Positions 1 through 64,000 of a stretch of 64,000 bases of DNA are shown here, piece after piece. The notes beneath the pieces were generated by a model that was not told the DNA's origin, did not search any database, and saw nothing but the letters and a program-made list of their open reading frames with translations. Position 1 is the first letter of the stretch. Each line of letters starts with the position of its first letter. The stretch covers positions 96,001 through 160,000 of the forward strand of contig CAVPLU010000004.1 of the NCBI GenBank assembly GCA_963706285.1, given 5' to 3'. The translations under genes and the position numbers were made by a program. Source of the stretch: Candidatus Bathyarchaeota archaeon. GTDB lineage: Archaea > Thermoproteota > Bathyarchaeia > 40CM-2-53-6.

Positions 1-146
1 ATGAGAACCATCTGTGTAAGAAAGTGGAAGGGGGAACCACTCTCAGCGCGTTTCTGGTCTTCATCAAGAATCCAAAGTTCGTTTGCATGCAGTGTGGACG
101 AGCAGCGGCTAAGGCTGAGAACCTCTGCGAACCAACACCAATCTAG
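1..146 (+). CDS. Small Cys/His-rich protein, 5'-partial (not in ORF track)
   Basis: Frame from nt 3 reads ENHLCKKVEGGTTLSAFLVFIKNPKFVCMQCGRAAAKAENLCEPTPI*, TAG at 144-146; HLC...CxxCGR...NLCxP pattern of a small uncharacterised metal-binding family. Confidence 0.7.
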   Translation, partial: ENHLCKKVEGGTTLSAFLVFIKNPKFVCMQCGRAAAKAENLCEPTPI

Positions 147-331
147 AACTAGAACTCTGCCTTCTATTCCCCGCACGCCAACTTTCCGTCAGTCATTTCG
201 ATACAGGAATTGTGAAAGTGGAACTTCCCCGAGCAGACTGCTCGTCGAAAACCACGCCAACAGAATTACGACGATGGAAAGTTTGAGTCTACTCCAAGAT
301 GGCTCGGCGGATATTGATTTCAGGCATTATT

Positions 332-637
332 CTAAGATGCTTGCGATCCAGCAACCATGTCTTCATGGCTCACATTGAGCGGTCCATTACATTTTGGACA
401 GTCATGAGGGATCTTTGCTAGAGCCTTCAACTTCACGTTGTGTTCGGGGCAGTCTCCCTCGAACTCTCTGTTGTTTACGTCGATCGAATGAAGCGTTTCG
501 TCGATGTCACATTGAAACAACTTGTAGAAGGCAAAGTCCTCGTTCATATCCGAAAGTGTCTGACCGTGCTCCTTCGTTCCGATGAGCAGATCCGTATTAT
601 AGTTGCACCTCGAACAGGCTAACTGGATATGTTCCAT
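332..637 (-). CDS. Hypothetical zinc-binding protein (~101 aa)
   Basis: MEHIQLACSRC...CPEH...CPKC; ATG at 637 is more plausible than the long ORF start. Confidence 0.65.
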   Translation of the reverse strand: MEHIQLACSRCNYNTDLLIGTKEHGQTLSDMNEDFAFYKLFQCDIDETLHSIDVNNREFEGDCPEHNVKLKALAKIPHDCPKCNGPLNVSHEDMVAGSQAS

Positions 638-907
638 TTCGCAACCTTCTACAAGACAAACACTCCTGTTGTAGGAATAAGAACCTGTCCGCTTGCGAGA
701 GCGAACAAGAACTATTGGCCCACCTGACAAAGACAGAACAATCCACCGTCGGATCGGTGCATTCACAAAGCCTGACATGAGTAAAACCGCAAGAATCCAA
801 GGCTAGCGTTCTAGTTGGAACTCAAGCTTGGCCTCAAGAAGAGCTTTGAATTGATTATCAGTCATTTTATGCTGGTTGTGCCATGGTGAATTGTTGAGGG
901 GAGAGAA

Positions 908-1316
908 ATGTTCTCAGAGCCTGAGGTTGAGTATCTGAAGACTCAGCGTCTAGCTAGGATTGCGACTGTATCATCTACCGGTCAACCTGATGTGGTGCCG
1001 GTTGCTTTCGAATTTGATGGCAAGTTCTTCTATGTCGGTAGTCACAGCCAAGACATCTTTCACAGAACACGCAAGTACAAGAATGTTAGAGACGGCAATC
1101 GGATGGTGGCATTAACAATTGACGACATGGAATCCATCGACCCATGGAGACCTCGAGCCGTCAAGGTATACGGAAGCGCCGAGATTACCGAACATGACGG
1201 AATATTCGGACCTGGAAAGTACCTGCGGATCACTCCGAAGATTTCCTGGAGCTGGGGCATTCACGGACTCAAAGCGAAAGAAGGCCAATGGATCGTCAAG
1301 ACCTGTCCACGAATAG
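908..1316 (+). CDS. PPOX-class (pyridoxamine 5'-phosphate oxidase-like) F420/FMN-binding oxidoreductase
   Basis: LARIATVSSTGQPDVVPV, VALTIDD..DPWRPR, YLRITPKISWSWG; probable +1 error near 1303 with true end KTVHE*. Confidence 0.8.
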
Positions 1317-1367
1317 ACCTATTCACAAGCAAACGCTTTCGGATCGATTCATGGAGGCGCGAATCAC

Positions 1368-1715
1368 ATGATGGGTGGTGCAGGAGATTCTGGTCGAAAA
1401 GCTCTGATGGGCAGGGCTACGGAGTTAGCTGGTCTGGTCAACTATCAAGAAGGCGCTGTAGTAAGCAAGACAATAATCGAGAAGAAAACTGGTACTGTCA
1501 CTCTGTTTGCTTTTGATGAGGCGCAGGGGTTGAGTGAGCACACTGCTCCGTTTGATGCTCTCGTCTGTATACTTGACGGCGAAGCCATGGTGACAGTTTC
1601 GGGGAAGAGTCAGCGGGTGAAGAAGGGCGAGGCTATTCTGATGCCGGCGAACGAGCCGCACGCCCTGGAAGGCCCTGGAAGATTCAAGATGATGCTGACT
1701 ATGATACGGTCATAG
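1368..1715 (+). CDS. Cupin-domain protein
   Basis: TLFAFDEAQGLSEHTAPFDA, MPANEPHAL. Confidence 0.85.
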   Translation: MMGGAGDSGRKALMGRATELAGLVNYQEGAVVSKTIIEKKTGTVTLFAFDEAQGLSEHTAPFDALVCILDGEAMVTVSGKSQRVKKGEAILMPANEPHALEGPGRFKMMLTMIRS

Positions 1716-1751
1716 TTGCTGACCGTTTTCAGAAGCGGTTAGTGAAAGGGG

Positions 1752-2744
1752 CTACTTCCGTGATGAGAGCTGCTTGAATGCCTCCGTCAGGGCTGGCAAG
1801 ATCTTGTAAAGATCCCCAACGATCCCGTAGTCGGCATACTCGAAGATAGGTGCCTTCGAGTCCGTGTTCACGCACACCACAACACGGGCGTTCTGAATGC
1901 CTGTAATGTGTTGTATCTGGCCCGAGATGCCGCAGGCGACATAGAGTTTCGGTGCAACCTTCTGGCCGGATAATCCTACGTATTGATCGATCGGGAGCCA
2001 CTTTAGGTCCTCAGCGATCGGTCTAGAGCAGCCAACAACCCCGTTGATGGTCTTCGCAAGTTCCTCGACAATCGGTATATCTTCCTTTTTCTTGAGTCCA
2101 CGTCCAAATGAGACGATCGCCTCAGCTTCCGTGACTCTCACTCCTGCGAACTGTTTCGTCTTCCGTCCAAGAACCTTCACAGGAGATTCAGCTAACTTTG
2201 GCTGGACTTGTACGGTCTCTCCGGTTCTATTCGGATCTTTGGCTAGTGGTTGGAAGACTCCTTTCGGGAGAGTGAAGATTTGGGGCCTCGGTCGGATGAT
2301 CAGCGTTTCGGTTATGTTTCCTCCGAGTACGAGACGGTCAACAACCACGCATTTCTTCTCTGAATCAATGTCTAGCTTCGAACATTCTGTGCAACATCCA
2401 GTCTTCAGGCGTTCCGCAAGCCGTGCGGCAAGTTCCAGTCCGTTTCTGGTGGCTCCGATGAGTATGACATCTGGTCGGTAGGTTTGAGTTATCTGAGTCA
2501 GCACGTCTGAATACGGATGAACTTGGTAACTCCCCAGCGACGGATCCTGAACAGTGTACACTTTGTCCGCGCCGAAGGCCACGAAGTCTTTGCTGTTATC
2601 TGAAACGTTGTCGCCTATGGCGACTGCGGCTAGGTGAGTTCCAAGCTTTCCCGCAAGCTCGCGTCCCTTTGAAAGTAGTTCTCGAGTGATTGCAGGGTTC
2701 TCTGAGAACACGCAGACGCCGTCGTGTTTCTGAGTGGTAGTCAT
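1752..2744 (-). CDS. etfA: Electron transfer flavoprotein alpha subunit
   Basis: VGCSRP, VGLSGQKVAPKLYVACGISGQIQH, APIFEYADYGIVGD. Confidence 0.95.
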   Translation of the reverse strand: MTTTQKHDGVCVFSENPAITRELLSKGRELAGKLGTHLAAVAIGDNVSDNSKDFVAFGADKVYTVQDPSLGSYQVHPYSDVLTQITQTYRPDVILIGATRNGLELAARLAERLKTGCCTECSKLDIDSEKKCVVVDRLVLGGNITETLIIRPRPQIFTLPKGVFQPLAKDPNRTGETVQVQPKLAESPVKVLGRKTKQFAGVRVTEAEAIVSFGRGLKKKEDIPIVEELAKTINGVVGCSRPIAEDLKWLPIDQYVGLSGQKVAPKLYVACGISGQIQHITGIQNARVVVCVNTDSKAPIFEYADYGIVGDLYKILPALTEAFKQLSSRK

Positions 2745-3535
2745 GCGACCTTCACCACTCCTTCACTGATCAGGGTGGACGCAAGCTTCTCCGCGGCTTC
2801 CTTAGGTTCACCCTGTATCAGGATCCTCTTCCTTTCGCCCGTAGCGACAGCTGATTTCAACGCTTCAGTTAGCGAGCCGTCCCGACCTAGGTCGCTGGGC
2901 TTCAATCCTATGTCCGCGACTGTCCAGGCGGTCATAGGTTTCTTTGAGGCGGCCATTATGGCCATGAGTGTGGGGAGTCTTGGTTCGTTAATCTCTCGCG
3001 AAACCGTGATGAAGACTGGAAGTTTTGATTCGACCGTCTCGTAGGAGTCCTCAAGGTTTCTTTCCGCGGTGACTTTTCCATCTTGAATGGTGATCTTGGC
3101 TGCGTAGGTTATCTGGGGAAGGTTCAGGATCTCGGCTGTTCGCGGTCCGACTTGGAATGAGTATTGATCCTCAGATGTTTCGCCGCATAGTATGATGTCG
3201 AATTGTCCGATCTTTCGTATTCCTGCTGCAAGAGCGGCTGCTGTCGCATGAGCGTCTGAGTTCTCGAATTCGGGACCAGTTAACATGTAGCCTTCGTCTG
3301 CTCCCATGGCTATGGCCTCGCGAAGTGCCTCCTTCGCTTGAGCTGGTCCCATTGTGAGTACGGTGATCTTGCCACCGAGTTTCTCTTTCAGTCTGACTGC
3401 TTCCTCAATTGCGTTTTTGTCGGATTCGCTGATGACGCGGGCGACACCTTCTGTCACGAGTTTCTTGTTGGTTCGGTCGATTCGCAGGTCTTGTGTGTAG
3501 AAGACCTGTTTGGCAAGCACAATTATGTTCGGCAT
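2741..3535 (-). CDS. etfB: Electron transfer flavoprotein beta subunit
   Basis: KQV, DKNAIEEAVRLKE, AMGAD, NEPRLP. Confidence 0.95.
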   Translation of the reverse strand: MPNIIVLAKQVFYTQDLRIDRTNKKLVTEGVARVISESDKNAIEEAVRLKEKLGGKITVLTMGPAQAKEALREAIAMGADEGYMLTGPEFENSDAHATAAALAAGIRKIGQFDIILCGETSEDQYSFQVGPRTAEILNLPQITYAAKITIQDGKVTAERNLEDSYETVESKLPVFITVSREINEPRLPTLMAIMAASKKPMTAWTVADIGLKPSDLGRDGSLTEALKSAVATGERKRILIQGEPKEAAEKLASTLISEGVVKVA

Positions 3536-3592
3536 GATGATCCTCCTACAGCGCGTTTCGCAAGTATGGCTGGCTAGGGTTTATGATATTGA

Positions 3593-5507
3593 CTATTCGA
3601 GCGCGTCTGCGACTAGCTCGGCGATGTCTCGGATAGGCATCTTCTCGGATGTGCCAAGTACTTTCGAGGCGTCTTCGAACATTGAGATGCAGTATGGGCA
3701 GGCTGCTGCTAGGATCTCAGGGCCGAGTTTTTCGGCTTCCTCGATTCTTATCACGCTACACTTCTTCTCGGCTTCTACGGTGTACCAGGTGTTTCCTCCG
3801 CCTCCGCCGCAGCAGAAGCTCTTAACTCGTGATCGTGGAAGCTCGACAAGTTTCCCGTTCGAGAGTGTTCGGATGATGGCTCGTGGGGATTCGTACTCGT
3901 CATTGTATCTGCCTAAGTAGCATGGGTCATGGTATGTGATGGTCCGGTCGGTTTCTTTCTTGAGTTTGAGTTTTCCGTCGCGCAGCAGTTGCGCTATCAG
4001 CTGTGTGTGGTGTATGACTTGGAACTTTGCGCCGAATCTCGGGTACTCGTTCTTGAAAGTGTTGTAGCAGTGGGGGCACTGGGTCACGATCTTCTTGACA
4101 CCGCGCTTATTCATCAGTTCGATCAGTTCCATTGCTGATTGCTGGAATCTTCCTTCTTCACCGATTCGGCGTGCAACTTCGCAGTTGCATTTTTCTTCGT
4201 TTCCTAGTATTCCGAAACTGATCTGTGCCGTCTTCATGATCTTGACTAGTGCTCGAGAGACCATTTGGTTTCGCGTGTCGTAGGAGCCAGCGCAACCAAC
4301 CCAGTACAGGAACTCTTGGTTAGGTTCATCGCCGTACAGTTTTACGTCGAGTCCTTCTGCCCATTTTGCTCTGTCTGAACTGCCGAGCCCGTATGTGTTG
4401 CCAACCGTTGTCAGAAAGGTGAGGAGATCTCGCTTCTTCTTGTCGACTTTGCCTTCTGCCATCAGGTGTCGGCGCATGTCACAAATTGCGTTGACATGGT
4501 GAATCAGGACCGGGCATTCCTGAACGCAGGCGCGGCAGGTGGTACATGCCCAGAGTTCCTCTGGATCTACAGTTTGTCCGTGAAGTTGCTTCGCTGCACT
4601 TGGCGATTGAAGTTCAAGGTTCTTGAGTTTCAGTATGACATGCATCGGTGACAGTTTGGTTCCACCTGCTTTTGCGGGGCATGCGTCTGAGCAGCGTTGG
4701 CAGAGTGTACATGCGTCAAAGCTGAGTTTCTGTTGACAGGTGAAGTCATTGATCTCTGATGCGCCGACTTTGACGTCGAAGTTGCCTGACTCCATCATTT
4801 GTTTGAGGTCGAATGGCGTTGTCATCTCGCCCTTCACTGCATTTGGCGTCCAGTAGACGTTCAGTGGCGAGGTAATCAGGTGAATCAGGCGAGAGTTCGG
4901 TATGTATGCGATCAGTGAGAAGACTAATGCTGAGTGAATCAGAAAGAGGCTCGGGTAAAGGTCCACGAGCACTTTAGGTCCCAACTGCGTGAAGAGCGGC
5001 GAGAGTACTTCTCCAACTGGGGAGTCCCAAGCCCAAGTGTTGACTCCCATCATCAGAAATCCGGAGAGTGGCCATCGCAATTATGACGCCGAAGACAAAG
5101 GAGTCTTCCCAGGCGGTCTCAAGCGGAGGCCCGATAGCTCTAAGACGTTTGTATTCGAGAAGAATCAATCCCAAAACGAATAACAGAGCCAGGTAACCTA
5201 CGATCTCTTCCAAGATCGGAAAGAACATTCCTAGGAGAAGCAGGAAACCGATTATCGAGATGAGCGCGTGCATTGTTCCGTTGTATCTTTTGTTAAGAAC
5301 CTTAGCCTGCGCTATTCCGAAGTATAGGAGTCTCTTCAACCGTGAGAGTGCCGTTCCGGAGATCTGATCTGCTTTTCCTTGCTTCCACGCACGCACGTGT
5401 CTTCTGATCCCGATAATGAAGAGGAAAGCGCTGATGGCGCCGAATATCCACCAAGCGATCACGAAAAAGATGGGAAGATACTGGAAGACGTCTCTGATGA
5501 TCTCCAT
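3593..5507 (-). CDS. HdrF/FadF-like (EMO-like) membrane Fe-S oxidoreductase: NarI-type membrane domain + 2x[4Fe-4S] + CCG domains (frameshift ~5072)
   Basis: ORFs 4974-5507 and 3593-5080 join; TM helices with His; CTLCQRCSDACP, CTTCRACVQECP, YHDPCYLGRYN, FCCGGGGG, ACPYC. Confidence 0.85.
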
Positions 5508-5509
5508 TC

Positions 5510-6874
5510 TTAGGCCTCCTGTTTGCTGGTCTTTCTTGCGTGGCCGCGAAGTATCGCATAGAACGGAATCGCGACTACTAGTGGTGCTACAATAACGATT
5601 GATCCTAGGACCAGGTTCATTGTTTCAATTGGAATGGAGAGGCTTGCTGAGAGGATCTCGTTCAATGCGTAGAGTGTCAGTGTAGAGAGAAGTCCGAGAG
5701 ACCACACTCCGATAGCCGTCTTGATTGGTCTTCTAAGTGCACGAACTTCGTTTCCACGGTCGATCACGGGCATTAGAAGAAGCACGAGGAACATCGCGGC
5801 TGCGATCAGAATGCCAACAACCTTTGCGCTCAGCAGGTCAACGCCGAAGACTGTGGCGGGCGGGACAAAATGAAGGAGATCGTAGGCCCAACCGACCCAT
5901 TTGAGAAGTCCATACGCCCAGAGGAAATACCATTCAGGAGCTATGAACTGTGGCGTAAGGAATCTGTTTGCAGGATCACCCGGCGCTTGGACGGCATACG
6001 CCCCTAAGAGCAACACAATACCGAGCGTGACAAGTGAGAGGATCAGGACAGGAGTAATTTGGTGTGGGATGAAGGGGGCGAAGAGCGGTCCTTCCTGCTT
6101 CCCAGCTTCGGTTTGACCTGTCGGAGGTTTCCATGCTTCCTCAGGCTCCGAGACCCCCTGAAGCAGCACTAGGACAATGTGTGCGCCCACTAAGACGATC
6201 GCGACAACGGGAAGGAGGCTGACGTGATAGAAGTACATCCTCGTCAACGTAATGGCGGAAAGACCGGTTCCGCCCAGAAGCACCCGCGCAATCAAGTCAC
6301 CCAGAAAAGGAATCGACCTCATAATCTGCACGCTAATCGTCGCAGCCCAATAGCCGAGCTGATCCCAAGGAAGAAGGTACCCTGAAAACGAGTAAGCAAG
6401 TGCCAGCCCTAGCGAAAGGACGCCTAACATCCATGATATTTCACGTCCGATTCTGTAGGGATTGCGGAAGAACGCCCAGAACGCGTGAATCACAAGCGCG
6501 GCAACGAGCAGGTTCGCGCCCCATTGATGTGTTCCTCTAATTAGCGCTCCGAGTGGAACGTACCTCATTATGTTCTGAACGCTCTGGTACGCTTGAGTTG
6601 GGGTTCCTGGATCGCCCACGGCGGAGGGCACATAGTTGAAAGCAAGAAGTAGACCGGTGACACCCTGCAGAATGGCAAGAAAAGCCACTATCGAACCCGC
6701 ATAGTAGAACGGGTAACCAAACCAGAAGATCTTGGATCTATTCTGTCGTGTCAGAGAACTCGGCAGAGCGAAGTTGACACTTCTCTGAGCCTCCGCAATC
6801 AAAGGAGAGATGTTGAAACGTCTATCAAACCACTCGTAAATCCTCTTCCTCCGCGATGACATAGCCAAACTCAT
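5510..6874 (-). CDS. Cytochrome b of a Rieske/cytochrome b complex (unsplit b + subunit IV)
   Basis: Heme His pairs in RGTHQWGAN..VIH and YFYHV..GAH; GYLLPWDQ; PEWY motif. Confidence 0.9.
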   Translation of the reverse strand: MSLAMSSRRKRIYEWFDRRFNISPLIAEAQRSVNFALPSSLTRQNRSKIFWFGYPFYYAGSIVAFLAILQGVTGLLLAFNYVPSAVGDPGTPTQAYQSVQNIMRYVPLGALIRGTHQWGANLLVAALVIHAFWAFFRNPYRIGREISWMLGVLSLGLALAYSFSGYLLPWDQLGYWAATISVQIMRSIPFLGDLIARVLLGGTGLSAITLTRMYFYHVSLLPVVAIVLVGAHIVLVLLQGVSEPEEAWKPPTGQTEAGKQEGPLFAPFIPHQITPVLILSLVTLGIVLLLGAYAVQAPGDPANRFLTPQFIAPEWYFLWAYGLLKWVGWAYDLLHFVPPATVFGVDLLSAKVVGILIAAAMFLVLLLMPVIDRGNEVRALRRPIKTAIGVWSLGLLSTLTLYALNEILSASLSIPIETMNLVLGSIVIVAPLVVAIPFYAILRGHARKTSKQEA

Positions 6875-7509
6875 CCACAGTAGTCGTAGATTCCGAGATC
6901 CGTGACAACCCCGAGGACTTTGCCGTCTTTGATTTCGATCGGTATCATCGGCGCAGCTCTCGGCGGCGGACCTGCAATCACCTTTGCTCCGGAATATTCA
7001 ATGCCATTGAGCATGATGTCCTTGACGATGTTGTACGGATCGAAGGCGCCATCATGGCATCTACAGAACAACACATCCTCCTTTGGTCGATCCAGATGCC
7101 ATGTGAATATGCAACACAGGTGAGTGCAGGCAGCTGCGAATGCAATCAATCCGTTAGTGGCCGTTGCACCTTGAAGTCTATTTTCGTCAACGCGTATGAC
7201 GACGGCTGGAATCATTCCACGCCAAAGAACACTGGCACCTTTTCCAACTTGATCGAAATCCTCCAGCTTGACTTCAGTTCCTGCCTTGCTTGAGTACCAT
7301 GTGTCCTTTTCCGGTCCGTACCTGAAGATGTTGTCAACTTCTCCCAGTGGTCCGCCAGCTCCGGCGCGCGGGAGAAGCGATGTAAGAAGCGACAGGAATG
7401 AGACGACGGTTCCTGCAATTCCCAGCGAGATTATGGTCTGGACGAACTCGCGTCTGTTGATTCGAAGTCTGATCTTCTTCTCCGATCCGTCGGCTGGTTT
7501 CTCAGTCAT
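6871..7509 (-). CDS. Rieske [2Fe-2S] protein with Tat signal/anchor
   Basis: NRREF Tat motif; CTHLCC and CRCH; GPPPRA. Confidence 0.9.
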   Translation of the reverse strand: MTEKPADGSEKKIRLRINRREFVQTIISLGIAGTVVSFLSLLTSLLPRAGAGGPLGEVDNIFRYGPEKDTWYSSKAGTEVKLEDFDQVGKGASVLWRGMIPAVVIRVDENRLQGATATNGLIAFAAACTHLCCIFTWHLDRPKEDVLFCRCHDGAFDPYNIVKDIMLNGIEYSGAKVIAGPPPRAAPMIPIEIKDGKVLGVVTDLGIYDYCG

Positions 7510-7990
7510 GCTCCTTGTCTCCGCTGACTTCTTTCTTCGACAAGTTCGATAAGTTCGCGGCAACGAGTTCTAGTCGCGGTTTTCTCGTGAAAGCTTCGCT
7601 CATGAACGTGCTCCTGTATGCCGCCAAAATTATTGCCGCAAGGAATGCTGCCACTGCGAGCATAGTCCCGAGTGCAATTGATCCCATCCCTTGAAGCGCA
7701 CTCAAGACTATCAAGGCGTCCAATAGGAGCTCCAGGATCACCATCGTTACGATTCCAATGTATGCGGCATCCGATGACGAGAGAGGATTTCCAAGCCTAA
7801 CAATGTCTTTTGGTCCAAGTGGGCTCAATTGTGGCATTGTTTTGTTTCTATCCGATCTGAGAACGTAGTACATGATGCCCATCAAGAGGAAGACAAAGAG
7901 GAAGGCGACGAGTCCAGCCTCGAATGAAGGTATCTCCGTGATCAAAGCTCGCTGGCTGAAAGTTCCGAGAACTCCGCTAACAAGCTCCAT
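7502..7990 (-). CDS. Hypothetical membrane protein (3 TM), first gene of the Rieske/cytb/ETF operon
   Basis: Three hydrophobic segments; stop overlaps the Rieske start. Confidence 0.7.
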   Translation of the reverse strand: MELVSGVLGTFSQRALITEIPSFEAGLVAFLFVFLLMGIMYYVLRSDRNKTMPQLSPLGPKDIVRLGNPLSSSDAAYIGIVTMVILELLLDALIVLSALQGMGSIALGTMLAVAAFLAAIILAAYRSTFMSEAFTRKPRLELVAANLSNLSKKEVSGDKEHD

Positions 7991-8225
7991 CGGAGGATCG
8001 ATCGGTGAGTAGCCTTTATCACTCTATATTAGTCCTCCTTCCAAATTGTGTACTGCTCATTGTTCCTGAAGATCCTCGGCACCCTTTGACCATACTTCTC
8101 ATAGTGAATCCAGTTCTTTCAACACGATTGAGAGAAGATCTCGAATCGGCGCGTCCCAATATGGCAATCAACTAGGCATGAAGCGGCAAGTACGCGAGAC
8201 GCCATCTGCAATGTAGTGCATTGAG

Positions 8226-8336
8226 ATGGCCTCGCCTCTAATCAGATGCGGCTACTGTGGACAGTGGATTCCGAGATTCACTCCATTCTGCCCTTGCTGC
8301 CAGAAGAAGTTCCTCTTCAAGGGATTGGGGCTCTAG
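8226..8336 (+). CDS. Candidate 36-aa zinc-ribbon microprotein
   Basis: MASPLIRCGYCGQWIPRFTPFCPCCQKKFLFKGLGL*. Confidence 0.5.
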   Translation: MASPLIRCGYCGQWIPRFTPFCPCCQKKFLFKGLGL

Positions 8337-8491
8337 GCTCACCCACCAACTGCCCACTCCCGTTCTGATCTCACGCCTATTAGTGGTCTTGCTGGACCAA
8401 CCAGCCAGTCCACACAAAGCCCAATACCGACGAAAGTGTCCTTGCCTGAAAGTCTAGGACACTGACGCAACCTAACAATACAGAATCGTGA

Positions 8492-8728
8492 GTGGAGCAG
8501 AGAATGCTAGGCGCGTTAGAGATCATCGTGATCCTAATCGTCGTGGGAGGACTTCTGCTGCTTCAAATCAAGACACGAACGGGCCCCTTAATTCCCTACA
8601 TGGCTGTCGTGGTTCTGCTTCTGTTACTTATGGCCGCCATGGAAATGATTCGTTCTCTCACTGGCGTTGTGTTAGTGCTTGCATTACTCTGCGGGCTTCT
8701 CTTGTACAGAGTCGTGCGGACAAGATAG
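8492..8728 (+). CDS. Small hypothetical membrane protein
   Basis: Three short hydrophobic helices, 78 aa. Confidence 0.55.
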   Translation: MEQRMLGALEIIVILIVVGGLLLLQIKTRTGPLIPYMAVVVLLLLLMAAMEMIRSLTGVVLVLALLCGLLLYRVVRTR

Positions 8729-8777
8729 CCTCTTACCCGACGAGTCGCGAGCTCTGCGATCGAGGAGTAGTTGGAAT

Positions 8778-9668
8778 TCAGAGGTAGGCTCCGATCAGGA
8801 ATCCTGCGGCCAACAGTGCGATTGTAGAAAGAATGACTATCACGTTCAGTCCTAGTGCTGGCACAAGTTCGGGAATTCGATCATAGTTCTTGAGCACGGT
8901 AGTTATTGCCTTGTATGCGATTGGCGTGGCGATTAAGGAGACTAGTACAGTGAACGGTGATGCGCCCAAGACGACTGCCAAGAGAATTGAGAGATACGTT
9001 GCGACAACAAACGTGACGTAGATCAAGGCCGATATTCTTCTCCCAACTAGTATCACTATATGTCTTCTTCCAGCTGCTTTGTCAGCTTCAGCGTCGGGGA
9101 ACTCGTTCAAGAACAAGAGCAACCCAACAAGGATACTGACCGGTACAAAGACCGCGATCCCTGTCGCGTCCACGACTCTCGATTGAACAACGTATGCTCC
9201 CAAAGCCATGAATCCGAATCCGGTTCCAGCCACAATTTCGCTGAGCGCGTGCACTCTCGAAAGCACAGGCGTGTAGAAGAATATCGCAACTAGTCCGTAG
9301 AGGAGAATGGGTAACAAGGTATAGATTCCGCGAAATAGAAAGTAGGCGCCTACTACGGAGGCACCAGCGAGACACAGGATGCCAACGGTAAAGGCAGCGG
9401 ATGGTTTCATCGTGCCCTTTACGAGGATGTCAACGCCTCCGCTGAAAGGCGTCTTGATCGTTTGGGCGTCGATCTTGGATCTGTAGTCGAAATAGTTGTT
9501 GAACACGTTTGCAGCCATGTGAGTCAGCAAAGCTCCAATGAACACGATAAGAGCGTCGAACGGGTTGAAGACTCCATGCGCGTAGAATGCTGCTGAAATT
9601 CCCGCCGCGACAATCACGACTGTCAACAAGAGGAAGTTCGCCCTAGTTATCAACACTAGATTGTTCAA
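8778..9668 (-). CDS. UbiA/MenA-family prenyltransferase
   Basis: RANFL, NNYFDY...D, FSGG, NEFPDAEADKAAGRR; multi-TM. Confidence 0.85.
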   Translation of the reverse strand: MNNLVLITRANFLLLTVVIVAAGISAAFYAHGVFNPFDALIVFIGALLTHMAANVFNNYFDYRSKIDAQTIKTPFSGGVDILVKGTMKPSAAFTVGILCLAGASVVGAYFLFRGIYTLLPILLYGLVAIFFYTPVLSRVHALSEIVAGTGFGFMALGAYVVQSRVVDATGIAVFVPVSILVGLLLFLNEFPDAEADKAAGRRHIVILVGRRISALIYVTFVVATYLSILLAVVLGASPFTVLVSLIATPIAYKAITTVLKNYDRIPELVPALGLNVIVILSTIALLAAGFLIGAYL

Positions 9669-9725
9669 GACCTTCGCCCCTTAAACAGGAATTATTCGTA
9701 CAGTGCAGTCTGGTCAGAGCGGGAT

Positions 9726-11215
9726 CTATCCCTTTGTTACTCCGATTGGTGTGAGACGGCATACTTTGGTTGCGATGCCTACTTGGTGGCTGACTTCCAC
9801 TACGCGGTCAACATCTTTGTAGGCTCCTGGCGCTTCCTCAGTCACTGTTCCCATTTCGGCTGCTCGAATCATGATGCCCTTGTCTGCGAGTCCCTTCTTG
9901 ACTTCTTGTGGTCCCCATCGTCTCTTTGCGGCTGCTCTGCTCATCATGCGGCCTGCGCCGTGTGCGGTGGAGCCGAAGCTTAGTTCCATACTCTTCGCGG
10001 TTCCGACGAGTAGCCATGAGCTGGTTCCCATGCTGCCGGGGATGAGGACCGGTTGTCCGATCTCTCTGTACTCTGCTGGGATGTCGGAATGTCCTGGAGG
10101 AAACGCTCGCGTTGCGCCTTTACGGTGGACTATCACCTTTCGTTGATGTCCTTCTTGGTCAACCACGTGGTTCTCGATTTTCGCGACATTGTGGCATACA
10201 TCGTAGATCAGGTGCATGTCAAGCTGATCTGCGGTTTTTCCAAATGTCTTCTCGAAAGCTTCTCTCGTCCAGTGCGTGATCATTTGCCTGTTTACCCAAG
10301 CGAAATTGCATGCTGCACGCCATCGCTGGGAGGTAATCCTCTCCCTCTGGACTCTTCGAGGGAGCGCATGCGAGCTGTCGATCTGGCAAGTTGATGTGAT
10401 ACTTGCTCACGGCTCGTTCCATGACTCGAAGATAGTCACTGCATACTTGATGCCCGTATCCTCTGCTACCAGTGTGAACTAGGACTAGTATCTGTCCAGG
10501 GCGTTCTATTCCTAGATACTTCGCGACGCGTTCATCGAAGATCTTGTCCACTCTCTCTATCTCGAGAAAGTGGTTTCCGCTCCCGAGACTGCCGAGTTGG
10601 CGATGTCCCCTGCTCTTTGCGGTTGAGGAGACCTTGGAGGGGTCGGCCGATTCCATGCATCCGTTTTCTTCGCAATGGTTCTTGTCTTCAGACCATCCGT
10701 AGCCGTGATCAACTGCCCACTCGACTCCATCCGCCACCACCTTGTCAATCTCCCCCTGCGTAACACGGATTTTGCCGAGGCTCCCAAGACCTGATGGAAC
10801 ATTGTCAAACAATGCATCAAGCAGCTTCGAGAGGGCTGGTTTCATATCGTTCTCGTTGAGGTTCGTGCGAATGAGTCTGACGCCGCAATTTATGTCGTAG
10901 CCGACTCCCCCGGGGCTGATGACTCCTTCATCGTAGTCCATTGCCGCGACGCCGCCGATTGGAAAGCCATAGCCTTCGTGGCCGTCCGGCATCGTTATTG
11001 ACCATTTATGGATGCCGGGTAGAGTGGCGACGTTTGCACATTGTTCAAGCGTTGCATCTAGATCTCATTTTCTCGATGAGTGTCTTGTCAGCGTAGATTC
11101 TTCCGGCAACTTTCATGCCGGGTCTGAACGATTGGGGAATCTCCCACATGTACTCGTCGAGTTGCTTTAACTGAACACGTTCTGATGATCGCCCATAGGC
11201 GCCTTCGTCTGGCAA
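9726..11215 (-). CDS. rtcB: tRNA-splicing ligase RtcB (frameshifts ~11060 and ~10315)
   Basis: MPDGHEGYGFPIGGV, GVGYDINCGVR, LGSGNHFLE, HRKGATRAF, HGAGR, EEAPGAYKDV; N-terminus (YMWEIP..GMKVAGRIYA) lies in another frame. Confidence 0.93.
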
Positions 11216-11308
11216 GGTTTAGCACTGAGTCGCGTCATTCCGAGAACGCCGCGTATTTAGGTTTCGTTGACTTCGCCGATTCTCGCCTTTCCTGAAAGAT
11301 CCACTAGG

Positions 11309-12055
11309 CTAGAGGACCGCGATACGCTTGATGGCTGGAACAATGTCGGAAACTGAAGATACTGTGATGTCAGGTTCCACCTTGAGATCCAGTTTCATGG
11401 GGATCTCGTCGTTGCCGTCACCGAATATGACTCGGATTGTCTTGATGCCGAGAGGTTTAGCTCCAGCCACATCAGCCTCCATCGAGTTGCCGATCATCAC
11501 GGTGTCGCTTGCTCTGACACCGAGCAATTCGAGCATTTGCCTGAAAGGTTCCGGTCTAGGTTTTCGAATCCCAACTGCCGCCGAGGTCAAGATCGCGTCA
11601 AAGAACCTCGAAAGTCCCAGATGCTCCACGATTTCTCTGACGGCCCAGTCGTTTCTTGCGTTTGAAAGTAGCCCCAATTTCAATCCGAGATCGCGAACTT
11701 GCTGCAGCATTTCCGTGACTCCAGGGAAAAGCACCCAAGAGTCAACCTCAACAGCAAAGAATCTCTTCACTAGTTTCTCTATTTCGGGTCGCTGACTCGC
11801 TTTCACACCTAGCCTATCGAAGAGGTTGTTGAATGATGCCGCGATCTCAATCTCCTCAAGCGTGCGGCTAGCATATTCAGATTCCTCTTCATGCAGTTGC
11901 AGGTCTTCTCGCTTCAAGTTGTTGAGATCCAGTGTAACGCCGTGTTCCTTCAGAACTTCGTAGATGGCGCTAGTTCTGGCTTCTCTGATCTGATCCCAAG
12001 TCACGGTGAGATGTATTAGCGTCCCTCCGAGGTCGAATATCGCGCCCTTCAACAT
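11309..12055 (-). CDS. HAD-family hydrolase
   Basis: IFDLGGTL, LSNA, RKP, MIGNSMEADVAGA. Confidence 0.88.
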   Translation of the reverse strand: MLKGAIFDLGGTLIHLTVTWDQIREARTSAIYEVLKEHGVTLDLNNLKREDLQLHEEESEYASRTLEEIEIAASFNNLFDRLGVKASQRPEIEKLVKRFFAVEVDSWVLFPGVTEMLQQVRDLGLKLGLLSNARNDWAVREIVEHLGLSRFFDAILTSAAVGIRKPRPEPFRQMLELLGVRASDTVMIGNSMEADVAGAKPLGIKTIRVIFGDGNDEIPMKLDLKVEPDITVSSVSDIVPAIKRIAVL

Positions 12056-12163
12056 AGCGATCTCGCCGCAACCTCAAGATCGCATACTGATAATCATTGC
12101 CGCTCTGCAAAAGCAAGAGGATATCAGAGTATTCCACGTTAGAGTCTGCTGGGACGCATCCGC

Positions 12164-13501
12164 TTGAAACGATCGAACTCCACTTTCATACCGCTCGGCG
12201 GGGTTGGAGAAATAGGTGGTAACAAGTTCCTTGTTCAAGACGGAGATTCTAGGATTCTGCTAGATTTTGGGATGAGCTACGCAGATCGCAGAAGATTCTA
12301 TTCGGAACCTTTTCTCTCGCCGAGGGATGAAAAGGAACTGTTCGAGTTCGGAATGCTACCCAAGCTTCGTGGTTTGTACAAGTTCGAAGAATCTGAACCC
12401 GATATTCAAGGAGTCTTCTTGTCTCACTCACATGGTGACCATTCAGGTTGTATCTCGTTTCTCAACAGGAAGATCCCTGTCTACTGCGGAGAGACGACTG
12501 CGACGATTATCAAGGCACTTTACGAGACGCGAACCAAGACGTTGGAAGCCGACATTTCAGGTCTCAGGTTCAACACCTTCAGGACTGGATCGAAGATCAA
12601 ACTAGGATCCATTGAAGTTGAGCCGATACATGTGGATCATTCAGTGCCGGCCGCGTACGGGTTCATAGTCTACACGTCAGAAGGCACACTCGTCTACACA
12701 GGTGATCTTAGAGTTCATGGCACAAAGCCTCGAATGACGAATGATTTCCTCGAACGTGCACAACAAGAGAAGGCAGATGCGCTGCTGGCAGAAGGAACAA
12801 ACCTCATCGGCGCAACCCTGACCACAGAAACAGAAGTACAATCGAAGCTCTCCTCGATCGTACACGCAAGTTCAAAGCTTGTCCTGGCGGATTTCTCGAA
12901 TGTTGACGTGGATCGTTTCAGAACTTTCTACAATGTAGCCAAACAGAACGATCGGAAACTCGCAATTTCCCTCAGGCAAGCATACTTACTATCGAAGCTT
13001 GCCAAAGAAGGGCGAATCGATATTCCGGATGTTGCTAACGATCCGAACGTGGTCGTATACCAACGGCGGAAGAAGCGGTACTATGAATGGGAGAAGCGCG
13101 TGCTCTCATTCAAGAACGTGGTGGAAGCATCCGATATCAAGGGTACTCAGAGTAAGACGATTCTCGCGAGTTCAGCTAACTCTTTCAAGGAATTGGTGGA
13201 CATCCGTCCGGAACCGGGGAGTTGCTTCATTCTTTCTATCTCTGAACCATTCAATGAGGAGCAGGAATTCGAGTTTGAACGCGTAGTCAATTGGCTTGAC
13301 CACTTTGGATTGCCGATGTATCATGTGCACTGTTCAGGTCACATAATGCCTGAACAACTAAAGGCGGCCATATCCAGAATCGCTCCGAAGGTAATCTATC
13401 CGATACATACTGATCATCCTGAGTTGTATGCGAAGTTCGTCTCTGATGTGGCGAGCGTTACGGTACCTCAGAAGAACGTGGCTTATCCCGTGAGTTCGTG
13501 A
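12164..13501 (+). CDS. MBL-fold beta-CASP metallo-hydrolase (RNase J-like)
   Basis: PLGGVGEIGGN, LDFG, SHSHGDH, VDHS, YTGD, HCSGH, PIHT. Confidence 0.85.
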   Translation: MKRSNSTFIPLGGVGEIGGNKFLVQDGDSRILLDFGMSYADRRRFYSEPFLSPRDEKELFEFGMLPKLRGLYKFEESEPDIQGVFLSHSHGDHSGCISFLNRKIPVYCGETTATIIKALYETRTKTLEADISGLRFNTFRTGSKIKLGSIEVEPIHVDHSVPAAYGFIVYTSEGTLVYTGDLRVHGTKPRMTNDFLERAQQEKADALLAEGTNLIGATLTTETEVQSKLSSIVHASSKLVLADFSNVDVDRFRTFYNVAKQNDRKLAISLRQAYLLSKLAKEGRIDIPDVANDPNVVVYQRRKKRYYEWEKRVLSFKNVVEASDIKGTQSKTILASSANSFKELVDIRPEPGSCFILSISEPFNEEQEFEFERVVNWLDHFGLPMYHVHCSGHIMPEQLKAAISRIAPKVIYPIHTDHPELYAKFVSDVASVTVPQKNVAYPVSS

Positions 13502-13505
13502 AATG

Positions 13506-14021
13506 TTAGGTTCTCTCGAACTCGATTCTGAGGCTCATGTTTCGCAGTTGCTTAGCGAGACCTTTTGCTACTTCTAAGTCTACGGGCATTCTTCTCGGTT
13601 CTCGGCCGCTGAGTATTACTTTGGTCTCAGTGGTTCCGTCGGGAATCCAGATCGTGTTCAACGTCAAGATTGAGAGCGGGTTGAGAAGGTCTTCCAAGAA
13701 TTGTCGGTCGTCTCCTCCATAGCTGAGGATCTTCACTTTCTTTCCAAGCGAATCGGATATTGCGTGAACCGTCTTCGCTCCGTCTGAAAGGACCTTCCCC
13801 ATATCTCGTTTGTCGAGAAGAATTACCACGCTATTCTCTGCTTCGACAGCTTTCTGGTAAGTCACGTCTTGTAGTGCGGGATTCTGTTTCTCTAATTCGG
13901 TAAGGAGTCTAATGATTTTCAGGTCAAGATCCGTTATCTGACCTTTCTCAATCTTTTCTTGGCACTTGCGGCAAAATGTGCCGCTCTTGACGCAGAAAGC
14001 GTCCAGAATCGTTTTGACCAT
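13506..14021 (-). CDS. Archaeal NusA-like KH-domain protein
   Basis: N-terminal FCVKSGTFCRKCQEK, then a KH-like region typical of this family. Confidence 0.7.
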   Translation of the reverse strand: MVKTILDAFCVKSGTFCRKCQEKIEKGQITDLDLKIIRLLTELEKQNPALQDVTYQKAVEAENSVVILLDKRDMGKVLSDGAKTVHAISDSLGKKVKILSYGGDDRQFLEDLLNPLSILTLNTIWIPDGTTETKVILSGREPRRMPVDLEVAKGLAKQLRNMSLRIEFERT

Positions 14022-14239
14022 GCATCTTCATCGTTTCGTTGCCCTTGGCTGTGGCTTCGACATCTCACTCCATAGAGCGAAATGTTTCATCGAGAAGGTA
14101 CGAGTCTGCAACGCTAATTAAGTTTGCTCGCACTTCTCAGTCCGAAACGTCACCAAGCAACACGGAATTCAGCGATTGATGCCGGAAGGCGTTATATCAA
14201 CCAACCAGAAACATTAGATCGCTATCGGAAACTGACGTA

Positions 14240-15400
14240 TTGAAGGTGAGAGGGCTGAAGATCTTCGAGTATGAAGCGAAGCGAATTGCCTCCCAATACG
14301 GTCTGCATGTGCCTCTTGGATATTTGGCGTCCAGCCCTCAGGAAGCAAGAGACGTCGCACAGAAACTCGCCTGCCCAGTAGTGGTGAAGGCGCAGGTTCT
14401 TGTTGCGGGTAGAGGAAAAGCAGGTGGAATAAAGCTCGCCGATACACCTGATGACGCCGAAAAGGCCGCATCCACTATCCTCGGATCCAAGATCAAAGGC
14501 GAGAAAGTCTCTAAACTGCTAGTCGAGAAGAGACTCGATATTGCACGTGAGCTCTACGTTAGCTTGGTCGTTGATCGTTCAGCCAAGTGTTACACTCTGC
14601 TCGCGTCTCAGGTGGGAGGTGTCGACATTGAAGAGGTTGCGCAGAAGACACCTGAAAAGATAATCAAGCGTCCCATCGAGGCGGGAAGAGCTGTGGAAGT
14701 GTTTCAGGCTCGCGAGTTGGCGCAATCGCTCGGATACAAGGGAACCCAAGTCGTGGAACTCGGCGCCTTCATCAAGGAGTTGTGCTTGGCGGCGAATGAG
14801 TATGACTGCGAGCTCGCTGAGTCGAACCCGTTGGTCGAAACGAAAGATGGAGAGTTTGTTGCCGCAGATCTCCGAATGATCGTTGACGACAACGCATTGT
14901 TCAGGCACAAGCCCCTGCTTGAGGAGACAAGAGATGTGGAAGATGAGCTGCCGCCGCTCGAAGTGAAGGCGCGTGAGAAGGGGCTCGCCTATGTTGAGCT
15001 CGACGGTGACGTGGGGATAGTTGGCAACGGCGCAGGCCTGGTGATGGCAACTCTAGACATGATTCAGGACTATGGTGGTCGACCTGCCAACTTTTGCGAT
15101 GTGGGCGGAGGCGCAGGCGCACAGCGAATCGCGGATGCGCTTGAAGTGGTCTTGGGCAATCCGAAGGTGAGGGTGCTCTTCCTGAACATTATGGGCGGGA
15201 TCACGCGTTGCGATGATGTTGCCAAAGGGTTACTTGAAGTTCGCAAGAAGATGGGACTCACGAAACCAACGGTCATTAGGCTTGTGGGAACAAACGAAGA
15301 AGAAGGTCGCAAGATCCTCCAAGAGGCCGGGATACCTTCGTTGGAAACGATGGAGGATGCTGCTGCGAAAGCAGTGGAGCTAGCGAAGGGAGCGAAATAG
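14240..15400 (+). CDS. sucC: Succinyl-CoA synthetase beta subunit
   Basis: [50 protein letters not shown]. Confidence 0.95.
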
Positions 15401-15401
15401 T

Positions 15402-16268
15402 TTGGCAATACTGGTTGGTTCGGGGACAAGGGCGATCGTCCAGAATATCACAGGCTCCCAAGGCATGTTTCACACAAAGCTAATGCTTGAATACGGTACC
15501 AAGATTGTGGGAGGCGCCACTCCCGGCAAGGGCGGCGTGCAGGTCGAAGGTGTCCCAGTCTTCGATACAGTGAAGGAAGCGGTATCGGGGACAGGAGCTA
15601 ATGCGTCAATAATTTTCGTTCCAGCTCCCTTTGCTCGCGATGCCACGCTTGAGGCGATCTCAAACGGACTGAATCCGATCGTAGTAATTACTGAAGGAAT
15701 CCCAATTAGAGATGCGATAGATATTATGGCTCAAGCGAAAGAGAGAGGTTGCGTCATAATTGGTCCTAACACCCCAGGCATCATCGCGCCACGCGAGTGC
15801 AAACTTGGCATAATGCCGTCCCACGTGTTCAAGGAAGGCGGAGTTGGTCTGGCCTCCCGAAGCGGAACCTTGACCTACGAAATTGCCGCAAGCCTCAGCA
15901 GAGCTGGCCTTGGGCAATCCACCTGCCTCGGACTCGGCGGTGACCCGATCGTGGGTCTCAGCTTTGTAGACATCTTGGAGATGTTCAGAAAGGATCCGCA
16001 GACGAAATCAGTCGCATTGGTTGGAGAAATTGGTGGCAACGCTGAGGAACTGGCCGCCCAGTATATTATAGACACCAAATACCCGAAGCCTGTGGCTGCC
16101 TACATTGCCGGCAGATCAGCTCCACCAGGAAAACGGATGGGTCACGCGGGAGCAATAATAATGGGTAGAAGCGGAACTGCAGAGTCCAAGATCGATGCCC
16201 TGAAGAGTGCAGGAGTAAGAGTGGCTCTCAAACCTGGAGAGATCGCCACGCTCCTTGCGAAGAAATGA
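15402..16268 (+). CDS. sucD: Succinyl-CoA synthetase alpha subunit
   Basis: [29 protein letters not shown]. Confidence 0.95.
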
Positions 16269-16281
16269 CGAGGCACAACAA

Positions 16282-17601
16282 ATGACGCTGGATCGTCTAG
16301 GTGATTGGAGAAGAACACACTATTCTGCCCAACTGACTCCGGAGCAGAATGGCCAAGAGGTTACTCTGTTCGGTTGGGTCGAGGACATACGTGACCTTGG
16401 CAATCTCACTTTTCTCACCTTGCGCGACCGAGAAGGCATAGTCCAGATCACGATTTTCAAGAAGAATGCCTCACCCAACGTATTGGACAGGCTAGCATCG
16501 ATTGGCAAGCAATACGCAATAGGCGTGCGAGGAAACGTCAAGGCTCGAAAAGAGGCTCCCCGCGGCGTCGAAGTTGCTCCCACTGATATGAAGATCCTTG
16601 GTGATGTTGTATATCCACTCCCCTTGGATCCTACGGGTCGGGTTCCCGCTGATATTGATGTTCGACTTGACGCTCGAGTGATGGACCTCAGGAGAAGTAC
16701 TTCACGAGCGATCTTCAAGATACGCCACGAGATCCTACGTGCCGCAAGAGAGTTTCTCATCGGTGACGATTTCACGGAGATTCAAACGCCCAGATTGATC
16801 GGTTCAGCTACTGAGGGAGGAGCCGCACTTTTCTCACTGGACTACTTCGGCCAGAAAGCGTACTTGGCTCAGAGCCCCCAACTGTACAAAGAACAGTTGA
16901 CATCGGTCTTCGAGAAGGTCTTCGAGATCGGGCCTTTCTTCCGAGCTGAGCAATCGCGCACGAGGAGACACATTAGTGAATTCACATCTCTGGACGTAGA
17001 GTGTGCTTTCATGAACCAAAAGGGCGTTCTTGAGATTCTCGAACGCCTCGTTCACGAAGTATACACGTCGATTGCAGGCCGTTGCTCAAGAGAACTCGAA
17101 ACGCTGAACATTCACCTTGAGGTGCCGACACTACCCTTCAGACGCCTCACCTACGATGAGATCATAGGTGCGCTTTCGAGGGAAGGTGTCGAGATCAAGT
17201 GGGGAGAAGATATTCCGACAGCCGCCGAGAAGAAACTTGGCGAACTCTATCCAGGATACTACTTCCTAACGGACTGGCCATCAGCGACTAAGCCATTCTA
17301 TATTTCACCGCGAGAGGATGATGAGAAGTACTCTGATTCGTTTGACATGATGTGCGGCGCACTCGAGCTTGCTTCAGGTGGTACTCGAGTTCACGAATAT
17401 TCTGTGCTGCTTGGGAGATTGAAGGCGCAGGGTCTTGATCCGGAAGGTTTCAAGGATCATCTCGCCGTTTTTCGCATGGGCCTCGCCCCCCACGCTGGAT
17501 GGGCGATCGGTCTTGACAGACTTGTGATGCTGATTACAGGCGCCGAGAATATCAGAGAATGTATCTTCTACCCAAGAGATCGAGACCGATTGCGTCCCTA
17601 G
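16282..17601 (+). CDS. aspS: Aspartyl-tRNA synthetase, archaeal type (probably non-discriminating)
   Basis: RRTHY, QSPQLYK, FRAE, GWAIGLDR, YPRD; Pro in the KEAPRG loop is a non-discriminating hallmark. Confidence 0.93.
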   Translation: MTLDRLGDWRRTHYSAQLTPEQNGQEVTLFGWVEDIRDLGNLTFLTLRDREGIVQITIFKKNASPNVLDRLASIGKQYAIGVRGNVKARKEAPRGVEVAPTDMKILGDVVYPLPLDPTGRVPADIDVRLDARVMDLRRSTSRAIFKIRHEILRAAREFLIGDDFTEIQTPRLIGSATEGGAALFSLDYFGQKAYLAQSPQLYKEQLTSVFEKVFEIGPFFRAEQSRTRRHISEFTSLDVECAFMNQKGVLEILERLVHEVYTSIAGRCSRELETLNIHLEVPTLPFRRLTYDEIIGALSREGVEIKWGEDIPTAAEKKLGELYPGYYFLTDWPSATKPFYISPREDDEKYSDSFDMMCGALELASGGTRVHEYSVLLGRLKAQGLDPEGFKDHLAVFRMGLAPHAGWAIGLDRLVMLITGAENIRECIFYPRDRDRLRP

Positions 17602-17850
17602 ACTAGTTCGGTAAGACGTGGTCTGTGGTCACAAACCAAACGGGCCAATCAGAATCAGGAAAAGCAACTGCGGATCGACATTCTCTGACTGCGACTAGCT
17701 GACTGAGCCGATTTTGAAACAATTAAGCGCTCTTCCATTTGACGCTGTCAAGAATCAGCGATCAGTTGCGGGACTCTGGCAAGAGGGCTGTCGTCATGGC
17801 GTAGTGATGCCACGCTTGTGAAGCTCTTTCTTGTTTGACTAAGCTTCGAT

Positions 17851-18523
17851 CTAGCAGCAGGATGGGGACAACGTAATCTGAGTGACAATCTGACCCCCCT
17901 GGAGATCGTACTTGAGAACTTCAGCCGGATCTGTGGTCCCTGGTGGACCGTGTCCGTGTATCGTCGGCGGTCCCATGCCCACAACGTAGATGTCCCCTGT
18001 AGCTTGGTCATACTCGAGCATGACTCGTGGAACAGGGAAAGGAGCAGGTCCTCCAATTACCCTGCCATTGTGAACGAAATCAAACTGCGAATTGTGGCAG
18101 CCACAGAAGCCTTCAGGCGGATTGGAGGCTGCGGCACCGGGCGGCAAGAAGTTGAAGACGCAGCCTTGGTGTTGGCATAGGCTGCTGAAGGCAACGATAT
18201 CGCCATCCGGCCCGACTCCATTGTCAGCCTTCACGCCGAGCTTGACGAGGATGTTGGAGGTACCAACCATAGGATAGTCAAACGAGAGCGCTTTCAGCGG
18301 CTGCAGCGACTTTGCATTAGTCGCTATTAGTCTGGGCCATGCGAGTGACATAGTGGTAGAAGTAGCTCCAGTAGTACCCGTGCTCGTGGTGGAGGAAGGA
18401 GCCTCAGGACTCCCGGAAAAGATTCTGAAAGTGCCTGCTACCACAGCTGCGATTGCCTAGGATTCCAGCGCCAATTACTATCTTGAGGGTTCTTCTTCTA
18501 CTATTCTGTTCAGTAGATTTCAT
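17851..18523 (-). CDS. Stand-alone Tat-exported Rieske protein (AioB/SoxL-like; frameshift ~18460)
   Basis: MKSTEQNSRRRTLK in the upstream frame; Thr/Ser linker; GVGPDGDIVAFS, CQHQGC, CGCHNSQFD. Confidence 0.85.
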
Positions 18524-18774
18524 CAAGAGCCACCTTGACGCGTTCGGCAGATAGTGGAATCACTTCTAATTAAGGTGAGTCAATCACCAGGATAACCGAG
18601 AATGATCCGTTTTCTTGGAAAGCCACTCCGCTTAAGTAGAGGCATGCCGTACGCACGGCGGCCGTGAAATAATGTCTCACTCGCATCTGAGATCTGAGAT
18701 AGACCTCAACGATATTACGTTTGGATTGAGAAGGTGCGAGCGGGAATGTGTTATGCGCGGCAGGCTCGCTTGAA

Positions 18775-19932
18775 ATGGTCACTAAAGAGAGCATTATGCA
18801 AGTCCTCAAGACAGTGAACGACCCGGAAATCGGCGCCAGTATTGTGAATTTGGGCATGGTTCGGGCGGTTGAAGTGCGAGGAAGCAAAGTCGACATTCAG
18901 ATTGCGCTGACAGTTCCCAACTGCCCAGCCAGGACGACGATTAAGGATGATGTGGTGAAAGCTGTCTCAAAGATAGAGGGCGTTGCAGGGGTTGATGTGC
19001 AATTCGCCTCAATGACAGATCAAGAAAGAGGCAAGCTCTCACAGACGACGGCAAATCGCCCTCCCGTGGAGCAGAGCAATTCTCAGCAGATATCGAGTTC
19101 TAAATTCATGGGAATCGACAAGCTTCCAAAGCGAAAATTCCGCCAGATCATAGCAATCACTTCAGGGAAAGGAGGAGTCGGGAAATCCTTGGTGACAGGC
19201 TTGCTGGCTGTTGAGCTTCGTAGGCACGGTTTCTCGGTCGGCATTCTTGACGCGGATTTGACTGGAGCTAGTATTGGGAAGATTTTCGGAATAAAGGACC
19301 GACCGATTTGGACATCGGCCACCCCAGCTCCACCGGCAAGTGGAACAGGCATTAAGTTGGCTTCAATGGGGTTTCTCTTGGATCGCGAAGATGCAGCTTT
19401 GATTTGGCGCGGCCCGTTGATCAACAGCGCTATTCGCCAATTCTACAGTGACTTCGAATGGGGAGATGTTGACTTTCTGCTCGTGGATTTGCCTCCGGGG
19501 ACATCTGATGCTCCGCTCTCGGTTTTTCAGTCTCTTCCGCTTGACGCGGCGCTGATAGTCTCCTCACCGCAAGAGCTGGCTGTTATGATTGTTGGCAAGG
19601 CAATCAACTTGGCTAAGACGATGCAGATTCCCATCCTAGGCCTTGTTGAGAATATGAGTTTCGCGACTTGTCCAGATTGCGGAAGGAGAATCGATCTATT
19701 CGGAAGATCGAAAGGCCAAGAAGCTTCCAAAGCCGCCGGCATAGAATTTCTCGGCTCGATACCGGTTAATCCGATGATATCGCAACTCTGCGACGAAGGG
19801 AAGATTGAAGATTTCAAGAGTCCAGAATTCGCGGCGATAGCCCATAGGGTGATTGAGAAGATGAAACAGCTCAAAGCGATTCAGGAGCCGAAAGGCACTG
19901 ATAAGTCGCCTGAGAAGGATTCAGGGAGGTGA
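18775..19932 (+). CDS. mrp: Mrp/NBP35 Fe-S carrier ATPase with N-terminal DUF59 domain
   Basis: VNDPE, LTVPNCP; SGKGGVGKS, DLPPGTSD, ENMS..CPDCG. Confidence 0.9.
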   Translation: MVTKESIMQVLKTVNDPEIGASIVNLGMVRAVEVRGSKVDIQIALTVPNCPARTTIKDDVVKAVSKIEGVAGVDVQFASMTDQERGKLSQTTANRPPVEQSNSQQISSSKFMGIDKLPKRKFRQIIAITSGKGGVGKSLVTGLLAVELRRHGFSVGILDADLTGASIGKIFGIKDRPIWTSATPAPPASGTGIKLASMGFLLDREDAALIWRGPLINSAIRQFYSDFEWGDVDFLLVDLPPGTSDAPLSVFQSLPLDAALIVSSPQELAVMIVGKAINLAKTMQIPILGLVENMSFATCPDCGRRIDLFGRSKGQEASKAAGIEFLGSIPVNPMISQLCDEGKIEDFKSPEFAAIAHRVIEKMKQLKAIQEPKGTDKSPEKDSGR

Positions 19933-20234
19933 CTTGTTTGGTCACTATGGAAGATATTGTGAAAGCGCTCAAGGAATGCTACGACCCTGAGATACCAGTC
20001 AACGTCTGGGATCTAGGCCTGATCTACGACGTGAACGTGGATGGAGACAAAGTGCATGTGAAGATGACGCTCACCGCGCCAGGATGCCCGATGCACTCGT
20101 TCATCTCAAAAGAGGTCAAAGAAAAGATCCAAAGCGTAAGCGGAGTGAAAGAAGCAAGTGTCGAGGTTGTCTGGGATCCGCCTTGGAGTCCTGACAAGAT
20201 GAGCCCAGAAGCCCGAGCCCAACTTGGCGTCTAG
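19929..20234 (+). CDS. DUF59/SufT-like Fe-S assembly protein
   Basis: DPEIPVNVWDLGLIY, TLTAPGCP, VWDPPW. Confidence 0.9.
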   Translation: MTCLVTMEDIVKALKECYDPEIPVNVWDLGLIYDVNVDGDKVHVKMTLTAPGCPMHSFISKEVKEKIQSVSGVKEASVEVVWDPPWSPDKMSPEARAQLGV

Positions 20235-20285
20235 AGCGGCTTGGAAGTCTGGAGTGTAGCAGAAACTCGATCGTGAGCGTTGGAG

Positions 20286-20450
20286 CTACTTGGCTCCGAG
20301 CTCACGTTTCTTCCAGCGAAGGTTGTGACCCTTACACTTACGGCAACCTGTCGCCGCTTTCGCGTTTCTCGCTCCGCAGTCGCGACACACCTTATAGTGT
20401 AGTCTATGTTCCTGTGCAAGTTGTTTCTTGGCTACGTCTGTTATCGGCAA
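20286..20450 (-). CDS. rpl40e: 50S ribosomal protein L40e
   Basis: MPITD...KVCRDCGARN..A..CRKC...NLRWKK. Confidence 0.93.
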   Translation of the reverse strand: MPITDVAKKQLAQEHRLHYKVCRDCGARNAKAATGCRKCKGHNLRWKKRELGAK

Positions 20451-20530
20451 TGCTGGATCGCCTTGAGGCTTCGGCCTTACTGCCAAGGGCTCAGATATAT
20501 CTTCTGCGAAGTTCTCTCAGGCTGTGTCAA

Positions 20531-21160
20531 TTGGAGGATTCGCCGACGAGCGATAGCGTAGAGTCGAGCATTCGAGACCTTCACGGGAAGATCTCGGTTT
20601 GCACGCTTTGTCGGCTCTCGCAGACTCGGCAGAAGGCGGTTCCTGGAGAGGGGCCTGCGAACGCAAAGGTCATTTTGATCGGTGAGGGGCCAGGCCGGCA
20701 GGAAGATCTTGAAGGTCGCCCCTTCGTCGGCAGAGCTGGCAAATTCCTAGACGAATGTCTCAAATCGATCGGTCTCCAGCGAGAACAAATATTCGTCACA
20801 AATATCGTCAAATGTCGCCCCACCGAGAAAGCTCGCAACTGGGTTAAAGATCGAAAACCCGCCACGGATGAGATAGACGCCTGCAAACCCTACTTGGACA
20901 AGCAAATCGAACTTCTCAAGCCAGAGGTCATTTGCACGCTCGGCGACACAGCAAGGTCCCAGATCTTCAAGCGATTCGGGTTAGAAGAGGACACAATCGG
21001 GCACGTGCATGGGCGCTTGTTTCTGGCAGGGAGCATGAGGATAGCGCCTCTGTATCATCCCGCGGCGGCGCTTTATGACAACAGCCTCCGCCAAATAATC
21101 ATGATCGACTTCCAGAATCTACGACAAGTGCTTTCGCAGAGCAAGCTCACAAACTTCTAA
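20531..21160 (+). CDS. udg: Uracil-DNA glycosylase family 4
   Basis: CTLCRL, GEGPG, GRPFVG, NIVKCRP, YHPAA. Confidence 0.92.
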   Translation: MEDSPTSDSVESSIRDLHGKISVCTLCRLSQTRQKAVPGEGPANAKVILIGEGPGRQEDLEGRPFVGRAGKFLDECLKSIGLQREQIFVTNIVKCRPTEKARNWVKDRKPATDEIDACKPYLDKQIELLKPEVICTLGDTARSQIFKRFGLEEDTIGHVHGRLFLAGSMRIAPLYHPAAALYDNSLRQIIMIDFQNLRQVLSQSKLTNF

Positions 21161-21191
21161 AGCATAGATCAGCAAGAGAAACACTATGAAT

Positions 21192-21292
21192 GGGCCGGTA
21201 GTCCAGCTCGGTTAAGTGACGCTGCCCTCACACCCACACGTGAACGGTGAGAACGGCAGAGGTCGAGGGTTCAAATCCCTCCCGGCCCACCA
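21192..21292 (+). tRNA. tRNA-Val(CAC) with canonical 37/38 intron (21233-21253, 21 nt) and encoded CCA
   Basis: Acceptor GGGCCGG/CCGGCCC, anticodon stem CTGCC/GGCAG, T arm GAGGG-TTCAAAT-CCCTC; BHB central helix CTCA/TGAG with CA|C and AA|C bulges. Confidence 0.95.
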
Positions 21293-21407
21293 GAAGCATA
21301 GCTGCGCCGCCGGCAACGAAGAGTCGAGTTTTTCTGGTCAGTGCAGCGTTGAGTTTCTCCAGTTCCGTTTCAATGTATTGCCTGTTGAATGTCTGATTTC
21401 GGATCAA
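21293..21407 (-). pseudogene. Truncated N-terminus of a DUF6036-like nucleotidyltransferase
   Basis: TTG overlaps the upstream stop; MIRNQTFNRQYIETELEKLNAALTRKTRLFVAGGAAMLL then runs directly into the antisense of the tRNA CCA end. Confidence 0.6.
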
Positions 21408-22249
21408 ATCCGGACACCGTAGTCTTTGGCTCTTTCGGCGAATTCATTCCAATTCGGGAGAACGGTGTTATTTTGTGGCTCATGACTGCCCAGAAAGTGT
21501 AACATTCCTTCGACTTGATCTCGAAGACCGAGTCTCTCTGCCGTTGCAAGGAGATAGTCTGGATTAGTCTTCGCCTTTGCCATCAGGATTAGGGCGTATG
21601 TGACGTTGGTGACTCCGTCTATGAGAATGGTGTGCAGTACAATATCTTCAGGCCTAAGCGCTCTCCTTAGTGGAGAGAAATAGTAGTATTCCACGTCGGA
21701 AATCAGAGGGATACCATAGGTTGCCAATGCCGTCGTTGCGGTAGGCTTGAACCGCTTGTCCCTGATTGCAGTTCCAGCTGCCACGCGAATAATGAACTGA
21801 GAGCCGAAGGCCCAGACTATTGCTGCGTTTTCGGAAACCTGTGCTGCCAGTTTCAAATTGATGAAATTCACGAATTCACGGATGAACTCGGTGATCTTGT
21901 CAAACCTTGGGTTGACGGTTTGGCCCTCTGCCTCAGGGATGATTATGCCATGCGCCATCAGGTTCCTCATAGCTCTCCACTCAGTTACTCTTGAGACCGA
22001 GGTTGTTGCAACATTTTCAAGCTTGAGTAGAGGGTGAATCTGAGAGTCTGCCAGAATCGACTCCCAAGGCACGTGGGGATAGGCTAGGAACAATTCTTTG
22101 AGAAGCTGGGCATGCTTTGCTTGACTGAGCTCAACCATCTTGCGCATCCCCGCCCTTTTCGTAGCAACGAACCCTTTGGCTTGGAGTTTCTCGACAGCCG
22201 CTGTTGCCGTTGGCTGGGATTTTCCAATGCGCTTAGCCAACTCGGACAC
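21404..22249 (-). CDS. wHTH transcriptional regulator / antitoxin-like partner of the nucleotidyltransferase (true start probably ~60 nt further upstream)
   Basis: Upstream in-frame FSRTELEILKEL, then SVSELAKRIGKSQPTATAAVEKL HTH; C-terminal LPNWNEFAERAKDYGV. Confidence 0.7.
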   Translation of the reverse strand: MSELAKRIGKSQPTATAAVEKLQAKGFVATKRAGMRKMVELSQAKHAQLLKELFLAYPHVPWESILADSQIHPLLKLENVATTSVSRVTEWRAMRNLMAHGIIIPEAEGQTVNPRFDKITEFIREFVNFINLKLAAQVSENAAIVWAFGSQFIIRVAAGTAIRDKRFKPTATTALATYGIPLISDVEYYYFSPLRRALRPEDIVLHTILIDGVTNVTYALILMAKAKTNPDYLLATAERLGLRDQVEGMLHFLGSHEPQNNTVLPNWNEFAERAKDYGVRI

Positions 22250-22503
22250 GGAGGCTGACGATTGTGTTAGCTCTTTCAGTATCTCTAGCTCAGTTCTTGA
22301 GAACTCGTATGCCGGCCCACCACCTTTTGGGTTCAGAAGCTCGAGGATATCAAGAAGATATCTTGCGGACGGAAACCCTGAACCGAGCAGTCAAGAATAT
22401 GATGAACTGTCGAACGCCAGATGGCGATCAATCATCTAGACGGGCCAGGCATTCATGCGAGGTAGTGACTCACATTTTTCCACCGTTGATGAGAGCTGTC
22501 AAA

Positions 22504-22537
22504 GCGGCACCTCTTTCCCGGGGGGCGGCACCTCTTT
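22504..22537. repeat. Perfect 13-bp direct repeat GCGGCACCTCTTT, 21-bp period
   Basis: Copies at 22504-22516 and 22525-22537. Confidence 0.9.
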
Positions 22538-22896
22538 GGAGGATGCGATCGTGCACCATGTCGCGCACGTATTTCGACTCGCGCGCCGGATTGAAGAGCG
22601 AATGCTTTGATCAATGCAATATATCCCAGACTGCATCCGTACCTGAAGAAGAAAATGACGAAACGTCCAGTAACAACCCCAATGTTCGCAACAGATCTCA
22701 AAACACAATAGAATGATCCCCATTCTATCCTTCGCCGGCTCAAACAACTGCATGATGTAGACTGGAGCGCACGTCTCCTGTTGCGGATGCGTATAGTCGC
22801 TCAAATCTGAACCGTTAGGAGCGGATTCGAATATCCGTGATTGACGAGGACGGGCGCGAAGGTACAAGTGCCGAAAACGGGCGATCCACGCACCAT

Positions 22897-24020
22897 TTAT
22901 CGACCTGTTAGGTTGTCTTTCTCATTATGTAGGATAGCGAGCCTCATCAAGGCTTGCTCGTACACTGCGATTGCGGCTAGATAGTCTTCGATGACGATCT
23001 CTTCTTGGTCTGTGTGATCTAGTCTAGAATCTCCTGGCCCATAAGCGATCATTGGAATCCGTATCTTCGATGCAAGAAGATTCATGTCTGAAGTTCCAGT
23101 CTTCTTAAGGAAAACTGGATTCTTACTTCTGACCTTTCTTATGGCCCATGAGAATGATTGTGCAAGCGTCGAGTCGGCATTCATCAGACATGCGCCAATA
23201 TGATCTACCATTTTCAATTTGACTGAAACGCCTGAGTTGTTTTTCCTATAGGATTTGATGGTTCCTCTGACGTTGTTCAATACGTCCGTAGACTTGAGTT
23301 CCGGCGGGATACGCACGTCTAGCGTGAGCGTGCATTCAGATGGAATCACGTTAACTGAAGTTCCGCCTCCAATGCTGGTCAGGCTGCCTGTTACCGAGTG
23401 GAAGCGAGATTCGCTGTTGCTGAAATCCACAAATCCCTTCTTCAGTAGGCTCCAGAGTTCCATCCCCTTCTCGATGGCATTATCTGACATCCACGGGGCC
23501 GCTGAATGCCCTGCCTTTGTAATGCATTTTAGCGTGAGACGAATGAAGCCCTTGTATCCAATTACGATATTCTCGGTGTTGCTGGGTTCTCCAAAGACAG
23601 CGTAATCCAGATCAAGCGAATCTGATTTGATGAAATTCTTTATGCCCGTGCTGTGGCTCTCTTCACTCACAACTCCCACCAGCAAAATTCTGCCGGGGAA
23701 TCTATCCTTCAGTCTTGAGGCTGCCACGATCATGGCCGCAAGAGGCGATTTAGCGTCAACTGCGCCTCTTCCCCGGATCTTCGTTCTCTCCAGCTTGATT
23801 TCCAGATTTCCTGGAACCGTGTCCATGTGTCCGCACAGATAGGACTCTCGGGTGACCCGTGGCCAGATTCGGCTATCACGTTTCCAACATCGTCTCTGCG
23901 TGAGTGAAAGCCAAGCTTCTTCGTCTCGGTCAAGAGAAAATTGGACAACTCGCTTTCTTGACCGGACGGGCTGTATAGCTCAAGCATGTTCTTCAGAAGG
24001 TTTACCGGGTAATCGTCCAC
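22897..24020 (-). CDS. lysK: [LysW]-lysine/ornithine hydrolase (M20; frameshift ~23845)
   Basis: YSPSGQE, GHMDTVPG, GRGAVDAKSPL, GEPS, KTGTSDMN, YGPGDSRLDHT. Confidence 0.9.
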
Positions 24021-25206
24021 TCTCTTTCTCTCCGATGATTTCATCCAACACCTCGGCGGTTCGGTCTATGTGCGCCCGTGTGATAACAAGCGGCGGCAAG
24101 AAACGTAGCACGTTCCTACCCGCATCTAGCATCAGCACTCCTCTCTCCAATGATTCAAGAATCACTTCTCGGACATCAAAACGCATCTCCGCACCGATCA
24201 TGAGGCCAAGTCCTCTGACCTCTCTTATGATCGGATGATTCTCCCTCAAATGATTCAGTTTCGAGGCAAGGTACTCTCCCTGGACACGTGCCTTTTCGGG
24301 AAGATTCTCTTGCTCAAGAACGCCAATCGTTGCTGCTGCGGCGGCGCATGCAATGGGGTTGCCGCCATAGGTAGTTGAGTGCTCTCCCACCTTCAGGCTT
24401 GACATAATCTCATTCTTGGAAAGTGTCAGGCCTATTGGAATGCCGCCGGCTACGCCTTTGGCTAAGCAGGTGATATCCGGAACTATTCCAGAATGCTGAA
24501 AGGCAAAGAGTTTTCCTGTTCTTCCAAATCCTGTTTGGATCTCATCGACGATTAACAAGATTCCTTTCTCGTTACAGAGTTCCCGCAACTGTTTGAGGAA
24601 ATCGTTCGGGGGAAACCTGACTCCGCCCTCTCCCTGGATCGGTTCAGTTATCACGGCCGCAGTATCCGTGCCGATATTTTCTTTCAGCTTCTCGATGTTG
24701 CCGAAAGGAACATGTTTCATCTGGGGAACTAGTGGCATGAACGGGTCTCTGTACTTCTTATCCCATGTTACTGATAGGGCGCCGAATGTTTTTCCGTGAT
24801 AGGCGCCCATCATTGCGATGATCTCTTTCTTTCCAGTGTATTTTCTAGCGAGTTTGAGAGCGCACTCAATCGCTTCAGCGCCGCTATTCGACAGAAACAC
24901 TTTGTCTAAACCGTTGGGAGCTATGTTCGCGATTCTCTGCAGCAGCTCCGATCTGGAGTCGTTGTACATGAACCCATGGCATGAGGTGAGCTTCTCGCTC
25001 TGGTTCCTTATCGCCTCAACTACTCTTGGGTGGCAGTATCCGACTATGCATGAACCATAGCTTCCCGCACAATCGATGTACTCCTTGCCATCCTCATCCC
25101 AAAGTAGGTCTGCGCTTCCCTTCACAATCACGACTGGGCGTTTGGCGTATACGTTCGCCATGATCCTCTGTTCGGTCGCGATGATCTGGTCTCTATCCAT
25201 GAACAA
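23980..25206 (-). CDS. lysJ: [LysW]-semialdehyde transaminase (ArgD-like)
   Basis: NSGAEA, EPIQGEGG, DEIQTGFGRTG, LAKG, HSTTYGGNP. Confidence 0.9.
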   Translation of the reverse strand: MFMDRDQIIATEQRIMANVYAKRPVVIVKGSADLLWDEDGKEYIDCAGSYGSCIVGYCHPRVVEAIRNQSEKLTSCHGFMYNDSRSELLQRIANIAPNGLDKVFLSNSGAEAIECALKLARKYTGKKEIIAMMGAYHGKTFGALSVTWDKKYRDPFMPLVPQMKHVPFGNIEKLKENIGTDTAAVITEPIQGEGGVRFPPNDFLKQLRELCNEKGILLIVDEIQTGFGRTGKLFAFQHSGIVPDITCLAKGVAGGIPIGLTLSKNEIMSSLKVGEHSTTYGGNPIACAAAAATIGVLEQENLPEKARVQGEYLASKLNHLRENHPIIREVRGLGLMIGAEMRFDVREVILESLERGVLMLDAGRNVLRFLPPLVITRAHIDRTAEVLDEIIGEKESGRLPGKPSEEHA

Positions 25207-26002
25207 TCACTGTCCCCGTTTTGCCGCTCAACGATTTTGAGATGGGGTCTTCCTGTAGTCCTGACATCACGACGGCTTGGCCAACACCCATTTTGACGGC
25301 TTCGACTGCCGCGTGAATCTTGGTTATCATTCCTTTTCCTATTCCTGGTAGAGTTGACTCTGCTTCTTGCAGCGTCAGTCTTGGAACCAGGCTGCCATTC
25401 AGGACAAGCCCTTCCACATCGGTTAGCAAGACGAGTCTCTCAGCTCTCAAGCTTCCCGCTATGTGAGCTGCCATGCGGTCTCCGTCAACGTTCAGCTCCT
25501 CGAATTCTTCGCTGATGACAATTGGGGCAACAACAGGAGTGTATCCATTCTCAAGCAGAAGGTTGATGAGCCTGGGGTCTACACTCTCAATCTTGCCGGT
25601 ATAGCTGTCATCAACCAGTCTTTTTCTGCCGGTTTCGTTCACTGCAATGATCTGTTTCTTTCTGCTTGCTCTTACAGACGCTCCATCGATTCCAGTGATG
25701 CCGACAGCTTGTACTCCTTGCGCCAAGAAGGATGATACGATTCGTTTGTTTATCTTCCCCGCCATCACCATCGTGAAGATTTCCATTGTGTCCTTGTCAG
25801 TGTAGCGGCTCTTGAAGCCATCAGGGGAAACTAGAAACTGTTGTTCCTTTCCCATCTTTGAGGCGATCTGTGTGACTTTGTTTCCGCCGCCGTGAACTAG
25901 TACTATCTTGGTTTGGGAGAGGCTTCGTTTGATATCCGCGATGAAGGATTCTGTCATTCCTTCGTCGAGCACGGTACCTCCTACCTTCACAACTGTGATC
26001 AT
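25193..26002 (-). CDS. lysZ: [LysW]-aminoadipate/glutamate kinase
   Basis: VVKVGG, LVHGGG, SPDGFKSRYTD, LNVDGDR. Confidence 0.92.
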   Translation of the reverse strand: MITVVKVGGTVLDEGMTESFIADIKRSLSQTKIVLVHGGGNKVTQIASKMGKEQQFLVSPDGFKSRYTDKDTMEIFTMVMAGKINKRIVSSFLAQGVQAVGITGIDGASVRASRKKQIIAVNETGRKRLVDDSYTGKIESVDPRLINLLLENGYTPVVAPIVISEEFEELNVDGDRMAAHIAGSLRAERLVLLTDVEGLVLNGSLVPRLTLQEAESTLPGIGKGMITKIHAAVEAVKMGVGQAVVMSGLQEDPISKSLSGKTGTVIVHG

Positions 26003-26008
26003 GGTTTT

Positions 26009-27061
26009 TCACGCTGGGTGAAGTGGAGGTGTCTTCAGTCCAGTCTTCTCATCCAATCCGTACATGATGTTCAGGCATTGAACGGCTTGTCCGGCTGCTC
26101 CTTTGACTAGATTGTCGATGGCTGAGAAGATGACTAGTCGGTTCACGTGGTCGTCTAGTTCGAAGCCGATATCGCAGAAATTGGATCCCACGACCACTTT
26201 GGGGTCGGGCAGTCTGTAGAGCCCTTCGCTATCTTTGACAAATCGGATGAATGGTTCATTCTTGTAGAACGAGCGGTAACTCTTCCAGATATCAAGATCG
26301 CTGGACTTCTGGGTCAGGAACACGTGAATGGTTGCTAGTATTCCGCGGACGGAGTTGACGGCGTGTGGTGAGAATGAAATCTTCACAGGCTGGTTGGTGA
26401 GTTGGTTCAGTTCTTGTTCAATTTCTGCGATGTGTCTATGGCCTATGGTTTTGTATGGTCTCACGCCGCCGAATCGTTCAGCGTGATGTGACGCGATCGA
26501 AGGTTCCGACCCTGACCCTGAGGATCCCACCTTCAAGTCAACGACTATTCTTTCCTTCTCAATCATGTTGTCCTTCACGGGAGGTGCAAGGGCTAAGATG
26601 GCTGATGTCGCCATGCATCCTGGCACGCCAATTAGGTCAGCTTTTCTAATTTCCTCCCTGTGCAGCTCCGGCAATCCGTAGGTGGCCTTACTCAGAAGTT
26701 GAGCGTTGGTGTGTTCCCAACCATACCAGTGCGGGTAGTCCTGCGGATTTTTCAGACGGAAATCAGCGCTCATGTCTATGAGCTTCAGATTGGATTTCAA
26801 GAGTTCCGGGATGAGATCTTTGGATGCGCCGTGTGGCGTTGCTGTGAATACGACCTCGCACGTTTTTGCGATGTAGTCTACATCCAGTGGAGAGAACTTG
26901 AGCGTGGTATAGCCTCTCAGGTTTGGGTGTGCTTTGTGTACGTACTTTCCCGCGTGTTGTCTTGATACTATTGTCGTCAGGTCGACGTCAGGGTGGCCTA
27001 GGAGTATGCGTATGAGTTCACCGCCAATGTATCCTGACCCGCCGACTACTCCGACTTTCAA
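26009..27061 (-). CDS. lysY: [LysW]-phosphate reductase (ArgC-like)
   Basis: GGSGYIGGEL, SADFRL, PGCMAT, DNLVKGAAG. Confidence 0.92.
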   Translation of the reverse strand: MKVGVVGGSGYIGGELIRILLGHPDVDLTTIVSRQHAGKYVHKAHPNLRGYTTLKFSPLDVDYIAKTCEVVFTATPHGASKDLIPELLKSNLKLIDMSADFRLKNPQDYPHWYGWEHTNAQLLSKATYGLPELHREEIRKADLIGVPGCMATSAILALAPPVKDNMIEKERIVVDLKVGSSGSGSEPSIASHHAERFGGVRPYKTIGHRHIAEIEQELNQLTNQPVKISFSPHAVNSVRGILATIHVFLTQKSSDLDIWKSYRSFYKNEPFIRFVKDSEGLYRLPDPKVVVGSNFCDIGFELDDHVNRLVIFSAIDNLVKGAAGQAVQCLNIMYGLDEKTGLKTPPLHPA

Positions 27062-27062
27062 T

Positions 27063-27917
27063 TTAATGCCTCGCCAAGTCGATCAAGTGGTCTAGGATCA
27101 GTCCGGGTACGTCTACGCCTGATGATTCTGTGAGGGCTTTGAACTCAGTTGTATAGTTTACTTCATGAACGACGAGTCCTCCGGGAGTTTCCATCACGTC
27201 AACTCCGAAGGCTCCTCCTCCCACCGCCTCCACAGCTTTCACGCACAACGCTTCGAGTTCTGGGGTTATCTTGCATGCTTCTGCTCGACCTCCTCTGGCA
27301 ACGTTGGTTCGCCATTCACCGGGTGAAGGGTATCGATACATCGCCGCGACGGCGTGGTCACCTATTACGAAGCATCTTATGTCTCGCAGAAGGTTTTGCA
27401 TCATCTCCTGGATGTAGAAGACTTGGTAAAGAGGGAACATGAATTCTCTCGTTTCTAGGATAGCTCTCGCGGAGTCCAAGTCCTTCAAAGGAGCGATCAG
27501 TCTTCCCCAGCTTCCCACGACTGGTTTCAGGATTGCAGGGTAACCGACTTTCTCGAGAGCCTTGATGGCTGAGTCTTCGGTGAAAGCTACGAGGGTTTTC
27601 GGCGTGGGCACTCCAGCTTTTGACAGTGCTATGGAGGTTAGGAGCTTGTTCCCGCAGACAACTGCGGTGTTGAACGAGTTTACGACCTTTACGCCGTTGT
27701 TCTCTAGCAGGGCGGTTACGTGCATACTCTTGAAGTAGCTCATCGACCTCTGGAGAACAACTTTCTCAAATTCGGTTTCGGGATCTCTGGCGGTGTCGAA
27801 AACTATTTCGTCCACATTGTGGACGTTCAGGTTCACACCCTTAGATTTGGCTGCCTCTATGATCATCCTCTCGTCGGGTCTAATGCGATCACAGAGCATC
27901 CCGAGCCGTACGGTCAC
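27063..27917 (-). CDS. lysX: LysX/ArgX ATP-grasp ligase
   Basis: LKPVVGSWGRL, RDIR, WRTNVARGG, HEVN..EFK. Confidence 0.9.
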   Translation of the reverse strand: MTVRLGMLCDRIRPDERMIIEAAKSKGVNLNVHNVDEIVFDTARDPETEFEKVVLQRSMSYFKSMHVTALLENNGVKVVNSFNTAVVCGNKLLTSIALSKAGVPTPKTLVAFTEDSAIKALEKVGYPAILKPVVGSWGRLIAPLKDLDSARAILETREFMFPLYQVFYIQEMMQNLLRDIRCFVIGDHAVAAMYRYPSPGEWRTNVARGGRAEACKITPELEALCVKAVEAVGGGAFGVDVMETPGGLVVHEVNYTTEFKALTESSGVDVPGLILDHLIDLARH

Positions 27918-28088
27918 CTACTCTCCCCAATCTTCTTTTTCGATCAGGATTTTTTTCAGTTCGAGACTCTGACCTTCGATCTTTGCAACTTCGAGCTCTA
28001 GCCCGCAATCGGGGCAGCTCAGGATTTCCTTTAGCATTACATCGCTGGGCGCGTTTATCTCTGCGCCACATTCAGGACAACTAACCAT
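27918..28088 (-). CDS. lysW: Amino-group carrier protein LysW
   Basis: CPECG...CPDCG, C-terminal EDWGE. Confidence 0.95.
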   Translation of the reverse strand: MVSCPECGAEINAPSDVMLKEILSCPDCGLELEVAKIEGQSLELKKILIEKEDWGE

Positions 28089-28148
28089 GCTGATTGTTGT
28101 AGCCTCCGTCTCCACTTTTGGTTTAGCCCCATGGGCGTTCATGATTCA

Positions 28149-28204
28149 TTAATAAATGTTGCGTGTAAGTGATGATTCCGCATAGAATATGTCGAAAATC
28201 GAAC
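28149..28204 (-). promoter_or_regulatory. lysW operon promoter: TATA (TTTATTAA), adjacent ACACGCAA element, and a LysM-like box
   Basis: TATA 28149-28156; TTGCGTGT (+) 28159-28166; semi-palindrome GTCGAAAATCGAAC 28191-28204. Confidence 0.65.
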
Positions 28205-28422
28205 GATACATTAACACGGTCGCCTCTGCCCGTAAGAGGCGTTTGTGCGGCTCAGGTTGAATAACCCAGACGAGCGTCAGCGATGGCCTAGCAGCGGAAA
28301 TCTGGTTCAGCGGCTCTCTGACTCGAAGATGATGGCGCAGCTTCGCGCAGGAAAAGGGAAACCACTGAGTCTTGATTCTTGGAGCCAATGTTATTACTTC
28401 ATTCCAAGACTAGATTCGCCAA

Positions 28423-28848
28423 GTGAAGTTCTTTTTGGACGAGGTTGATCGGAAGATTATTGATATCCTAAGACAGGACGCAAGGACCTCGCATGTTGAA
28501 CTGTCCAAGTCGCTGAGATTGACTGAGGGCGCGATCCGAAGGAGAATAAAGAGACTTGTGCAAGATGGTCAGATACGCAAGTTCACGATAGAGACTGCTG
28601 AAGAAGGGCCCGCAGCACTCATGTTGGTATCCGTCAGCCCCTCTGTACCCACCTCACAGATTTCCACGGCTTTGAAGAAGATGAAGGGAGTCAGGAGAGT
28701 CTATGAGGTCACTGGTGAATTTGACGTGATTGCATTCCTCTCAGCAAGCGATACTACATCACTAGATGCTTGTATTGAGAAGGCTAGGATGCTCGAGGGG
28801 ACCGCTCGCACCAATACCATGATGGTTCTCAAAGCAATGCAGAACTAG
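28423..28848 (+). CDS. lysM: Lrp/AsnC-family regulator, LysM-like
   Basis: LDEVDRKII..L..DAR, TEGAIRRRIKRL, YEVTGEFD; adjacent to lysW. Confidence 0.8.
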   Translation: MKFFLDEVDRKIIDILRQDARTSHVELSKSLRLTEGAIRRRIKRLVQDGQIRKFTIETAEEGPAALMLVSVSPSVPTSQISTALKKMKGVRRVYEVTGEFDVIAFLSASDTTSLDACIEKARMLEGTARTNTMMVLKAMQN

Positions 28849-28895
28849 ATATGCTACCGATCTCAGGCGAACTGCTCCATTTGAAGTGTCGATGC

Positions 28896-30068
28896 TCATA
28901 GGATGCTGGTCATTCTCTCGCAGGCCTCAGCTATCCTGTGGGTTGGAATGGTGAGTGCGAATCTAGCATATCCTTCTCCGTATCTCCCGAACCCTATGCC
29001 GGGAGTCACAACAACTCCTTTGTCCAGAAGCTTCTTTGCGAATTCCATCGAATCCATTCCACAATGTGCCCAAACGTAGAACGTCGCTCTTGGTGTCATG
29101 CACTGCAGTCCTAGCCTCCTCAGTTCCTTGACTAACAAATCTCGTCGCTCTTGATAGATTGCGACATTCTTCTTGACATAGTCGGGTGGTCCACTGTCTG
29201 TGTAGCTTCTCAGTGCTCTTGCAGCAGCTTTCTGCACATAGAGAGAAGGACCTGAATCAACCTGGGACTTCACCTTCTCAAAATCTGCTATGATCCGCTC
29301 GCTACCAACTGCAAATCCTATTCTGTCGCCCGTCATGCTGAAGGTCTTGGAGCAGGAGTGTATCTCTATGCCGACATCTTTGAAGCCATCGATCTCCATG
29401 ATGCTTGGCGGCTGGAAGTTGTCGAATGCTATCTCGGAGTATGCGTTGTCGTAGCAGATGATGGTTCCTTTCTCTCTGGCGAAGTTCACCAGTTCCTCTA
29501 GGAAGGGTTTCTCGACGGTTGCTGACGTAGGGTTGTTCGGATAGTTCAGGAATATGATCTTCGGCCTTTCGCTGGTAATCTGATCAAGGTTGGGTTTGAA
29601 GTCATTCTCCTCTAGTAGTGGCATGACAACCGGTTTGCCATCGCACAGTAGTGTGGCTCCGTTCAGGTATACAGGGTATGCCGGATCTGGGACGAGGACT
29701 TCGTCGCCTGGGTTGACGTAGGCTCTTGCAACGTTTGCTATTCCCTCCTTCGATCCAATCAGGCCTATGACCTCTCTACTCGGGTCTATCTCGACGTCAT
29801 AACGTGTGTTGTACCACTTTGCAACGGCTTCTCTAAACTCTGGCTCTCCTTGACTCAACGAATAGTTGTGGTTCTTTGGGTTTGAAGCCTCTTCTCTCAG
29901 AGCCTCCAGAACGAAGTCTGGTGGAGGGAGGTCTGGATCTCCAATTCCAAAAGAGATGACATCGACTCCGCGTTTTCTCTTTTCAATAACGAGCTTCTCC
30001 ATCTCGCTGAACAGATACGGCGGGAGGCTGTCCAGTCTCTTAGCTCTCTCAGTTCTAGGTCTTGCCAT
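28896..30068 (-). CDS. dapL: LL-diaminopimelate aminotransferase (class I/II PLP)
   Basis: LPPYLF, GIGDPD, GSKEG, NYPNNPT, SCSKTFSMTGDRIG; last gene of the dap operon. Confidence 0.82.
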   Translation of the reverse strand: MARPRTERAKRLDSLPPYLFSEMEKLVIEKRKRGVDVISFGIGDPDLPPPDFVLEALREEASNPKNHNYSLSQGEPEFREAVAKWYNTRYDVEIDPSREVIGLIGSKEGIANVARAYVNPGDEVLVPDPAYPVYLNGATLLCDGKPVVMPLLEENDFKPNLDQITSERPKIIFLNYPNNPTSATVEKPFLEELVNFAREKGTIICYDNAYSEIAFDNFQPPSIMEIDGFKDVGIEIHSCSKTFSMTGDRIGFAVGSERIIADFEKVKSQVDSGPSLYVQKAAARALRSYTDSGPPDYVKKNVAIYQERRDLLVKELRRLGLQCMTPRATFYVWAHCGMDSMEFAKKLLDKGVVVTPGIGFGRYGEGYARFALTIPTHRIAEACERMTSIL

Positions 30069-30890
30069 CGAATAGTTCCGCTTCAAATACTCTTTCGACC
30101 GGCCCTTCAAGAATGGCTGAATCGCCGAGCTCCACGAGCAGTTCTCCACCTTGAAGTTGGACCTTGACCCGCCTTCCTGTCTTGCCAAGCCTTGATGCAG
30201 CGGCAACGCTCGCACAGGTGCCCGTCCCGCAGGCGGTAGTCTCTCCTACCCCACGCTCCCAAGTTCTAACTTTGATTTCCTCTGGAGACCTGACGCTAAC
30301 AAATTCGACGTTCGTGCCTTCAGGGAAGTAAGCGTGCCTTTCCAGCAGGGACCCAATTTCGTGGACAGGAAATGATTCGACATCTTCAACAAACGTGACA
30401 CAATGAGGATTTCCCATCGACAGACAGGTGATTCTGAGTTCCCTGTCTCCAGCAGTCACCGGTTCATCAATGCATTCTCCTTGACCGACCATGGGCACAG
30501 ACTGGCGACTAAATGATGGTTGTCCCATGTTCACTCGCACATTCGTTGTGTTCTTCTTGTCTGTTCTTAATTCTACTCTGCGATTTCCGGATAGCGTTTC
30601 TACGTTCATGATCCTTCTTCGAACGATCCGTTTTCATAGCAGTACTTTGCAAAGCATCGTATACCGTTGCCGCACATCTCTGCCTCTGAACCGTCTGAGT
30701 TGAAGATTCTCATGCGAACGTCAGCGGTTCTTGAATTCCGCACAACGAGAAGTCCGTCTGCTCCAACAGAGAACCTTCTCCTGCAGAGATTTCTTGCGAG
30801 TGTCCCAAGACGCTTATCGTTAATACGTTTGCGTCTGTCGTCAATAATCACGTAGTCGTTGCCAAGGCCGTGCATCTTCCAGAATTTCAT
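30055..30890 (-). CDS. dapF: Diaminopimelate epimerase (frameshift ~30615)
   Basis: [39 protein letters not shown]. Confidence 0.93.
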
Positions 30891-30915
30891 TGAAACCAAC
30901 CCGCGCACATAGTGA

Positions 30916-32274
30916 TCAGCTTAAAGAACGATCTGAAAGGATCGCCGCTGTCTCCAACCCTTTGTCATTCCGCTTGACTTGAAGTCGCTCAGGAATTCTC
31001 TGTCCCATTGTTAGAACGTCGAAGCTCTCCCGTTCTCTCACAACAGAGTACGTGGAGTCTTTCACGAGAACCTCAGCAGGTCTCGGTCTGGAGTTGTAGT
31101 GCGAGCTCATGGAGAAACCGTAAGCGCCTGCGTTTAGTATCACGAGACAATCACCGACCCTAGTCTCCTGGAGTTTTCTGTCTCTGGCAAGGAAGTCGCC
31201 GGATTCGCATAGAGGTCCCACAACATCGTAGACTCTTTCGGTTGTTGCTCCTACAGTGTCCGCCAAGACTATCTCGTGATATGCATCGTACATGGCCGGT
31301 CTGATCAGCGTGTTGAAGCCAGCGTCTACACCAATGAACTCTTTGTTGCCGGTCGATTTCACCGTATTAACTTTCGTCAGGAGCACGCCTGCGTCGCACA
31401 CTATGTACCTGCCCGGCTCGATGCAAAGCATAGGCTCTCCGAGGCCATATTCTGATATTCGCTTCTTGAAGAGGGCAACAATGGAGTCAGCCGCCTCTTC
31501 GATGTTGAGTTCTTCCTCCTCGGGTCTATAAGGAACCCCGAAACCGCCTCCAATATCAATGAATTCAAAGTTGATACCGAGACCTCTATGGATATCCCCT
31601 GCTGCTTTGAGAAGGTTCTCCATCGCGCGTCTGTGTGGTTCAGGGTTCAGTATGCCCGATCCAATGTGCATCTGGATTCCGAATCTCTTTACTCCGGCGT
31701 CTCTAGCCATTCTATATGCCGTGTATGCGTCTGCATGCAGCAGGCCGAATTTTGCGCTTCTGGAACCTGTGACAACGTGTGAGTGATGTCCTGCTCCAAC
31801 TTCTGGATTCAGTCTGACCGAAACTGTGAACGGTAGGATCTTCTTGAGCAACGAGGCCATTTGGGAGACTGAATCTACGTTTATCGTTACATTTGACTTG
31901 ATTGCGTAATCGAGCTCTTCTTCGCCAACGCTTGTCCCAGTGTAAAGGATGTGTTCTGGCTCAAAGCCCGACTCCAACGCAAGATATATCTCGCCAGCTG
32001 AAACGGCGTCTATGAAAGCTCCCATTTCCCGCATGATTGCTAGCACTGACATGTTGGAGTTCGCTTTGGCTGCATAGTAGATTCTAGTCCTATCGTAGTA
32101 TTTCTCGAAAGCCTTCTGCAATCGAGTGTAATTGTCTCTGATTCGGCTTTCGCTGAGGACGTAAACAGGTGTCTCCAATTCGGAGGCTAGGCCAACAAGT
32201 GAAACTCCTTCTAGATACAGTGCCCCTTCGCGCCTTGCTAGAACGCTACTCTTGAAAAGTGTCGTATTAGGCGT
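30916..32274 (-). CDS. lysA: Diaminopimelate decarboxylase (conserved N-terminus extends upstream of TTG 32178)
   Basis: [39 protein letters not shown]. Confidence 0.93.
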
Positions 32275-32291
32275 ATGAGTTCACCAAGCAG

Positions 32292-33125
32292 TTAGTTGAA
32301 TTGTCGTTGCCCTAGAACGTCTTCCATGCCAAAGATCATATTTCTTGATTCTCCGTTCAGCCACTGGGCAGCGTAAAGAGCTCCTTGCGCGAATACGTTT
32401 CTGGAGAACGCTACGTGTTCGATTCTTATCATTTCATGTTGACCAGCAATCATCAAATCGTGTATACCTGGAATCCCGCCGGCTCTGACGGAGAGCAGCT
32501 CCAACTGCTTCTCGTTTCTCTTAGACATTCCTTCTCTTCCGTGGATCCTTTCCGAGTACCCTCTCATTGCTGAAATCGTATCAGCCATCTTCTTAGCGGT
32601 TCCGCTTGGAGCATCTGCTTTCCCAGAGTGGTGTGCTTCCACGATGCTAAAGTCATAGTCCTTGGGGAAGAGTCTGCACGTTTCTATCATCTTGAACAGC
32701 AGGTTCACGCCAATTGAGAAATTTGGCGATATGATGGCAGGCACTTTTCCTTCCAAGGTCCGACGGATGCTTCTCATCTCATCTTCATTGAATCCCGTCG
32801 TTCCTATGATCGCTTTCTTGCCCATCTGAACAGCTTTCGGAAGATTGGCCAACTCGGCGGCTGGGGTTGTGAAGGATATGTAGATGTCGGCGCCTTGGAG
32901 AGCTTCTTCAAGATTCTGTTGAGGAAGAATCTTGAGGTTGGTTGGTGAAAGGCCGATCTCGCCTAGGCTACGTCCTGCATTCTCGCTGTTTGGTGCGGTA
33001 ACCGCACCCACCACTTCGAAGACCGGCGACTTTGCCTGTTGGATGATGTTGCTGCCCATCCTTCCGTCGGCGCCAACGATGCACAACCTAGTAGCCGTCG
33101 TAGCAGAGATGCCTCCAGGCTTCAT
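32292..33125 (-). CDS. dapB: 4-hydroxy-tetrahydrodipicolinate reductase
   Basis: GADGRMG, GTTG, PNFSIGVN, EAHHSGKADAPSGTA. Confidence 0.94.
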   Translation of the reverse strand: MKPGGISATTATRLCIVGADGRMGSNIIQQAKSPVFEVVGAVTAPNSENAGRSLGEIGLSPTNLKILPQQNLEEALQGADIYISFTTPAAELANLPKAVQMGKKAIIGTTGFNEDEMRSIRRTLEGKVPAIISPNFSIGVNLLFKMIETCRLFPKDYDFSIVEAHHSGKADAPSGTAKKMADTISAMRGYSERIHGREGMSKRNEKQLELLSVRAGGIPGIHDLMIAGQHEMIRIEHVAFSRNVFAQGALYAAQWLNGESRNMIFGMEDVLGQRQFN

Positions 33126-34125
33126 CGTCGGATAGTCTCTTCTCGAGATCTATGTCGAAGAATTCCTGAACTGGATTGAGAATCTCGGGGGTGCGCTCGT
33201 GGACCAAGCGGATGCTCTTCAACACGACGTTCAGCCCTTTGCTCGTCATCCTTCCGACTGGGGGTCGACACGGTCCAGATGGCAATCCCATGATATTCAT
33301 CAGTGTCTTGTAGGGCAGCGGGTTTCTTGCTTTGCACGAGACTGTACCATATTGAGTTGTTTCCTCACTCTTGACGGTCACGATTTGAAATAGAGGTTTG
33401 AGTGCATTGGCTAGGGTGCCTGCCTTTTCGAGGTCTCCATCACTGATGGCCTTGCACATTTCCTGCACGGCTCTAGGCGCTATGTTAGACGTGACGGAGA
33501 CGACTCCACTTGCCTTGATGTCGTTCGTCATCATTTCGTAAGTTCTATCATCGTCTCCTGAGAGTATGTCGAACTGATCCCCACAGTATTTTCGTGTGAG
33601 TCTAGCATTCTCGTAGTCTCCAGTAGCCTCTTTGACCGCGTTCAAGTTTGGGCACGTCTTGTGCAGAATCGCAAGATCGTGAGGCATGAGCTGCGTGCCT
33701 GTCCGTCCGGGAATTACGTACGGAATCATCTGCATACTAGGTAGGGCTCTTGCGATCGGTTCCACGTACTCTTTCCTGATCTCTAATGAACTTGGACCAT
33801 TGTAGTATGGATCCACTAAGAGCGCGGCCTTCGCGCCGAGGTCCCAACTCTGCTTCGTTGCTTCGAGCGCTTCCTCTGTGCTGTTGCTGCCGGTCCCAGC
33901 CACAACTTGGAACTTGTCACTGGTGTGTTCCAAGGCCTTCTCGATTACCTTCATATGCTCTGCCCAGGTCAACGTAGGTGACTCGCCGGTCGTTCCCGCA
34001 ACGATCAGTCCACTGGCTCCAGACTTCACTTGAAACTCAACAAGTCGCTGAAAGCCATCATAGTCAATCGATGAATCTCTCATAGGCGTGACTATTGCCG
34101 TGTAGCATCCACGAAACATATGCAT
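33088..34125 (-). CDS. dapA: 4-hydroxy-tetrahydrodipicolinate synthase
   Basis: TAIVTP, GTTGESPTL, GTGSNST, PYYN, KEATG, SGDD. Confidence 0.93.
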   Translation of the reverse strand: MHMFRGCYTAIVTPMRDSSIDYDGFQRLVEFQVKSGASGLIVAGTTGESPTLTWAEHMKVIEKALEHTSDKFQVVAGTGSNSTEEALEATKQSWDLGAKAALLVDPYYNGPSSLEIRKEYVEPIARALPSMQMIPYVIPGRTGTQLMPHDLAILHKTCPNLNAVKEATGDYENARLTRKYCGDQFDILSGDDDRTYEMMTNDIKASGVVSVTSNIAPRAVQEMCKAISDGDLEKAGTLANALKPLFQIVTVKSEETTQYGTVSCKARNPLPYKTLMNIMGLPSGPCRPPVGRMTSKGLNVVLKSIRLVHERTPEILNPVQEFFDIDLEKRLSDDEAWRHLCYDGY

Positions 34126-34168
34126 TCATGCTCCGAAGTGACGGATCCGCCTGCCATAGCGACGCTAG

Positions 34169-34224
34169 TTTAAAAGATTTGCGTGTTTCGATACGTATTA
34201 CGGATATGCGCTACGAAAATCGTA
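34169..34224 (-). promoter_or_regulatory. dap operon promoter: TATA (TTTTAAA), adjacent ACACGCAA element, and palindrome TACGA-AAA-TCGTA
   Basis: TATA 34169-34176; TTGCGTGT (+) 34179-34186; palindrome 34212-34224. Confidence 0.65.
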
Positions 34225-34546
34225 ATGCAGTTAGCTGCTAACAAACGGCATGGTCTTCTGGAAGCATCTTGTTAGCGTTCATCGATCGCCCATATTGTCC
34301 AGAATACTCCAACTGTCGTGCATGCGATTGCCATTGATGCTAGAAATACTGCCGCTCTCTGCTAAGTGCAGATTCCCCGCATAGGAGGCGAGATAGAGCA
34401 CGATGAAGGCAAACCACAGCGCTCAAAACAAAACGGTTGCAGAGACTCTCGTACTAAGAGAAACCACACCTTCACGGCCTGCTCAATGATCTCGACTTTG
34501 TCCGTTTCTCTCTTGTCCTCGGCAGTTGTCCGAGTCGCGGCGCTTC

Positions 34547-35878
34547 TCATCTTCTCAGACGAAGGCCGCCAGCTCTGTAGAGCAGCACCAGAGTAATCGC
34601 AAGCGAGAGCAGCAAGACTCCGGCGCTAGCTTCGAGTACTCCTCTCAAACCTCCCATCGAGGCTGAGTATCCGCCGAGGAGGTTGCCAATTACCATGCCA
34701 AGGCTGAGCATCATGCTGTAGATTCCCATAGCGGAGCCTCGAAGCCCACTGCTGGTTCTGTCTCCCACAAGCGCTAGTGCTGAGGGAACGGTGGCTGTTG
34801 CCATGAGACCTCCTGCAACTATGAATGGAAGTTGCTCGTAGATTTGCGGAGGGCTGTGTGAGACAGCGTCCAACGTACTAAAGAGAAGCATGACCAATCC
34901 AATGACACCTATGCCAAGGGTCTTGCCTCTTCCTATCTTGTCCGACAATCTTCCGAACCCCACAGATCCAATGCCTATTCCGAAGGCTCCCAACGAAAGA
35001 GTCAGTCCGACTTCGGAAGATCCGAAACCGGATTCCATGAGCGTTCTAGGCAACACAAAGACCACTCCAAGTATGGAAGTAAGCCCAAGCCAAAGTGGCA
35101 GAATCGCACGCGTGTTCTGATCTAGGGATCGGAGCGGGTTCACTTGATGACTCTGAGTTGAGGAATGGCTTGTTTCTCTAATCCAGACGATGCTCGCGAT
35201 GCTCCCACTAAGGAGTATGATACCGGTCGCAACAAATGCGAGCTCGTAGTTGCGCTGAGTAAAATGTAGAATGGTTGTAGCCAACGAAATTCCGAGCGCG
35301 TAGCCCAGTATGTTCGAAAAGTCGAAGCCACCCATACCGAGGCCTCTGTTGCTCACAGCTGTCAGGTCAGTTATCATAGTGAGAGAAGCGACGGTAACCG
35401 CTGCACCCGAGAATCCCATGACAGCATGAATTATCGAAATCGCGTAGACATTCCTCGTCAATGATATTGCCATTGTGAGCAGGGAGACTGACAGGAGTCC
35501 CAGAAGCAGCATTCGGCGCCGTCCCTTAAAGTCGACGTATGCACCAATAGGTGCCGCCGAAATGAATTCCGCGAGCGGATAAGCTGATAAGGCTATTCCG
35601 ACGCCGAGACTACCCACGGGCAGATACATTGGAAACAGGAGAAGTATCGAACCGAAGCCAATCCTTGTGACAAGCATTGCAGAGTACAGAATGAATAGTT
35701 GCCATTTGCTACCCACTTGTGGAAGGTCAGTGGATGACTGTGATTCATTGCTATTCTGAGAGCCGAGGGCTGCGGTAGTGTCATTGGGCGCAACTATTTT
35801 CTCGGGAGCACCATTTTGGCGGAACGCTGACATCTTCATCTTACCACATATGAATTGTATCCGAGGAGATCCATGCAA
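34547..35878 (-). CDS. MFS transporter
   Basis: 12 TM pattern; GAYVDFKGRR and GRLSDKIGR motif-A copies. Confidence 0.88.
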   Translation of the reverse strand: MHGSPRIQFICGKMKMSAFRQNGAPEKIVAPNDTTAALGSQNSNESQSSTDLPQVGSKWQLFILYSAMLVTRIGFGSILLLFPMYLPVGSLGVGIALSAYPLAEFISAAPIGAYVDFKGRRRMLLLGLLSVSLLTMAISLTRNVYAISIIHAVMGFSGAAVTVASLTMITDLTAVSNRGLGMGGFDFSNILGYALGISLATTILHFTQRNYELAFVATGIILLSGSIASIVWIRETSHSSTQSHQVNPLRSLDQNTRAILPLWLGLTSILGVVFVLPRTLMESGFGSSEVGLTLSLGAFGIGIGSVGFGRLSDKIGRGKTLGIGVIGLVMLLFSTLDAVSHSPPQIYEQLPFIVAGGLMATATVPSALALVGDRTSSGLRGSAMGIYSMMLSLGMVIGNLLGGYSASMGGLRGVLEASAGVLLLSLAITLVLLYRAGGLRLRR

Positions 35879-35920
35879 CTAGATGGTTGGGCGCTTTGCA
35901 GGCATCATTTCAACTCGGAA

Positions 35921-36142
35921 CTATGAAGCTTCCCATTTCTCTATTCTCGGTCCTCTTGACGGCCTGTTCTTCACCGTGTAAACAATTAGCAGCGCTTCAA
36001 CCACGAGGTTTCCTGAAGCAAAAACGATAGAGGAACTCCTGTCTATTGAATCAATGTAGAGTCCGAGAAGACCTACTAGGACCCAGATAAATATGAAATC
36101 TCTAAGAAATCCAAACTTGCCTCTTGAGCGAGTGCTCTGCAT
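35921..36142 (-). CDS. Small hypothetical membrane protein
   Basis: Two hydrophobic segments; directly downstream of asnA. Confidence 0.5.
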   Translation of the reverse strand: MQSTRSRGKFGFLRDFIFIWVLVGLLGLYIDSIDRSSSIVFASGNLVVEALLIVYTVKNRPSRGPRIEKWEAS

Positions 36143-36176
36143 TCTGGTCTTTTTGCTCTCCTTGACGGGTCGGGGA

Positions 36177-37308
36177 TCACTCTAGGACGTGGATGTTCTT
36201 CTTTGCACAGATCTCCTTGAGGATCTTGGGCCAGACTGTGACGCTGACTTCTCCAAGGTGTGCTTTCTTGAGTAGCAGCATGTATGTTCGTGACTGTCCG
36301 ATTCCGCCACCGATGCTGAGCGGAAGCTCATTCTTGATGATTCCTCGATGGTACGGCAGTTTGAGGAAATCAAGCTGACCGGATATCTCCAACTGCTTCC
36401 TAAGAGTATCCGCATTGACACGGATACCCATCGACGAGAGCTCGTGTCGACGTTTCGTCACGGGGTTCCAAACCAGAATGTCTCCGTTGAGTCCATGCAT
36501 GGCTCTCCCATCCTCCGACCTAGTCTCAGTAATCCAGTCGTCATAGTCGGCTGCACGCATTTCATGCGGATAGCCGTCCTTTAGCACCCAACCGATCCCA
36601 ATGATGAAAATAGCAGGGTACTTCTGCAGTATCGCTGTCTCCCGTTGCTTGCGCGGCAGATCCGGATACATGTCCAAGATGTCTTCAGCGTGTAGGAACG
36701 TGACTTCGTCAGGTAGGCTTGGATACTTGTTCGTCTTCAGCTGAGGGAAGAGCTTCTGCACGTGGGTTTCAGCTCCCTTGAGGACCTTCCAGATTCTTTC
36801 TGACCGTATCCTTCAGGTACTCGAGGTTGCGTTGGTCCGCTGCGACCACTTTCTCCCAATCCCACTGATCCACGTAGGCGCTATGGTCGTGGTCGAGGAA
36901 GTAGTCCTTGCGTACCGCCCGCATGTCAGTGCAAATTCCTTCGCCCACCTTCATTCCAAACTGCTTCAGCGCAACTCGCTTCCACTTCGTTGCAGCCTGC
37001 ACAACCTGGGCATCAACCGGATGCTTGTTGTAGTCGTTAGAAATATGGAACTGAATCGGCGTGCGCGATCCATCGCGGTCGAGCAGATCGTTAACGCCAC
37101 TCTCAACGTCCACAATCAAAGGAACCTGAACCATCATCAGATTGAGTTCTTTGCATAGGGTCTCTTCGATGTAGCTCTTTGCCGCAAAAATGGCCTTCTG
37201 CGTGTCCTTGGGATCCAGCAGCGAATCATAGTCCTGAGGAAGGATCTTCTCCAGCTCTTCATAGCTGCCAATACCGGGACCTGCCAAGTCCGCCTTTTTG
37301 TCAGCCAT
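36177..37308 (-). CDS. asnA: Aspartate-ammonia ligase (bacterial-type AsnA; frameshift ~36800)
   Basis: KWKR, HSAYVDQWDWE, RAADYDDW, LNGDILVWN, ELSSMGIRV, SIGGGIGQSR. Confidence 0.92.
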
Positions 37309-37461
37309 TATCTTGTTCCTCTTGGAAATGCGCATTCATGCTGAACGCGGCGAATCCCCGAGCCCTCGCTTAGGTCGACATGTCTCGTTAGGTTGCACTT
37401 TTTGACGACAGTTAAAGCTGTTACTGCGCACAAGTTAGGGTAAGAGACGGAGAGATCCAAT

Positions 37462-38223
37462 TTGATCGACACGCATGCACATCTGCAATGGCCTGCCTTT
37501 GACAAGGATAGGGAGGAGGTTATCGAAAGAGCTTTCGCGGCTGGGTTGAGTGCAATCGTCAACGTCGGATATGATCTCAACGCTAGTCGCCAAGCTGTTC
37601 AAATCGCAAACAATCACAAGAACATATACGCAGTCGTCGGGATCCATCCGCACAACGCGAAAACGATGACCGCTTCGGTGCTTGACTCGCTCCGAGAACT
37701 CGCCCAGAACACAAAGGTCGTCGCAATCGGTGAGATTGGACTTGACTACCATCGGGATCTCTCTCCAAGAGCACGACAAAAGGAAGCGTTTGAACAGCAG
37801 ATACTCCTGGCAAAGGAGCTAGACTTGCCAATTGTAGTACATGACCGTGAAGCGCACAATGATGTCTTGGAAGTGATACGGAGCTTCGGCAAAGATGTGA
37901 ATGGAGTTCTTCACTGCTTCTCCGGCGACCTGGATATGGCTGAGAAAGTCATCGAACTGGGCTATTCGATTTCGATCGCGGGACCCGTGACCTTTCCCAA
38001 CGCAAGAAAACTACATCAGCTTGTCCAACATGTGCCAGACGAATCGATTGTTCTGGAGACTGACTGTCCGTTTCTTACACCTCAATCGAGACGAGGGGAA
38101 AGAAATGAACCCATGTATGTTCTTGAAACTGCGAAGAAAGTCGCAGAGCTAAAAGGAATGCAATTGGATGAACTAGACAAGCTCACGTCTCAGAACTCGA
38201 AACGGATGTTCCAGATCGACTAG
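37462..38223 (+). CDS. tatD: TatD-family hydrolase
   Basis: DTHAH, GIHPH, GEIGLDY, HCFSG, LETDCP. Confidence 0.92.
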   Translation: MIDTHAHLQWPAFDKDREEVIERAFAAGLSAIVNVGYDLNASRQAVQIANNHKNIYAVVGIHPHNAKTMTASVLDSLRELAQNTKVVAIGEIGLDYHRDLSPRARQKEAFEQQILLAKELDLPIVVHDREAHNDVLEVIRSFGKDVNGVLHCFSGDLDMAEKVIELGYSISIAGPVTFPNARKLHQLVQHVPDESIVLETDCPFLTPQSRRGERNEPMYVLETAKKVAELKGMQLDELDKLTSQNSKRMFQID

Positions 38224-38241
38224 GAACCGACGAGTCTCACG

Positions 38242-39392
38242 CTAAGAACGTGTCAACAACGGGATTCTCTTTCTGAGGTCTTCAATGTTCTTCTTAACCT
38301 GATCTGCACCTGTCTCTGGACTATCTTCTCGTGAAGGCTCACTCCGCAAGGTCTTAGGCGGCGTCACATGCGTGCTTTTCTTTAGCGCGTTTCTCCATTC
38401 ATCTGGAATGTTGTTGGTTGGATGAAGCTCGGCGAGTGAAGCGGCTATCACGGTCCAGCACCGCGCCACGTTCGCCGGATTGTATCCTCCACCGCCAACG
38501 GCCACGATCCTGCCGGACGCAACTTCGTGAGCGAGTCCATGTAGAGTGGTGATGATTTCCTCGTATGTTCGCGTGGTCAATCTAAGATGTGCGAGCATAT
38601 CATCCTCGTGCGAGTCGGCCCCACACTGGGCTATGATGAATTGTGGCTTGTAGGCTCGGACCAGCGGCGGAACGATCTCTCTGAATCCTCTCAGGTAGGG
38701 ATCGTCTCCGGTGCTCGGGAGTACAGGCATGTTGATTTTGAGGCCTTCCGCGTCCTTTTCTCCCGTCTCGAAAGTGAATCCTGTTCCGGGAACAGGTATC
38801 GCCCGTCTTCATGTAGATCCACGTCAAGAACTCCCGCGTCCGCGTAGAACCCATACATGACACCGTCGCCGTGATGCGCGTCCATGTCAAAATACATAAT
38901 CCGCTTGAGACCATACTTCTTCTTCAAACATGCAATTGCGACCGCCGGATCGTTGAAGACACAGAAACCTGAAGCTCTATCTTCATGTGCATGATGGAGA
39001 CCTCCTGAGATATTCATTCCGTGATCCGCTCGACCCTCCATGACCGCGTCGACGGCACCCAGAGTGGCTCCCACTGCCATTGCTGATGCTTCATAGATTC
39101 CTTTGAATGCAGGAGTGTCGCCGAGATCAAGGAGGCCGTGCCCTGACTTGCTCAGCCGTTTCACTAAACTCACGTACTCTTCTGTATGGAAGAGTCTGAC
39201 CTCTTCCTCGCTCGCCACGCGGGGTGCAACCACTTTTACATGCTGATTTTCGAAGAGGCCCTTCGCACGGGAGAGCTCGTAGGTCAACTTCAACCGAATT
39301 GGCGCTAACGGATGGTCTGGACCGAAATCGTACTTCAGGAAGTCGTTGCTGTAGACATAGGCGAGTCTAGGCTTCGCAGATCTCGCACTCAA
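38242..39392 (-). CDS. Histone deacetylase / AcuC-family deacetylase (frameshift ~38785)
   Basis: HPLAP.R, GGLHHA, ASGFCVFND, DAHHGDG, GADSH, GGGGY. Confidence 0.9.
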
Positions 39393-39451
39393 AGCTCGTC
39401 ATTCAATCTAGGGTCAACCGAGGGTAATAGTTCTACTGTGCCCTTGCGGAC

Positions 39452-40483
39452 TTAACGAATTTGCGGATACCCGAGCGTCCGATCGAAGAGCAGCATCATG
39501 CCTGCGTTGATCGCATAATAAGTCGTCAAGAACGGGTAACCATACTTCTTGATTCTCCTCAATGACGTGTACGCAGTCATTTCAGGGTTGAAGACGATCG
39601 GACCCTGATGTCTCATCTGAAGACTGAGCGTCACGTCCTCTGAAAGGACTCTGCTCTCATCGAATCCTCCAGCATCCCAGAATGGTTTCTTGCGGTATGC
39701 ACAGTTGAACCCGGCAACATGTGGGCGTCCCAGCCTCAGCGAGAAGCGTTGCATCCATCCAGTCGCAACATCGTACGCAAGTCTATCCAGTTTCGATCCC
39801 TCATGCGGAAGCGTTGGACCAGTAACTCCGGCAGCATTCGGGTTAGAGTCGAACGTACGAGCGATTTCCTCAATCCATCTCTCACATGCAATAGTGTCAG
39901 CATCGATGAATGCGAGAATGTTTCCCTTCGCGTGCTTCGCTCCGATATTCCGTGCCGCTCCAACCGGAGACGGTTCAACTATGACTTTGTCAGCATACTC
40001 CTCTGCAACCTCTGCGGTGCGATCCGTGCTGCCTCCATCAACCACGATGGTCTCGAATTGTCCTTTTCGAGACTGACGTGAAAGAGATTGAAGACATCTT
40101 GGGAGATACTTCTCTTCATTCAACGCGGGAATTATCACAGAAATATCACAGGCACCGATCACCAAGACGTTCTTGAACTTGGGTCCAAAGGGAAAAGGGC
40201 GTGATCCAATCTCAAGTGACAACAATTCCCCTCTAGCCAACATCTGAGCTATCAGATTCTGTAAGGACTCAAACTGGCACCGAAGAATCGAGAGCATTTG
40301 CAGATGTGAGCTGATCTCGAAGGGTTGTAGAAGCTTCCAAGACTGAGAGATCATTATCGCCCAGAGATCCGGCGCCCTAAGCACAAGGATCAGGGAAATA
40401 CAGAATGTAGTGACAGCAATGATTGCTGATTTCTCGTCTGCCGCTAGTGAAGTCCGTCTCGGTGCGATGGGATGGGCGGACAT
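39452..40483 (-). CDS. Family 2 glycosyltransferase (start uncertain)
   Basis: SVIIPALNEE, VVDGGSTD, ARNIGA, FIDAD, GGFD..ED. Confidence 0.88.
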   Translation of the reverse strand: MSAHPIAPRRTSLAADEKSAIIAVTTFCISLILVLRAPDLWAIMISQSWKLLQPFEISSHLQMLSILRCQFESLQNLIAQMLARGELLSLEIGSRPFPFGPKFKNVLVIGACDISVIIPALNEEKYLPRCLQSLSRQSRKGQFETIVVDGGSTDRTAEVAEEYADKVIVEPSPVGAARNIGAKHAKGNILAFIDADTIACERWIEEIARTFDSNPNAAGVTGPTLPHEGSKLDRLAYDVATGWMQRFSLRLGRPHVAGFNCAYRKKPFWDAGGFDESRVLSEDVTLSLQMRHQGPIVFNPEMTAYTSLRRIKKYGYPFLTTYYAINAGMMLLFDRTLGYPQIR

Positions 40484-40608
40484 GTATTGTCATCTCTTTC
40501 CAAGCGTTGCCTGCGATGCAGGTAGCGCAGATGTAGCCCATGATCTAATACGATAAAAGAATTGCGAGGCACGGAAATCTCGCAGCACGGAATCTCTTGC
40601 TTTCGGGC

Positions 40609-41025
40609 TTAGGGAACGGCCACTTGAAGTGGTTTCCAGGCTTCGCCGGCTTTCTCCTGGAGCTTGACTGCGTAGTCAGTTCCAAGCTCATTAGTGGCCT
40701 TTAGCACCAGCAAGTCTTCGATGTTTCTTAGTTCACACTTTATCCGGGCAGTGATGTCAGCGCCGCAACAGGCCACACAGAAGCCCTCATGCGCGTCAAC
40801 GTCTCTCGGATTTAGGTCCTCCAGCTTTGGATGTCCCTTGCACAGGGTGATGAGGTCCTTGGCACCTCTGAGGGCGTTGTAGATGTCAGGAGGCACATCC
40901 ACGCCGCGTCCTTTCAAGTCGACCGTGGCTTTGCTCAATACTTCCCACACGTCTCCGAGCATAGTGCAGTCTCGTTTCGCTCTCTCTTCACTAATCAACG
41001 CGACTCCCTCAGGATCCTCGCTCAT
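40609..41025 (-). CDS. DUF2096-like hypothetical protein
   Basis: WEVL...L..RG..VP.....LR.AK.LI pattern; internal CVACC. Confidence 0.55.
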   Translation of the reverse strand: MSEDPEGVALISEERAKRDCTMLGDVWEVLSKATVDLKGRGVDVPPDIYNALRGAKDLITLCKGHPKLEDLNPRDVDAHEGFCVACCGADITARIKCELRNIEDLLVLKATNELGTDYAVKLQEKAGEAWKPLQVAVP

Positions 41026-41148
41026 TGTGGCGCATGCGCTATATTTATCGTTGCCCTTTGGGGAGCGAGGGAAGGTGCTCGACCTATATACTCAACTTCA
41101 AGCAGGTAGTCTGAGGCATGCAGAAGTCTTCTCGTGGCTTCCCAATTG

Positions 41149-41634
41149 TCATTCTATCTTGGCGAGGTCACGAGCGATGAATGATATCTTGCCATGTAAC
41201 TCCTCACATAGCACATTCAGTCTCTTTGCGAGCCTGTGTGACATTTCTTCCGACACCGTGTACGGATCCTCGACTTCTATGCCAAGTATGTGGACTTGCT
41301 CGGGCGGGTTGAGGTCGAGCTGCGCCATCATCTTAAGCGCTTCAGGGATACCAACGTAGTGAGAAGTGAACGGTGCATATTGCTGGAAGTCTTCAGGTTT
41401 GACGGTGACGATTTCGCCAACTTCGTGTGTATCAGTCTTCACACTGTCGACTATTACAACCGCTTGTCGGTTCTCAATGTGGTCTATGATTGAGAAGCCG
41501 GTTTTCTCAAGGATCTCTACCTCGTGTCCCTCGGATTCGAGTACGGGCTTCAGCATTTCGCCTAGGAGCAGGCCGATCTTGTCGTCAGCAAGTATCGGGT
41601 TTCCTAGGAAGAGAACGAGGAGCTTCTTGATCAT
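41149..41634 (-). CDS. Hydrogenase maturation protease
   Basis: LGNPILADD.IG, VIVDS, TSH. Confidence 0.9.
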   Translation of the reverse strand: MIKKLLVLFLGNPILADDKIGLLLGEMLKPVLESEGHEVEILEKTGFSIIDHIENRQAVVIVDSVKTDTHEVGEIVTVKPEDFQQYAPFTSHYVGIPEALKMMAQLDLNPPEQVHILGIEVEDPYTVSEEMSHRLAKRLNVLCEELHGKISFIARDLAKIE

Positions 41635-43098
41635 GGAAGCTTATGCTTCACTGTTCGCATGAGTGCTCCGTCTTCGTTGTATAGGTAGATCATGAACGGC
41701 ATCGAGCCAGGGAGCGTGTGGGTTCCACATGCATGGCATGGATCGTATGCTCTGAAGGCCATCTCAACCATGTTCAACATCCCATCATCCACCTTTCCTC
41801 CCTTTATGAAACTGCGAGCGGCCTTATCCACCGATAGAGCCATTCTCGCCGAGTTGTGTTGAGTCGCGACTAGGAGGTTGGCTTTCTTGATGACGGCACG
41901 GTTGTCCGTCTCGTAATGGTGTATCAGAGTGCCTCTTGGCGCCTCGACCACGCCGATGCCGCTCTCTGGAACCGCAGTTGGAAGGATCCTTATGTTCTGT
42001 GATGTTATCTCAGGATCATTTGCTAGTTCTCTAAATCTCTCAGCTGCATAGATCAGCTCGACTATCCTAGCCCAATGATTAGCCAGAGTGTGGTGAACTG
42101 GTTTCCCTCCGAGCGTTGCAAACATTTCCTCGTATGCCTCTTGAGCCCTCGGAGTTGCCATTCCATCGGAAGCGTTCAGCCTAGCAAGCGGTGCGACGCT
42201 CATTATCCCGCTATCCTGTCCTTCGACGAATCCCTTCCATCCCACCTTCTTCAGGAAGGGGAACTTCATGTACGTCCACGGCTCAACATGTTCAGCGATG
42301 TGTTGCACGTAGTCGTGAATGTCGAACTTTGCGAATTCATTTCCAGTGGGACTGACGACTCTAACTTTGCCGTCGTAGAAGTTGACCTTGTTCTTCTGAT
42401 CGACCAATCCCATGTAGTAGGTCTTGATGGGTGTATGCGTCGCTCGTGATCAGGTCTACGTATTGCTTGTTTGAGAGCACGATGTCCTTGAAGACCTTGA
42501 GCGTGAAGACACCGAACTGCAGAGCATCGTCTCCTAGTTTTCTGATGTCTTGAGCTTCGGCAGCACTTATTGGCCGTGAGACTCCGCCTGGTAGTCCCAT
42601 GACCGGGTGAATCGTTCTTCCCGCTAGCATCTCGTTGGTCTTTCGCAGCCTCTTCCTCATTTCAATGACTTTGAGTCCCGTTTCTTTGCCGACCTTGTTT
42701 ATTACGCCAAGTATGTTGCGTTCTGCCTTCGGGGCGGTAGGGCCTACGATGAAGTCTGGGCCTCCAAGAACATAGACATGCAGCGCATGATCCTCAACCA
42801 TGAAGATGTTGTATGCCATTTCACGTATCTTCTTTGCAGCGCTTGGGGGACCGACCTTGAAGAGATCGTCCAAGGTTTTGGTCGAGGCCATGTGGTGGGC
42901 AAACGGGCACACGCCACAGATCCTGGAGGTTATCTGCGGCATGTCTTCAGCGTGTCTGCCTTCGGCGAATTTTTCGAATCCTCTAATTTCCGGCACCTGA
43001 AGGTAGGCTTTCTTGCAGTTACCTGCATCGTCCAGAACCGCAACTATTTTTCCGTGGCCTTCGAGTCTGGTTATTGGGTTGATTACTACTTCTTTCAT
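41631..43098 (-). CDS. mvhA: Group 3c [NiFe]-hydrogenase large subunit, copy 1 (frameshift ~42425)
   Basis: TRLEGHG, RGFEKF, L1 RICGVC, EAPRG, L2 RAYDPCHACGTH. Confidence 0.92.
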
Positions 43099-44075
43099 TT
43101 CTTGTTCCCCCTAATTCTGCCGCCGAGAGTAGATGCCCCTAACGTGTATCTGTAGAACGTTCCAACCGGGTCGGGTAGCCTATCAATGACCTTGTCTATC
43201 GATTCTTCATCTTGGAAGTCTATTATGCTCGCGATGAAGGATGCGGTTTTTGCTCCATAATCTGTTACTCTGTCAAGCGGTCCGAAACATCCTGTGCAAG
43301 ACATTCTTGCCTTGGGGCAAAGGGCTGTGCACCCTCCTCTCGTTGAAGGTCCCAAGCAGAGTAAGCCTTGGGTAAGCAGGCATTTCTCCCCGTCAGGGAT
43401 GACCTCGTAAGGGCGCTTCAGATCTTGCACCAAGACCCTGTCGGGTTTCGTTTCATTGAGTGGGCATTCGTCGCACAGGGCTTTCTCCGAAGCGCCTATA
43501 GTAGATCCCTTTGGTGGAACCTTTCCGGACAGGAGAGTTGTGACTGCATTCCATGTTACATCAGCCGTAGGAGGACACCCAGGAATATAGTAGTCAACGT
43601 CTATGACTCGATCGATGGGAACAAGGCTGGGTAAGATTTCAGGAAGCGTGAGCTCAACACCATCGATAATGGTGCTCTTTTGTGGTGTCACTTTCTGAGG
43701 GTTATCCACTGTCGGGACTTCATGGTAGGCGCGAGAGGCGAATTCTCCCTCAGAGTAGAGGTTGGCGAGGCTTGGGATTCCGCCCCAAGCGGAGCAAGCG
43801 CCGTAGGCCACTACAATCTTGGACTTCCGTCTCAGGAGTTTCGCCATGTGCTCGTGCTCGCTGGTTCTGATTCCTCCGTTTATCAGGCTCGCTGTTATCG
43901 ATCCGTCCGGAAGCTTCTCGACATCTTCCTCCTTGAAGTCGAGCGCGACGGGCCAGAACACTATATCGACCAGGCTGACGAGGTCAAGAACTCTCTCAGC
44001 AATATCTACTGTAGCTTCCTCACATCCACCGCAACTGGCACACCAGTACATCGCTATTTTCGGTTTGTCCATCAT
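43095..44075 (-). CDS. mvhG: [NiFe]-hydrogenase small subunit, copy 1
   Basis: CASCGGC, GACS..GG, PGCPP, CDECP, CLGP. Confidence 0.92.
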
Positions 44076-44497
44076 CGAGTCACCAGCAGTCGTGGAGCCA
44101 ATGGGCCCAAAGGCTTGACCTGCTCCACCATCTCTTGCGCGATTTTGACAAACTTCGCTGCTTCCGAGGCCGAGATCCATTCGAGTCGCAGTCGTTCTTT
44201 CTCGATGCCCAGACTCTCAAGCATTTTCTGTAACAAAGTTATCCTCCTTAGGGCTTTGTAGTTTCCGTCTATGTAGTGGCAATCGCCTAGGTGGCATCCA
44301 GCTACCAGCACACCGTCGGCTCCATCTCGAAATGCCTCTACAATGAATTGAGGGTCAATTCTTGAGGAGCACATTACTCTGATCACTCTAAAGTTCGGTG
44401 GATACTTCATCCTGCTTGTCCCAGCGAGGTCAAGTGCCGCGTATGTGCACCAGTTGCAGGCGAACAAAGCTATCTTAGGTTCGAATTGGTCGCTCAT
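44072..44497 (-). CDS. mvhD: Hydrogenase [2Fe-2S] subunit D, copy 1
   Basis: [24 protein letters not shown]. Confidence 0.94.
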
Positions 44498-46453
44498 CTA
44501 AGCGCCCCTCCTCTCAGTGAGTGCGGCAATTTGGGCCATCACTTGAGTGTCTTTGAATCCCGCTTGCTGCATGGCTCCCGACGGACACGCCGCCACGCAG
44601 GCTCCACATGCTTTGCACAGTGCTTTGTCAACTTCGGCGAGCTTCTTCCCGTTCTTGTCTTTCCTGGATATCGCGCCGTACGGGCACATGGCGATGCAGA
44701 TGGCGCATCCGCTGCAGATTTCCTCTGTAACCTGGGCTATTATGGGTTCGATTCTGATCTCTTCTTTTCCGAAGAGGGATGAGGCTTTGGCAGCTGAGGC
44801 GCTTCCAGCCGTTACACTCTCAATTATGTTCTTCGGGCTTGTCACTGATCCTGCGAAGTAGATTCCATCTGCCGGTGCCTCAACTGGACGCAGTTTGAGG
44901 TGGGCTTCCCTTAGGAAGCCTTCAGGGCTGCATCCCACCTTCACCACACTCTGCACTTTCGTCAGGTCTTGGCTTGGGGACATTCCGACCGCAAGGACAA
45001 CTGCATCTACCGGAATCAGAAGATCTTCCTGGAGAGTAGCATCATGTACCTGTACCTCTAGCTCGTCGGAGTGCACATTCACTGTGGGCGGCTTTTCAAA
45101 CAGGATGAACTTGACAAGATGCTCTGCTGCGCTTTCGTAGAGTTTCTCGTCGCCTCTTCCGTAGGTCCTCATGTCCTTGTAGATGGTGTAGATCTCAGTT
45201 TCGGGATACCGGTCCTTTATTGTCAGCATGTTCTTTAGAGCTGATGCACAACACATTCGCGAACAGTACTGATGCGCGTTCTTTGTTGTTCCAAGTGATC
45301 CGACGCACATTATGAATGCCAGGGTCTTCGGAGTGGATCCTTCGAGTTTCAATTCTCCTCCGGTTGGTCCCTCCTTGTCAAGAAATCGCTCTAGCTGAAA
45401 GAGAGTCAAGACCTTCTTGGAACGCCCGTAGCCATATTCTCCTTCAGGAGGCTCGTAGGGGCTAAATCCGGTTGCGAGGACTACTCCTCCCGCGATCGCT
45501 TCAAGATCGTGGGCCTTTTCGTTCAGGTCAATCGCATGCGGTTGGCAGACTTTCACGCATTCTCCGCATCTCGTGCAGGTATCAGGGTCGATCACGGCTA
45601 TTGGTGGATAGGCTTCCTTGAACGGAAGATAGATCGCTTTTCTGGTTGAGATTCCAAACTCATATTCATTTGGAACGTCTACCGGACAAACGCGGAAGCA
45701 TTCTCCGCAGAGCGTGCACTTCGCGTCAACGAACCTAGGTTTGCTCCTGATTTTGGCCTTGTAGAATCCAATCGATCCATTCAGTTCGGTTACTTGGGAG
45801 TTCACAGAAGCGGTCACGTTAGGGTTTGCCACGAGAGGTTTGATGAGAGATTCGACTATGTCGCTCCCTTTCATGTCAATATGAGCAAGTCTGCCCAACC
45901 TAGCCGCTCTTCCTCCGAGGGTTGGTAACTCTTCTACTAGCTGGACTTTGTAGCCTCTTTCCGCGAGGTCAAGTGATGCCCTAAGTCCAGCCACGCCTCC
46001 ACCCAGGACCAAAGCCGCAGGCTGCACGCCAAACCGCAAGTCCTCAAGTGGTTCTAGGAGGTTCGCCTTCGCAACAGCCATCCTGATCAGGTCTTTGGTC
46101 TTCTCCGTCGCTCTTTGTTTGTGGTCGGAATGCACCCAGGAACTTTGCTCTCTGATGTTCACCATCTCCAGAAGGTATGGGTTGAGTCCGGCTTCTTTGA
46201 GCGTCGCCCTGAATGTCTGCTCATGCATAGCAGGAGAACAGGCTGCGATAACAACTCTGTTCAGCCCAAGCTTCTTCACGCTTTCCTTGATGAGATCTTG
46301 GCCGGGAGCAGAGCACATGAACACGTATTCCTTGGCCTCAACAACATGAGGTATTGTCTTGGAGTATTCTATGACTTCCTTCACGTCTATGGTTCCAGCT
46401 ATGTTAACTCCACAGTTGCAGACGAAGACGCCTACTTTCGATTCTTCACTCAT
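44498..46453 (-). CDS. hdrA: HdrA-like FAD/Fe-S protein (with MvhD, QmoB-like)
   Basis: VGVFVCNCG, ACSP, NIREQ, GGGVAG, CSRMCC, C-terminal ferredoxin. Confidence 0.88.
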   Translation of the reverse strand: MSEESKVGVFVCNCGVNIAGTIDVKEVIEYSKTIPHVVEAKEYVFMCSAPGQDLIKESVKKLGLNRVVIAACSPAMHEQTFRATLKEAGLNPYLLEMVNIREQSSWVHSDHKQRATEKTKDLIRMAVAKANLLEPLEDLRFGVQPAALVLGGGVAGLRASLDLAERGYKVQLVEELPTLGGRAARLGRLAHIDMKGSDIVESLIKPLVANPNVTASVNSQVTELNGSIGFYKAKIRSKPRFVDAKCTLCGECFRVCPVDVPNEYEFGISTRKAIYLPFKEAYPPIAVIDPDTCTRCGECVKVCQPHAIDLNEKAHDLEAIAGGVVLATGFSPYEPPEGEYGYGRSKKVLTLFQLERFLDKEGPTGGELKLEGSTPKTLAFIMCVGSLGTTKNAHQYCSRMCCASALKNMLTIKDRYPETEIYTIYKDMRTYGRGDEKLYESAAEHLVKFILFEKPPTVNVHSDELEVQVHDATLQEDLLIPVDAVVLAVGMSPSQDLTKVQSVVKVGCSPEGFLREAHLKLRPVEAPADGIYFAGSVTSPKNIIESVTAGSASAAKASSLFGKEEIRIEPIIAQVTEEICSGCAICIAMCPYGAISRKDKNGKKLAEVDKALCKACGACVAACPSGAMQQAGFKDTQVMAQIAALTERRGA

Positions 46454-46455
46454 GA

Positions 46456-47739
46456 CTATTCACGCACCGCAAGCACCGAGGCTCTCATCGCGGCTGCACT
46501 ACCCTGCGTAACCGAATCAGGTATGTCCTTAGCGCCGGCGACGACGCCGGCGGCGAAGATGCCGTTCACTCCGGTCGAGACAGGATCTAGGTACGGGTTT
46601 GCCAGTTTGACGTATCCGTCTTCGTCTAAGGGCACATGTATGAATGATTCAATCGGATTGATCTTGACGCCGACAGCCAGGACTGCCATCTCGACTTCCA
46701 TCTTGTTGAGGCGTCCTTCATTGGTGTCTTCATAAGTGAGTATCAAGTTCTTGGTCTCTGGAACTTCCTCGATCTTCGCCGGTCGACCCCGGATGAACTT
46801 CACTCCAAATTCAATTCTTGCCCTATCATAGAACTCTTGATATCCCTTACCAAAGGCTCTCAGGTCCATGTAGAACACTGTACAGTCGACGCCTGGCAGA
46901 TGCTCCTTTGCCAGAATTGCCTGTTTGACAGAGGCCATGCAGCAGAAGGCCGAGCAGCTAGGATTCATCCTCATGTCTCTGGAGCAAACGCATTGAATGA
47001 AGGCTATGCTATTGGGATGCTTCTTGTCAGATGCTCGGACGATCTCACCTACGGTCGGTCCAGTGGAAGAGACGAGTCTCTCAAACTCGAGTGAAGTATG
47101 GACGTTTTCGTGCGTTGCATATCCATACTGAGGAATTAGCCGGGGATCCTGTAGCTGAAATCCTGTCGCCACGATTATCGATGCAACGTCCAGCTCAATC
47201 TCCTCTGCCTTCTGTTCGAAGTTTATGGCTTCTGCCGGGCAGAATTTTTGGCAGACCTTGCAGATGCCCTTCGTGAAGTATAGGCAGTGTTCAGTATCTA
47301 TGACCGGGATGAGGGGCACCGCTTGTGGGAAGGGCCAATAGACTGTCTTTCTCTTGCCCATCTCAAGGTTGAACTCGCTTGGAACCGAAACCGGGCATTT
47401 TGCAATGCAATCTCCACATCCTAGACACTTGTCGATCTCAACGTATCTGGGCTTCTTCAGGACCTTGACTTTGAAGTTTCCTGATGTACCTTTGACGTCT
47501 TGAACCTCTGCGTAGGTCAACAGTTCTATGTTCTCATTCTTGGAGGCAGACACCATTTTGGGTGTGAGGATGCATGCGGCACAGTCGAGGGTTGGAAAAG
47601 TCTTGTCGAGTTGCGACATTCGTCCTCCGATGCTTGGGGTCTTCTCGACTAGGTAGGTCTTGATGCCTTGTTCTGAAAGATCAACGGCTGCTTGGATGCC
47701 TGCGATTCCTCCTCCGATGACTAAAACAGGTTTCGCCAT
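46456..47739 (-). CDS. Short HdrA-like flavoprotein (QmoA-like)
   Basis: GGGIAG, DKTFPTLDC, inserted ferredoxin, CSAFCC; lacks the N- and C-terminal HdrA domains. Confidence 0.85.
   Translation of the reverse strand: MAKPVLVIGGGIAGIQAAVDLSEQGIKTYLVEKTPSIGGRMSQLDKTFPTLDCAACILTPKMVSASKNENIELLTYAEVQDVKGTSGNFKVKVLKKPRYVEIDKCLGCGDCIAKCPVSVPSEFNLEMGKRKTVYWPFPQAVPLIPVIDTEHCLYFTKGICKVCQKFCPAEAINFEQKAEEIELDVASIIVATGFQLQDPRLIPQYGYATHENVHTSLEFERLVSSTGPTVGEIVRASDKKHPNSIAFIQCVCSRDMRMNPSCSAFCCMASVKQAILAKEHLPGVDCTVFYMDLRAFGKGYQEFYDRARIEFGVKFIRGRPAKIEEVPETKNLILTYEDTNEGRLNKMEVEMAVLAVGVKINPIESFIHVPLDEDGYVKLANPYLDPVSTGVNGIFAAGVVAGAKDIPDSVTQGSAAAMRASVLAVRE
47237..47609. repeat. Two tracts nearly identical (inverted) to parts of hdrA copy 2
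   Basis: rc(47237-47309) vs 51901-51973: 72/73; rc(47547-47609) vs 51601-51663: 61/63. Confidence 0.9.
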
Positions 47740-47740
47740 T

Positions 47741-48934
47741 CTAACTCACTCCTGTCACATTGCCTAATTTCATAGTCGCTTTGTTCATCCAGATCGCCAA
47801 CGGCCGATAGATGGCATGAGCAAACTTGGTGAACGGAGCCAATACTATGAGATCGAATACGACGACAAGATGAAATGCATACAAGCTGTACGCTGCAAGA
47901 TCGGAACTAGCATAGAGCGTCGTCGTCAACAAGAGTCCCGTAATGCCAGACAGGAAGAGCAGAAGAATGAACGCCCAGTCCGTAAAATGACTGAACTTCA
48001 CATGTTGCTCATTTTTCTTGACTCTCTTGTAGACATAGTACACGGCCCCGCAGGAGAAGACTATTCCGCTTGCCAACCCCAACACTCGTTGAGGCGGAAC
48101 TGGAGAGAGTGGAACGTTGCCTATGCCAAGCACAAAATCGATGGACGTAGCAACAGCCATGCCGACAAATCCCCAAAACAACGCCATGTGCGCATAGTAC
48201 CTGTTCCTGTTCGTACACTTGAGGTAACCAACTTGAGCGAGAGACTCCTTAACAACGGACGAGACAAGAGTCGAAAACCAGACTCCGATTTTCCTCCCCG
48301 CCGGTGCCTCTTTTTGGGTTCCGTGTCTGATCTGCCTCATCATTATTGCAAGGTTCGCCAAGGCGCTCAGTCCCACAAACGCTCCAAGGATGAGTCCAGC
48401 ATTGTGGATTATTTCGAAAGAGAAGAACTGCTGCAAGTCAACCGGGCTGAAGATCGCAGGTCCTCGAAGTAGCAAAACGCCGAACACGGCCACGAGCGTT
48501 GTGAACAAGAGGCCCATGGCTGAGGAGACCGAACTACCATAGAAGATCGAGGCCAATCTTCCCCACGAGTATCTCTTGATGGCGTATCTTCTCGCAGCCA
48601 TCATGAAAGCGCCAGGATCGGCATCTCTGGGGCAAGTGTCCGAACACTCGCCGCAGAAGTAGCACAGCCAAAGCGAAGGAGATGAGACAAGCTTCTCCTC
48701 AAGACCTAGAATGGCATGTCTTATTGGAGCTCTAGGAAACTCTACGCGCTCCTGGACGACCGGGCAGATGGCTGTACATGTGCCACAATTGTAACATTTC
48801 GCAAGTTTCTTGGCGCCTAGCTTCTGAATTTCAGATGCTAACCTGGGGTGCACCACCGTCAAGGATCTCTGAGCATTCTTACTGTCTGCCTCTTCGAGAA
48901 CTGTTTGAACTCTTAACTGATCACGTTTCAACAT
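47741..48934 (-). CDS. QmoC-like protein (HdrC-type Fe-S domain + cytochrome b membrane domain)
   Basis: CYNCGTCTAICP, WLCYFCGECSDTCPR; TM region with YYAHMALFWGF, AFHLVVVF, PFTKFAH. Confidence 0.85.
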   Translation of the reverse strand: MLKRDQLRVQTVLEEADSKNAQRSLTVVHPRLASEIQKLGAKKLAKCYNCGTCTAICPVVQERVEFPRAPIRHAILGLEEKLVSSPSLWLCYFCGECSDTCPRDADPGAFMMAARRYAIKRYSWGRLASIFYGSSVSSAMGLLFTTLVAVFGVLLLRGPAIFSPVDLQQFFSFEIIHNAGLILGAFVGLSALANLAIMMRQIRHGTQKEAPAGRKIGVWFSTLVSSVVKESLAQVGYLKCTNRNRYYAHMALFWGFVGMAVATSIDFVLGIGNVPLSPVPPQRVLGLASGIVFSCGAVYYVYKRVKKNEQHVKFSHFTDWAFILLLFLSGITGLLLTTTLYASSDLAAYSLYAFHLVVVFDLIVLAPFTKFAHAIYRPLAIWMNKATMKLGNVTGVS

Positions 48935-49533
48935 TGATCAGGTCCTAAGATATCTGAAACGCAGCAAGTGTGATGTGTTTCTTGATATACCTTGCTGTGA
49001 ATTTTCGTCTTGGCGACTTCACTATAGAGAAAAGCTTCTAAGAACTTATGACGAACATAGATCGTGGGAAAACATGTAGTTAGAATGTACTTCGAAGTCC
49101 CATCATGATCATTAGATCTCATCCAGAGCCGTCTGTGACGCGCTCTGATCGAAGACCTTTGAGCCCTTTCACTGTTCGCCTCTTCAAACACAGTCCGAGT
49201 TTGCAGTTGATCATTATTCAATATCTTGGTCACTTCGTTTACTCAATAGCGCAGCCCTGTGCGCTGCGAAATCTCGTCATCAGATGTTTTCCGATCTGAA
49301 GGATAGCGTATGCTGGAAGCTGGCACAACTTCATGGTCAAGGAGCAGTCGTTCCGAGTCGTTATTTTTTCCTGTCCGAGTAGCGAGAGGGCAGGCCCGAG
49401 GAGTAATCTCTCCTAATATCAATTGCTAATTATTTACTACTATTCTAGTTAGATTTTTCCGGGCATATATAGTCGGAAAATGCTCGGATTTCAACACGTG
49501 ACACATATATCTATGACCTAGCACTCACGGGGC

Positions 49534-50160
49534 GTGACCCGTTTGTACGAGGAACAATCCGAGAGAAGAGCTCACGCACTTAGCAACGTTTTCCTCCACG
49601 CCATATACGGAATCCCCGGCGGGGAGAAGATTAAGGAATGCATCCAATGCGGAACATGCAGCGCCTCCTGCACAACAAGCTATGCAATGGATTATACACC
49701 GAGAGAGATCATCGCCGCATTCAGAGCAGGCCAACTTGAGAAGGTTATGAGAAGCAACACCGTCTGGCTATGCACCTCATGCTACTACTGCACCGTCCGG
49801 TGTCCATCAGGAATCAAATTCACAGACATAATGTATGAACTCAAGCGCCTGGGAGTTGAGTTCGGACTTGTTCAAGAAGGTGCCATTGCACCCGTGATGT
49901 CGAAGACGTTTGTAGAAATGGTCGACAAGTACGGTAGACTGCCCGAGACAGCACTTGTGATGAATGTTCTGCTAAAGACGAACCCGCTTGGACTTCTAAA
50001 GATGATGCCACACGGCTTGAGACTATTCTTACGCGGCAGGATGCCGCTATTCCCTCACCGAATTTCCGGAGTATCTGACTTGAAGAAGTGTTCAGAAGCG
50101 ATGACTAATGCGCTTGTTTCAGACTTGCATTCTAGTTCAGGGGCAGCTCAGGAGGCATAG
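49534..50160 (+). CDS. hdrC: Heterodisulfide reductase subunit C
   Basis: CIQCGTCSASC, WLCTSCYYCTVRCP. Confidence 0.9.
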   Translation: MTRLYEEQSERRAHALSNVFLHAIYGIPGGEKIKECIQCGTCSASCTTSYAMDYTPREIIAAFRAGQLEKVMRSNTVWLCTSCYYCTVRCPSGIKFTDIMYELKRLGVEFGLVQEGAIAPVMSKTFVEMVDKYGRLPETALVMNVLLKTNPLGLLKMMPHGLRLFLRGRMPLFPHRISGVSDLKKCSEAMTNALVSDLHSSSGAAQEA

Positions 50161-50162
50161 CA

Positions 50163-51050
50163 TTGGACTCTCGCATGGGATTCTCATACTATCCGGGCTG
50201 TGCGCTTGAGGGCATGAACAAAGCCTATGACACGTCCACTCGCTTGGTTTCAAAAGAGCTCGGGATTGACCTTACTGAATTGAATGACTGGAACTGCTGC
50301 GGTGCCTCTGCATACGTTTCTATTCAGGAGCTTCGTGCACACCTGCTATCAGCAAGAAACCTCTCACTCGCCGAGAAAGAAAACAAGGATCTTGTGGTGG
50401 TCTGTCCCGCATGCTTCACGACGCTCACAAAGAGCAATCGCTACATGGGCGAGGACCTGAGACTCAGGAAGACGATCACGTCCGCACTCAAGGCTGCAAA
50501 TCTCCAATACTCTGGAACCGTCAAAGTCAGACATCTGCTGGAAGTAATTGTAAGGGATATCGGAGAGCAAGAAGTCAAGGCGAAAGTCACTAAACCGCTC
50601 TCTGGATTGAAGATCGCTCCATACTACGGCTGCCAGTTCACAAGACCGTTCGGAGATTTCGACGACAAGGAATTCCCCATCATGCTTGATACGGTCCTAA
50701 AGTGGATTGGAGCAGAACCGGTTGACTTTCCCCTAAAAGCGAAATGCTGCGGAGGAATGCAGATGACAACTAACGAGCAGGTTGGATTGACGTTAGTGCG
50801 ATCTCTCCTTGACTCCGCAACCCAGAACGGAGCTGAATGCATCGCGACCATATGCCCCCTCTGTCACATGACCTTAGAGGCGTACCAAGGCAACGTCAAC
50901 AAGAAGTTCGCAACAGAATTCCAACTTCCCACGCTCTACTTCACCCAGTTGATGGGCTTAGCATTTGGTTTCAACCGAAAAGAGCTCGCAATCAACCAGG
51001 AACTGATCTCGAGCAAAGCTGTCATAACGAAGCATGTGGAGGTAGTGTGA
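50163..51050 (+). CDS. hdrB: Heterodisulfide reductase subunit B
   Basis: YYPGC, DWNCCG, CPAC, YYGC, CCGG, CPLC. Confidence 0.92.
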   Translation: MDSRMGFSYYPGCALEGMNKAYDTSTRLVSKELGIDLTELNDWNCCGASAYVSIQELRAHLLSARNLSLAEKENKDLVVVCPACFTTLTKSNRYMGEDLRLRKTITSALKAANLQYSGTVKVRHLLEVIVRDIGEQEVKAKVTKPLSGLKIAPYYGCQFTRPFGDFDDKEFPIMLDTVLKWIGAEPVDFPLKAKCCGGMQMTTNEQVGLTLVRSLLDSATQNGAECIATICPLCHMTLEAYQGNVNKKFATEFQLPTLYFTQLMGLAFGFNRKELAINQELISSKAVITKHVEVV

Positions 51051-51053
51051 TAG

Positions 51054-53021
51054 ATGTCAGAAAAGATCGGCGTCTACATCTGTCATTGCGGATCAAACAT
51101 CGCTCAGACGGTGGACTGTAAGAGTGTCGTTGAGTACGCTACCGGTCTGCCCAAAGTTGCTGTGGCGCGAGATTATCAATACATGTGCTCTGACCCGGGT
51201 CAGGAGCTTATCAAGAAAGACGTAAAGGAGCTAGGCCTTACGAGGGTCGTGGTTGCCTCCTGCTCGCCTCTAATGCATGAGCCCACTTTTCGCCGTGCGG
51301 TCGAAGAAGCGGGCCTGAATCAGTTTATGTTCCAGATGGCGAACATTCGCGAACAGTGTTCTTGGATCAGCGAGAACAAGGAGATGGCGACCGAACGTGC
51401 GAAGGCAATCGTAGGCGCCGCTGTCAGTCGCGTCTTGTTCCAGGAACCACTCGATGTCAAGAGAGTGCCGGTCAACCCTAATGTCCTGATAGTTGGAGGA
51501 GGAATCACTGGAATCGAGGCCGCACTCCAAATCGCTGACTCAGGGAAGAAGGTCTATCTCGTCGAGAGGGAACCAACGATCGGCGGATACATGGCGCGAT
51601 TCGATAAGACTTTTCCAACCCTCGACTGTGCCGCATGCATCCTCACACCAAAAATGGTGTCTGTCGGTCAGCACCAAAATATCGAGCTTTTGTCATATAG
51701 CGACGTCACTGCGTTCTCCGGATATGTTGGCAACTTCACCGCTCGAGTACGAAGGCGCCCAAAGTATGTTGAAGACGACAAATGCAACGGATGCGGTCTG
51801 TGCACGGAGAAGTGTCCTCTCAGTGTCCCGAGCGAGTTTGATTGTGGACTTGGAAAGCGGAAGGCAATCTACAGGCCGTTTCCGCAAGCCGTACCCAACG
51901 TCCCGGTCATTGATACTGAACACTGCCTATACTTCACGAAGGGCATCTGCAAGGTCTGCCAAAAATTCTGCCCTAGAGGCGCCATAAACTTCGATCAGAA
52001 AGAAACCTTTGTTGACCTGCAAGTGGGAGCTGCGGTTCTGGCAACAGGCTTCGATCTATTCGATGCGTCCAAAGTGAAACAGTTTGGGTATGGTAGGTTA
52101 CCTAACGTCATCACGAGCTTGGAATTCGAGCGACTTTCACACGCGTCCGGTCCAACCGGAGGAAAAATCATGCTCAAGAACGGACAGATGCCCGAGAGCA
52201 TGGCGATTCTACACTGCATAGGAAGCCGCGATACGAACTATAATGAGTACTGCTCGCGCGTCTGCTGCATGTACTCGATGAAGATTGCACACTTGGCTCA
52301 CGAGAAGACCGGAGCAAGAATATACGAGTTCTACATTGACATAAGAGCATTCGGCAAAGGATACGAAGAGTTCTACAAACGAATGCTCAAAGAGGAGACG
52401 ATTTTCATCCGCGGAAAGGCAGCTGAAGTCACTGATGTCGCCCAAACTCCGAGCGAGAGAGGCAAGCTTGTCGTGGTCGCCGAAGATACACTGCTGGGAG
52501 CCGTCCGAAGGATACCTGTCGACATGGTTGTCCTCAGCGTGGGTCTGGAGCCTAGAAAGGACACCGCAGAAGTTGCCAGGACATTCTCGATAAGCAGAAG
52601 TCAGGACGGATTCTTCCTAGAACGTCATCCCAAGCTCGCACCTGTATCAACCGCATCAGATGGCATTTTCATCGCGGGCGCGTGTCAAAGCCCCAAAGAC
52701 ATACCCGACAGCGTGGCCCAAGGCGCTGCGGCAGCAGCCAACGCGCTATCCCTGATCGACAGAAAAGAGGTCACACTTGAACCAACGGTCGCCTTCATAG
52801 ATGAGGAGTCATGCTCAGGGTGCAAGATCTGCATCGGCCTGTGTCCATACAACGCGATAACTTTCGATGAAACAAAGAAGGTATCTCTGGTGAATGACGC
52901 GCTCTGCAAAGGATGCGGTACCTGCGTCGCCGCGTGCCCGTCTGGAGCGATATTGCAGCGCAACTTCACTGATCAGCAACTCCTTGCCGAAGTGGAAGCG
53001 ATCTGCGCCTCAAAACGGTGA
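51054..53021 (+). CDS. hdrA: Heterodisulfide reductase subunit A
   Basis: GVYICHCG, NIREQCSW, DKTFPTLDC, CSRVCC, C-terminal ferredoxin. Confidence 0.94.
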   Translation: MSEKIGVYICHCGSNIAQTVDCKSVVEYATGLPKVAVARDYQYMCSDPGQELIKKDVKELGLTRVVVASCSPLMHEPTFRRAVEEAGLNQFMFQMANIREQCSWISENKEMATERAKAIVGAAVSRVLFQEPLDVKRVPVNPNVLIVGGGITGIEAALQIADSGKKVYLVEREPTIGGYMARFDKTFPTLDCAACILTPKMVSVGQHQNIELLSYSDVTAFSGYVGNFTARVRRRPKYVEDDKCNGCGLCTEKCPLSVPSEFDCGLGKRKAIYRPFPQAVPNVPVIDTEHCLYFTKGICKVCQKFCPRGAINFDQKETFVDLQVGAAVLATGFDLFDASKVKQFGYGRLPNVITSLEFERLSHASGPTGGKIMLKNGQMPESMAILHCIGSRDTNYNEYCSRVCCMYSMKIAHLAHEKTGARIYEFYIDIRAFGKGYEEFYKRMLKEETIFIRGKAAEVTDVAQTPSERGKLVVVAEDTLLGAVRRIPVDMVVLSVGLEPRKDTAEVARTFSISRSQDGFFLERHPKLAPVSTASDGIFIAGACQSPKDIPDSVAQGAAAAANALSLIDRKEVTLEPTVAFIDEESCSGCKICIGLCPYNAITFDETKKVSLVNDALCKGCGTCVAACPSGAILQRNFTDQQLLAEVEAICASKR

Positions 53022-53452
53022 TTGACATGCAGTCGAACTTTGAGCCTAAGATTGTTGGCTTCCTATGCAAGTGGTGTGCCTACACAGGGGCCGATCTTGC
53101 TGGGACAAGCCGGATCAAGTATCCACCCAACGTCACTCCCATCCGGGTAATGTGTTCAGGTCGCGTCGATCCGGTCTTGGTGATGAAGTCTCTAGCATCA
53201 GGTGCGGACGGCGTTCTCATCGCGGGATGCCATCCAGGCGATTGTCACTACACGAGCGGCAACATGAAGACAATCAGGCGATTCAAACTGCTCCAGAAGA
53301 TGCTCGAACAGTTCGGAGTCGAGAGAGATCGCGTGAGACTCGAATGGGTTTCAGCGTCAGAAGGCGAGAAATACGCGGAAGTCGTCGAGAACATGACTAC
53401 GACACTCCGTGCGCTTGGTCCTCTGAACTGGAACGGAGGAAAGGAGGCCTAG
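53018..53452 (+). CDS. mvhD: Hydrogenase [2Fe-2S] subunit D, copy 2
   Basis: FEPKI..CKWCAY, MCSGR, GCHPGDCHY. Confidence 0.94.
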   Translation: MIDMQSNFEPKIVGFLCKWCAYTGADLAGTSRIKYPPNVTPIRVMCSGRVDPVLVMKSLASGADGVLIAGCHPGDCHYTSGNMKTIRRFKLLQKMLEQFGVERDRVRLEWVSASEGEKYAEVVENMTTTLRALGPLNWNGGKEA

Positions 53453-53454
53453 TC

Positions 53455-54413
53455 ATGGCAAATCCAAAGGCAGCTTTCTATTGGGCAAGTAGCTGTGGCG
53501 GATGCGAAATCGCCGTGCTCGAACTTGGAAAGAGTCTTGTTGACGTGTCAAAGAAAGTCGACATCGTCTTCTGGCCAGTTGCTCTAGACTTCAAGTACTC
53601 AGACGTCGAAGCGATGCCTGACAAGAGCATCGACGTATGCTTCTTCAACGGTGCCATTCAGAACGTCCGAAAACGAGCACATGGCAAAGCTGCTCAGACA
53701 GAAATCGAAGATCCTCATCGCTTTCGGAGCTTGCGCCAACGGCGGCGGCATACCTGCATTAGCAAACACAACTAGCAAAGATAAGATTTTCACGCGCGTC
53801 TACAAGGAGACTCCAACCATCGACAATCCAAAAGGCACCATTCCAGAGACCAAAGTGCAAGTGAAGGAGGGAGATACTGACGATCCCTGAATTCTACAAC
53901 ACAGTGAGGACGCTCGACCAGACAGTAGACGTTGACTACTATGTTCCCGGCTGTCCCCCTGTGGGAGAACAAGTTGCAGCAGTGATGGGCAACATAGTTG
54001 GTGGAAAGCTTCCGGCGAAAGGCTCCGTCATCGGCGCATCAGACAGATCACTCTGTGACGAGTGCAAACGTGTCAAGGGAGACAGGAAGATCAAGAAGAT
54101 CGTGCGAACCTACGAGATCGTTCCTGACACGGAGAAATGCCTCTTCGATCAAGGAATAATCTGCATGGGGCCTGCCACCCGCGGAGGCTGCGGTGCACAG
54201 TGTCTCAGCGCTAACATGCCATGCCGGGGCTGCTACGGACCTGTTCCAGGTGTGCTCGATCAAGGCGCAAAGATGCTGTCCGCTTTGTCATCGAACTTCG
54301 ATTCTGAGAATGAGGAAGAGATTGAACGGATCGCAAGCGGAGTGGTAGATCCAATCGGGACTTTCTACAGGTATGGTTTAGCTCGGTCGCTGTTGAGGAG
54401 GGCAAAAGTATGA
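53455..54413 (+). CDS. mvhG: [NiFe]-hydrogenase small subunit, copy 2 (two frameshifts)
   Basis: [35 protein letters not shown] across three frames. Confidence 0.88.
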
Positions 54414-55873
54414 AAACTATCAGTATAGACCCGGTCACGAGACTTGAAGGACACGGGAAGATTGAGATCTTTCTCAACGACGCAGGAAATGTTGAGAACG
54501 CCTACTTCCAAGTTCCTGAACTGAGGGGATTTGAGAAGTTCTGCGAAGGCAGACCAGTTGAAGAAATGCCTGACATCACAAGCAGAATCTGCGGCGTCTG
54601 TCCCTGAAGCCCATCATCTAGCTGCCACGAAAGCGCTGGATGCGGTCTTTCACGTCGACCCCCCATCTCCCGCCAAGAAGCTAAGAGAACTACTGTACAG
54701 CGCCTTCTACGTGGCCGATCACACAACTCACTTCTACATACTCGCCGGACCAGACTTTGTCATGGGCCCCAATGCTCCCAAAGCGGAGCGAAACATACTC
54801 GGCGTAATAGGAAAGGTCGGACTTGATGTCGGCTCTTCCGTGATTAAACATCGTTCAGACGCACTTGATGTTGTCGGCATGATCGGTGGAAGGAGAATTC
54901 ATCCAACATGCGGAGTGCCCGGCGGAGTCAGCAGACCCATCACTGAAGAGGAAAGAGCAAAGATCGAGGAAATCGCAAAATCAGAGATCGAGTTCGCAAA
55001 GTTCACCTTGAAGCTCTTCGAAGATGTCGTCTTAGAAGAACAAGGACTATGTGAATCTCATAAAGAGCGACTTCTACACGACCCCCACATACTACATGGG
55101 CCTCGTCGACGACCAGAACCGAGTCAACTTCTACGACGGCAAAGTCAGAGTGGTTGACCCTGAAGGAAAAGAGTTCGCAAAGTACAATCCCGCCGAATAT
55201 CAGCAACATCTCGCCGAGCATGTCGAACCGTGGACATACCTGAAGTATCCGTACCTGAAGAAAGTCGGATGGAAAGGACTCGTCGGCGGAAAAGACAGCG
55301 GCGTATACAGAGCCACACCGCTCTCACGACTCAACGCGGCCGACGGAATGGCAACACCTCTCGCACAAGTCGAATACAAGAAAATGTATGAGACGTCTAG
55401 GCGGCAAACCCATTCACGCAACACTCGCAACGCACTGGGCTCGTCTGATAGAGCTCCTCTACGCCGCCGAGCGGATGCATGAACTTAGCCGAGATCCAGA
55501 AATCACAAGCCAGAACGTTCGCACGATTCCCACCGCAACCCCAGACGAAGGCGTTGGAATTGTTGAAGCTCCCCGAGGAACATTGACACATCACTACAAG
55601 ACTGACGAGAAGGGACTCGTGAAGAATGTCAACCTGATCGTGGGCACAACAAACAATCACGCCGCGATAAGCATGTCCATCAAACAGGCAGCACAGGGAC
55701 TGATCAAGAACGGCCAAGTCTCGGAAGGTCTGCTGAACATGGTGGAGATGGCTTTCAGAGCATACGACCCATGCTACGGCTGCGCCACACACACTCTTCC
55801 AGGACAGATGCCTCTCGAGGTCAACATCTACAACAAGGAAAGAGCACTACTGCGAAGACTACGAAATCCATAG
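54410..55873 (+). CDS. mvhA: Group 3c [NiFe]-hydrogenase large subunit, copy 2 (three frameshifts)
   Basis: [30 protein letters not shown]; colinear with copy 1. Confidence 0.9.
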
Positions 55874-55938
55874 ACATATCCCACGACTTGCTAGGCCCTG
55901 AAGAGGCCTTCCGAAGCCAGCTCAGGGACTGGATCGAA

Positions 55939-56433
55939 GTGAAGAGACTCGTCCTCGGCATCGGAAACCCGATAATGGGAGACGACGGCGTAGGCATCTA
56001 CGTCGCAAGGATGGTAAGCAATAAGGTTCAATCCCGAGCCGATCTACAGGTCAAGGAACTCGGCGCCAGCGGTCTCAAGCTGGTCGAGGAGATACTCGGA
56101 TACGATGAAGTTGTAATCGTTGACTCCTACGCGGCTGAGAACGCTGAGACAGGCAAGATACGAGAATTCGGCCCCGAAGACTTCGAAGACACATTGCATG
56201 CTTCATCTCCCCATGGAGCGAACTTCGCCACTGCGCTCGAACTATACAAGAACTTCCAGCCCGATCGAATACCCAAGAGTATCCGGATCTTTACGGTTGG
56301 TATCCAACCAACAGACTCATTTGGAGAGACTCTAAGCGACCGCGTCCAAGAAGCCGCAGTGAAGCTTACTGAGATAATTGTCACTTGGATTCAGCAGAGC
56401 GATCAGAATGATGCAGAACTCACCAGACCGTGA
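55939..56433 (+). CDS. Hydrogenase maturation protease
   Basis: GIGNPIMGDDGVG, IVDS, SPH. Confidence 0.9.
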   Translation: MKRLVLGIGNPIMGDDGVGIYVARMVSNKVQSRADLQVKELGASGLKLVEEILGYDEVVIVDSYAAENAETGKIREFGPEDFEDTLHASSPHGANFATALELYKNFQPDRIPKSIRIFTVGIQPTDSFGETLSDRVQEAAVKLTEIIVTWIQQSDQNDAELTRP

Positions 56434-56467
56434 TCAAAGGCATCGGACTTAAGCTAGTCAGTTTGTT

Positions 56468-57040
56468 CTATGCTTTGACAACGATCGTTTTTGCGAGCAT
56501 GTCGCCTAAGCGTTGTCTCTTATCTGTGGCTGCTATCAAGATGATTCCGAGTAGATATAGGAACGGTAGATGGTCGACTATTCTGAGAATGTTCCTGACC
56601 AGAGCGGAACCGAGATCGCATCTTGAACCATCTTCCTTGACCACTCTGATGTGAATGAGTCTCTTGCCTAATGTCTGACCAGAGGTACCCTCGAAGTAAG
56701 TGAAGTAGATTAACCAGAGGATCCACATGACTCCCACTATTCCAAGAATTCCGCCGACCCAGGCCGGCCCGAACGTTCCCGTCATTCTAGCTCCGGTCAT
56801 AACCCACGGTACGAGCAAGAAGATGGACAGTATCCCTGCCACAATGCCGATTATGATGTAGTCTATGATTCCTGCAACTATCCGCGATCCCAGGTCACTC
56901 AAAGGGCTGGGCGGATTGTATCCTGAAGGTGTAGGTGCAGATGGCGTGGATGACGCTCCAATTTCTAGTGTTGTGCCACAGTTCGTGCAGAATTTAGCAT
57001 CACTTCGAACTTCCCTACCGCATTTTGGACAGTATGGCAT
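56468..57040 (-). CDS. RDD-family membrane protein with N-terminal zinc ribbon
   Basis: CPKCG..FCTNCG; RIVAGIID, GQTLGK, QRLGD. Confidence 0.88.
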   Translation of the reverse strand: MPYCPKCGREVRSDAKFCTNCGTTLEIGASSTPSAPTPSGYNPPSPLSDLGSRIVAGIIDYIIIGIVAGILSIFLLVPWVMTGARMTGTFGPAWVGGILGIVGVMWILWLIYFTYFEGTSGQTLGKRLIHIRVVKEDGSRCDLGSALVRNILRIVDHLPFLYLLGIILIAATDKRQRLGDMLAKTIVVKA

Positions 57041-57122
57041 TCTGTATTGCCCTTCGTGGGCGACTGTTTGCAGCAGCTATATCAAGTCATCTTAGATTGT
57101 GGCCCTTTAGCGATAAGAATAG

Positions 57123-58011
57123 TCAGGACTCGCCCACATTCTCCGGCGTTGACTGTTTTCTCAGTAACAGCGAGTTGAGAGCGCCTATCAACGCCTCACA
57201 TGTCGCATGTCGCGCATCTAGGGAATCGTCGGTCTGCATGCCAGCATCAATCTTCTCAATTTCTTTCTGATATTTCGCGATCTGTTCAACAATCTGCAGT
57301 TTTCTTCGCTCGTATTCGTTCCTTAGCTTCTCTTGTTCGGCAGTAAATGATTTCTCAATTCTCTCAAGTTCTTCCTTCGTGGTGCCTAGTTTCCGAGTTG
57401 CTTCAGTCGTCTTCTCTGCCTTGGCTTTCTTTGAGATTCCTCTGAGAAAGCCAGCTCTCATGGCGACTATTCGACTCAGTTCCCCTCGGAGTCTTCCGAG
57501 ATTCTTGACGACAGGTTTGACTGCAAGTTCTCTTTTGCCAGTCATCTCACTAATCTTGGCGGCATATTCCCTATCTGTCTGTGCAAGAAGGCTCCTAGCG
57601 TCGAGAAGTGCGTGGTTGAGTTTGCGAACTGCCTCATGGTTTGACGCTTCTTTGATTCGCTTATCATTCAGAGTCGACTTCGATGTCCGACAGTATGTGT
57701 GAGACTTCGACTTTGAATTGGTCGTCAATTGTGACTGCGGAATTCGCTTGGAAGTCGGAGAGGATGTTTCGAACGCTGAGCAGCCAACGGTCGAAGTGTT
57801 CATGAAATGGAGGAAAGGCAAATCTCTGATCTCCAAGCCGACTTAGACTGTTGAGTGCTCTGCCGGCGACTTCTGCAAGGGTTGTGACGTGTTCCTCTTC
57901 GAGTCGATGCTCCGCCCCAGTTCGCCGCTTCCCAGGCTTGGTCTGAGTTTTGTTCTTTCCTGGTCGTCGACCAAAATCTCTTGGCGTCCGCGCTCGTGGC
58001 TGGAATCCCAT
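57123..58011 (-). CDS. Hypothetical coiled-coil protein (frameshift ~57670)
   Basis: ORFs 57664-58011 and the 3' part of 57123-57836 join; charged helical composition. Confidence 0.6.
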
Positions 58012-58166
58012 GGATCAATTCAAGCATCTCTAGGGTATTTATGAAGAGTCTGCTCCCACGAGACTAGCATCGCTAGGTAGTGTGCCGCTAGCAGACCTGT
58101 TTGGGATGTGACTGGCCAGAAAAGAGAATTCGGTGCTAAGCAGTCCCGAATCATGATCGTCTAATG

Positions 58167-58910
58167 TTAGTATATGCTCTCCTTCGGGAATACTTCGATT
58201 CCGGACGAGTTGATACGGTAAGGCCTGGGCTGCATGTCGATTGCTGTTTCACGCATTTTCTCAACCTGCAATGAGCGAACAATAGATCGGCCTACCTGCA
58301 CTGTCTGCAGGACAATGACTCCATGAGCCAAGTATTCCTCTAGCTGGACAGTTCTCTCCAGTCCAGGGGCTCTCAGCTCCGTTGTGATCATGCATGTTCC
58401 ACCGGTTTCAACGAGCGCCTCGATCAGGTCGAGCACTGCATTTCTTCTCGGCACAATGTCCGGGAACTGAAAAACTAGGGAAGCGATCGGGTCGATGACT
58501 ATTCGCTTTGCACCGATTGCCTTGACTCCAGCTTTGATTCCTTCGATCAGGCTGAGGAGTGAGAAATCCTTCTTACCGATGGTCATCTTTCCTATTTTCA
58601 CTTCCCCAGGAATAGTCCGGATCGGCGATGCGTCGACAAAGGCGAATTTCCGCTCATGCTCAAGTTTGGCTAGATCCCAGCCGAACTTCTCCATCTCCGA
58701 GTAGTAGTGTTGCTTGCTCTCGTCTAGGCTCACGAAGGCTGAGTTCTCACCGTAGTTCTTGATCCCGTTCACCAAGAACTGACTGGCCAAGATGGTCTTT
58801 CCTGCTCCGGGTCCACCCACCAGCAGCACTACTCTCCCTGCGGGTATCCCGCCACCCAATATCTCATCTAGACCCGGAATTCCGGTTAGTGTCCGAGCGG
58901 TCGCTGACAA
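58167..58910 (-). CDS. KaiC/RAD55-like single-domain ATPase
   Basis: TGIPGLD, GGPGAGKT, RIVID, EEY, VEKMR. Confidence 0.9.
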   Translation of the reverse strand: MSATARTLTGIPGLDEILGGGIPAGRVVLLVGGPGAGKTILASQFLVNGIKNYGENSAFVSLDESKQHYYSEMEKFGWDLAKLEHERKFAFVDASPIRTIPGEVKIGKMTIGKKDFSLLSLIEGIKAGVKAIGAKRIVIDPIASLVFQFPDIVPRRNAVLDLIEALVETGGTCMITTELRAPGLERTVQLEEYLAHGVIVLQTVQVGRSIVRSLQVEKMRETAIDMQPRPYRINSSGIEVFPKESIY

Positions 58911-59271
58911 TCAGTAGTCACCGAATCTAAGATAGAATTTGACACCGCTATCAAATATCGCTTTTGCCCACAATTCCACACATTGCACCGTTCTTTGCTA
59001 TTTCGACCAGAATCGTAAGGCGTTAGACACGGAGAATATGCAAGACTGAACGAAGCCAGCGGCATTGGAAGCGACCACTTCTCGTAATCTCTCGCCTTCG
59101 ACTGGGAAGGTCTGGTATGATTAGCAGAATGCCAGTGCAGAGTGCGTTCCTTCAAGATTTGACACTACTGCAAATTCGAAATCAGACTTGCTGGCGAGAA
59201 CGTTTCTAACCCCGCTGGCACGCACTGATGTACGATGATGTTTGATGCTTTGATGGGATGTGGATGCGTCA

Positions 59272-59380
59272 TGGTGGACCGGGCGGGATTTGAACCCGCG
59301 ACCTTCCGCACATTGGAACTGGAGTTTGCCAAGCGGACGATCTTCGGCCCTCGAGGCATACCAGACTGATCTACCGGCCC
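59272..59380 (-). tRNA. tRNA-Ala(GGC) with two introns (D-loop ~21/22, 59343-59357; 37/38, 59311-59326)
   Basis: Acceptor GGGCCGG/CCGGTCC with the G3:U70 Ala identity pair; D stem GATC/GATC; anticodon stem TCCGC/GCGGA; T arm GCGGG-TTCAAAT-CCCGC; encoded CCA. Confidence 0.92.
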
Positions 59381-59572
59381 ACGATAATCGCCTAACATCA
59401 ACGATGTACGACCAATCATCATTTGAAGGGTCGTCCGTCTATGCGTCAGCGACGTGTGAGTTGGGTCTGGCCTCGTTAAATGGATTTTGGAAGCCCGAGA
59501 TTATCAGGGAGATTGAGTGATTGGGAAAGTCTTAATTGAAAGCCGAAAGGCCTACAGTCCCATCCCAGCTGT

Positions 59573-59736
59573 GCCGAGGTAGAACCTTCGGGTTCCTTGA
59601 CAGCTCAGCCTGGGAGAGCACCCGATGCCTGTGAGCAGGTGAGGCTGAAGACCGGGCTGACGGCCAGACGGCTGGCCCAATCGAGTGTTCAAAACCGTCG
59701 GGCCAACCGACGGGGAAAATCACTCCCTCGGCACCA
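59573..59736 (+). tRNA. tRNA-Phe(GAA) with four non-canonical introns (8/9, 30/31, 46/47, 59/60)
   Basis: Removing 59581-59601, 59625-59643, 59660-59680 and 59694-59719 leaves a fully paired 77-nt cloverleaf ending in ACCA; each insert forms a BHB/BHL motif. Confidence 0.92.
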
Positions 59737-59816
59737 ACTACCCTACTTCCTCGAAGTTGACTCCTAGTCTGCAAAAGATAGATCAATGCCTGCAATAGCA
59801 CTGGAAGCAATCTAGG

Positions 59817-60586
59817 GTGCAAAGAGTGCGCGTCGGTTTCGTACAGATGAATCCACGACTACTTCGAGTAGAGGAGAACGTTGACAAAGCGCTCCGCTTT
59901 CTCGAGAGAAACAAAGCGGACCTAATGGTTCTCCCAGAACTCTTCAACACTGGATACAACTTCTCCAACCGTCGAGAGATCGAGAAGGTGGCCGAAAGGA
60001 TCCCTACCGGCTACACGATGTCAGAAGCTTCTGGACCTGTCGCGTAGTCGAAAGATGACGATCGTTGCAGGCATAGCGGAAAGAAGAGGAACAAGTCTAT
60101 ACAATTCTGCAATTGTAGCCCGTAACGGACGGGCGTCAACCTACCGTAAGGTTCACCTCTTCTTCAGGGAGAAGAAATTCTTCAAACCAGGAAACGAGTT
60201 CAAAGTCTTCGGCGATCTCGGAGTCATGATCTGTTTCGACTGGTTCTTTCCCGAGTCCGCTCGGACTCTGATGCTTAAAGGTGCAAAGATAATTGCTCAC
60301 CCATCGAATCTTGTACTGCCTTTCTGTCCCCATGCGATGAAGACGAGATGTATTGAGAACCGCGTCTTCGCAGTGACCGCGGACAGGATCGGCCGTGAAC
60401 AGCGAACTGAAGTACATAGGACGCTCGGAGATAGTTGACACGAAAGGGCGCATCTTGTACTGTGCTTCATCAAATCGAGAAGAGGTGAGGGTTCGTGAGA
60501 TCGATCTTCGAGAAGCTGCCAACAAGAGGATGACCTCCGTGAACGATATCATTCAGGACAGGAGGCCGGAAGTCTACGTGCGCTAG
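59817..60586 (+). CDS. Carbon-nitrogen hydrolase (nitrilase family; two frameshifts)
   Basis: Catalytic triad motifs LPELFNTGY, YRKVHLF, ICFDWFFPE. Confidence 0.88.
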
Positions 60587-60712
60587 CTTGGATGGTTCTA
60601 CGGTGATCGACTGTGAAAGTCTGGGCTTCATGCTTGTAAGTACTAGTATGTCTTTCCGTTGGCTTTGAAATAATAGAACGTACCGTATCTTGGGCCTAAT
60701 AACTTTCAGCTG

Positions 60713-61240
60713 GTGATAGCATCGTCATCTGGCAGTGTGCCGAGGGCAAGTGATACTTCAAGGAGAAGGTTTCTGAAGGCTCTCATAGTCTTCTCTGGCG
60801 CCTCGGTGCTTTTTCCTGTTGGGAGGCTGAGTGCGTATCTCCTTGAGAGAAAATCCGGCATAACCTCTTATCCACGCCAGAAGATCGCAAACAACAGCGA
60901 GGTTCCAGCTGGAGAGAGCCTTCTCTTCATTTATCCTCACGAGGATCGATCAGCTGTTCTCATACATTTGGCGTCAGGCGATTTCGTCGCATATGATGCA
61001 GTCTGCACTCACCTGGGTTGCCAGATCCACTTCGATAAGAAACCGATCAAGGGCTGGGAGGACAGAAAGGATAATCTCTTCTGCGCTTGCCATGGAGCTG
61101 TCTTTGATCCCAAGAACGGCAAAGTCTTGGATGGTCCTCCGCCGAGACCCATGCCAAAGATCAAACTTGAGATCGACACGAATGGCGACATCTATGCCAA
61201 CGGCTACGAGAGCGGTCTCCCGCTCTACGGTGAGGAATGA
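60713..61240 (+). CDS. Rieske [2Fe-2S] protein with Tat signal
   Basis: SRRRFLK; CTHLGC, CACHGAVFD, GPPPRP. Confidence 0.92.
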   Translation: MIASSSGSVPRASDTSRRRFLKALIVFSGASVLFPVGRLSAYLLERKSGITSYPRQKIANNSEVPAGESLLFIYPHEDRSAVLIHLASGDFVAYDAVCTHLGCQIHFDKKPIKGWEDRKDNLFCACHGAVFDPKNGKVLDGPPPRPMPKIKLEIDTNGDIYANGYESGLPLYGEE

Positions 61241-61252
61241 GGAGACAAACAC

Positions 61253-61905
61253 TTGTCAAAGCGTTCTCGGTTTGCGCGACTTTGGGATTGGTTTGTAAGC
61301 AGAACCAGAATTGAACCGTTCATCACAAGCCACGTTCCCACGACATGCACTCAGCCCCATATACTGCCTCGGCGGAACAACCTTCCTCCTCTTCGTCGTA
61401 CTCGCGGTTACGGGCGTACTTCTCTCGATGTACTATGTCCCGTCACCCAGTGATGCATTCGACAGCATGATGACAATTACAAAGACAGTGCCCTATGGCT
61501 GGCTAGTCAGGAGCGTTCACTTCTACAGCGCGAACGGAATGCTGATTCTTGCAGTTCTACACATGCTGAGAGTCTACTACACGGGCTCGTACAAGGCTCC
61601 GCGTGAGCTGAACTGGGTTGCAGGCGTCAGCTTGGGTCTGCTGACGCTTGTTCGCTGGATACACGGGATACACGCTCCGGTGGGATCAGGTAGCAGTTGG
61701 TGCCTCAGGGATCGGCAAGGGAATAGCAACATCGATTCCCTATCTCGGGCCGCTATTCGGAAAGATGCTCTGGGGTAGAGGGCCGAGCGATACGCTATCA
61801 CGCTACGCAGGCAGCCATATGCTCCTCATACCTGGCGTAATGATCATCGTCATGGCGATCCACTTCTGGATGGTGAAGAGGCATGGAATCTCAGGCCCAC
61901 TCTGA
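61253..61905 (+). CDS. Cytochrome b6-like subunit (two frameshifts)
   Basis: YCLGG, GWLVRSVH..AN..LH, PRELNW, TGYTLRWDQ, SH...IH, HGISGPL end. Confidence 0.88.
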
Positions 61906-62420
61906 ATCTGCGGACTCATCGACGGAAGACGAGATTCCGTTCTTCCCGAATCATCTGCTGAGCGAGATTGCTCTTGCTTTCGCGATACTCGGCTTGATCG
62001 TGATGTTCGCATCGCTTTTTCCAGCGGGGATGGGAGAGAAGTACGATCCGCTGAACCCTCCTGAGGTCCTGGAGCCTGAGTGGTACTTTATGGGCGTCTA
62101 CCAATTTCTAAAAACGCAGGGAGTTCAGCCAATTCACGCGGTTGCTCTACTGTCTGTGCTCGGAATACTTCTTGTTCTAGTGCCCGCTATCGACAGAGGA
62201 ACTCGGCGTGCCCCCAAAGATAGACCGTTTATGATGGCAGCCGCATTAGTTGTTGCCCTAGCAGTTCCTAGTTCTTACGAGCTACGGATATGCCACCCCA
62301 GGAGAGGTCGCATCGTTCTCGAATCCAACATTTCTGGCGATGCTTCTTGTCGTGAATGGAATATCAGTAGCGGCCTTACTACTCGGCGCCTACAAGCAGA
62401 GAAGGATCTCCAGGAGGTGA
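61883..62420 (+). CDS. Cytochrome b subunit IV-like (frameshift ~62260)
   Basis: PFFPNHL, PEWYF, VPAIDR..RP; corrected C-terminus ends ..RRISRR* at 62420. Confidence 0.85.
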
Positions 62421-62428
62421 AGGCTGCC

Positions 62429-62680
62429 TTGCCGAAACATATAGGTGTGTTGTCGATGTTCGCTTTCATAGTCGTATTTGTGATCGCGACTTACGCGATC
62501 TCGCAGCTCACATTGCTAGCCCCTCGCATGCTACAGGCAGCCGCATCGGGACCGGATCTGTTGATAGGTGTCGGATACGCTGCAGTGACTGTGGTTTCGA
62601 TTCTAATTCTTGGTCGCATGATCTACTCGAGCGAGCGCACCGCTGGCAGAGTCAAGCGGAGGATACGATTCTTTGAGTGA
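62429..62680 (+). CDS. Small 2-TM membrane protein
   Basis: TTG after a GGAGGTGA RBS; MPKHIGVLSMFAFIVV... Confidence 0.65.
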   Translation: MPKHIGVLSMFAFIVVFVIATYAISQLTLLAPRMLQAAASGPDLLIGVGYAAVTVVSILILGRMIYSSERTAGRVKRRIRFFE

Positions 62681-62885
62681 GACAACCGGAAGCCGCCCCG
62701 CTTCATTATCGAGGCTGTGGGTTGCTCTGCTGGTAGTGTTCACCCTCATCGAGTTGGCGTTCCTATTCGAAGCCTACATGGCGGGTCTCGCTGGTCTGGA
62801 ACGAGTCTTCGGGATCTTTACCGGCCTTGTATTGGTCACTTTCGGAATCATATTATACGCCGGGAGGTTGATCTTCTATGACTAA
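62673..62885 (+). CDS. Small 2-TM membrane protein
   Basis: Two hydrophobic helices; overlaps both neighbours. Confidence 0.65.
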   Translation: MSETTGSRPASLSRLWVALLVVFTLIELAFLFEAYMAGLAGLERVFGIFTGLVLVTFGIILYAGRLIFYD

Positions 62886-63303
62886 ACGGATCGCACGACT
62901 CTTCGGAAGAGGTGGCGACCTGAATCCCCGGAACATGCGCCTTGGAATCTGGGCGTGGTTGATTCAGCGCGTGTCCGGAATCGTCTTAGTTGTGTTCGTT
63001 GTTGCGCACGTGGTTGCGATTTCTCAGGCAAGTTTCGCGCTTAAGGGCACATTAGTCACGATGCTGGACGGTTTGAGGAACCCGTTCTACTATGTTGACA
63101 GCACTTCTCTTGCTATCGATCTGATCATGCTAGGCATCATTGCGTTCCACGGTATGAATGGAATCCGTATCGTACTATTCGACACAGGTATTGGCGTCGG
63201 CCTCCGTTCGCACAAAGTCATCTTCTGGATCCTAATTGCCATAGCTGTCATCGCAAGTGGTCTCGTGATCTACTACGGTCTTCCGTCGCTCGGAGGAGCC
63301 TAA
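62878..63303 (+). CDS. sdhC: Succinate dehydrogenase cytochrome b anchor
   Basis: WAWLIQRVSG, VAH, FHGMNGIRIVLFD. Confidence 0.88.
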   Translation: MTKRIARLFGRGGDLNPRNMRLGIWAWLIQRVSGIVLVVFVVAHVVAISQASFALKGTLVTMLDGLRNPFYYVDSTSLAIDLIMLGIIAFHGMNGIRIVLFDTGIGVGLRSHKVIFWILIAIAVIASGLVIYYGLPSLGGA

Positions 63304-63305
63304 CC

Positions 63306-63629
63306 GTGAGTGCAAATCCGTCAGCCCCCACGAACGTTTGGCTTTGGCTGTTCCAGAGAGTCACTGCCGTGCTACTGGTCGTCATCCTTGGAGTACATCT
63401 TTGGCTCGCCAATTTCGGACAAGCGTCAGCATCCATTCGTGCGATCCTCGGTGTCACACTTCTCGGACTCGCCCTCTTTCACGGTCTCAACGGCGTGCGG
63501 ACAATAATCTTCGACTTCAGCATAGGCGTTCAAGGCCGCAAGTTTGCAACGATGCTGCTTCTACTTCTTGGCACAGTATCGCTTCTGTTTGGAATGCATG
63601 GCCTCTGGCCGCTGATAATCGGAGGATAA
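63306..63629 (+). CDS. sdhD: Succinate dehydrogenase hydrophobic anchor
   Basis: WLFQRVTA, GVH, FHGLNGVR. Confidence 0.85.
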   Translation: MSANPSAPTNVWLWLFQRVTAVLLVVILGVHLWLANFGQASASIRAILGVTLLGLALFHGLNGVRTIIFDFSIGVQGRKFATMLLLLLGTVSLLFGMHGLWPLIIGG

Positions 63630-63645
63630 TTGAGGCGCTTGAACT

Positions 63646-64000
63646 ATGCCGGAGCATGACGTGATCATAGTTGGCGGCGGACTCGCCGGTCTCCGAGCCG
63701 CCATCGAAGCCTCCGCTCTCGTTGACACCGCTATCATAAGCCGAGTGCACCCGCTACGATCACACACAAAGGCGGCCCAAGGCGGCATCAACGCAGCCCT
63801 CGGGAACGCAGAAGGAGGAAGAGACGACACTCCCGACAAACATGCGTTCGATACGATCAAAGGAAGCGACTTCCTCGCTGACCAAGACGCAGCCGAACTG
63901 ATGACCCGGATGGCTCCCGAATGCATATTCGAATTTGAGCACTGGGGATGCCCCTTCAGCAGAACCGACGAAGGAAAAATCGCTCAACGTCCATTCGGCG
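63646..64000 (+). CDS. sdhA: Succinate dehydrogenase/fumarate reductase flavoprotein, 3'-partial
   Basis: HDVIIVGGGLAGLRAA, RSHTKAAQGGINAAL, DTIKGSDFLADQD, QRPFG. Confidence 0.93.
   Translation, partial: MPEHDVIIVGGGLAGLRAAIEASALVDTAIISRVHPLRSHTKAAQGGINAALGNAEGGRDDTPDKHAFDTIKGSDFLADQDAAELMTRMAPECIFEFEHWGCPFSRTDEGKIAQRPFG

Follow-up and report, generated by a model that had tools for sequence, protein, structure and literature searches.

A conserved tRNA leader element associated with introns next to the acceptor strand, and its candidate role in splicing of tRNA-Phe

In this Bathyarchaeota genome, the tRNA-Phe(GAA) gene carries an intron between positions 8 and 9, and the 10 nt upstream of the gene are complementary to the D-arm of the tRNA. 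Six out of six orthologues found in the genus keep both the 8/9 intron and a leader complementary to the D-arm. Judged from its sequence and position, the element derives from a copy of the 5′ acceptor strand that has diverged and exchanged its former partner, the 3′ acceptor strand, for the D-arm, and it is very probably one of a functional class of elements that help splicing. For the specific proposal that the leader lengthens the exon-side helix, clamps the 5′ exon on the growing transcript and aids splicing of intron 1, we put the chances at about even.

The tRNA-Phe gene and the splice motif of intron 1

Within the window, the stretch of 64,000 nucleotides that was analyzed, positions 59573-59736 (+) were parsed by hand as a tRNA-Phe(GAA) gene with five exons and four BHB introns of 21, 19, 21 and 26 nt at 8/9, 30/31, 46/47 and 59/60; all features described here lie on the plus strand. 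Exon 1 (G1-U8, GCCGAGGT, 59573-59580) contributes C3-G6 to the central helix of the motif formed with intron 1 (59581-59601, 21 nt), as found by both the parse and the fold; the intron itself contains the hairpin GAACC/GGTTC followed by a 3′ part, CTTG, that pairs with C3-G6. Exon 2 (A9-G30, 59602-59624) includes the segment G10-A21 (59603-59615), which pairs with G1C2 and the leader. The hand parse further places intron 2 (19 nt, 59625-59643), whose GGTG pairs with C25-C28; exon 3 (G31-G46, 59644-59659), with the anticodon GAA; intron 3 (21 nt, 59660-59680), whose GCCC pairs with G41-C44; exon 4 (U47-A59, 59681-59693); and intron 4 (26 nt, 59694-59719), in the T loop. Exon 5 (U60-A76, 59720-59736) carries the 3′ acceptor strand CCTCGGC (59725-59731), A73 and an encoded CCA.

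Joined by coordinates, the five exons give a tRNA of 77 nt (length checked by script), in which U8, A14, G18G19, GAA, TTCAAAT, A73 and CCA can all be located by hand. For the joined molecule, RNAfold returns the T arm and an acceptor stem of the full 7 bp, and not the standard D and anticodon arms. The gene model is a hand parse backed by orthologues in which individual introns are missing: where intron 3 is absent, the variable loop reads CTGTC or CTGCC, and where intron 4 is absent, the T loop reads TTCAAAT. ARAGORN reported no tRNA in the entire window, which holds three or more tRNA genes, and Rfam at the gathering score missed the tRNA-Phe gene, its sole match in the window being a tRNA at 21192-21289. 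No second tRNA-Phe gene was found in the genome, which is 89% complete. All exons follow one another in order along 164 nt of a single strand, downstream of one promoter-like box, so the gene is not a split tRNA, which would require two transcripts joined in trans. The number of introns is not in itself new: up to three per tRNA gene have been described (PMC4033280, PMC8450103) and up to five in Asgard archaea (10.64898/2026.10.13.758758), and we therefore dropped the idea that more than three would be unprecedented.

The central helix of the intron 1 motif consists of C3:G, G4.U, A5:U and G6:C, formed with the intron sequence CTTG (59596-59599), and is thus of four pairs. By hand parse it is flanked on opposite strands by two 3-nt bulges, G7 U8|A and A C|A9; in the best RNAfold structure the first bulge is displaced by one base (U8 A G). 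On the intron side the motif is closed by the GAACC/GGTTC helix, and on the exon side, when the leader is left out, by C2:G10 and G1:C11 only. The sequence-only reading had placed the intron between U8 and A9 with just two exon pairs, and our parse agrees (U8 at 59580, A9 at 59602). Its further statement that the leader completes the splice motif has to be reworded. By the published definition, outer helices of a BHB have at least two pairs on the exon and intron sides (PMC7714728; 10.64898/2026.10.13.758758), and two Watson-Crick exon pairs are present here, so the leader, with its nine additional exon-side pairs, lengthens the motif. The central helix uses acceptor strand positions C3-G6, and the acceptor stem therefore cannot exist while the motif is formed.

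Removal of intron 1 is a prediction, in line with the canonical tRNA obtained after removal and with a splicing endonuclease encoded in the genome. Two reading frames with the PF01974 (EndA) domain, of 200 and 181 aa, were found (domains at C12:149004-149243 and C6:75200-75433), which suggests, given the link between EndA form and specificity described in PMC5829648, a broad-specificity (heterotetrameric) enzyme that tolerates relaxed motifs. The genome also contains an RNase P RNA (183.7 bits), so the leader could be removed later; by the same match we rejected the possibility that RNase P is lacking and the endonuclease trims the leader.

The 8/9 site had been flagged as unfamiliar. It is indeed absent from the archaeal intron sites listed in PMC4090602 (3/4, 20/21, 22/23, 25/26, 29/30, 30/31, 45/46, 53/54, 56/57 and 59/60), but in this order it is common, occurring in 28 tRNA-Phe and 21 tRNA-Cys genes. 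The listed site closest to the 5′ end, 3/4, is the acceptor-stem intron of Thermoproteales (PMC4090602, citing Sugahara 2008), and tRNAscan-SE 2.0 adds 60 nt of flank since intron motifs at the 5′ end draw on flanking sequence (PMC8450103).

The leader and its partners across the order

The leader TCCCAGCTGT (59563-59572) comprises a remodelled copy of the 5′ acceptor strand at -10 to -4 and a spacer at -3 to -1, and it pairs with C13-A21. In the minimum-energy fold of 59563-59620, nine leader pairs and the two exon pairs form an 11-bp helix with one opposed T.T and one bulged C, exactly the helix along the D-arm that had been proposed from the sequence. This fold has an energy of -24.7 kcal/mol (z = -2.08; 5 of 200 shuffles equal or better). 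When the leader is omitted, the motif disappears from the best fold (-13.5 kcal/mol, z = +0.45); the comparison of folds with and without the leader, which had been suggested as a check, thus came out as anticipated for this segment. The duplex of the leader and G1C2 with G10-A21 was calculated at -15.9 kcal/mol, a value attained by 0.24% of 20000 random 10-mers from the genome and by 0.2% of 20000 shuffled leaders. Given descent of the leader from an acceptor-strand copy, the set of all 3-substitution variants is the fairer null, and against it the significance is weaker: -15.9 kcal/mol is attained by 3.0% of variants for GCCGAGGTGT and 0.4% for GCCGAGGAAC.

A TATA-like box (TCTTAATTGA, 59530-59539), which reads GTCTTAATT in six orthologues of the genus, is the putative promoter. 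From its first T (TTAAT, 59532) it is 41 nt to G1 and 31 nt to the leader element, and in 11 ordinary tRNA genes of the genome the box lies 30-34 nt before G1. With this spacing, transcription is predicted to start at about 59561-59563, with the purine at 59562 (A here, G in three orthologues) as the putative first base, and the leader, then about 11 nt long, would be transcribed, as the sequence-only reading had assumed from the box. Among four sequencing runs over the gene, one run of uncertain kind gave a single unspliced 151-nt contig (59571-59721) and the other three gave nothing, an outcome that bears neither on the start site nor on splicing or its order.

Within the genus, the leader is TCCCAGCTGT in three genes and TCCCAGGTGT, TCCCAGGTAT and GCCCAGGTGT in one each, with calculated D-arm duplexes of -14.9 to -15.9 kcal/mol. 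The part that corresponds to the copy reads TCCCAGC in three genomes, TCCCAGG in two and GCCCAGG in one; the G/C change at -4 merely shifts the bulge from C17 to G15, and the TCCCAGGTAT gene has an A.C mismatch at -2, opposite C13. The U at -1 is invariant across the six genes. Mean identity is 0.87 for the leader, 0.66 for the stretch between the box and the leader and 0.34 for the trailer; with trailers so little conserved, pairing between leader and trailer was discarded as an explanation. Covariation of leader and D-arm, proposed earlier as a check, could not be read on both sides in the genus: the D-arm never varies and no compensatory change was seen, so that only one-sided leader changes are readable. 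A tRNA-Phe match was absent from four of the ten genomes of the genus, which are 88-95% complete, a level at which missing matches are not evidence of absence.

For a wider comparison, 105 genomes of the order were searched by pattern; the 5′ part of tRNA-Phe was found in 76 and the flanking sequences were tabulated. The 8/9 intron is present in 28 of these 76 genes, across nine genera, and every one of the 28 has a leader element, located at -7 to -13 before G1. Outside this genus, the element differs by at most one mismatch from GCCGAGG, that is, from the gene's own 5′ acceptor strand (GCCGAG(G)), in 22/22 intron-bearing genes. Among the 48 genes without the 8/9 intron, a copy with at most one mismatch is seen in 27, and 21 have two to four mismatches, where three or four mismatches (18 genes) are the level expected of an unrelated 18-nt stretch. 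Outside the order, the arrangement of copy plus gene was found in 2 of 296 genomes of the class, both with the intron.

The leader of our gene departs from this standard: TCCCAGC has three mismatches to GCCGAGG and forms only four of seven pairs with CCTCGGC. It nevertheless occupies the same position (-10 to -4), where the transcript is predicted to begin, and the intron of this gene likewise has a splice motif that uses up the acceptor strand. Box and G1 are 42 nt apart both here and in a sister genus. From the equal distance and the shared place, TCCCAGC is the positional counterpart of GCCGAGG. The expectation that orthologues with the 8/9 intron would retain complementarity to the D-arm therefore holds for all six genes of the genus, but in other genera the leader pairs instead with the 3′ acceptor strand. 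The calculated duplex of leader and 3′ acceptor strand ranges from -12.8 to -16.0 kcal/mol in the other intron-bearing genera and is -5.7 kcal/mol in this one; conversely, the duplex with the D-arm is -15.6 kcal/mol in this genus and -4.7 to -8.1 kcal/mol in the others. Each intron-bearing genus thus has one strong leader partner. In another genus, one intron-bearing gene has a weakened copy (GCCCAGG), and its motif forms readily in folds that lack a leader (P 0.95); a strong leader partner may therefore not be essential.

The change of partner could be traced to individual bases. Relative to the standard copy, positions 1, 4 and 7 are substituted in this genus (G to T, G to C and G to C), which abolished pairing with the 3′ strand and gave complementarity to the D-stem and D-loop. 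Both G4 to C and G1 to T disrupt the match to CCTCGGC and add complementarity to CCTGGGA. Since a single base distinguishes CCTCGG of the 3′ acceptor strand from CCTGGG of the D-loop, an acceptor copy already has -11.3 kcal/mol against the D-arm and part of the complementarity was inherited.

This inheritance is one reason to consider that the leader is a decayed relic: a former copy that is drifting, with the fit to the D-arm as a by-product and no role in splicing, the two-pair motif being cut by a broad-specificity endonuclease. We regard such a history, the main rival to a role in splicing, as rather unlikely. It would agree with the -11.3 kcal/mol of the ancestral copy and the 3% of 3-substitution variants that reach the observed value, with the occurrence of GCCCAGG in intronless genes of another genus (three genomes), and with the fact that copies do decay, as in 21 of the 48 intronless genes. 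However, no decay is seen in the intron-bearing genes outside the genus (22/22 with at most one mismatch), and a loss only here would need a special reason. Moreover, all three derived substitutions increase pairing with the D-arm and none is neutral, and the leader is conserved within the genus at 0.87, against 0.34 for the trailer.

Other tRNAs of the same genome follow the same rule. A scan for acceptor pairs, T arm and NCCA, in which genes were recognized by our own reading, identified 32 tRNA genes, seven of which have an intron between 7/8 and about 11/12. In five of the seven, the leader 7-mer pairs fully with the gene's own 3′ strand; one more pairs at six of seven positions, and tRNA-Phe is the seventh. 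The copies are GGGCGGG (Arg-CCG, intron at 9/10), GCCGGGG (Cys, 8/9), GCCGGGA (a type II tRNA, 8/9), GGCCCGG before AGCCCGG (10/11) and GGGGCTG before GGGGCCG (7/8). Such a copy precedes just one of the remaining 25 tRNA genes, and it is absent from tRNAs that share the acceptor sequence without an early intron. Across the order, a GCCGGG(G/A) copy accompanies tRNA-Cys in 21/21 genes with the 8/9 intron and in none of seven intronless genes (30 loci, minus one without an anchor and one spurious). For tRNA-Arg(CCG), the copy is found in 14/14 genes with the 9/10 intron and in 0/13 intronless genes (30 loci, minus three without an anchor). Copy identity is 0.99 in tRNA-Cys and 0.93 in tRNA-Arg, compared with 0.41 and 0.38 for the 12 nt upstream and 0.24-0.64 for the spacers. 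The only universal complement of the standard copy is the 3′ acceptor strand.

The copy begins 29-35 nt after the box in five genes, the place where ordinary genes have G1 (30-34 nt after the box in 11 of them). Retention of the leader for transcription initiation or RNase P recognition, with no part in splicing, would account for this spacing and for the invariant U at -1 in the six genus genes, but we consider it very improbable. A preference at the start site would not require a match to the gene's own acceptor strand, a match that exists in tRNA-Phe, tRNA-Cys, tRNA-Arg and three or more other tRNAs of this genome; no intronless Cys or Arg gene has the element, although promoter and RNase P are needed there too; and in this genus the start changed from G to T while the gene was retained.

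The same spacing puts the copy exactly at the original place of G1 relative to the promoter, and the element could thus be a scar of intron arrival, an old 5′ end displaced by an inserted new 5′ end plus intron, without a role in any lineage. A published model has a mobile element displacing a 5′ tRNA fragment with gain of an intron (PMC3293823). In addition, one tRNA of the genome has a 20-nt copy of its own 5′ part, and the Bathyarchaeota record L047 shows a 10-nt copy followed by apparent remains of an intron. Displacement by a mobile element may explain the origin of the copies, and origin and present function are not mutually exclusive. As a full account of the element it is improbable: a scar should decay, yet the copies are 0.93-0.99 identical across families where spacers reach 0.24-0.64 and upstream sequence 0.38-0.41, and decay in tRNA-Phe is confined to genes without the intron.

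Three further interpretations of the standard copy were examined and set aside. A tie to a D-loop intron does not fit, as genera of family f2 have that intron without the copy and several genes of g4 have the copy without the intron. The upstream copy is not the true 5′ exon, since by hand check position 8 would be A, G or C, not U, in most lineages and no intron-side helix is formed. Pairing of the copy with the 3′ part of the intron is unlikely to be its main role, given that positions 1-2, unneeded for such pairing, are conserved, and that any of G, A, C and T occurs at position 7.

Folding of nascent and full-length precursors

The effect of the leader on the predicted folds depends on how much of the transcript is present. 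In the nascent 5′ domain of the six genus genes, the central helix has a probability of 0.85-0.97 with the native leader; this falls to 0.02-0.33 when the leader is left off and to 0.12-0.29 when it is shuffled, and the native value is matched by 0-7% of 100 leader shuffles. When the window gene was folded at increasing lengths, the best fold contained the motif for 11 of the 12 lengths (50 to 160 nt), with nine leader pairs at 60-90 and 130-160 nt (eight at 70 nt), and it was lost at 170 nt and at full length, once the 3′ acceptor strand was present. The leader, if it works, thus acts on the growing transcript, and intron 1 would be spliced first.

The full-length precursors behave differently. 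The acceptor stem is in the best fold for all six genus genes, and forcing the motif costs 1.6-8.9 kcal/mol. For the window gene this cost is 8.9 kcal/mol with the native leader and 8.0 +/- 1.9 kcal/mol with shuffled leaders, 70.5% of 200 shuffles being as good. The idea of the leader as a built-in splicing guide is therefore borne out in part: motif probability is raised in the nascent folds, but in the full-length precursor there is no gain over shuffles. The latter result favors the decayed relic discussed above, and the large effect on nascent RNA in six of six genes speaks against it.

The helix between the copy and the 3′ strand is in the best fold of 17/20 tRNA-Phe precursors from other genera (two of the 28 genes were excluded from full-length folding, their contigs lacking the 3′ end), of 18/19 tRNA-Cys and of 5/14 tRNA-Arg precursors. 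None of the 17 tRNA-Phe folds with the copy helix has a normal acceptor stem, and 11 of them also show the 4-bp central helix. The canonical central helix appears in 11/20 tRNA-Phe, 0/19 tRNA-Cys and 0/14 tRNA-Arg folds, RNAfold favoring a shifted register, and in tRNA-Cys a reversed copy did not bring the acceptor stem back. Folds of nascent RNA from other genera show a clear benefit of the standard copy in only 3 of 22 genes, and the copy often competes for the 3′ part of the intron. Thermodynamic modeling thus gives mixed support for the standard copy, and structures predicted at 37 C are a poor proxy for the substrate that the enzyme encounters.

A candidate mechanism and its relation to known systems

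We propose the following scheme, in which the help to splicing and the order of processing steps are deduced from the sequence comparisons and folds described above. The motif of intron 1 would leave an 8-nt 5′ exon held by G1C2/G10C11 alone. For the standard element, the simplest and most likely interpretation is that a copy of the 5′ acceptor strand at the predicted start would pair with the orphaned 3′ strand as a stand-in acceptor helix, which would close the tRNA body and retain the 8-nt exon for as long as the genuine 5′ strand is engaged in the motif; once splicing is done, the genuine strand would take its place and RNase P would then cut. In the genus studied here, the D-arm clamp would instead extend the exon-side helix from 2 to 11 bp and tie the short 5′ exon to the 3′ exon, most likely on the growing transcript, ahead of synthesis of the 3′ acceptor strand. 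Intron 1 would be cut and ligated, and the leader then removed by RNase P. Any role of the leader in splicing requires that splicing precede RNase P trimming.

A more general and more tentative version, to which we give less than even weight, is that introns just after the acceptor strand survive only with a cis leader that tethers the 5′ exon, and that two interchangeable designs serve this end, the stand-in strand on the finished transcript and the D-arm clamp on the growing transcript.

Several known systems offer partial parallels. The non-canonical BHB introns reviewed in PMC4090602 are likewise spliced by protein, have a 4-bp helix between 3-nt bulges, lie outside the anticodon loop and occur several per gene; unlike our case, neither site 8/9 nor a conserved leader element is among what is described there, and here the leader adds nine pairs beyond a formally complete motif. 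In the split and permuted tRNAs of Nanoarchaeum, Caldivirga and Cyanidioschyzon (PMC4090602, PMC4033280), sequence that is not part of the mature tRNA also pairs, builds the motif and holds exons for ligation, but these tRNAs have two transcripts or permuted ends and the extra sequence is on the intron side. In contrast, the window gene would give one cis-spliced transcript in which the leader pairs with an exon and is removed later by RNase P. The multi-intron tRNAs of Asgard archaea (10.64898/2026.10.13.758758) resemble it in having many introns per gene that are often missed by standard annotation, and belong to a different phylum; the word "leader" is absent from the searched text of that report. 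In the literature covered, which did not extend to supplements or to the primary lists of intron sites by Marck and Grosjean (2003) and Sugahara (2008), we found no account of a conserved acceptor-strand copy in the leader, or of a clamp between leader and D-arm.

How archaea splice introns when the cut signal competes with the tRNA fold, and why introns persist at specific sites, is largely unstudied. A short conserved leader accompanying every surveyed acceptor-adjacent intron offers a concrete and testable answer, and the leader element provides a criterion by which tRNA genes overlooked by standard tools can be found. The change of partner with the intron kept separates two requirements, that the 5′ exon must be held and that the 3′ strand must be covered. 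The predicted order of processing, with splicing before 5′ trimming, can be checked by sequencing of RNA ends. If the tethering proposal is true, the partner switch would be direct evidence for selection on tethering and not on a given helix, and the order of processing would be fixed, with splicing before RNase P.

Predicted leader pairing in other interrupted tRNA genes

A heavily interrupted tRNA gene of 264 nt with a 7/8 intron lies on the reverse strand of contig C3 of the same genome (51061–51324, reverse-complement coordinates). Upstream of it stands a 20-nt copy of its own 5' part, covering the acceptor strand and running into the D-arm. The D-arm sequence, GTCTAGAC, is a palindrome, which lets this copy pair with the real D-arm as well when the RNA is folded. 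After the window tRNA-Phe, whose leader (59563–59572) is predicted to pair with its own D-arm, this is the second modeled leader–D-arm helix.

The leader appears to play a further part in a tRNA with a 3/4 intron on contig C13 (56558–56728, + strand). In a hand parse, the central helix of the splice motif draws on three leader bases (GGT) and G1, which would make the leader a compulsory part of this motif; RNAfold of the 5' part of the tRNA did not recover this central helix.

Intron number and additional tRNA genes

The tRNA-Phe genes of two relatives (L023 in genome G019 and L113 in genome G072) contain five introns, at 8/9, in the D-loop, and at 30/31, 46/47, and 59/60. This number exceeds the "up to three" introns per archaeal tRNA gene given in passages of 2014 and 2021 papers (PMC4033280, PMC8450103) and equals the five per gene mentioned for Asgard archaea in part of a 2026 preprint (10.64898/2026.10.13.758758).

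A second intron-bearing tRNA gene of 106 nt, with an acceptor starting GGGCCGG, is located at 59275–59380 (− strand) of the window and is transcribed divergently from the window tRNA-Phe. It scored 49.1 bits with Rfam in the own-genome search; neither ARAGORN nor the window-wide Rfam search at gathering score gave a match to it. The own-genome scan for acceptor pairs, T arm, and NCCA did not pick up another multi-intron tRNA, with the acceptor CCCGCGG, on the reverse strand of contig C1 (1–230); this gene reaches the contig end and has lost to truncation the CCA that the scan requires.

Leader copies without an acceptor-adjacent intron

Among the 32 tRNA genes recognized in the genome, only one copy is unaccompanied by an acceptor-adjacent intron. 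On the reverse strand of contig C3 (61458–61613, reverse-complement coordinates), GCGGCC immediately precedes GCGGCCGT with zero spacer, and the sole intron is in the D-loop; this copy is perhaps a remnant left after intron loss.

Whereas many intronless tRNA-Phe genes retain the copy, it is absent from all 13 intronless tRNA-Arg(CCG) genes of genus g4, of the same order. The Arg pattern would be accounted for if the intron, the spacer, and one repeat had been lost in one step and the copy had taken over as the new 5' strand. In a Bathyarchaeota record (L047, 5588–5627), GCCGAGGTAG is followed by TTCC and an A-rich spacer and then by an intronless tRNA-Phe. This looks like an old 5' exon and remains of the 8/9 intron upstream of a complete new tRNA-Phe gene, an arrangement that offers a clue to the origin of the copies or to a route of intron loss.

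Follow-up and report, generated by a model that had tools for sequence, protein, structure and literature searches.

Multiple-intron tRNA genes have been described in the Thermoproteales, such as those for tRNA-Glu(UUC) of Pyrobaculum calidifontis and tRNA-Pro(UGG) of P. islandicum (PMC4390854, PMC8450103), and reviews up to 2021 give at most three introns per archaeal tRNA gene (PMC8450103, PMC4390854). A preprint of 15 Oct 2026 reports up to five introns in one Asgard tRNA gene and a mean of 2.2 introns per gene. In nuclear tRNA genes of the red alga Cyanidioschyzon merolae, bulge-helix-bulge (BHB) introns occupy the D arm and the T loop as well as site 37/38, and their stepwise processing has been followed by RT-PCR (PMC3728597). 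Split and tri-split tRNAs are encoded at separate loci and joined in trans (PMC3218864).

A tRNA-Phe(GAA) gene consisting of five exons and four introns was identified at positions 59573-59736 (plus strand, 164 nt) of the window, the whole stretch of 64,000 nt that was analysed (contig CAVPLU010000004.1 of GCA_963706285.1, positions 96,001 to 160,000, forward strand). From the anatomy of the locus, its conservation, the covariation of its intron helices and the enzyme genes found in the genome, we put the probability at about 90% that it is a functional tRNA-Phe(GAA) gene of an uncultured Bathyarchaeia archaeon, the sole one as far as the assembly shows, whose transcript would be spliced through BHB motifs by EndA and RtcB. 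The gene is organised as follows:

59573-59580, plus strand: exon 1, the acceptor 5' strand and U8 (positions 1-8), joined to exon 2 in orthologues without the 8/9 intron
59581-59601, plus strand: intron 1, 21 nt, site 8/9; central helix CGAG/CTTG with 4/4 pairs (one G-U), inner helix 5 bp, outer helix 2 bp
59602-59624, plus strand: exon 2, position 9, D arm, position 26 and anticodon-stem positions 27-30
59625-59643, plus strand: intron 2, 19 nt, site 30/31; central helix CACC/GGTG with 4/4 pairs, inner helix 3 bp, outer helix 2 bp
59644-59659, plus strand: exon 3, position 31, anticodon loop with GAA, 3' anticodon stem and variable-loop positions 44-46
59660-59680, plus strand: intron 3, 21 nt, site 46/47 in the variable loop; central helix GGGC/GCCC with 4/4 pairs, inner helix 5 bp, outer helix 0 bp
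59681-59693, plus strand: exon 4, variable-loop positions 47-48, T-stem 5' strand and T-loop positions 54-59
59694-59719, plus strand: intron 4, 26 nt, site 59/60 in the T loop; central helix TTCA/GGAA with 3/4 pairs, inner helix 7 bp, outer helix 5 bp (T stem)
59720-59736, plus strand: exon 5, position 60, T-stem 3' strand, acceptor 3' strand, discriminator A73, and CCA at 59734-59736

The introns account for 87 of the 164 nt (53%). In-silico splicing led to a 77-nt cloverleaf with an encoded CCA, which ARAGORN called tRNA-Phe(GAA); its 7/4/5/5-bp stems show Watson-Crick pairing in 21 of 21 pairs, and the anticodon loop of 7 nt contains U33, GAA and, at position 37, a purine. The product also keeps U8, A14, G18-G19 and a TTCAAAT T loop (ARAGORN drawing; score of 32/32 in the solver described below). 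A73 and G20, which we take to be Phe identity elements, are both present. The spliced RNA would presumably be charged with phenylalanine. The original prediction had delimited this stretch and its four inserts, and had named a tRNA-Phe(GAA) with four BHB-type introns, none of them at 37/38 and together making up 53% of the gene; all of this was confirmed. The gene is neither split nor permuted: all five exons stand in colinear order at one contiguous locus of 164 nt.

Each insert displays 3-nt bulges in 5'-helix-bulge-3' order on both strands around its central helix. The central helices, and cleavage after the second base of the bulge, had been proposed from the outset; the geometry agreed with both, and among the shifts giving an identical product the boundaries proposed were those with the best BHB geometry. 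In the strict hBHBh' motif both flanking helices have at least two Watson-Crick pairs (PMC7714728). Flanking helices of this size were found for introns 1, 2 and 4, the last with an A-G mismatch in the central helix, and intron 3 is assigned to the relaxed HBh' motif because its outer helix has 0 bp. In local folding, the minimum-energy fold of intron 3 is the BHB, and for intron 2 an alternative hairpin is more stable than the BHB. The four introns have no genome matches besides themselves. When the 83 introns of 33 confident loci were compared all against all, the only similar pairs came from duplicate contigs and the two Gln genes, which gives no sign of copying between tRNA genes.

A free choice of deletions could carve a tRNA-like product out of unrelated sequence by chance, and 5-6 free deletions in 200-340 nt of reversed sequence indeed yielded cloverleaf-like products scoring up to 31. 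The solver applied here had no knowledge of tRNA-Phe. It works with an acceptor stem anchored on CCA and with intron candidates passed through a BHB filter, and scores the cloverleaf out of 32; the highest-ranking solution consisted of exactly the same four introns, at 32/32. For the reversed-genome decoys, 155 site/acceptor combinations led to 53 loci with any solution, among which the best score was 31 (3 loci, each no shorter than 199 nt and needing 6 'introns'), 32 was reached by none, and precursors of at most 170 nt scored 27 at the top. Given also that the same exons are contiguous in 22 intron-free orthologues, the probability of a chance resemblance is practically negligible.

The same solver was run on other tRNA genes of the genome, where 7 of 275 census runs stopped at the time limit. 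It can find only genes that encode CCA, have C61, are uninterrupted at the 3' end and pair 7/7 in the acceptor stem; the genes that it missed include C4:424463-424581, C4:191214-191342, a Ser(GCU)-like one at C4:5382-5460 and the window tRNA at 21192-21289, so the intron counts for the genome are a lower-bound sample and not a full catalogue. None of the 30 solved tRNA genes is intron-free, and the mean is 2.5 introns. Five genes have four introns (Phe and four others) and two are candidate five-intron genes; the four-intron genes found by the solver include one for tRNA-Gln(CUG).

Only one BLAST match and one 10-mer seed cluster for tRNA-Phe exist in the genome. Whether this is the sole tRNA-Phe(GAA) had been raised as a check, and no other Phe gene was found genome-wide by BLAST, 10-mer seeds or ARAGORN calls, a result that is provisional because the genome bin is 89% complete with 7.5% contamination. 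Three ARAGORN 'Phe(gaa)' calls elsewhere were rejected, as their BHB-consistent parses were Val(GAC) and Thr(GGU, U73). ARAGORN reported 0 genes in the window and, with introns allowed, 26 calls genome-wide, none of which was at the Phe locus. At the Rfam gathering threshold the sole window match was the tRNA at 21192-21289, and the Rfam tRNA model run on the whole genome at E<=10 gave 31 matches, none at the Phe locus. The expectation that standard annotation would miss the gene was thus borne out for ARAGORN and Rfam. Since such genes are invisible to common finders, Bathyarchaeia bins seem to be without tRNA-Phe and many other tRNAs, and this apparent absence distorts estimates of completeness and codon usage. 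A search for RNA runs containing the locus gave none. Three sequencing runs of the same study (share 0.00) gave, over 59200-59900, no match on the Phe gene and only short pieces at the ends of the neighbouring tRNA-Ala, a result that is uninformative on expression.

Across Bathyarchaeia, 96 tRNA-Phe genes were solved, with 0, 1, 2, 3, 4 and 5 introns in 22, 10, 17, 30, 12 and 5 genes, respectively, and with six main intron sites at 8/9, 18/19, 30/31, 37/38, 46/47 and 59/60. All 22 intron-free orthologues are contiguous over 74 nt to the discriminator, the length of the spliced product, and align well to it; being of equal mature length, they fix the exon boundaries independently of any motif. 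Every one of the 60 solved Phe genes from the same order has at least two introns (range 2-5, a mosaic of the six sites), and 32 of the 36 from other orders of the class have 0 or 1. Within the genus, the same four sites are occupied in 6/6 Phe genes (five relatives and this genome), with diverged intron sequences. One locus (L030) was left out for a spurious first alignment (9 'introns' of up to 645 nt) and the lack of an anchor motif. Among the class-level loci 11/60 were unsolved; L071, L080, L085, L089 and L094 either run into a contig end or contain no gene, and L046, L053, L064, L073, L092 and L095, which lie outside the 96, were judged by eye to have 3, 3 (uncertain), 2, 2, 1 and 1 introns. 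At family level 3/21 were unsolved, with L107 and L124 cut by contig ends and the anchor of L112 caught on a leader copy.

The orthologues also speak to the motif itself. The best BHB register coincided with the junction in the mature sequence for 140 of 142 distinct introns against a chance expectation of about 11, a test that is not fully independent because the junction sets of the orthologues were partly picked by BHB criteria. At the 8/9 site the four central pairs are all canonical in 16/16 distinct introns; at 30/31, the commonest site (47/78 solved orthologues, other orders included), the central pairs are canonical in 43/43. All 31 distinct introns at 46/47 have canonical pairs at inner-helix positions 1-3, where as many as 5 pair types occur, and position 2 combines 31/31 canonical pairs with 5 pair types against 12-17/31 in slid controls. 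Of the 28 distinct introns at 59/60, 15 have A-U as the fourth central pair and the other 13 have A-G, like the present gene. Removal of the inserts by another route, such as self-splicing or another nuclease, or their retention in the RNA, is hardly credible beside these results: BHB geometry is kept at nearly all of the junction pairs, and retained inserts would break every arm of the cloverleaf. Introns of 19-26 nt are also far below the size of group I or group II ribozymes.

A decaying pseudogene with junk inserts, with the working tRNA-Phe hidden in the unassembled 11%, would be in keeping with the incompleteness of the bin and with the four of nine same-genus relatives in which BLAST and pattern searches gave no Phe match. 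Such decay is very improbable when the cloverleaf is perfect and its CCA encoded, the exons are near-invariant among orthologues while the introns diverge with compensatory changes, a promoter-like motif is conserved upstream, all 60 solved Phe genes of the order carry two or more introns, and no relative examined has an additional intact Phe match. A working, intron-rich gene remains the preferred reading. The upstream motif is located as follows:

59525-59538, plus strand: promoter-like element, a purine-rich stretch plus TCTTAATT, with TTAA beginning 41 nt before the mature 5' end

Inspection of 29 orthologues by eye showed in most of them, about 35-45 nt upstream, an A-rich stretch and then CTTAAT/CTTAAG or one of its variants (TTTAA, CTTATT); a TTAA-type motif is placed at 41-42 nt in 6/6 same-genus genes. 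The element may be read as an archaeal BRE/TATA box.

In the proposed pathway, transcription from this conserved BRE/TATA-like promoter would give a precursor of about 175 nt, in which each insert together with flanking exon bases would fold into a BHB with two 3-nt bulges around a 4-bp helix. A heterotetrameric (alpha-beta)2 endonuclease would then cut after the second base of each bulge, RtcB would ligate the five exons with the help of Archease, and end processing would release a standard 77-nt tRNA with its encoded CCA. The four motifs are on separate stretches and could hence be cut in any order. Weighing against this pathway are the folding energies of the whole precursor given next, the missing exon-side helix of intron 3, the central-helix mismatch of intron 4, the competing hairpin of intron 2 and a frameshift in the RtcB gene as assembled. 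A fixed order of removal, forced by a precursor unable to form all four motifs together, would agree with the minimum-energy fold of the whole precursor, which lies at -80.6 kcal/mol and is without any central helix (-45.6 for the four-BHB structure), with the model cost of about 11 kcal/mol for BHB 1 owing to competition from the acceptor stem, and with the cost of BHB 3, which falls from 4.1 to 1.4 (2.7 kcal/mol cheaper) once intron 2 is removed; it is also documented in multi-intron tRNAs of C. merolae (PMC3728597). However, the motif footprints (59573-59604, 59617-59646, 59654-59681 and 59683-59725) do not overlap, the costs of BHB 1, 2 and 4 shift by at most about 2 kcal/mol over the 15 combinations of remaining introns, and nearest-neighbour energies at 37 C tell little of an enzyme-bound or co-transcriptionally folding RNA. 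The ordered splicing put forward as a possibility at the start is thus not required by the motifs, whose modelled costs hardly depend on the remaining introns, and a fixed order is considered unlikely.

Leader-assisted folding of BHB 1 is not claimed, the effect being weak for this gene. With the native leader of 16 nt in place, BHB 1 became cheaper in the model for 17/17 orthologues with an 8/9 intron, which held also against the mean of 5 shuffled leaders; the leader of this gene was equalled by 13/200 shuffled leaders and by 5/32 leaders of other tRNA genes. It also varied as the leader was lengthened: for 9, 12, 16 and 20 nt the effect came to 7.9, 6.7, 4.8 and 7.4 kcal/mol.

The enzymes for such a pathway are encoded in the genome, where PF01974 and PF02778 match two EndA loci. 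EndA alpha (186 aa, 88 bits on PF01974) is closest to the catalytic subunits 2cv8, 3p1z_B and 2zyz_B; it aligns end to end with 2cv8_A, 3p1z_B and 2zyz_B and keeps their Tyr/His/Lys. EndA beta (174 aa, 45 bits on PF01974) has His and Arg/Tyr at the positions taken as the catalytic Tyr and His of 1a79. In the alignment of EndA alpha with 3p1z_B (HMMER), K39, by our residue count, is paired with K44 and K41 with R46 of A. pernix (IPKPKP versus VEKPRG), and the loop lysine K44 confers a broad substrate range on A. pernix EndA (PMC3241643). By these alignments, the predicted endonuclease is of the two-subunit type, one subunit being catalytic with the lysine of the Crenarchaea-specific loop and the other without the catalytic Tyr and His. 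The relaxed-specificity endonuclease that the original prediction had deduced is plausible, given the two paralogues and the loop lysine. With strict BHBs, a motif without an exon-side helix and a mismatched central helix, the gene offers four different EndA substrates in one molecule and would lend itself to testing how wide a range of substrates (alpha-beta)2 endonucleases accept.

The ligase gene is in the window:

9726-10992, minus strand: RtcB RNA ligase, the presumed exon joiner; two overlapping ORFs (10219-10992 and 9726-10283) with a one-base frameshift

PF01139 matches it in two pieces (326 + 261 bits), five same-genus relatives encode RtcB in one open frame of 496-527 aa, and the frameshifted copy is the only RtcB gene in the assembly. 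An RtcB in the window, as claimed, is present, in a form that is frameshifted in this assembly. Archease (PF01951) is encoded in the genome.

Literature searches found no paper on Bathyarchaeia tRNA introns. The idea that tRNA introns underwent a separate large-scale expansion within one Bathyarchaeia order, an unpublished third case beside the Thermoproteales and two Asgard classes, has about an even chance of being right. If true, the mosaic together with the intron-free outgroups would allow gains and losses of protein-spliced introns to be dated site by site. The six-site mosaic beside intron-free sister orders is a natural series on how introns arrive and are lost, a question that the Asgard preprint leaves open.

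Among the known systems, the nuclear tRNA genes of C. merolae resemble this locus in carrying ectopic and multiple BHB introns, and include a tRNA-Phe(GAA) gene with an ectopic intron, but belong to a eukaryote with at most three introns per gene, some of the genes being permuted (PMC3728597). Split and tri-split tRNAs rely on the same endonuclease and ligase to unite their pieces at BHB-like motifs, whereas the five exons here are colinear (PMC3218864). The Thermoproteales have in common with this archaeon short BHB introns that lie outside the canonical site, in the D arm, the anticodon stem, the variable loop and the T loop, a two-subunit endonuclease with the Crenarchaea-specific loop, and genes that are hard to annotate; the lineage here is Bathyarchaeia, and in place of three introns at most there are four here and five in other genes of the genome (PMC4390854, PMC8450103). 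The 30 solved genes here average 2.5 introns, against the 1.54 per gene that the preprint quotes for the richest genome. The suggestion that the gene may exceed the described maximum holds only against the reviews to 2021. The Asgard genomes, as described in the preprint's text, are similar in that nearly all tRNA genes are interrupted, many at non-canonical sites and with BHB-compatible boundaries, in having two EndA paralogues, and in that many genes are missed by standard annotation; they belong to a different phylum, and Bathyarchaeia are absent from that text. In view of the five-intron candidates in the same genome, the five-intron Phe genes of relatives and the five introns of the Asgard preprint, the four-intron tRNA-Phe is no record; it adds a new lineage to those in which the phenomenon is known.

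The reading of window 59573-59736 as a tRNA-Phe(GAA) gene interrupted by four introns is correct, and the evidence for the gene is strong. The sequence matches the original description exactly, the four inserts occupy 87 of its 164 nt, and ARAGORN draws the 77-nt product left by their deletion as tRNA-Phe(GAA), with stems of 7/4/5/5 bp that are all Watson-Crick, a discriminator A and an encoded CCA. As had been claimed, no intron lies at the canonical site 37/38. When all placements giving the identical product were scored for bulge-helix-bulge (BHB) geometry, the proposed boundaries proved the best.

The tRNA-Phe gene and its introns (sites in standard tRNA numbering; inner helix, intron side; outer helix, exon side)
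Window 59573-59736, +, tRNA-Phe(GAA) gene in five exons
Window 59581-59601, +, intron 1, 21 nt, site 8/9; central helix CGAG/CTTG, 4/4 paired; inner 5 bp, outer 2 bp
Window 59625-59643, +, intron 2, 19 nt, site 30/31; central helix CACC/GGTG, 4/4 paired; inner 3 bp, outer 2 bp
Window 59660-59680, +, intron 3, 21 nt, site 46/47; central helix GGGC/GCCC, 4/4 paired; inner 5 bp, outer 0 bp
Window 59694-59719, +, intron 4, 26 nt, site 59/60; central helix TTCA/GGAA, 3/4 paired; inner 7 bp, outer 5 bp (T stem)

By the definition in the available text of PMC7714728, the flanking helices required for the strict hBHBh' form are present at introns 1, 2 and 4, with one central-helix mismatch at intron 4; intron 3 lacks an exon-side helix and counts as a relaxed form. 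Motif 3, folded alone, has the BHB as its minimum-energy structure; for motifs 1, 4 and 2 the BHB lies 1.7, 2.9 and 4.6 kcal/mol above the minimum, the last because of an alternative hairpin.

The expectation that standard annotation would miss the unspliced locus was borne out for ARAGORN, which found no genes in the window and placed none of its 26 genome-wide calls (introns allowed) there, and for the Rfam tRNA model, which had no match at the locus in the window or among 31 genome-wide matches at E<=10. A homology-blind solver without knowledge of tRNA-Phe, anchored on an acceptor stem followed by CCA, allowed to jump only across segments passing a lax BHB filter, and scored on cloverleaf and conserved bases (maximum 32), returned the identical four introns as its top solution, at 32/32. 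The genome yielded 3631 prefiltered sites, 220 T-arm survivors and 275 site/acceptor combinations (7 timed out), and the reversed genome used as control 2555, 121 and 155 (5 timed out). Any solution was found at 53 reversed-genome decoy loci, the best score of 31 being reached at three, each with six "introns" in at least 199 nt; a score of 32 was not reached by any decoy, and for decoys no longer than 170 nt the ceiling was 27.

In this genome the 164-nt gene gave one BLAST match and the mature sequence one 10-mer seed cluster, making this the sole tRNA-Phe gene, provisionally, given a bin completeness of 89% and contamination of 7.5%. The next 10-mer cluster was a tRNA-Tyr(GUA) at a contig end; of the three ARAGORN "Phe" calls elsewhere, one was Val(GAC) and the other two were copies of Thr(GGU). 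Upstream by about 35-45 nt, most of the 29 orthologues printed show by eye an A-rich stretch with TCTTAAT/G or a variant, at 41-42 nt in all six genus genes, which would represent a BRE/TATA promoter.

Orthologues were sought by BLAST with the 164-nt gene (32 of 61 related genomes matched, this one included), by a class-wide search (130 of 301 genomes, with 60 of those places fetched) and, because two entire genera of this genome's family had gone unmatched by BLAST, by a two-motif pattern that matched 45 of 59 family genomes and none when read backwards. Spliced alignment and the solver resolved 96 tRNA-Phe(GAA) genes, at 29/30, 49/60 and 18/21 loci by search; because sampling was non-random and kin are not independent, their intron counts should be read as a description of this sample and not as frequency estimates.

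Introns per resolved tRNA-Phe(GAA) gene
All groups, 96 genes: none in 22, one in 10, two in 17, three in 30, four in 12, five in 5
This genome's order, 60 genes: none in 0, one in 0, two in 14, three in 29, four in 12, five in 5
Other orders of the class, 36 genes: none in 22, one in 10, two in 3, three in 1, four in 0, five in 0

The 22 intron-free genes are contiguous, measure 74 nt to the discriminator as does the spliced product here, and align well to it; they fix the exon boundaries independently of any motif. The same four sites are occupied in 6/6 genus genes (this genome and five of nine relatives), whose introns are 83-96% identical overall, and neither BLAST nor the pattern found a Phe gene in the other four relatives (88-95% complete). 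Among 78 genes, introns occupy 30/31 in 47, 46/47 in 32, 59/60 in 28, 8/9 in 17, 18/19 in 13 and 37/38 in 9, with a single intron at 35/36; one gene's product is one base shorter. The five-intron genes belong to genomes G019, G040, G048, G255 and G222.

Within ±10 nt, the best BHB register fell at the mature-sequence junction in 140 of 142 distinct introns (about 11 expected by chance), some junctions having been chosen partly by BHB criteria. Central helices are nearly always canonical, with all four pairs so in 43/43 introns at 30/31, and inner helices keep their pairing despite changes on both sides: at 46/47, all 31 introns have a canonical pair at position 2, drawn from five pair types (slid controls, 12-17/31), and at 59/60 all 28 do so at positions 1-2, with three to four pair types.

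Two further features were seen at these loci. In 24 of 78 Phe genes (L007-L010, L014, L015, L018, L021, L026, L045, L048-L050 and others), the acceptor 5' strand GCCGAGG is repeated (at least 6/7 bases) 0-5 nt ahead of the mature 5' end. These genes all belong to this genome's order, some having the 8/9 intron and some lacking it, and the copy is absent from all 32 genes that carry at most one intron; tentatively, it might act as a decoy for the 3' acceptor strand. In other bins, many tRNA-Phe matches sit close to a contig end, a few hundred bases away at most (L060, L079, L080, L082, L085, L089, L090, L094, L096), and tRNA genes may thus be frequent markers of breaks in the assemblies of these bins.

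The tRNA census of this genome, which is incomplete, comprises 33 confident loci, 30 once duplicate contigs are set aside; every one of the 30 has at least one intron, and together they carry 76 introns (2.5 per gene): one in 6 genes, two in 11, three in 6, four in 5 (Phe and those below) and five in 2.

Other tRNA genes of this genome (C, contig)
C4:264371-264532, +, tRNA-Gln(UUG), four introns; solver 32/32, ARAGORN after splicing
C4:313734-313893, -, tRNA-Asn(GUU), four introns; solver 32/32, ARAGORN after splicing
C12:127304-127465, +, tRNA-Gln(CUG), four introns; solver 32/32, ARAGORN after splicing
C6:70624-70790, +, tRNA-Arg(CCU), four introns; solver 32/32, ARAGORN after splicing
C3:165487-165727, -, tRNA-Pro(GGG), candidate five introns
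C13:120380-120597, -, tRNA-Trp(CCA), candidate five introns
Window 59275-59380, -, tRNA-Ala(GGC) with G3-U70, two introns (D loop, anticodon region); solver 32/32
Window 21192-21289, +, tRNA-Val(CAC), one canonical 21-nt intron at 37/38; hand parse

Central helices of the Pro and Trp candidates are all 4/4 paired, with one exception at 3/4; the 37/38 intron of the Trp gene (65 nt) has C/D-box-like motifs by eye. The Ala gene lies on the opposite strand, 193 nt upstream of the start of the Phe gene; it scores 49 bits in the whole-genome Rfam search and is absent from the window-level gathering search. The Val gene (central helix CTCA/TGAG), the sole tRNA Rfam sees in the window, was wrongly labelled Ser(aga) by ARAGORN, and the solver failed on it. 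The Thr(GGU) and Met(CAU) genes found on C4 recur on contig C20, their introns almost unchanged, and a second Arg(UCG) gene on C1 shares the exon plan of the C6 copy with 1/3 introns alike; this pattern fits the bin's 7.5% contamination or a strain mixture.

The suggestion of possibly ordered splicing was not sustained, as a fixed order is not needed: motif footprints are separate (59573-59604, 59617-59646, 59654-59681, 59683-59725), and the costs of enforcing motifs 1-4 in the full precursor (11.0, 5.4, 4.1 and 3.0 kcal/mol, partition-function model) are nearly constant over all 15 retained-intron combinations, except that motif 3 falls to 1.4 kcal/mol once intron 2 is removed. None of the central helices appears in the minimum-energy fold of the whole precursor, and the acceptor stem is a competitor of motif 1. 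Cutting would presumably be driven by the enzyme and might take place during transcription, since synthesis reaches the 3' acceptor strand last.

Two paralogues of the splicing endonuclease EndA type the enzyme as the two-subunit architecture; according to the available text of PMC5829648, non-canonical introns can be cut by this type and just one other. The 186-aa protein aligns full-length with the catalytic subunits of Sulfolobus tokodaii (2cv8), Aeropyrum pernix (3p1z_B) and Pyrobaculum aerophilum (2zyz_B) at E 4e-40 to 4e-31, has Tyr/His/Lys in common with them, and sets IPKPKP opposite A. pernix VEKPRG, so that a lysine falls where A. pernix has K44, which has been demonstrated to give the enzyme its broad substrate range (PMC3241643, available text). 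The 174-aa protein is nearest to those of M. kandleri and M. jannaschii and lacks Tyr and His in alignment to 1a79. Among named records, the nearest relatives of EndA all carry the name Bathyarchaeia or Bathyarchaeota in their titles. The ligase RtcB is present in the window as noted (9726-10992, -), but a one-base frameshift, with the break near 10283-10325, divides it here into two overlapping ORFs; it is the genome's only RtcB gene. In five same-genus relatives it is a single frame of 496-527 aa, one being 99% identical to the C-terminal piece searched; the frameshift is therefore probably an assembly error. Genome G004 has a 923-aa open RtcB frame, which might reflect an inserted element. 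Archease is present on another contig.

Literature searches found no published work on Bathyarchaeia tRNA introns. Reviews and the tRNAscan-SE 2.0 paper, in their available text, give three introns as the archaeal maximum (PMC4390854, PMC8450103); a 2024 paper counts 228 tRNA introns in three Asgard genomes (PMC11291895, available text), and an Asgard preprint of 15 October 2026, as far as its available text goes, reports 2.2 introns per gene there, with a maximum of five in any one gene. Given that figure and the five-intron genes here, the Phe gene is no record, contrary to the surmise that it may exceed the described maximum. With its splicing as a prediction, the four-intron tRNA-Phe adds one more lineage and one more isoacceptor to a gene architecture already known.
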